Below are positions 1 to 22,865 of a stretch of 22,865 bases of DNA, one piece after another (within the stretch, counting starts at the first letter, position 1; each line of letters starts with the position of its first letter). The position numbers and the translations under genes were made by a program. The notes under the pieces were generated by a model. That model searched no databases and was not told the DNA's origin. It saw nothing but the letters and a program-made list of their open reading frames with translations. The stretch is from NCBI GenBank assembly GCA_021162685.1, contig JAGGYF010000030.1, positions 1 through 22,865 on the forward strand. Reading direction: 5' to 3'. The stretch comes from Candidatus Iainarchaeum sp. GTDB lineage: Archaea; B1Sed10-29; WALL01.

Positions 1-10
1 CCCCTCGCCC

Positions 11-233
11 ACTTTCAGCCTTTTTCCGCTTCAGGCGAAAAAAGCCTGGGGAAAGTATAACCATGTTCGCCCTGACCAAATTACATATGGTCGTTCGTAG
101 TGTGGCATAAAGCCACACTATTAGAAATCATTGAAAGGAAGGGGGATGCTTCCAGGGGTACGCAAAGCGAAGCAAGGGAGTATATCCTTCTGTATGCTCT
201 GCGCTTCGCATTGCGCAGGGGGGCGAAGCCCCC
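11..233. repeat. Cluster of inverted repeats/hairpins (REP/MITE-like or structured RNA)
   Basis: Imperfect hairpin 11-56 closed by ACTTTC/GAAAGT; perfect 9-bp stem TAGTGTGGC-ataaa-GCCACACTA (98-120); CGCAAAGCGAAGC (161-173) pairs with GCTTCGCATTGCG (203-215) with one mismatch; GGGGGC-gaa-GCCCCC (219-233). Visibly more GC-rich than the window's other intergenic DNA; no ORF >=60 aa. Confidence 0.7.
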
Positions 234-328
234 ATAAAGGACGCTCTAGTTGGCAGTCAAAGAAAAACTAATTTTCTCTTTCTCTGAGAAGCATATTACT
301 GTGGTGCAGCTCCTTTCTGAAAAGCCAT

Positions 329-384
329 AGAAACGCTTTTAAACGATAAACCTCACAATTTATCCGCTTTTTTTAAAAGAGGAG
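329..384 (+). promoter_or_regulatory. Putative BRE/TATA promoter and SD for mat
   Basis: AGAAACGC followed by TTTTAAAC (337-344); GAGGAG at 379-384 just before tandem ATGs. Confidence 0.5.
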
Positions 385-1605
385 ATGATGCGCATGAGAA
401 ATATCACTATTGAGAGCTACAGAAGGCCTGTAACCGAACAAAAGGTTGAAATTGTTGAAAGAAAAGGATTAGGGCATCCTGATTATATATGCGATGCAAT
501 CATGGATTCCATTTCTGTGAATCTATCACAAGAGTATCTAAAATGTTGTGGTAAAATCTTACACCATAATGTTGATAAAGGATTTTTTGCTGCAGGAGCA
601 GTACAGGTTGCATTTGGTGGAGGATTTGTTAAAGAACCCATGCTTTTCATTTTTGGAGATAGAGCAACATTTGATGTAAACGGGAACAGCATAGCTGTTG
701 ATGAAATTGCAATTGACTCAGCAAAGGAATGGTTAAGAGAAAACTTAAGATTTGTTGATCCGAACGAGCATGTGAGATACCAAATAGAATTAAAGCCAGG
801 ATCAGCCGAGCTTACAGATATTTTCAAGCGTGGTGACAAAATACTTGGAGCAAATGATACATCTGTTGGAGTTGGATACGCTCCCCTAACACCAACTGAA
901 AGGGTTTCATTGGAAACAGAGAAATATCTGAATTCAAAAGAATTCAAGAAACAGTTCCCAGAGTCAGGAGAGGACATAAAAGTAATGAGCATGCGAACAA
1001 ATCAAGACCTTTTAGTAACAATTGCAATGGCATTTGTTGACAGATTTGTAAAAGATGAAGATGATTACTTCAAGAAGAAGAACGAGGTACTTGAAGCAAC
1101 AAGGCAATTCGTAAACGAGAAATTTTCAAACGATTTTGATAGCATAAAAGTGGATATAAACACACTGGATGTCAGAGGAAGAGGTATCGGAGGAGTATAC
1201 CTCTCAGTAACTGGAACCTCTCTTGAAGATGGCGATTCTGGACAAGTCGGAAGAGGGAACAGAACAAATGGCATCATAGCATTCAATAGACCTTCTACAT
1301 TGGAGGCAGCAGCTGGAAAGAACCCTGTATCACATGTTGGAAAGATATACAATGTTCTGACGCATAGAATTGCAAACAGGGTATACCAAAACGTGGATGA
1401 AGTAGAGGAAGTATACATCTGGTTGCTCAGCCAGATAGGACACCCAATAGACCAACCAGCAGTTGCAGCAGCACAGGTTGCAGTGAAGAATGGGGCATCA
1501 TTGGACAGCATAAAGAAAGCCATTTTTAACGAAATAGACGATGAACTAGCAAACATAGATAAGTTCTGTATGGATTTGGCAAAAGGAAAAATACCAATAT
1601 TTTGA
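385..1605 (+). CDS. mat: Archaeal-type S-adenosylmethionine synthetase (methionine adenosyltransferase)
   Basis: Motifs EIVERKGLGHPD, HHNVDK, ANDTS.GVGYAP, GEDIKVM, GDSGQVGRGNR, EAAAGKNPVSHVGKIYN. True start may be ATG 388 or 394. Confidence 0.96.
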   Translation: MMRMRNITIESYRRPVTEQKVEIVERKGLGHPDYICDAIMDSISVNLSQEYLKCCGKILHHNVDKGFFAAGAVQVAFGGGFVKEPMLFIFGDRATFDVNGNSIAVDEIAIDSAKEWLRENLRFVDPNEHVRYQIELKPGSAELTDIFKRGDKILGANDTSVGVGYAPLTPTERVSLETEKYLNSKEFKKQFPESGEDIKVMSMRTNQDLLVTIAMAFVDRFVKDEDDYFKKKNEVLEATRQFVNEKFSNDFDSIKVDINTLDVRGRGIGGVYLSVTGTSLEDGDSGQVGRGNRTNGIIAFNRPSTLEAAAGKNPVSHVGKIYNVLTHRIANRVYQNVDEVEEVYIWLLSQIGHPIDQPAVAAAQVAVKNGASLDSIKKAIFNEIDDELANIDKFCMDLAKGKIPIF

Positions 1606-1652
1606 GCAACATTTTTATTATACTACTACAAATTTAATAGCGAGGTGGATAT

Positions 1653-2339
1653 ATGGAGAGAGCAACATTTGCATTTCTATTTCTGCTAACAATAGCAACA
1701 GCAGCAAATTGTGGTCTGCTCGCAGAACAGGGAAAACTTGCAGATGCAGGTGACTGTTATTCAGATCAAAGCGACTGGGCAAAATGTATGTACTACTATC
1801 TAGAAACAGCAAGAGAGGCAGAGCTCAAATGGGACAGAAACGCAGGAGACTTTTCCCAGAAATCAATTGCTCTATACTACTATAATCCTAAGACACCAAA
1901 GGTACAGAAATGTCTTTCAAACTATTTGAGACAATACGAGGATTCTGAGTTAAAATCACAGCTCACAGATTATGTAGACTGGCTAACCTACTACTCAACA
2001 AATCCAATAGACCCACCCTTTGATATGACTGAAGTTATTGATAGGGTAAAAGCAAATGCATTTCCAGTAGTTGTTGAGGAGTCACCACAACAGCCAGAGG
2101 AGGAAGAGCAGGTGACAGAACAGCAAGCGCCAGAAGAGGAGAAACAGAGTCCGCCACCAACAACACAAACAGAAGAACAGGAGCAGCCACAGGAGCAGGA
2201 TAACACCATGCTCTACTTGGGCGCGCTTTTGGTTGCAGCCGTTGTTATTGCAATTGTCTTCTTCGTGAAAGGCAAACCAGAGAAGCCAGAGAAAGAAGAG
2301 AAGCATGTAAAGCACAAGAAGAAAAAGTCAAAGAAGTAA
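1653..2339 (+). CDS. Hypothetical type I membrane-anchored surface protein
   Basis: SD GAGGTGG; N-terminal hydrophobic signal peptide; Q/E/P/T-rich linker; C-terminal TM helix (LYLGALLVAAVVIAIVFFV) followed by a Lys-rich tail. Confidence 0.85.
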   Translation: MERATFAFLFLLTIATAANCGLLAEQGKLADAGDCYSDQSDWAKCMYYYLETAREAELKWDRNAGDFSQKSIALYYYNPKTPKVQKCLSNYLRQYEDSELKSQLTDYVDWLTYYSTNPIDPPFDMTEVIDRVKANAFPVVVEESPQQPEEEEQVTEQQAPEEEKQSPPPTTQTEEQEQPQEQDNTMLYLGALLVAAVVIAIVFFVKGKPEKPEKEEKHVKHKKKKSKK

Positions 2340-2351
2340 CTAGGTGTACAT

Positions 2352-4754
2352 GTGCCTAAGTATAATCCATTTGAGATAGAGAAAAAATGGCAAGATAAGT
2401 GGATAGAGGATGGCATATACAAATTTGACATAAATGCACCAGGAGAGGTATATGCCATCGATAACCCACCTAGTTTTACTTCTGGTACCCTACATATGGG
2501 TCATATCCTAAATCATTCATGGATTGATTTTATCGCCAGATACAAGAGGATGCGAGGGTACAATGTTTTATTCCCTTTGGGATACGATTGTCACGGTTTG
2601 CCAACAGAGCTACGTGTTGCAAAGGAGTATGGCATTCCAAAGGAGAACAGAAAGGAGTTCAGGGAGAAGTGTGAGGAATGGACAACACAAGCAATAAAGC
2701 GTATGAACGAACAATACAAGAGCATAGGGTATTCATGTGATTGGAATGAATACTATGAAACACGCATGCCAAAATACAAAAAGGCAGTCCAATATTCCCT
2801 AATAAAGTTTTTTGAGATGGGTCGCATATACAGAGAGAAACATCCAGTGCTTTGGTGTACAAAGTGTGGAACAGCATTGGCAAAGGCAGAGGTAGGTTAC
2901 AAAGAAGAAAAGGGCAAGTTATGGTATCTGAGGTTTCCAATTGTCGGCAAGGATAGGCATATAGAGATAGCAACAACAAGGCCAGAGTTGATGTTTGCCT
3001 GTGTTGCAGTATTTGTACACCCGGATGACGAGCGTTACTATGGGTTGGCAGGCTCAAAAGTACTTATCCCTTATGTTAATCGTGAAGTACCTATTCTTAC
3101 TGATGAGGAAGTAGATAGAGAGTTCGGAACCGGTGCTGTTTATCTTTGTACATTTGGAGATGAAATGGACATCAAATGGCAGAAGGAATATAATCTCCCG
3201 GTCTATGTTGCTATAGACAAAACAGGGAGGATGACTGAGCTCTGCGGAAAATACAAGGGCATGACAACAAAACAGTGCAGAGAGGAACTTTTGAAGGACC
3301 TAAAAAATGATGGCTATCTAGTGAAAGAAGAGGATTACATCCATAATGTTCTGGCGCATACTGAAAGAAGCGCATGTATGAACCCTGTGGAATTTTTACC
3401 AATGGAACAATGGTTCATAAAACTAAAAGATAAGTTAGATGATGTGATAGATGCGGCAAACCAGATGCAATGGTATCCTGCATATATGAAGCAGAGGCTT
3501 GTTGACTGGGCAACGAGCCTAGATTGGGACTGGATCATCTCCAGACAGAGAGTATATGGGACTCCAATACCCTTTTGGTACTGCGAGAAATGCGGAAAAA
3601 TCTATCCTGCAAGAGTAGACCAACTACCTGTTGATCCTTTAGTGGACAAACCGCCTGTGGAAAAATGTGAGTGCGGAAACCCATTAAAAGGAGCAGAGGA
3701 TACATGCGATTGCTGGGTTGACTCCTCTATAACTCCTCTGATGGTAGCTCATTGGCTTGAGGATGATGGATATTTTGAGAAGGCATATCCAAACTACCTG
3801 AGACCACAGGGATACGAGATTATAAGAACATGGGCATTTTACACAATATTTAGGGATTTATTGCTCACAGGTAAACCTCCTTTCAAGCATGTTGTGGTAA
3901 ACGGCATGGTTGCTGGGACAGATGGAAGAAAGATGGCAAAGAGCTTTGGTAACGTCATAGAGCCAGAGGAAGTAATCAGCAAGGAGGGAGCAGATGCAAT
4001 AAGGCAATGGGCATTGAACGCATCCCTTGGCGAGGACTATCCTTTTTCTTGGAAGGAGATAACACATGGTGCAAAGTTCCAAAAGAAATACTGGAATGCG
4101 TCATACTTCGCAAGCCAGTTCCTTAAAGACTACAAACCAGAAGAACCAGAACAACTCAGACCTGTTGATAGATGGATACTAAGCAAGCTAAACAAACTAA
4201 TAAAACATAGCACAGAAGTACTTGATAGATATGAGTTTGCAAAGGCATTGACACCCATAAGGGATTTCTTCTGGCATGATTTCTGCGATAACTACATTGA
4301 GATGGCAAAAGCGAGGTTATATAACGGGACAGAGGAGGAGAGGAAAGCAGCGCAGTATTGTTTATATGAAGTACTTCTGAAAACATCACTTATGTTAGCT
4401 CCATTTATCCCTCACATCACGGAAGAGATTCACGAGTTGTACTTAAAACAATTCACAAAATCCAAATCAATACATCTTATGAAGTGGCCAGAATACAATG
4501 AAAAGTTTTTCAATGATGAAATTGAATCAAAAGCAAATAAAGCGATTGCAGTCATCAGTGCAGTTAGGAAGTTTAAAAATGAAAACAAGATGCCACTCAA
4601 TGCAGAGATAACTAAACTGGTCATCTACGAGAAGCCAATCCAAGAATTTGAAAAAGATATACAAGAAACGGTGAAAGCGAAAACCATAGAGTTCTCTGAT
4701 GGCAAGGGAAATATTGAATGCGAACTAGACATAACAATAGACATAGAAAAGTGA
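2352..4754 (+). CDS. valS: Valine--tRNA ligase (archaeal type)
   Basis: GTG start after AGGTG; HMGH (HIGH-like), ATTRPEL editing-domain motif, DWIISRQR, KMAKS (KMSKS variant), DFCDNYIE anticodon-domain motif; 800 aa. Confidence 0.95.
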   Translation: MPKYNPFEIEKKWQDKWIEDGIYKFDINAPGEVYAIDNPPSFTSGTLHMGHILNHSWIDFIARYKRMRGYNVLFPLGYDCHGLPTELRVAKEYGIPKENRKEFREKCEEWTTQAIKRMNEQYKSIGYSCDWNEYYETRMPKYKKAVQYSLIKFFEMGRIYREKHPVLWCTKCGTALAKAEVGYKEEKGKLWYLRFPIVGKDRHIEIATTRPELMFACVAVFVHPDDERYYGLAGSKVLIPYVNREVPILTDEEVDREFGTGAVYLCTFGDEMDIKWQKEYNLPVYVAIDKTGRMTELCGKYKGMTTKQCREELLKDLKNDGYLVKEEDYIHNVLAHTERSACMNPVEFLPMEQWFIKLKDKLDDVIDAANQMQWYPAYMKQRLVDWATSLDWDWIISRQRVYGTPIPFWYCEKCGKIYPARVDQLPVDPLVDKPPVEKCECGNPLKGAEDTCDCWVDSSITPLMVAHWLEDDGYFEKAYPNYLRPQGYEIIRTWAFYTIFRDLLLTGKPPFKHVVVNGMVAGTDGRKMAKSFGNVIEPEEVISKEGADAIRQWALNASLGEDYPFSWKEITHGAKFQKKYWNASYFASQFLKDYKPEEPEQLRPVDRWILSKLNKLIKHSTEVLDRYEFAKALTPIRDFFWHDFCDNYIEMAKARLYNGTEEERKAAQYCLYEVLLKTSLMLAPFIPHITEEIHELYLKQFTKSKSIHLMKWPEYNEKFFNDEIESKANKAIAVISAVRKFKNENKMPLNAEITKLVIYEKPIQEFEKDIQETVKAKTIEFSDGKGNIECELDITIDIEK

Positions 4755-4758
4755 TGCT

Positions 4759-4884
4759 ATGGAGGATTGGCGTGAAGAGGTAAAAAAACAAAAGATGAAA
4801 TGGACAATTTTCCTCATATTAATAGTTGTAGCATTTATTCTTTACCTGATTTTTGTTAGACCAATACTACGAGCAGCCATATAA
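4759..4884 (+). CDS. Small single-pass membrane protein, 41 aa (not in ORF track)
   Basis: Hand translation MEDWREEVKKQKMKWTIFLILIVVAFILYLIFVRPILRAAI*; starts 4 nt after the valS stop and fills the gap up to the next TATA box. Confidence 0.7.
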   Translation: MEDWREEVKKQKMKWTIFLILIVVAFILYLIFVRPILRAAI

Positions 4885-4887
4885 ACA

Positions 4888-4895
4888 TTTAAATA
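4888..4895 (+). promoter_or_regulatory. TATA box for the probably leaderless gene at 4918
   Basis: TTTAAATA ending 22 nt before ATG 4918; no SD in between. Confidence 0.55.
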
Positions 4896-4917
4896 TCCTG
4901 TTCTCTTTGAATTCTTC

Positions 4918-5277
4918 ATGAGCTTTACATTAATCTCGTTTATCACGTCCATCTTGATACGATTAGCGGCCCTCTACATAGCGTTAAATAGAGCAGGTTT
5001 CTGGAGGATAGATAAAGCGTCATTAGTCATCCTTTCTGTATTCTCAGCATTACTTGGTTTCATCATGCCTGCTGGCGGTATTTTTGATATTACTGGCATG
5101 GTTTTTAGATTCATGCTCTTCTCTGTGATAGTAATGATATTCATGAAAATGGATTTTGTGGACGCAACTGGGACCGTTGTGGTTGCGGCGATTATTGAGA
5201 GCATTATGATTACTGCCCTGATGCTTTCTCCAGCCTCCTTCCTTGTGGCTGGCATGAGCCCATTGACAGTTCCTTAG
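4918..5277 (+). CDS. Hypothetical multi-pass membrane protein
   Basis: 119 aa with about 4 hydrophobic segments; has its own TATA box. Confidence 0.75.
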   Translation: MSFTLISFITSILIRLAALYIALNRAGFWRIDKASLVILSVFSALLGFIMPAGGIFDITGMVFRFMLFSVIVMIFMKMDFVDATGTVVVAAIIESIMITALMLSPASFLVAGMSPLTVP

Positions 5278-5932
5278 GCAGTACCTTCACCTCTTCAATC
5301 TCATATTCTCCGCGTGTTCCATCCCATTTCCTTTTAGCTTTTGTAATCTTTATCCTTTGTCTAAAGATGGGCCCATCAGTAACAAATGTTTCTGCTTCTC
5401 CTCCCTCAAACATTATATGGACTTGCCCCATGTCAGCAAGTTCATCTATTGCCTCCCAGTCTATAACCCTACCAAGCCAGCTCTCATCAAGACCTTCGGC
5501 TGCAACACCTGTAACAATAATCTCAAACCCTAAATCAACAATCTCTTTGAACAATCTCTTTTCAGCTTTTTGCCATAGTGGCGCAATACTCTTTATGCCC
5601 AATTCTTTACATATTCTATCAATGCGACTCTTCTGATAACGACTTGCCAATGCGCCTGACACAACCCCATCTACATCCAATTCTGAAAGTACTCGTTTTA
5701 GGTCTTCAACCTCTTGTTCCTTTATTCCTTTTGTCCTTCTCTGAATAATCGGGAGATGCATACAAAATGCCTGGACCTTTGTCCATTTCACATTTGGATA
5801 ATGAAACATATAGGATTCAGGAGTGTCTGGTAACATAGTAACCAGTGTTGCGATATCATGCCCTTTCTTCATAACCCTATATAATGCCATAGTAGAATCT
5901 TTCCCACCAGAATATAGAACAGCGAGTTTCAT
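5210..5932 (-). CDS. dph6: Diphthine--ammonia ligase / diphthamide synthase (PP-loop ATPase)
   Basis: SGGKDS PP-loop, SYMFH, SGALAS.YQ, APLW, EGGEAETFV.DGPIF. Confidence 0.92.
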   Translation of the reverse strand: MKLAVLYSGGKDSTMALYRVMKKGHDIATLVTMLPDTPESYMFHYPNVKWTKVQAFCMHLPIIQRRTKGIKEQEVEDLKRVLSELDVDGVVSGALASRYQKSRIDRICKELGIKSIAPLWQKAEKRLFKEIVDLGFEIIVTGVAAEGLDESWLGRVIDWEAIDELADMGQVHIMFEGGEAETFVTDGPIFRQRIKITKAKRKWDGTRGEYEIEEVKVLPKELSMGSCQPQGRRLEKASGQ

Positions 5933-6249
5933 AGCCCCTTCAACATTCCTTTTCTTTTTAAATATTCTACTTGGTGTGGCTTATACTTCCAAATAATATC
6001 TCCTCTCTCATCGCCTTGTATGGGCCATGGTTCAACAAGGACATAGTCGCCTTCTCTGACCCATACTCTTCTCTTGGCTCTTCCAGGCACTCTGCACAAT
6101 CTTCTTTTTCCATCTGTGCACTCTACGTACATGCGCTTTGCGCCGAGAAGTTCTTCAACATATCCAATAACCTCTTTGCCTTTCGGCATTCTTGTCCTAC
6201 TTATCTCCTCTTGTATTCTCTCCTCTTCTGTCATCTCTTTTTTTGCCAT
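5929..6249 (-). CDS. eif1a: Translation initiation factor aIF-1A
   Basis: LG...MYVEC.DGK.R.CRVPG, WVREGDYVLVEPW, GDIIWKY signature. Confidence 0.95.
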   Translation of the reverse strand: MAKKEMTEEERIQEEISRTRMPKGKEVIGYVEELLGAKRMYVECTDGKRRLCRVPGRAKRRVWVREGDYVLVEPWPIQGDERGDIIWKYKPHQVEYLKRKGMLKGL

Positions 6250-6542
6250 TTTAACATCCTCACAAATTGTACATGTGGTACTCCTTCAATCTTTATAATA
6301 TTTTCTTCATCCACAAGCCCTTTCTTAACAGCAACTGCTATGACATGTTCACCAAAAAGATTTCCGATTGTGCTCTCATCAAATAATAAGGAGAGTTCAT
6401 CTTCACTTACTATCCTGCCACCGTAGAATCGCTTTGATATTGTAACATTCAGACCATCCTTGTTCAATGTTTTCCCCAGCAATTCCTTGTCGCATGCTGC
6501 AATGAGAGTGTCCTCACCTTGCTTATACATCTTTACATACAT
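6231..6542 (-). CDS. DUF424 family protein
   Basis: AACDKELLGK, FYGG, NLFGE, IEGVPHVQ motifs typical of archaeal DUF424. Confidence 0.88.
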   Translation of the reverse strand: MYVKMYKQGEDTLIAACDKELLGKTLNKDGLNVTISKRFYGGRIVSEDELSLLFDESTIGNLFGEHVIAVAVKKGLVDEENIIKIEGVPHVQFVRMLKWQKKR

Positions 6543-6546
6543 GGTA

Positions 6547-6957
6547 TCACTTTAGGGTTGGGATTGGTGACCTCGCACCACATGCTTCACATCTTAGGTA
6601 TTGTATCTTATCCTGTGTTATGATTGTTGTGTCTGGCTTCCCACACTCTTTACATAGCACAAACTCCCTTATGTATGCTTCAAGTTTTTTATTCAATGCC
6701 TTTTCCCTAAACCTTCCTTTCATAAGCAATCTCTTTCGGTCTATATTTGCAGCAGCACCGCTCTCCTTTGTTAAGTACTTCAATAGGTGCTTTGGATCCC
6801 TCCTCAGTTTTTCAGCAACATCAACAAAGTTTGTTATAATAGTAGTATTACCTTGTATGATTACCTCAAACTGTGGCATCTTAAATCTCGCCTTCTCCTT
6901 TGCCTTTTCCGGCAGTTCCTTATATAACCTCTCTAATAGTTCTTCATAACTTTTCAT
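6547..6957 (-). CDS. eif2b: Translation initiation factor aIF-2 beta subunit
   Basis: YEELL.R, RF..P, G..TII.NF, and C-terminal zinc ribbon CKECGKPDT...CEACGA. Confidence 0.95.
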   Translation of the reverse strand: MKSYEELLERLYKELPEKAKEKARFKMPQFEVIIQGNTTIITNFVDVAEKLRRDPKHLLKYLTKESGAAANIDRKRLLMKGRFREKALNKKLEAYIREFVLCKECGKPDTTIITQDKIQYLRCEACGARSPIPTLK

Positions 6958-7382
6958 GTTCCCACATCCATCTCTTCTATCTCAAGCAAAATGTCTTTAT
7001 CCTCTTCTTTTTGTGTGTTCCTCTCTATCTCCAGTTTTCTTAATTTCAGATATGCTTTATCAACCTTTTTTAGTGCTTCAACATATATATTCCTTTCACC
7101 ATCTCTTTCCCTTATCTTGCCAATTACGCGAACAACATCTCCTTCTTCTATTCTATCAAGTTCATTTCTAAAAGCAATAAGTGAAACATCGCCTGTCCCA
7201 TCATCAATAACTGCTTCAGCACCCTGCTTTTTGACAACTGTGCCAACAATATTCACTCTTGAGATCTTCTTTCCATCTACATCAATATAGCTAGGTTTAA
7301 ATTCCTCATCTGACTTGTGAAATGTTCCCTTATGTATTGTATCTATGCTGACCTTAAACGCGACAGCTCTATCAAATGGCAT
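6954..7382 (-). CDS. Single OB-fold nucleic-acid-binding protein, RPA32/Rpa2-like
   Basis: ISRVNIVGTVV, IDDGTG, GDVVRVIGK pattern; acidic C-terminal tail; SD GGGGGTGA. Confidence 0.8.
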   Translation of the reverse strand: MPFDRAVAFKVSIDTIHKGTFHKSDEEFKPSYIDVDGKKISRVNIVGTVVKKQGAEAVIDDGTGDVSLIAFRNELDRIEEGDVVRVIGKIRERDGERNIYVEALKKVDKAYLKLRKLEIERNTQKEEDKDILLEIEEMDVGT

Positions 7383-8199
7383 AACTCACCCCCAATAGCT
7401 GGAATAGTATTATTGAAAACATGAACCCAAACAATGCGCCAATAGTAACAGGAGGCAGAGCAGGATACGCTTTTCCAGGCTTTTTTGAAAGCCACGCAAA
7501 GAAAATAGTTAAGGAGAGCATACTAAAAAACATAACAAATAATGCATTCAGTAATCCAAATTCTCTCAGTACTGAAATAGTGAACACCATGGGCATCACA
7601 AGGTCTCCCCCACCTAATTGGAACAAATGCTTCTTTGTTGGTATAGCAAATGTAAAAGCAAGTTTTTGCTTGATGATTGCTTTTGCCATCTTTACCATGT
7701 GCTTTGTTTTGAATACTGCAACGACATCATATATCGTTAGTAAGCCAAGGAGGATAAGCGCGGGGAATACACCAAGCGATGCACCGAGCAATGAACCAAC
7801 ACCCATGACAGACAACAGAATTGCGATGTTTTGTGTAACCACATTTCTTTCATACAATCTAAAAAATAAAACAAACAATGCAAGAATGATAGCAATACCT
7901 GCGCCTATGTCCTCCCTAACAAATCCCATGAACAATACCTCAAAGAAAATCTCTGTACTGAAAAAGATCGCTATAGCTTCTAGTATTCTGAGAAACTGTC
8001 TAACATATTTTATAATAATGAGCAGTATTGCTGTTACAACAAGAATGTAAATAAATAACGCAGCACCCGCAGCACCACTTGTTGCTGGTTCTATTTCAGG
8101 TATAGCAATAAGCTTCATCCCTAGGTAAATTCCCATACATTGCACAAACAGGAAAATCAACAGTAAAGAGAGCGCGACTTTTGTGTTGTCTTTCATCAT
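7372..8199 (-). CDS. Presenilin/signal-peptide-peptidase family intramembrane aspartyl protease
   Basis: Multiple TM helices; catalytic YD (LTIYDVVAV), GxGD (LGGGD) and PAL (YPALPP) motifs. Confidence 0.92.
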   Translation of the reverse strand: MMKDNTKVALSLLLIFLFVQCMGIYLGMKLIAIPEIEPATSGAAGAALFIYILVVTAILLIIIKYVRQFLRILEAIAIFFSTEIFFEVLFMGFVREDIGAGIAIILALFVLFFRLYERNVVTQNIAILLSVMGVGSLLGASLGVFPALILLGLLTIYDVVAVFKTKHMVKMAKAIIKQKLAFTFAIPTKKHLFQLGGGDLVMPMVFTISVLREFGLLNALFVMFFSMLSLTIFFAWLSKKPGKAYPALPPVTIGALFGFMFSIILFQLLGVSYAI

Positions 8200-11100
8200 T
8201 TCTCCTCCACTATCCTAAAGAAGTTGTACTTAGGAGAGTATATGTCCCCATTCTTTTTAAGCATTGATAGTATGTTATTCAGCTCATTTTCTTCAATACC
8301 CAATGACCTTACCTCATTTAGTATCATATCCTTACTCACTTCATCGTGCTCCTTACTCAAATGTTTTATTATGTTATAAACAGACCTTGCTCTATCCATT
8401 CTGGACTTTGGTTGACCAGTTGTTATAATATCAATATCAAACCTACCAGTTTCCCTATCTACTCCAATCTCCCTCATGACAAACTGGTGCAATCGGATGG
8501 CTCTCTCAGCATCTTCTATCTCTACTTTTGTACTTAGTCTTCCTTTAGCACTTGCTTCACTCAATCTTATCAATGCTTCCAATTGTCTTGGTGTTGCAGC
8601 AACACTGCCTTGCTCCTTTCCTAGTCTTCTCAGTTCAACGTAATATTCCTCTAACTTTTCCATGACCTCCTTTGTTAGTATTGGAAAGATATGTTTTCTC
8701 GCATAAGCAATATACTTCCTGAGTATCACTTGATCCAATGCTGGGGTAATCTTTTCTTCTGCCTCTTTGAATTCTTCCTCACTCATAACTTCTTTGTTTT
8801 GCGTTCCTATTACAGCAGCAACCTGGTGCGCTGAAAGAATATGCTCAGCCATCTCCATATCCCTTTCTTTATCCATAACATCTCTTATTGGGAATATAAG
8901 GTCAAATCTTGAAAGCAATGTCGGAGGGATGTCAAACTGCTCTGCAATCAATGAGTAGGGGTCAAACCTTCCAAATTTGGGATTTGCTGCTGCAAGTATT
9001 GCGGTTTCGGATTTAAACGTTGTAACAATTCCCGCTTTGGCAATACTTATCCTCTGCTGCTCCATTGCCTCATGCATTGCAGATCTATCCTCATCACCCA
9101 TTTTATCAAACTCATCAATACAATTATGTACTATCACACCATCAGCCACAAAGTTATTATATCCAGGGACAAATAGGTCATAGACATATCCTTCATATTT
9201 CTTCATCTCAATTTTTTTGATCTTATCAATAAAGAAATCTCTTTGAAGCAATCTATCTATGTCCTCTGCAACATCCTTATCAACGCCACCAAGATATCTG
9301 ATTTTTTGTAATTGCTCTCTTGAAGGAGGATATTTTACATGTGCATAGTTATATACTGTGCTCCATATTCCTTTTTTTAGAAGTTCAGTTTTACATGTTC
9401 TCGCATAAACTTTATTAACTATGTCGCAAACCACTTGCATTGGGAGCTTGTCGCTTGTTGAAGAAACTAGATGTTTTCTTTTTGGAATATCTTTAATCTT
9501 TACAGAGAGTTCCGACAGCTCTTTCAGAAGGGTCGCAGTATCTGTTCTGCCCGTTATAGTTATTGCAGATTTGCCCTTCTTCCTTCTATAAGCACCATAT
9601 ACATCTAATACTCTTAAACCAAGCAATAATCCTAAATTGGAATTTTCATTTCCACCAACATTGAATTCTATATGTACTGTCTTGTATCTTTTGCCATTTT
9701 TTATACATTTCTTTACAGATATGCATCCATCAGAGTCCATCAATCCAGCAAAAAAGCCCCTTATAAACCCCTTCGGCATCACTATAAGCTTTTCAAAACC
9801 ATTCTCGGTAATTTGTTTGTATATTTCTCCCAACAAAAAGTTTCCTTTGTGAAAATCATAACCGCAAATATATACATTTTCTGATGGATGTTTTATTCTC
9901 CTTATTCTCTCGTTTAGTTCTTCCCCAGTTACTTTTTCCCAGGTTCTTTTTATTTTCTCAATTTGTTTTCCATTAACAGGAGATTGGTATATGTGGATTT
10001 CACTCCTTCTTTTGTTATATCCTACATTGCCATCTCCATATATAAATCCAATAAGATAACCCAGGTCTTCATCCAAAAATGGAGCAATGCATTCTTTCCT
10101 GTATTTTCTTGAATATGTCAGTCTTTTCGATGCCCACTTCTCGTAGCACCCGCATCTCTTTGTTATTATTTTGAATTCACCAACCTTAATCCTCTTCCCA
10201 ATTACCATCTTTGTGTCTTTCTCAAACTCTTTTCTACTCTTTTCATTCAATTCAATAAACCAGTCTTCTGGTAGAATATCGACCACAAACCTCCTAGGCA
10301 TAGGCTCCAACCTAAGCGGAGCCAATAAATATTCACCAACGTTAAATTCTCCAGCTTTTTTCCATTTTAATGAGCTTCCATCAATAAGCATATGGTCTGG
10401 GGTTACCCTGATTTTGAATCCCGATGTTAACTCCATTTCTACAATTTCACCTTTATACCATTTCCTCCTTACTTTTGTGGATATCCCTTTTCCTATCCTC
10501 ATTTCATCAAGGTCAAATGTATTAACTTCAATTATTCTTTCGTTTATCTCCTGCCGTTCTCCATTACTAAATACTGTAAACGAATCTTTCTCTTCAAACA
10601 ATCTCTCAATTTCTATAGTTCCGTTTCCAGTAACTACTTTGCTATTCGGAAGTAGGCACGCTTGTCCACCAGATGCCAGAACCAATGCACCTGCTTTTAG
10701 TGTCCATCCTCCCTCTCCAAACTCATCCTTCTCAGCAGTTGCTGTTAATCCAGCAGAACTTGCACTTTTTCCTCCAACAAACACTGCCTTCGGAGCTAAT
10801 CTATATATGTAATCCAGTAGCATTGAGTTATGTACATAGATATCATTTGCGATGAAATTGTGCACCCCAGGAACTTGTAAGTCATATACCCATTTTTCTT
10901 TTGGAGAATATACCCTCTTGCTTACTATCCTGTCCCAAAATATATCTGACCAGGTAAGTTTTTTCAGTATTTCAATACATGTCTCAATTTCTTTCAGCTT
11001 TTTAATTTTCATCCCTTTGTATTTCATAACTTGTATTCTTTTTCTAAAAGCGTCCAAAATTTTACCTAACGTCTCCCTAGACGGATTTCTTTCACCCTTT

Positions 11101-13256
11101 TCTATATGTTTATATGTGCCTTCTGGGATACCACACTTATTAGTTGGCATATCCAAAGCAATTCTGATTTCTTTCAGCAGTTGTGATAGATTTGGAATTA
11201 CATCCATATTTGTGTTAAACTTTTTCTCTACTGTGCATAAGTTTTCAAGTAACTTTCTTTTTTTCTCCAACCCAAATCCTATATAGTTTCTAAATAATAA
11301 AACATCTCTACCGCTTATTCTCAGTTTAAAATATTTTGTTGGTTTTTGTTTAGAATTTGTTGCCCTGCTTATTGTTTCATGGGCCTGGGATATTATACCA
11401 AATCTCAGAAGCAGATGTTGAATCTGCCTAATCAATTTTTCAGACGCTGTGACAAATACTATCTCTCTCTCCTTTTTAGAAACTGTGGCTTCACAGTCAA
11501 ATATTGCTGATAGGAAAGCACTTATTTCTTCTTTTGAACACCTAAATAACAAATGTGGGACTTCCTTATTTTTGGACGTGCCTTTTACCCCAAGTGACTC
11601 TAAGAAAGAATATAGTTCTATACTATTTACCACAACAGTCAAAGACTGGCCCTTCTTTGTAATTCTAGGATTCATCCCCAGATGTTTTGAGTATCTAATG
11701 AACTCTTCAATAAGACTTTTTTCGTTATTTGTAAATGTAACATGGGCACATGGGCCCCTCTTTTTCATGTATCCTTCCCCTATAATAAATGCCACGAATC
11801 TCCAGAAATCTACTCCAGTGCTCTTTGGGAGTTTTAATTTAACTCTGTTTCTTGACCTAGCTCTTGTATATCTTATGTTTTCCAATAATTGTGGAGTACC
11901 AAACACAGGAATCTTTCTTGGCGTTGCAATAAATTCCCCCTCATGCACATCATGTGCCTTTTTGCTTCCGACCAAGCCACTGTAACAGATGAACAACGGA
12001 TGGGTAGGCGTTACATTTATTCTTCTTCCAGTAGCAGTTGTAATCTCTACCATTGTTTCAGGTGCCTTCCTCTTCCATGCGATGTTCGCTTTCCTATATT
12101 CATTTTTTCCATTAAGTCCCAAAGACAAAACATCGTGGTTTATCTCTGCATATACTCCATCATCTATTTTCTTTGTGGGTAATCTTTTTACTATTCTGTC
12201 AACTTCCTCGCCAATCCTCACCAATGAACCATCTTTCATCAAAACTTCTGTATCTCCTGTAACACACTTTGCTGTTCCAGGATCTCCTATAAGCAGTATA
12301 TGTATGTCTGGCCTGATCCTTGTCGTTTTATCTGGAAACTTCTTGCCCCTTGTTCCTCCCAATAACTGTAAAGCCAATGCCTCCTTTATCTCTTTGTGAC
12401 CATAAATTGTTGGGGCTATAGATGCCACAATCTTCTCATATATGTTGGGGTCCTTTGCCAGTTCCAATATCTGCTTTTCTTCCTCCTCTGTAATCTCTAT
12501 CTCTTCAAATTCTGTTTCTTTCTGCTGTACGTGTACTGCTTGCAGATACACAGAATAAACAGAACCTTTATTCTTTGGTGGTATTAGTCTTAGGATTCCA
12601 GTGACCTCTATCTTGTCACCAGCATATAACCTGTTTGTTAGGTCATCTTCAAGCCAGACAGTTATATTCTTTGCTTGTTCCCCTCTTACAAGTGCTTCCA
12701 ATGGTTCTTGAACTTCCATCTTTTGCATGTCTATAAACTGAGATTCATCAACAACTAAACTGAAATCTTTTCTCCCACATGAACATGTTTCTGGTTCCTC
12801 AAGTCTTCCAAAAAGAGATTTATTTTGTGGGATTCTATACTGCCTTCCACATCTTCTACATTCAAATGTAGCAACATTTATCTTTGGTCTGACATCTGTA
12901 ATTTTCGTTATCACACCATCAATTGCAATCAATTTGTTTATATGTGTACTATTGATGTTTCTTATCAACAACTGTCTGTGCTCTGGCAGATTGAAAAATC
13001 TAACATTGGGTGTCAGTGTCTGTCCCTGACTATTCACAATGTTCATTCCAGCAATGGCTTCCTCAGCCGCTTTTATTATAACATCAGGCCTTTCCAGTAG
13101 CTCATCTGCCAGTTCTGGGTTATACTTATCAAGTCTAAAAAAGTCCACATCAAGGGAGCGCTTTTCTGGGAACAGCTCAGCCAGTCTCTCAATCTCCTTG
13201 ATATACTCCTCTCTGAAGAACTCCTCCAATGCATTTATATAAGAACTGGCCTCCAT
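8196..13256 (-). CDS. mcm: MCM replicative helicase precursor with two inteins (1686 aa; 694 aa after splicing)
   Basis: N-terminal Zn finger CRRC..CSC, QEPLE; Walker A GDPGTAK|S and Walker B A|CIDEFDKM both interrupted; MEQQ.ISIAKAG, AAANP, LLSRFD arginine finger, TPRQLE, C-terminal wHTH. Confidence 0.97.
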   Translation of the reverse strand: MEASSYINALEEFFREEYIKEIERLAELFPEKRSLDVDFFRLDKYNPELADELLERPDVIIKAAEEAIAGMNIVNSQGQTLTPNVRFFNLPEHRQLLIRNINSTHINKLIAIDGVITKITDVRPKINVATFECRRCGRQYRIPQNKSLFGRLEEPETCSCGRKDFSLVVDESQFIDMQKMEVQEPLEALVRGEQAKNITVWLEDDLTNRLYAGDKIEVTGILRLIPPKNKGSVYSVYLQAVHVQQKETEFEEIEITEEEEKQILELAKDPNIYEKIVASIAPTIYGHKEIKEALALQLLGGTRGKKFPDKTTRIRPDIHILLIGDPGTAKCVTGDTEVLMKDGSLVRIGEEVDRIVKRLPTKKIDDGVYAEINHDVLSLGLNGKNEYRKANIAWKRKAPETMVEITTATGRRINVTPTHPLFICYSGLVGSKKAHDVHEGEFIATPRKIPVFGTPQLLENIRYTRARSRNRVKLKLPKSTGVDFWRFVAFIIGEGYMKKRGPCAHVTFTNNEKSLIEEFIRYSKHLGMNPRITKKGQSLTVVVNSIELYSFLESLGVKGTSKNKEVPHLLFRCSKEEISAFLSAIFDCEATVSKKEREIVFVTASEKLIRQIQHLLLRFGIISQAHETISRATNSKQKPTKYFKLRISGRDVLLFRNYIGFGLEKKRKLLENLCTVEKKFNTNMDVIPNLSQLLKEIRIALDMPTNKCGIPEGTYKHIEKGERNPSRETLGKILDAFRKRIQVMKYKGMKIKKLKEIETCIEILKKLTWSDIFWDRIVSKRVYSPKEKWVYDLQVPGVHNFIANDIYVHNSMLLDYIYRLAPKAVFVGGKSASSAGLTATAEKDEFGEGGWTLKAGALVLASGGQACLLPNSKVVTGNGTIEIERLFEEKDSFTVFSNGERQEINERIIEVNTFDLDEMRIGKGISTKVRRKWYKGEIVEMELTSGFKIRVTPDHMLIDGSSLKWKKAGEFNVGEYLLAPLRLEPMPRRFVVDILPEDWFIELNEKSRKEFEKDTKMVIGKRIKVGEFKIITKRCGCYEKWASKRLTYSRKYRKECIAPFLDEDLGYLIGFIYGDGNVGYNKRRSEIHIYQSPVNGKQIEKIKRTWEKVTGEELNERIRRIKHPSENVYICGYDFHKGNFLLGEIYKQITENGFEKLIVMPKGFIRGFFAGLMDSDGCISVKKCIKNGKRYKTVHIEFNVGGNENSNLGLLLGLRVLDVYGAYRRKKGKSAITITGRTDTATLLKELSELSVKIKDIPKRKHLVSSTSDKLPMQVVCDIVNKVYARTCKTELLKKGIWSTVYNYAHVKYPPSREQLQKIRYLGGVDKDVAEDIDRLLQRDFFIDKIKKIEMKKYEGYVYDLFVPGYNNFVADGVIVHNCIDEFDKMGDEDRSAMHEAMEQQRISIAKAGIVTTFKSETAILAAANPKFGRFDPYSLIAEQFDIPPTLLSRFDLIFPIRDVMDKERDMEMAEHILSAHQVAAVIGTQNKEVMSEEEFKEAEEKITPALDQVILRKYIAYARKHIFPILTKEVMEKLEEYYVELRRLGKEQGSVAATPRQLEALIRLSEASAKGRLSTKVEIEDAERAIRLHQFVMREIGVDRETGRFDIDIITTGQPKSRMDRARSVYNIIKHLSKEHDEVSKDMILNEVRSLGIEENELNNILSMLKKNGDIYSPKYNFFRIVEEK
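9123..10658 (-). mobile_element. MCM intein 2 (512 aa, residues 867-1378) with LAGLIDADG homing endonuclease, inserted at Walker B
   Basis: Starts CLLPNS after GGQA; block B IRVTPDH; LIGFIYGDG and FFAGLMDSDG motifs; ends VYDLFV...VIVHN followed by the Cys of CIDEFDK. Confidence 0.95.
10827..12266 (-). mobile_element. MCM intein 1 (480 aa, residues 331-810) with LAGLIDADG homing endonuclease, inserted in Walker A
   Basis: Starts CVTGDT after GTAK; block B INVTPTHP; FVAFIIGEG and FLSAIFDCEA endonuclease-type motifs; ends VYDLQV...IYVHN followed by Ser. Confidence 0.95.
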
Positions 13257-13259
13257 GCT

Positions 13260-13300
13260 AAAACCCGGGTTTTCTTTTGTGTATGGCAGATTATTTAAAA
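13260..13300 (-). promoter_or_regulatory. mcm-operon promoter with a palindromic putative operator
   Basis: Minus-strand TTTTAAATAA (13291-13300); perfect 14-bp palindrome AAAACCCGGGTTTT at 13260-13273 next to the start codon. Confidence 0.5.
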
Positions 13301-13379
13301 ACCCTCCATACTTCCACTATTTTTTATGTATTTTTGCATTTAAATATACAAGAGGCTACAGGTTGCCGAGAATCAATAA

Positions 13380-13391
13380 TTATATATATAA
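13380..13391 (+). promoter_or_regulatory. TATA box for the surface-protein gene
   Basis: TTATATATATAA-like run about 20-30 nt before ATG 13411; no SD, consistent with a leaderless mRNA. Confidence 0.5.
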
Positions 13392-13410
13392 TCTATGGTA
13401 AACTTTCAGC

Positions 13411-15171
13411 ATGAAGAGAATTTTGTTCATACTCCTACTCATATTATGCGCAACATTTGCAAAGGAAATCTTGATAACAAATGATGGTTTCTCATTAAGG
13501 AGATCACTATCATTTGGCTCTGACGGAAGGGCGCACATCATTTATTTTAATTCAACAAATGATCTAGTCTACAGATACAGTGACGACTTAGGACAAACAT
13601 GGAGCAATCCCGTATTGTTAAAGGACTACCCAACAGGAACTAGCTATCGATCTGTACGAGCAAATATCTGGGCTACAGAAAACTCAACAAACAAAATCAT
13701 TTATGTTGCCTATACAATGTATGACCCACCAAATCAATGCATATATTTCAAAAGGTCGTTTGATAATGGTGTAACATGGAGCTCAGAAGTAAATATAGCA
13801 CCAGCTTACTGCGGGTATTCAATGCTTCAATCTTCTATATGGGCAAATGCCTCAAATGTTTATGTATTTTTCAGTGTAAATTCCTCAATGCCCTACCTTA
13901 CAAAAAGCACAGACTATGGAACAACATGGTCAACTCCTGTGTATACGGGATCAAAAGGCGGCATAACCTATCAAGTACCAACATGGGTTGAGGAAGACAA
14001 AAACAAGATACATATTGTCCAGGAAGGAGCACATGGCCATGATGACAGAAATGTTTACTATTGCAATAGCACAGATGGAGGAGCAACCTTTAATTGTATT
14101 GCATTAAGAGATGTTAATGATGTAACTGGCTCAGATCATATATCTGTTTGGGGCAACAAGGTTCTTGTTGTCTATCAACACTCAAATAATGTTTATTATA
14201 GGTTAAGCATAGATGGAGGAGCAACATTTGGGTCAGACCAACCAGTAACCTCTTTAACGGCAGGTGAAGCAGATTCAACACCAGGAACATTTGACACATC
14301 AACAAACAATACATATGTATTCTATGTACAAAACACAACAGGGACATGGCAAGTACATGTGAAATTTTATAATGCTTCTTCAGATTCTATCCAATATGTT
14401 CCTGGCTATTCTGGAACAAACATCTCATTCTGGAATGAAGATTCGTGTCCTAAACCATCCCTTTTTCCATATAACAATAAAGTGTACTACTTATTATCAG
14501 TTGGAAGTTCTCATCCCTACAAGCTATATTTCGCATACCTTCCAGAGATACCTTCTATAGAGAACAGGACTGTTTCCTCCATAACAAATTCAAGTGCAGT
14601 AATCTCATGGGACACAGATGAATGGGCAAATGGAACCGTGTATTATTGGAGCTCTCCAGCGCAACAAGTAAACCACACCAACTTTAATTTAAGCCACCAA
14701 TTCACTCTTTCAAACCTTTCTCCACAAACTACATATCACTATAATATAACATCATGTAACTACAAAGGATGCGACACAACAGCAACATATTCATTCACAA
14801 CTCTGTTATGTAACCCCCCAGATACAGATTCAGATGGCGACGGATTATGTGATTCTACAGAAAACACATATGGATGGAATGCATCAGATCCTAACAACCC
14901 GCCAAATGGAGGATCTGGAGATGCTGACAACGACTTATTGACTAATCAAGAAGAACAAACATACGGAACAAATCTGACAAATCCAGATACGGACGGAGAT
15001 GGATTTGTAGATGGAGAAGAAGTAAATATATATAACACAAGTGCAACAGATGCAAACAGCAGGCCATCAATTCAGACATCAACAATAAAGGTTGCCCCCG
15101 CATTTGATATTACTGGGTTGATTATTCTTGTTGTAGGGAGTATAGCAGTTTTACTCTGGCTGTATCTTTAG
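13411..15171 (+). CDS. Cell-surface glycoprotein: BNR/Asp-box beta-propeller, FN3-like domain, Ca-binding (TSP3-like) repeats, C-terminal TM anchor
   Basis: Signal peptide; five S.D.G.T[WF] Asp boxes; ITNSSAVISWDTDE...LSNLSPQTTYHY FN3-like pattern; DTDSDGDGLCD and PDTDGDGFVDGEE; many N-x-S/T sequons; PAF followed by a hydrophobic C-terminus. Confidence 0.9.
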   Translation: MKRILFILLLILCATFAKEILITNDGFSLRRSLSFGSDGRAHIIYFNSTNDLVYRYSDDLGQTWSNPVLLKDYPTGTSYRSVRANIWATENSTNKIIYVAYTMYDPPNQCIYFKRSFDNGVTWSSEVNIAPAYCGYSMLQSSIWANASNVYVFFSVNSSMPYLTKSTDYGTTWSTPVYTGSKGGITYQVPTWVEEDKNKIHIVQEGAHGHDDRNVYYCNSTDGGATFNCIALRDVNDVTGSDHISVWGNKVLVVYQHSNNVYYRLSIDGGATFGSDQPVTSLTAGEADSTPGTFDTSTNNTYVFYVQNTTGTWQVHVKFYNASSDSIQYVPGYSGTNISFWNEDSCPKPSLFPYNNKVYYLLSVGSSHPYKLYFAYLPEIPSIENRTVSSITNSSAVISWDTDEWANGTVYYWSSPAQQVNHTNFNLSHQFTLSNLSPQTTYHYNITSCNYKGCDTTATYSFTTLLCNPPDTDSDGDGLCDSTENTYGWNASDPNNPPNGGSGDADNDLLTNQEEQTYGTNLTNPDTDGDGFVDGEEVNIYNTSATDANSRPSIQTSTIKVAPAFDITGLIILVVGSIAVLLWLYL

Positions 15172-15464
15172 TACTTCTCCTTTTGGAGTTCAAACGCCCT
15201 TTTTACAACCCTCATCATCCTACGGAATAACTCTTCGTTAACCCTATATGCCCTTTTGTTTCTGGGTATATCCATCTCTTTTCTTCGTCTGACCTGTTTT
15301 ATGACGCCCATATCCGTTAAAAGCGTTATGTGTTTTACACTTGGGTATATTCCAACATATGGAGTGCCTTGATCCAAGTTTTTCTCAATCTCGCTCAATG
15401 CAAGACAAGCGAATATTCTCCGCTCTTCATCAACGAGGAAATAAATTTTGGGACTTCTTCCCAC
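15168..15464 (-). CDS. Putative winged helix-turn-helix protein (5' end uncertain, possibly frameshifted from ATG 15508)
   Basis: LSEIEKNL...YPSVKHITLLTDMGVI...KRAYRVN resembles an ArsR-like wHTH; stop overlaps the convergent gene's stop. Confidence 0.55.
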   Translation of the reverse strand: MGRSPKIYFLVDEERRIFACLALSEIEKNLDQGTPYVGIYPSVKHITLLTDMGVIKQVRRRKEMDIPRNKRAYRVNEELFRRMMRVVKRAFELQKEKY

Positions 15465-15512
15465 CAGACAATTTTTTCCAGCCGCTTTTTTATATGTTCA
15501 ACTACCATGCTA

Positions 15513-15938
15513 TCACAAACTTAATCCATATAATAGAAAAGGGATCTGAGGCAATGTAACAATTGCAAGTGCTAACCATTTTGGTGCCTTCTCTCCTATG
15601 ACAAAGGGATACAAAGGCAATGCCTCATCTGCATCTTTTATGCGTTTACTCGGTATTATGTCTAAAACAAGATGGGCCACAACCCCTAGTGTGAAGAAAG
15701 GAATAAACACAGCTAGGAATGGAATTGTAGATGGCATTATCATAGCAACATACGATAATAGTGATGAGACTAATGGAGTATGCGTCAACCAACTCCTATG
15801 CCACTTGCTAATAATCTCGTCTATATCTGGAAAGATGTTTCCCAGTGCTACTGCATATGCTGCCAATGGGCTCCAAAAAACCCAGCAAACTATGCCAAAT
15901 ATCACCCCAGAGAGTATATGCCACTCCTCATCAGCCAT
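15513..15938 (-). CDS. Membrane-associated metal-dependent hydrolase, YdjM-like (141 aa)
   Basis: H near N-terminus, FPDID, WHRSWLTH, HLVLD motifs with TM segments. Start reassigned to ATG 15938 (MADEEWH) because the upstream 11 codons lie in the promoter/repeat. Confidence 0.85.
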   Translation of the reverse strand: MADEEWHILSGVIFGIVCWVFWSPLAAYAVALGNIFPDIDEIISKWHRSWLTHTPLVSSLLSYVAMIMPSTIPFLAVFIPFFTLGVVAHLVLDIIPSKRIKDADEALPLYPFVIGEKAPKWLALAIVTLPQIPFLLYGLSL

Positions 15939-15973
15939 GAATAATTTATGCAAAATGGGGTTTATAAGCATTT
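15937..15973. repeat. 37-bp perfect direct repeat, copy 1 (contains TATA box)
   Basis: ATGAATAATTTATGCAAAATGGGGTTTATAAGCATTT, identical to 16734-16770. Confidence 0.97.
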
Positions 15974-16499
15974 ATCTAGATCTGCCAAATTTTGAGGAAT
16001 ATTTCCTAACCCTTCTTCCCCTCTTCTTTTCTTCCGAGAATTTATCAACCCACATATATCCTAGGTCTAAAACAAGTTCTTGAGGAGTTCTTACCTTTAT
16101 CCCTTTTGGTGCCAGCTTTTTGATATGAAAATCCTTTTTGTTATATGTCACAATATAGTCTGCCTTAGACACCAATGCCAAAGCAACCACATGAGCATCG
16201 GACTTATCTTTAACGAACTTTACAACCTCATCTTTTTCTGTTTTCCCTCTTATGCGTATTACTTCAAGATGTTTTAATAATTCCTTCAAACCTTTCCTGA
16301 ATAGTGGGAAGGAGATACCTGCCTTTCTAGCTATTTCTACTTCGTGCTTTTTGATCTCTTCTTCTATAAGTTCTGAAATAACTAATCTCAGCCTATGATC
16401 AACTAATGGTAACAAGAGAAATCTGCGGCTAATCCCCTCCTCTTTTATCATGGCAGAAAGAATAATGTTTGTATCAACGACAGCTATAATCTTTTCCAT
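15972..16499 (-). CDS. PIN-domain putative toxin (VapC-like, PIN_3 type)
   Basis: VVDTNIILSA, conserved E, D..DAHVVALA, ADYIVTYNKKDF, TPQEL; overlaps the small upstream gene by 16 nt. Confidence 0.9.
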   Translation of the reverse strand: MEKIIAVVDTNIILSAMIKEEGISRRFLLLPLVDHRLRLVISELIEEEIKKHEVEIARKAGISFPLFRKGLKELLKHLEVIRIRGKTEKDEVVKFVKDKSDAHVVALALVSKADYIVTYNKKDFHIKKLAPKGIKVRTPQELVLDLGYMWVDKFSEEKKRGRRVRKYSSKFGRSR

Positions 16500-16687
16500 G
16501 CCTCTCTCCCAAGTTTCTTTGAGAGAACTAATGCTTTGCTTTTTGTCATTCTACTAAAAAGAAAAAGCATATCTAACTCTATACTCTTTTTTGCGAATTC
16601 TCTCAATTCGTTTACATCTATGTTCTTTGCTTTAGCTTCTTTTAGTATCTCTTCTGGTATTTCCACAGATATTGTTTTCTCTCGCAT
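16484..16687 (-). CDS. Putative antitoxin (67 aa)
   Basis: Small gene directly upstream of and overlapping the PIN gene; N-terminal TISVEIPEEI beta-strand/helix pattern like ribbon-helix-helix antitoxins. Start reassigned to ATG 16687 (MREK), about 24 nt after minus-strand TTTAATAA (16711-16718). Confidence 0.75.
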   Translation of the reverse strand: MREKTISVEIPEEILKEAKAKNIDVNELREFAKKSIELDMLFLFSRMTKSKALVLSKKLGREAWKRL

Positions 16688-16733
16688 AACTCTTATTTGG
16701 TCTCTTTCATTTATTAAACTATTTGTCTTACAA

Positions 16734-16770
16734 ATGAATAATTTATGCAAAATGGGGTTTATAAGCATTT
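16734..16770. repeat. 37-bp perfect direct repeat, copy 2
   Basis: Identical to 15937-15973; offset 797 bp; flanks diverge immediately on both sides. Confidence 0.97.
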
Positions 16771-16808
16771 GTTTTAAAAATCTCCATTTCCCTAATAAAT
16801 GCCCTGAG

Positions 16809-18776
16809 GTGATTTTTTTTAGGTATTTAGTCACTTCTGCACTGCCATATGTGAATTCAAGGCCGCACCTAGGCCACCTAATCGGTAGTTTACTCCCTCC
16901 TGATATCTATGTGAGGTTTCTTAGGTTGAGAGGAGAGGATGCTATCTATATATGTGGTACAGATGAACATGGAACCGCTACAGAGATCGCAGCAGAAAAG
17001 GCGGGTGTCACACCAGAGGAATGGTGTGCAAGAATGCACAAATTACATAAGGAGGATTACGAGTGGTTTGAGATAGAATTCACAAACTTTGGGAGAACTA
17101 GCAGTAAAAGTAATCACGAACTAACGCAATACATCTTCAAGAAGAACTATGAGAAAGGATACATATTTGAAAAGGAGACAGAGCAGTGGTACTGCAACAA
17201 ATGCAAACGTTTCCTTCCAGATAGGTATGTAAAAGCAACATGTCCATACTGTGGGGCAGAGACAAATGCAGACCAGTGTGACTCATGTGGGAAACTTTTA
17301 GAACCACACGAATTGATAGAACCAAGATGCGTGATCTGCGGTTCAAAACCAGAACTAAAACAATCAAAGCACTTATTTTTAGACCTTCCGAAATTTGCAC
17401 CAAAGCTCAAACAATGGATCTCCTCAAATAAACACTGGTCACAAAACGTAAGGAACTGGGCACTTTCATTATGTGATAACCTAAAGCCAAGATGTATAAC
17501 AAGGGATCTGAAATGGGGAGTGAAGGTTCCACTAAAAGGTTACGAAGATAAAGTATTCTATGTATGGTTTGATGCACCAATTGGGTATATAGCAATAACA
17601 AAGGACTGGAATGAAAAAGAATGGCACGATTGGTGGACATCAAAAGAAACCAGGTTAATACATTTCCTTGGGAAAGATAACATCCCGTTCCATACAATCA
17701 TATTCCCAGCAATGCTGATGGGAACAGAAGAATTTATTCTGCCTTATAACATAATCGCTGCAGAATATCTGAATTACGAAGGAAAGAAGTTCTCAAAAAG
17801 TAAAGGCATAGGTGTGACATTGGAGGATGCCAGAAACCTCCCATATCCTCCAGATTATTGGAGATATGCACTAGTGCAGATGGCACCTGAAACCCATGAC
17901 TCAGATTTTACATGGAAAGGATTCCAGAAAGCAATAGATGAACTTGCTGATGTACTTGGAAACTTTGTCCATAGGTCATTTATACTCACAAAGAAGTTTT
18001 TCAACTCAGAAGTGCCAAAACCAGAAGCATTTACAGATGCGGATAAAAAACTTATAGAGGAGATTGAAAAAGCTCCAGGATATGTTGCGGAGGAACTATC
18101 AAAGGGACACTTGAGAGAAGCGAGCAAGCGTGCAATGGAGTTGGTGAGAGAGGCAAATGCATATCTAAATCAGCAAGAGCCGTGGAAAAACGAAGGAGTG
18201 AGAGCAAATACATTATACCTATGTTTGAATGTGTGTAGGAGCGCCGCAATACTCTTTGAACCATTTATGCCTGCGTTTTCTTCACAGGTTTGGGCTTACT
18301 TGAACCTTGATGAGGATAAAAAATGGGAGGATGCTGGAAAGTTGTTATTAAAACCAGGACATAAAATAAATGAATCAAAACCAATATTCAAAAAGATTGG
18401 AGATGATGAGATAGAAAAGTGGGAAAAACAGTTTTCAGGAGAGAAGGAGGCGAAACCTATGATATCATATGATGAGTTCGCAAAACTTGATCTGAGAGTA
18501 GCACAAATAAAACATGTGGAAAAGGTAGAAGGTGCAGATAAACTTCTAAAGATTGTTTTGGACGTAGGGGAACTTGGAGAAAGAACAGTTGCAGCAGGCC
18601 TTGCACCATACTATAAGCCAGAGGAACTTGTAGGAAAGAATGTTGTTTACCTGGCAAACCTTCAGCCGAGAAAACTCAGAGGGGTTTTGAGCCAGGGCAT
18701 GATCCTTGCAGGAGAAAAGGACAACAAAGTTAAATTATTGGAGTGTGACCTAGAGCCAGGTGCAAAGGTGCTCTAA
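16809..18776 (+). CDS. metG: Methionine--tRNA ligase with C-terminal tRNA-binding (Trbp111-like) domain
   Basis: RYLVTSALPYVN, HLGH, GTDEHG, four CxxC zinc-knuckle pairs, YVWFDA, GKDNIPFH, KFSKS, C-terminal LDLRV...NL.PRKLRG..SQGMIL. Start set at the nearest in-frame GTG (16809); exact start uncertain. Confidence 0.95.
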   Translation: MIFFRYLVTSALPYVNSRPHLGHLIGSLLPPDIYVRFLRLRGEDAIYICGTDEHGTATEIAAEKAGVTPEEWCARMHKLHKEDYEWFEIEFTNFGRTSSKSNHELTQYIFKKNYEKGYIFEKETEQWYCNKCKRFLPDRYVKATCPYCGAETNADQCDSCGKLLEPHELIEPRCVICGSKPELKQSKHLFLDLPKFAPKLKQWISSNKHWSQNVRNWALSLCDNLKPRCITRDLKWGVKVPLKGYEDKVFYVWFDAPIGYIAITKDWNEKEWHDWWTSKETRLIHFLGKDNIPFHTIIFPAMLMGTEEFILPYNIIAAEYLNYEGKKFSKSKGIGVTLEDARNLPYPPDYWRYALVQMAPETHDSDFTWKGFQKAIDELADVLGNFVHRSFILTKKFFNSEVPKPEAFTDADKKLIEEIEKAPGYVAEELSKGHLREASKRAMELVREANAYLNQQEPWKNEGVRANTLYLCLNVCRSAAILFEPFMPAFSSQVWAYLNLDEDKKWEDAGKLLLKPGHKINESKPIFKKIGDDEIEKWEKQFSGEKEAKPMISYDEFAKLDLRVAQIKHVEKVEGADKLLKIVLDVGELGERTVAAGLAPYYKPEELVGKNVVYLANLQPRKLRGVLSQGMILAGEKDNKVKLLECDLEPGAKVL

Positions 18777-19384
18777 TGTTAACAAAAACAATCACAGAAA
18801 ACAGAGCGTGGTTATCCCTTTTCATCCTTCTCTTCTGTATCTTTCTTGTTGTGTTAGGCATTACAAATAAAGAGAGCATTGCACTCGTATACAAACCTTA
18901 TTTAGTCATCTCAGCGCTTTCAATTATAGTTGCAGCCACAATGATAAACTCTGTCTTTAATTTCACAAAGACACATGAAGAAGATTTTATTGCTGGCTTC
19001 TTTTTGTTTTTAGTACTTCTCTTCTTTATCCTGCTTTTAGTTCTAGATGGAATATTTTTTGAAAACAAAAATTTGGAAGCATTAACATTGCTTTTTGGTT
19101 TTGTTGTTGTGCTGCTTCCTGCATTTGTGACAAGATTTTCCAACAGTCAACTAGTCTCTTTTATGGCTGGCCTTTCAAGGTTTGGTTTTATAGTTGCATT
19201 TGTGCCTCTAACATTTACGTTGCAGTCAATAGCATTATTCAGTTTTGCGTTCTTTTCAATGTTTACATATCCACTTCAAATGCAATTGACAGGGACGGTT
19301 CAAGAAAATCCATCCAAGTTCTTGGCTTATCTGTTTGATGCAGTTGTTTTAATCACTTATGTACTTTTTCTTGTGGTGGGCTGA
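18776..19384 (+). CDS. Hypothetical multi-pass membrane protein
   Basis: TAATG stop/start coupling with metG; about 6 hydrophobic segments. Confidence 0.8.
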   Translation: MLTKTITENRAWLSLFILLFCIFLVVLGITNKESIALVYKPYLVISALSIIVAATMINSVFNFTKTHEEDFIAGFFLFLVLLFFILLLVLDGIFFENKNLEALTLLFGFVVVLLPAFVTRFSNSQLVSFMAGLSRFGFIVAFVPLTFTLQSIALFSFAFFSMFTYPLQMQLTGTVQENPSKFLAYLFDAVVLITYVLFLVVG

Positions 19385-19412
19385 GAAACCATTTGTCTCT
19401 CAATTGCAAAAA

Positions 19413-19420
19413 TTTATATA
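19413..19420 (+). promoter_or_regulatory. TATA box with A-rich BRE
   Basis: GCAAAAA-TTTATATA ending 23 nt before ATG 19444. Confidence 0.6.
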
Positions 19421-19443
19421 TCTGAGATACGTAATTTTTGTTC

Positions 19444-20598
19444 ATGAAGGATAATAAAAAGAAGCAACCGTGGGAGATGAACAGGCAGGAGCTACTTGAG
19501 ATAATCTACAAGGATAAAGAACTTAAGAGAAGGGCAACAGAGTTGGCAGCAAGAGAGGCGGAAGAGGAAGGACAAATCAATGTAGGTAATTTTCCAGGTG
19601 CGGATGTCATTGCAGAATCAGCAGCAAGATTGTATGCGCCAAAGCCATTGTACCTGGACACAGAAACCCTGCGCGACCTCGTGGCTGAGAAGATGTATCC
19701 AGATGCGGGGGAAACAATCTTTAGGCAACTTGAGGAAGAAGCGTATTGGAGTAATACGTACATGAATGATGAAATGTTTAAAAAAATATATACACCCGAC
19801 GTAAAACATCCAGAACTTTATTCAGCCTTGTATGATAAGATGAAAAACCCCCACTTCAGAGATTACATAAGACGATTGTGCAGGAGGAGAGAACTTGCAG
19901 GATACGGGGTTGCCCCTTTATTTGAGGATATAATCCATTCTCTCATCCCAAAACACATAACGTTTGAAAAAGAACATGACAAAATTGATTGGGTTATAAA
20001 GAATGCTAAGGACGAATTTGAAAAAGCAATGAGGGAACATGTGCCGCCAATAGTAAGGCCACCAGAAGCAAAGATTGTTGATTCAGAAATTTACAGGAAA
20101 GAGATAACCAACTTCCTAGTAGATCTCCTGAAGGAAGCAAAACAGCACTCTGCTTTTAGAAATCCTGTTATAATAGAAATTGGTGCAGCAAGTGGAGAGT
20201 CATCAAAAGAGCTTATAGAGAGAGCAAAACAAATATTTCCAAACTTAAAGTATATCCCTGTTGATAAAGAAAAGGTTACAGATAACACAGTTTTACATGA
20301 TATATTGAAAGGGCCTTTGGATGAAGAGAAGATACCAGAATCAGATATGAGGATTATACTCACACCGAACATGAGTATGCATTTTGCAGATGGGCCATTT
20401 GGGAAGGAGAGATGGTGGAAACATGTGATTGAGACAGCAGGGAATCTAGGCATTATTATTGCAGGCAATCCTACATATGAGACAAGAGAGGGGTGGTATA
20501 GGCACCATAGATATCTGAAGCTAGGAAAAGATGTTATTCATCTGAAAAACCGCACTCCAAAAGAAGTGGTCAGAAAAATAAAATATAGGAAGGGTTAG
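19444..20598 (+). CDS. Hypothetical protein with a C-terminal class I SAM-methyltransferase-like region
   Basis: Long ORF with its own promoter; VIIEIGAASG (motif I-like), YIPVD, HDIL, NMSMHF in the expected order. The function call is tentative. Confidence 0.7.
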   Translation: MKDNKKKQPWEMNRQELLEIIYKDKELKRRATELAAREAEEEGQINVGNFPGADVIAESAARLYAPKPLYLDTETLRDLVAEKMYPDAGETIFRQLEEEAYWSNTYMNDEMFKKIYTPDVKHPELYSALYDKMKNPHFRDYIRRLCRRRELAGYGVAPLFEDIIHSLIPKHITFEKEHDKIDWVIKNAKDEFEKAMREHVPPIVRPPEAKIVDSEIYRKEITNFLVDLLKEAKQHSAFRNPVIIEIGAASGESSKELIERAKQIFPNLKYIPVDKEKVTDNTVLHDILKGPLDEEKIPESDMRIILTPNMSMHFADGPFGKERWWKHVIETAGNLGIIIAGNPTYETREGWYRHHRYLKLGKDVIHLKNRTPKEVVRKIKYRKG

Positions 20599-20978
20599 CC
20601 CAACAGCCTCTTCCCTGCTTCTACATCATCCAAAACAAAAACAACGTTTGTGGCTTTCCCAGTTCCTCCACTTAAGTACAAGCTCTCTATGTTTATGCCT
20701 TCCTCCGCTAGCTGTCTTGCGATATCAGCAAGCGCATTTGGCTTGTTTTCAAGTCTCTTCACAATCACTGCTGTTTCCGTGAATTCAAACCCTTCCTTTT
20801 CCAATACATCTTTGGCCTTTTTCTCATCATCTACAACAACATGCACAAAACCCTGTGTCCCAATTCTTTCCGTTGATATTGCCTCTATGTTTACACCATT
20901 TTTTCCTAATGCACTACAAATCTTTGCGAGTGCACCAGGATTATTATCAATCTCTACAACAAATTCTGTTTTTATCAT
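20595..20978 (-). CDS. Tandem ACT-domain protein
   Basis: Two repeats: DNNPGALAKICSALGKNGVNIEAI and ENKPNALADIARQLAEEGINIESL. Confidence 0.9.
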   Translation of the reverse strand: MIKTEFVVEIDNNPGALAKICSALGKNGVNIEAISTERIGTQGFVHVVVDDEKKAKDVLEKEGFEFTETAVIVKRLENKPNALADIARQLAEEGINIESLYLSGGTGKATNVVFVLDDVEAGKRLLG

Positions 20979-20979
20979 A

Positions 20980-21366
20980 TCACTTCCCCCTTGTAATGAG
21001 TTTCATGCCCATGACTTCCATGTATTCCACTTCTTGCCCTGCCTCTAGGCTTATATCAGACGGTTTGTCTATCTCAAATGTTTCATAGGTTTCTAGATCC
21101 ATGATCTGTATCTTTGACCCCATGTCTGCTATCACTTGTCCTTTTCTTTTGTCTACAATAGGGATCTCACAGTTCGCGTCTACTGGCTTCATCAATGTCT
21201 TTTTCTGTTCACCAACCAGACTAATTGCAGTTACTCTTGCCTTTGCTGCACCATGCTTGCCTGGTTTAGATATCTGTACATCAACAACTCTACATGGGGT
21301 TCCATCTATAATCACATATCTGCCTTTTTTTAGGTCTTTTACTTGTCCAACAATTTTGCCAGCCAT
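20980..21366 (-). CDS. eif5a: Translation factor aIF-5A
   Basis: SKPGKHGAAK hypusination motif; Q.MDLETYETF. Confidence 0.96.
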   Translation of the reverse strand: MAGKIVGQVKDLKKGRYVIIDGTPCRVVDVQISKPGKHGAAKARVTAISLVGEQKKTLMKPVDANCEIPIVDKRKGQVIADMGSKIQIMDLETYETFEIDKPSDISLEAGQEVEYMEVMGMKLITRGK

Positions 21367-21374
21367 ATCAGCAC

Positions 21375-22403
21375 CTATTTCATTTTTTCGTCAATAGAAG
21401 TGAAGCCGAGATACCATGCAACAGGCAACCCGACTATGAGCATAAGCCAGTATGAGAAAAACCTATCAATCATTGTCACAATACCAGCTACTATGGAGTT
21501 AATGTTGGAACTGGAATATATAACTATCATCGTCCCTTCTACAAATCCTAGGTTTCCTGGAAGCAACAGTGGTAAGCTTCCTATAATCACGGATATGATT
21601 ATTACAGTTGCGATAACAGAAAGAGGCACCTCAACCCCAAATGCCTTAAACAATACATACGCCCTTAATATCTCAAAACTCCAATACGCTAGGGAGAGCA
21701 ACAATCCATATCTCCACACCCCTTTTTGAGTCCCTATAAGAGAGATATGCGAGTAATAATTGGTCAATGAGTCCATCATCTTATTTCTGTAATGCCTTAA
21801 AATAGGAATCTTATCTCCGAGCCACTTGTGCTTATCCAAAAACTTGACAACTGTTTTTGACCTTATCCTTTTGTGGAAGGTGACATAATACAGGGAGATG
21901 AGAAGCGATGCACTAGACAGAAAAGAAATAACCAACAAGAAGACGATGTGCATAGGAGCATTCAAAAAAACAAATGAATACACAATTGCGAATGCAGATA
22001 TAATAAGGAAAGCCAGGATATCAATAATCTTCTCAATTACAATAGACGCCATGCCTACTCCGTACCGTATGCCAAACTTTTTCTTTAAAAGAAATGCACG
22101 CAGTGGCTCTCCACCTACTCTGGATGCAGGGGTTATGGAGTTTATTGCATTTCCTGCAATAGATATGAGAAGCAATTGGAAACTGGAAAACGGTTTCTTT
22201 GTTCCCCTTAGGATAACATCCCAACGCGCATACAACGAGAGCACACTCCCAACCTGCATAAGAAGTGCCAGAAGAATATACCTTATATCCATCTTGGCTA
22301 CTGTCTCTATAATGCCCTTTGGTCCAAGTATAAGTATAATTGCTACAAATACTGCAATTCCTAAAACAATACTTGTTGAAAGCGCCTTTGTTTTGTTTCC
22401 CAT
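21375..22403 (-). CDS. Flippase-like membrane protein (lysylphosphatidylglycerol synthase TM / UPF0104 family)
   Basis: RW, NSITP..GGEPLR, EKIID, PG.LG..E, R..SYW motifs; many TM helices. Confidence 0.88.
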   Translation of the reverse strand: MGNKTKALSTSIVLGIAVFVAIILILGPKGIIETVAKMDIRYILLALLMQVGSVLSLYARWDVILRGTKKPFSSFQLLLISIAGNAINSITPASRVGGEPLRAFLLKKKFGIRYGVGMASIVIEKIIDILAFLIISAFAIVYSFVFLNAPMHIVFLLVISFLSSASLLISLYYVTFHKRIRSKTVVKFLDKHKWLGDKIPILRHYRNKMMDSLTNYYSHISLIGTQKGVWRYGLLLSLAYWSFEILRAYVLFKAFGVEVPLSVIATVIIISVIIGSLPLLLPGNLGFVEGTMIVIYSSSNINSIVAGIVTMIDRFFSYWLMLIVGLPVAWYLGFTSIDEKMK

Positions 22404-22438
22404 AATGCTTAAATACTCCCCCTACCTTTTTAAATTAT
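22404..22438. promoter_or_regulatory. Interleaved divergent TATA boxes
   Basis: Plus-strand CTTAAATA (22408-22415) lies 23 nt before ATG 22439; minus-strand TTTAAAAA (22427-22434) lies 23 nt before ATG 22403. Confidence 0.55.
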
Positions 22439-22865
22439 ATGTCCAGAGCAATCTCCCCCATAGTCTCAATTGTCCTGCTCATAGCAATCGCAACAATAGC
22501 AGCAGTTGGCCTCTACTTCTGGGTTGGAGGTTACGCAACAAAACAACCAACCACAGAAACACCCATAAGCATATACGCAATACCTGTTGACGAAGCACAC
22601 GGAAAAGTCCTTGTTGCAAACACTGGAAACAAACCCATAACACTGAGCTATCTAAACACAACAGACGGAACAACATGCGACTTTGGCCAAACAGTAACAA
22701 TCCAACCTGGCCAACAAGCACTCTGCACAATGCCACCAAAAAGGGGAACAACCTATTTGTATGGTTCAGGAACAGGAAGCACCCCTGTTTCCATGTCCTC
22801 AGTTTCTGACTTCACAGTTTCTGCTTCTCCATTGTTTTCCTCAACAACATGGAGCGATTCCGGAA
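22439..22865 (+). CDS. Archaeal type IV pilin/archaellin-like protein, partial (not in ORF track)
   Basis: Hand translation MSRA|ISPIVSIVLLIAIATIAAVGLYFWV...VANTGNKPI...; class III signal peptide; frame open for 142 codons to the window end. Confidence 0.88.
   Translation, partial: MSRAISPIVSIVLLIAIATIAAVGLYFWVGGYATKQPTTETPISIYAIPVDEAHGKVLVANTGNKPITLSYLNTTDGTTCDFGQTVTIQPGQQALCTMPPKRGTTYLYGSGTGSTPVSMSSVSDFTVSASPLFSSTTWSDSG

Follow-up and report, generated by a model that had tools for sequence, protein, structure and literature searches.

A predicted toxin-antitoxin operon, apparently inserted between two divergent archaeal core promoters and bracketed by a 37-bp direct repeat

We analyzed a 22,865-nt stretch of DNA (the window) from a hydrothermal-vent archaeon and found a predicted two-gene toxin-antitoxin operon enclosed by perfect 37-bp direct repeats. 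The explanation we favor, to which we give somewhat better than even chances, is that an acquired operon entered the gap separating two divergent core promoters, duplicating 37 bp of its target, without any enzyme encoded by the cassette. The host genome is a 1.11-Mb MAG of the DPANN (Nanobdellati-type) archaea, 98.4% complete and assembled in 45 contigs.

The repeat-bracketed cassette

The sequence ATGAATAATTTATGCAAAATGGGGTTTATAAGCATTT occurs twice as a direct repeat with 100% identity and a spacing of 797, and the two copies enclose 760 bp (15974-16733; Table 1). With up to three mismatches allowed, the 37-mer had two matches in the window while it had none in any of 100 dinucleotide shuffles. 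Because the identity is perfect and every shuffle was empty, we consider the repeat real and not a product of chance, as a sequence-only reading of this DNA had held. Across the whole genome the 37-mer was present in these two copies and no third, and it was not found in any other locus retrieved for comparison. Copy 1 includes two bases of the hydrolase start codon (the reverse complement of CAT at 15936-15938), a TTATAAA box on the minus strand (15961-15967, at -29 to -23 from the hydrolase start) and two bases of the PIN stop codon, all of which the sequence-only reading had attributed to it. The hydrolase gene is probably leaderless. The 37-mer folded no better than its shuffles (z of +0.55 and +0.44). 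There were no terminal inverted repeats pairing the two cassette ends, no tRNA gene in the window and no Rfam match in 15000-17500.

Table 1. Features at the toxin-antitoxin locus (positions in the window)
Feature	Position	Strand	Remarks
YdjM-like membrane hydrolase gene, 141 aa	15516..15938	-	Pfam YdjM, E-value 5.8e-7, 29.6 bits (cut-off 29)
Direct repeat copy 1	15937..15973		apparent native core promoter of the hydrolase gene
PIN-domain toxin gene, VapC-like, 175 aa	15972..16499	-	PIN_3, PIN_2, TIGR00305; stop codon 15972-15974
Putative antitoxin gene, 67 aa	16484..16687	-	16-nt overlap with the PIN start; stop codon 16484-16486
Cassette leader, 46 nt	16688..16733	-	contains TATA-like TTTAATAAA
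Direct repeat copy 2	16734..16770		apparent spare hydrolase promoter, now directed into the cassette
TTTTAAAAA, candidate metG TATA box (by sequence)	16772..16780	+	just beyond the repeat; 29-37 nt ahead of the GTG start
metG (methionyl-tRNA synthetase), GTG start	16809..18776	+	tRNA-synt_1g, E-value 3.9e-156

Between the repeats we found the same three items that the sequence-only reading had named, a PIN toxin gene, a putative antitoxin gene and a TATA box, and no ORF for an integrase or any other mobility enzyme, in agreement with its description of the cassette as non-autonomous. The PIN protein matched Pfam PIN_3 with an E-value of 1.3e-14 (55.4 bits; cut-off 27) and TIGR00305 with 38.7 bits (cut-off 29.15), and its close homologs were 46-59% identical. 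The putative antitoxin had no match in Pfam or NCBIfam and belongs to no known family; its own family is tiny, since of 1.84 billion representatives only 20 matched it at E<=1e-3. The antitoxin gene was kept upstream of the PIN gene and in the same orientation in all five of five loci. The TATA-like TTTAATAAA of the leader lies at 16710-16718 on the minus strand, 23-31 nt ahead of the antitoxin ATG, and the homologous cassettes of G011, G012 and G014 carry a TATA-like box at an equal distance from the antitoxin start.

The predicted complex of the PIN protein and the antitoxin had an ipSAE of 0.89 as compared to 0.11 for the best of three controls; of 157 solved complexes 116 pass the mark used for such predictions, as do 2 of 215 mismatched pairs. 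The runs agreed in at least 82% of contacts, the pLDDT of the partner was at least 79, and the C-terminal half of the antitoxin was placed over the acidic pocket of the PIN protein, including residues 9-11, 98-103 and 119-120. The models support binding of the 67-aa protein to the PIN protein, with a score that may partly reflect likeness since solved VapBC-type complexes exist. The locus is predicted to be a type II toxin-antitoxin operon whose antitoxin is of an undescribed family.

Host origin of the repeat and acquisition of the gene pair

In the orientation of the hydrolase gene, positions -36 to -1 gave an ungapped match (26 of 35) to the region upstream of the hydrolase gene of G003, a genome of the same family, with an equal spacing from the start codon. 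This alignment scored 34, while shuffles scored 16.9±2.6 and none of 300 reached it. The upstream regions of G002 and G005 had a TTTATAAAG...GCATAATTATTG...ATGG pattern by eye, with scores of 24 and 20 that were not significant. Judged by the G003 alignment, the 37-mer belongs to the host and is the ortholog of that genome's native hydrolase promoter. This new result bears out the proposal in the sequence-only reading that the repeats duplicate a host promoter. Homologs of the hydrolase were present in four of five same-family genomes and in none of 25 other genomes of the phylum. On the other side of the cassette, DNA homology with the metG genes of relatives starts at 16806-16807.

The hydrolase and metG genes of G003 are divergent and are not accompanied by a toxin-antitoxin pair, as would be expected from the earlier claim that the pair entered between two pre-existing neighbors and damaged neither. 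G003 is a relative at the family level only (35% identity in the hydrolase), and its hydrolase-metG gap of about 380 nt holds a possible 95-aa ORF. The comparison of the locus among relatives thus yielded a family-level genome that lacks the pair and did not yield an empty site with a single 37-mer; the nearest relatives compared were 66-72% identical in metG and included no genome of the same genus.

Distribution of the PIN gene was patchy: it was present in 4 of 31 genomes of the phylum and in none of the five same-family genomes, and the repeats found at homologous pairs in other genomes were of other sequence. The GC content of the cassette was 34.9%, compared to 39.7±2.5% over genome-wide 760-nt windows, 2.1% of which were as low. 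The toxin-antitoxin pair looks horizontally acquired. When metagenomes were searched with an alignment we retrieved 79 loci with one close relative (L027, 55%), on a contig that ends inside the antitoxin gene, and the PIN protein sequence alone gave no match. A search of genome contigs identified 15 loci, two of them close, and a search of viral contigs gave no match.

The homologous pair in G011 is bracketed by an imperfect repeat of ~56 nt that is unrelated in sequence to the 37-mer (core 24/25; local score of 46 against 21±2.4). Its repeat-bracketed unit coincides with the nucleotide homology between G011 and G012 (617/758), which spans L009 4236 to 3481 and ends within 6 nt and ~20 nt of the repeat-bracketed interval. 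This repeat may not be a simple target duplication, because its motif is present at least five times on the contig, lying between cassettes. The array on that contig (G011:C54) has at least four cassettes with toxin-antitoxin, ATPase and methylase genes. Fold z values over the 37-mer and the G011 repeats were +0.4 to +1.35 and -0.16. In G012 no repeat was found within the 93 nt examined upstream, and an upstream context common to G011 and G012 was rejected as not significant (score reached by 155 of 1000 shuffles). The repeat in G014 (17/20) was weak, in that it beat all of 1000 shuffles and 3 of 133 sliding windows scored at least as high.

Imperfect bracketing repeats of 26-57 nt were also detected elsewhere in the window's genome (55/57, 33/35 and 25/26). 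Since the G011 repeat is both unrelated and imperfect, bracketing repeats recur and are not, as a class, an assembly artefact. Outer short target duplications beyond the repeats were absent from 14 of 15 bracketed units, the only case being C18-A (19 nt). Other parts of the genome showed signs of template-type rearrangement: an internal gene fragment recurs as a degenerate copy of 45 nt, 1.5 kb away and adjoining another bracketed gene, and one repeat pair has a Y-X...X-Y order.

In these genomes, palindromic repeats of 37-61 nt frequently enclose AAA_14/DUF4143 ATPase genes, and they stay with the gene from one genome to the next. A single mechanism for all the bracketed genes was considered and rejected, as the ATPase repeats are palindromic and gene-borne whereas the repeat in the window is host-derived and unstructured.

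Insertion mechanism and competing explanations

According to the favored explanation, the operon came to sit between the promoters of a lineage-specific YdjM-like hydrolase gene and metG. The host DNA duplicated by the insertion (37 bp) would be the core promoter of the hydrolase gene, about -35 to +2, so that this gene would keep a complete promoter in copy 1; the metG promoter would have been left beyond copy 2, so that metG would keep its own. With 37 bp of host promoter duplicated, the repeat would thus represent a target-site duplication of unusual length rather than an att site. The 760-bp fragment could have been captured between single-strand breaks 37 nt apart with the gaps filled in, or copied in through replicative template switching; we infer that one of these two routes most likely operated. 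To our knowledge, no prokaryotic mechanism is documented for a 37-bp duplication with a 760-bp insert. Once in place, toxin-antitoxin addiction would be expected to select against loss of the cassette by recombination between the perfect repeats.

The sequence-only reading took the 37-mers for the products of site-specific integration, that is, attL and attR of a small circular, non-autonomous element that uses a recombinase in trans and is excised precisely. The length of the repeat is typical of archaeal att sites, an integrated element of Archaeoglobus veneficus being flanked by 55-nt repeats in the excerpt of PMC4158269 used here. Moreover, the repeat is perfect, the cassette itself encodes no enzyme for the reaction, a MAG of 45 contigs may have missed a recombinase, and the cassettes of the G011 arrays are separated by a repeated motif. 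Against this, the 37-mer is apparently the native hydrolase promoter with its register kept in G003, so the element would have required an identical attP. No third copy exists in the genome, the 37-mer is unstructured and away from any tRNA target, and the repeats at homologous cassettes are unrelated in sequence; a core common to element and target was therefore not what we found. Hits to tyrosine recombinases (PF00589) numbered zero in the window's genome (G000) and in five relatives, while 14 of 14 control genomes were positive. Neither Cas1 nor an RVT_1 reverse transcriptase was found in the genome (98.4% complete). These three families made up the recombinase search, so that its result for site-specific recombinases is limited to the tyrosine family. 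The lack of joints in the ~4x metagenome contigs described below adds weak evidence in the same direction. We consider the att explanation unlikely and did not uphold the earlier claim.

A cassette of the integron type (CALIN), with the repeats as attC-type sites, seems highly improbable to us. It would accord with the repeat-cassette-repeat array in G011 and with the archaeal integrons described in the excerpt of PMC9668308, which are mostly arrays without an integrase, Nanoarchaeota included, and in which toxin-antitoxin is the commonest annotated cassette function (10.5%). It conflicts, however, with a regular-expression search of both strands, in which the sequence up to 35 nt from each copy yielded no RYYYAAC...GTTRRRY pair, with the failure of the 37-mer and the G011 repeats to fold, and with the count of zero IntI-type recombinases in the six genomes. 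The cassette's own promoter, the restriction of the repeat to two copies in the window and its apparent identity as a host promoter argue against it as well.

Quite unlikely, in our estimation, is Campbell-type homologous recombination, in which a circle from a sibling genome, made up of the cassette and one 37-mer, recombined into the hydrolase promoter. The repeat would then record spread within the population and not the original insertion. Such an event would account for two identical copies of what appears to be host sequence, and recombination at repeat-bracketed units would be expected to yield circles of this kind. Yet it leaves the origin of the first repeat-cassette-repeat arrangement unexplained, no circle or polymorphism was seen in the ~4x contigs, and 37 bp is short for RadA-type recombination.

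We also weighed whether there was no real insertion at all, the structure being either an assembly mis-join through the 37-bp repeat or an ancestral pair with a local duplication of the promoter. The MAG comes from low-coverage samples, and the comparison set has no relatives closer than the family level. The junctions were compared with independent short contigs from four public vent metagenome runs of ~4x depth, possibly the source samples, which leave holes over parts of the locus. Of the five runs listed, none was of RNA. The left junction was bridged by an X1 contig (15743-16128) and an X2 contig (15783-16038) with no differences each, and the right junction by an X4 contig (16603-16809) with one difference, so that contigs of different runs cover each junction. 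Since the word size of Logan contigs, which we take to be 31, is below the repeat length, the contigs do not resolve linkage across the repeat, and by themselves they do not distinguish an integrated cassette from a circle alongside an empty site. No excision joint, circle or empty-site form was present among the contigs of the four runs; given their low depth and the holes, this is at most weak evidence that such forms are absent. On the other hand, the similar repeats in the genome and in G011 cannot be graph artefacts because they are imperfect, the pair is missing from all five family genomes, and its composition is atypical. We therefore rate this possibility as very unlikely.

Implications and relation to known systems

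Toxin-antitoxin pairs are known to hop between genomes, yet one seldom gets to see how a bare two-gene operon enters. At this locus the trace of entry is still fresh and legible, with the insert exactly between divergent promoters and adjoining an essential gene. The locus also offers a clean test of possible self-protection by an addiction module against repeat-mediated deletion. Were the route general, it would account for the gain of defence and addiction genes by tiny symbiotic archaea whose toolkits for repair and mobile elements are minimal, and for the rise of repeat-separated cassette arrays without integron machinery. We regard as doubtful the broader idea of a DPANN cassette-insertion process that dispenses with a classical recombinase, with AAA_14/DUF4143 elements autonomous and toxin-antitoxin operons as passengers in trans. 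In such a process tens of target bases may be duplicated (26-92 nt were seen), and repeated hits at one spot may build integron-like arrays such as G011:C54. The part of autonomous member could fall to the abundant AAA_14/DUF4143 genes, whose product joins an ATPase to a predicted PD-(D/E)XK nuclease and which have a cognate palindromic repeat at either end. Supplementary files aside, we came across no archaeal toxin-antitoxin or DUF4143 cassettes described in the literature as having long direct repeats.

The gene pair resembles VapBC-type type II operons in having a PIN toxin and a small upstream gene, here overlapping by 16 nt. It differs from them in that the antitoxin is outside every Pfam and NCBIfam family and the C-terminus of the toxin forms a basic tail of ~25 aa.

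The cassette shares with transposons, casposons and CRISPR spacer insertion the host sequence duplicated on either side of the insert, in this case 37 bp of hydrolase promoter, and serial insertion by such systems at one spot would give repeat-separated arrays. Of the marks of transposons and casposons, we found neither terminal inverted repeats at the cassette ends nor Cas1 in the genome. Casposase target duplications are 15 bp and terminal inverted repeats are required, according to the excerpt of PMC9939771, whereas the window has 37 bp, no inverted repeats and no Cas1 in its genome. A CRISPR/Cas1 ruler was rejected as well: the genome does have a CRISPR-like repeat of 37 nt, but the two sequences are unrelated, Cas1 was not found, and the other brackets measure 26-57 nt. 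We likewise set aside retro-copy insertion, as no reverse transcriptase was found and the cassette retains a TATA-like box at -31 to -23.

With integron cassettes and CALIN, including those reported from archaea by Ghaly et al. 2022 (PMC9668308), the cassette has in common a minimal unit without a recombinase, toxin-antitoxin content and a repeat-cassette-repeat layout. It departs from them in that no attC core motifs, hairpin or integrase were found, the cassette carries its own promoter, and the repeat appears to be a duplicated host promoter. Perfect direct repeats of tens of bases are shared with integrated plasmids and viruses of the SSV type. Those elements measure kilobases, encode an integrase and target tRNA genes, whereas here just two genes make up an insert of 760 bp, and neither an integrase nor a tRNA gene was found.

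Template-switch insertion of the FoSTeS/MMBIR type needs no recombinase and is known from the eukaryotic and bacterial literature; we found no description of it as a route of gene acquisition in archaea. Like the arrangement described here, such insertion duplicates local sequence around the insert, and the templated filler copies and complex repeat orders that go with it have counterparts nearby in the window's genome.

The repeat-bracketed cassette and its neighbours

We located the 37-mer ATGAATAATTTATGCAAAATGGGGTTTATAAGCATTT twice in the window, in copies that were 100% identical and spaced 797 bp apart. With up to 3 mismatches allowed, the window gave 2 matches and each of 100 dinucleotide shuffles gave 0. 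These two were also the only copies in G000, the genome of the window (1,113,673 bases in 45 contigs, 98.4% complete, with the window as its entire contig C41). The observation of a repeat-bracketed cassette, made earlier in a sequence-only reading, was thus confirmed by sequence, shuffles and genome-wide search, and the search for additional copies, which that reading had proposed, yielded no third. The intervening 760 bp carried a PIN toxin, its putative antitoxin and a TATA box alone, as had been claimed, and the 67-aa antitoxin ORF matched no Pfam or NCBIfam family. Copy 1 also proved to have been described correctly in every detail: it holds 2 bases each of the hydrolase start codon and the PIN stop codon, and a TTATAAA box at -29 to -23 relative to the hydrolase start.

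Features of the window and repeat-bracketed genes elsewhere in its genome (G000)
Feature	Position	Strand	Remarks
YdjM-like hydrolase gene, 141 aa	15516-15938	minus	Neighbour of cassette
37-mer, copy 1	15937-15973		Hydrolase side
PIN protein, 175 aa	15975-16499	minus	Pfam PIN_3, E 1.3e-14; TIGR00305 above cut-off
Putative antitoxin ORF, 67 aa	16487-16687	minus	16-nt overlap with PIN start
Cassette leader, 46 nt		minus	TATA-like TTTAATAAA, 23-31 nt upstream of antitoxin ATG
37-mer, copy 2	16734-16770		metG side
metG TATA box, likely	16772-16780		Just beyond copy 2
metG		plus	Other neighbour; GTG start at 16809
Two AAA_14 ATPases, one with DUF4143	G000		Repeats 55/57 and 48/48
Unknown 397-aa gene	G000		45-nt repeat, two 1-nt gaps; one copy inside GAD-domain ORF
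Asp/Glu racemase-like gene	G000:C31:16288-17196		33/35 repeat, unstructured
ATPase_2/DUF234 gene	G000:C39:1372-2915		25/26 repeat, unstructured

We assigned the GTG as the metG start because homology to the metG of relatives begins at 16806-16807. Copy 2 opens with an ATG that shares the metG reading frame without an intervening stop (window 16734-16808) and would add 25 residues; it is probably not used as the start, since the homology begins only at 16806. A 7-nt inverted repeat, TTCATTT...AAATGAA (window 16706-16738), flanks the cassette TATA-like box, crosses the cassette/repeat junction and may serve as an antitoxin operator.

Five public runs, all labelled hydrothermal vent metagenome, contained part of the stretch, and contigs from 4 of them were compared with the window at a depth of ~4x that left parts of the locus uncovered. 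Contigs covering 15743-16128 (run X1) and 15783-16038 (run X2) crossed the left repeat with zero differences and one covering 16603-16809 (run X4) crossed the right repeat with 1 difference; within this coverage, no joints or alternative junctions were seen in the contigs of the 4 runs. The read check proposed by the sequence-only reading was therefore answered in part: each junction sequence exists, but linkage across the repeat is not proven by such short-word contigs because the Logan word size, which we take to be 31, is below the repeat length. With slight reservation, we take the structure to be real because imperfect bracketing repeats elsewhere cannot be graph artefacts; an assembly artefact lacks support.

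Origin of the repeat and of the toxin-antitoxin pair

The hydrolase gene is family-specific: 4 of the 5 same-family genomes have homologs, against 0 of the remaining 25 in the phylum set. In G003, a family-level relative, hydrolase and metG are divergent with no toxin-antitoxin pair in the ~380-nt spacer, which includes a possible 95-aa ORF. The two genes lie apart from each other in the relatives G002 and G005, and metG faces an MCM-like gene (named from its N-terminal sequence, with no family scan) in G006 and G011. The 35 bases before the hydrolase start aligned with those of G003 without gaps and at the same distance to the start, with 26/35 identical and a score of 34 as compared to 16.9+-2.6 for shuffles, reached by 0/300. 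A pattern TATA...GCATAA(A)TTATT...ATGG was recognized by eye in G002 and G005, with scores of 24 and 20 that were not significant. The in-register alignment with G003 supports the proposal that the repeat duplicates a host promoter: judged from it, the 37-mer is the native hydrolase core promoter, and copy 2 duplicates that host sequence. Placement of the TATA box is consistent with a leaderless hydrolase mRNA, a reading that draws on general knowledge of archaeal promoters.

Since the likely metG TATA box lies beyond copy 2, the insert falls precisely between the two divergent core promoters, each of which stays with its gene. Together with the divergent pair in G003, this agreed with the suggestion that the cassette inserted without damage to its neighbours, and an insertion with promoter duplication is supported. 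The possible ORF in the G003 spacer (L007, G003:C21, 2884-3171) has its own TATA-like box and no Pfam family; this spacer may have received a different small gene.

The pair itself looks like an acquired operon, complete in itself, and constitutes a VapBC-like module whose antitoxin belongs to an undescribed family. The PIN gene turned up in 4 of the 31 phylum-set genomes (G000, G011, G012 and G014, from four different families) and in 0 of the 5 from the same family, and a word-based search returned just 3 relatives at 54-59% identity. Of 1.84 billion representatives, the antitoxin profile recovered 20 at E<=1e-3, with 3 of them at E<=1e-10. Cassette GC was 34.9% as compared to 39.7+-2.5% in genome-wide 760-nt windows, 2.1% of which were equally low. 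A TATA-like box stood ~23-32 nt before the antitoxin start in all 4 cassettes with upstream sequence (window, G011, G012 and G014), indicating that the unit brings its own promoter. The predicted complex of the PIN and 67-aa proteins, which was run with custom 5-row alignments, scored 0.89 while the best of 3 controls scored 0.11; of the solved complexes 116 of 157 attained the score mark, as did 2 of 215 mismatched pairs. Runs agreed in at least 82% of contacts, with a partner pLDDT of at least 79. The prediction supports, and does not show, binding of the two proteins, and its score may partly reflect likeness because VapBC complexes have already been solved.

Bracketing repeats at other loci

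The homologous pair in G011 (locus L009, contig C54; 54% identity) was bracketed by an imperfect ~56-nt repeat (3394-3459 vs 4230-4285) made of a 24/25 core and a 15/19 block with a 9-nt length difference; its local score was 46 as compared to 21+-2.4, and its sequence was unrelated to the 37-mer. Nucleotide homology between G011 and G012 (617/758, from L009 position 4236 to 3481) ended within 6 nt and ~20 nt of the bracketed interval, and the upstream flanks were not significantly alike (score reached by 155/1000 shuffles), indicating that this interval is the unit common to both genomes. The 21-nt core TTAACTCTCTCTAGAAGGCTT occurred 4 times, plus 1 diverged copy, in L009 between 3394 and 7267, and its copies separated the PIN pair, an AAA_14/DUF4143 ATPase, RelE-like ORFs and a methylase-like ORF (the latter two kinds named from sequence motifs, with no family scan). 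Two of the copies matched 87/92. The contig C54 repeats showed no folding, and no Phage_integrase (PF00589) was found in the G011 genome. Serial duplicative insertions at a single site could have built the array, or it could be a different type of cassette array. A 17/20 repeat brackets the pair in G014 (score reached by 0/1000 shuffles), a weak repeat given that 3 of 133 sliding windows at equal spacing scored at least as high. No bracketing repeat was found in the 93 nt of upstream sequence of G012, and the contig of L027, the fifth cassette locus, ends inside the antitoxin gene. The tally is thus 1 perfect, 1 strong, 1 weak, 1 negative on limited sequence and 1 not evaluable.

In G000, flanks of the 831 ORFs with 150 aa or more had a mean local score of 20.2 (sd 6.7). 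Seven scored 40 or more, among them one tandem paralog and one tRNA pair; the remaining 5, like the window cassette (scored separately, 74), were single genes or operons with isolated bracketing repeats (Table). A 45-nt piece of the GAD-domain ORF recurs 1.5 kb off with two 1-nt deletions (G000:C18:11992-12036 and 13558-13600); this degenerate copy, which stands beyond the unknown 397-aa gene, resembles templated filler.

Repeats of 37-61 nt bracketed 7 of 15 AAA_14 ATPase genes in four relatives, with 1 more weak case, and 2 of 10 in G000; the bracketed genes of the relatives were in G006, G011 and G014, and the sole G012 copy had none. Bracketed loci include G000:C18:7747-11761 (L109) and, in relatives, L131, L135, L138, L139 and L147. 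When folded, 4 of 5 ATPase repeats were long imperfect palindromes (z -4.5 to -6.9). Most begin 2-6 nt past the stop codon or overlap the gene end, and end 0-34 nt before the start; 3 of the 10 tabulated units had gaps of 63-114 nt. For one repeat, G007 has copies 95-97% conserved at the two ends of an ATPase (59.7% identical) whose neighbouring genes differ; together with the placement at gene ends, this indicates that these repeats travel with the gene. The AAA_14(/DUF4143) gene and its repeats may be a single-gene mobile element. Passages of PMC3424549 place DUF4143 and DUF234 among PD-(D/E)XK nuclease families. The 37-mer showed no folding (z about +0.5), and this host-derived, unstructured repeat differs in kind from the ATPase repeats, so that one shared mechanism is not claimed. 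G000 has 12 or more AAA_14 paralogs, several at contig ends (C12, C25, C33 and C43), which fits repeated or strain-variable regions breaking assembly. A CRISPR-like array with the 37-nt repeat GTTCAAGAAACAGCCTTTATGGAGAAAGAACTGTAAC and a period of 73-75 also lies at a contig end (G000:C26:13-460, L112).

Route of insertion and known systems

Because host sequence is duplicated on either side of the foreign DNA, the repeat qualifies by definition as a target-site duplication. Two routes may account for it: capture of the fragment between nicks spaced 37 nt, with the gaps then filled in, or replicative template switching that copied the fragment in. Template-type events in G000 are hinted at by the degenerate 45-nt copy of a gene fragment and by the Y-X...X-Y order of the C18-A repeats. 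A retro-copy origin was rejected since the unit has its own promoter, and neither a reverse transcriptase nor Cas1 was found in G000. The duplication is far longer than that of the casposase, put at 15 bp in passages of PMC9939771.

Phage_integrase (PF00589), including Xer-type, was found in 0 of 6 genomes (G000, G006, G007, G011, G012 and G014), with matches in 14 of 14 controls; this may be real loss in the lineage or divergence beyond the model. The recombinase listing that had been proposed was thereby covered for tyrosine recombinases of this family. The window had no tRNA genes, 15000-17500 no Rfam matches, the cassette no terminal inverted repeats and the repeats no attC core motifs. 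Recombination at att sites by an undetected enzyme lacks support, as do an integron-like system and Campbell-type recombination with a circle derived from a sibling genome; the att-site and precise-excision interpretation of the sequence-only reading was neither supported nor refuted.

Mobile toxin-antitoxin cassettes are well known. Their occurrence in archaeal integron arrays is described in passages of PMC9668308. In the literature searched, we found no description of such a 37-bp promoter-duplication footprint. What is unusual here, with no Phage_integrase-type recombinase detected, is a host promoter duplicated perfectly over 37 bp, between divergent promoters beside metG.
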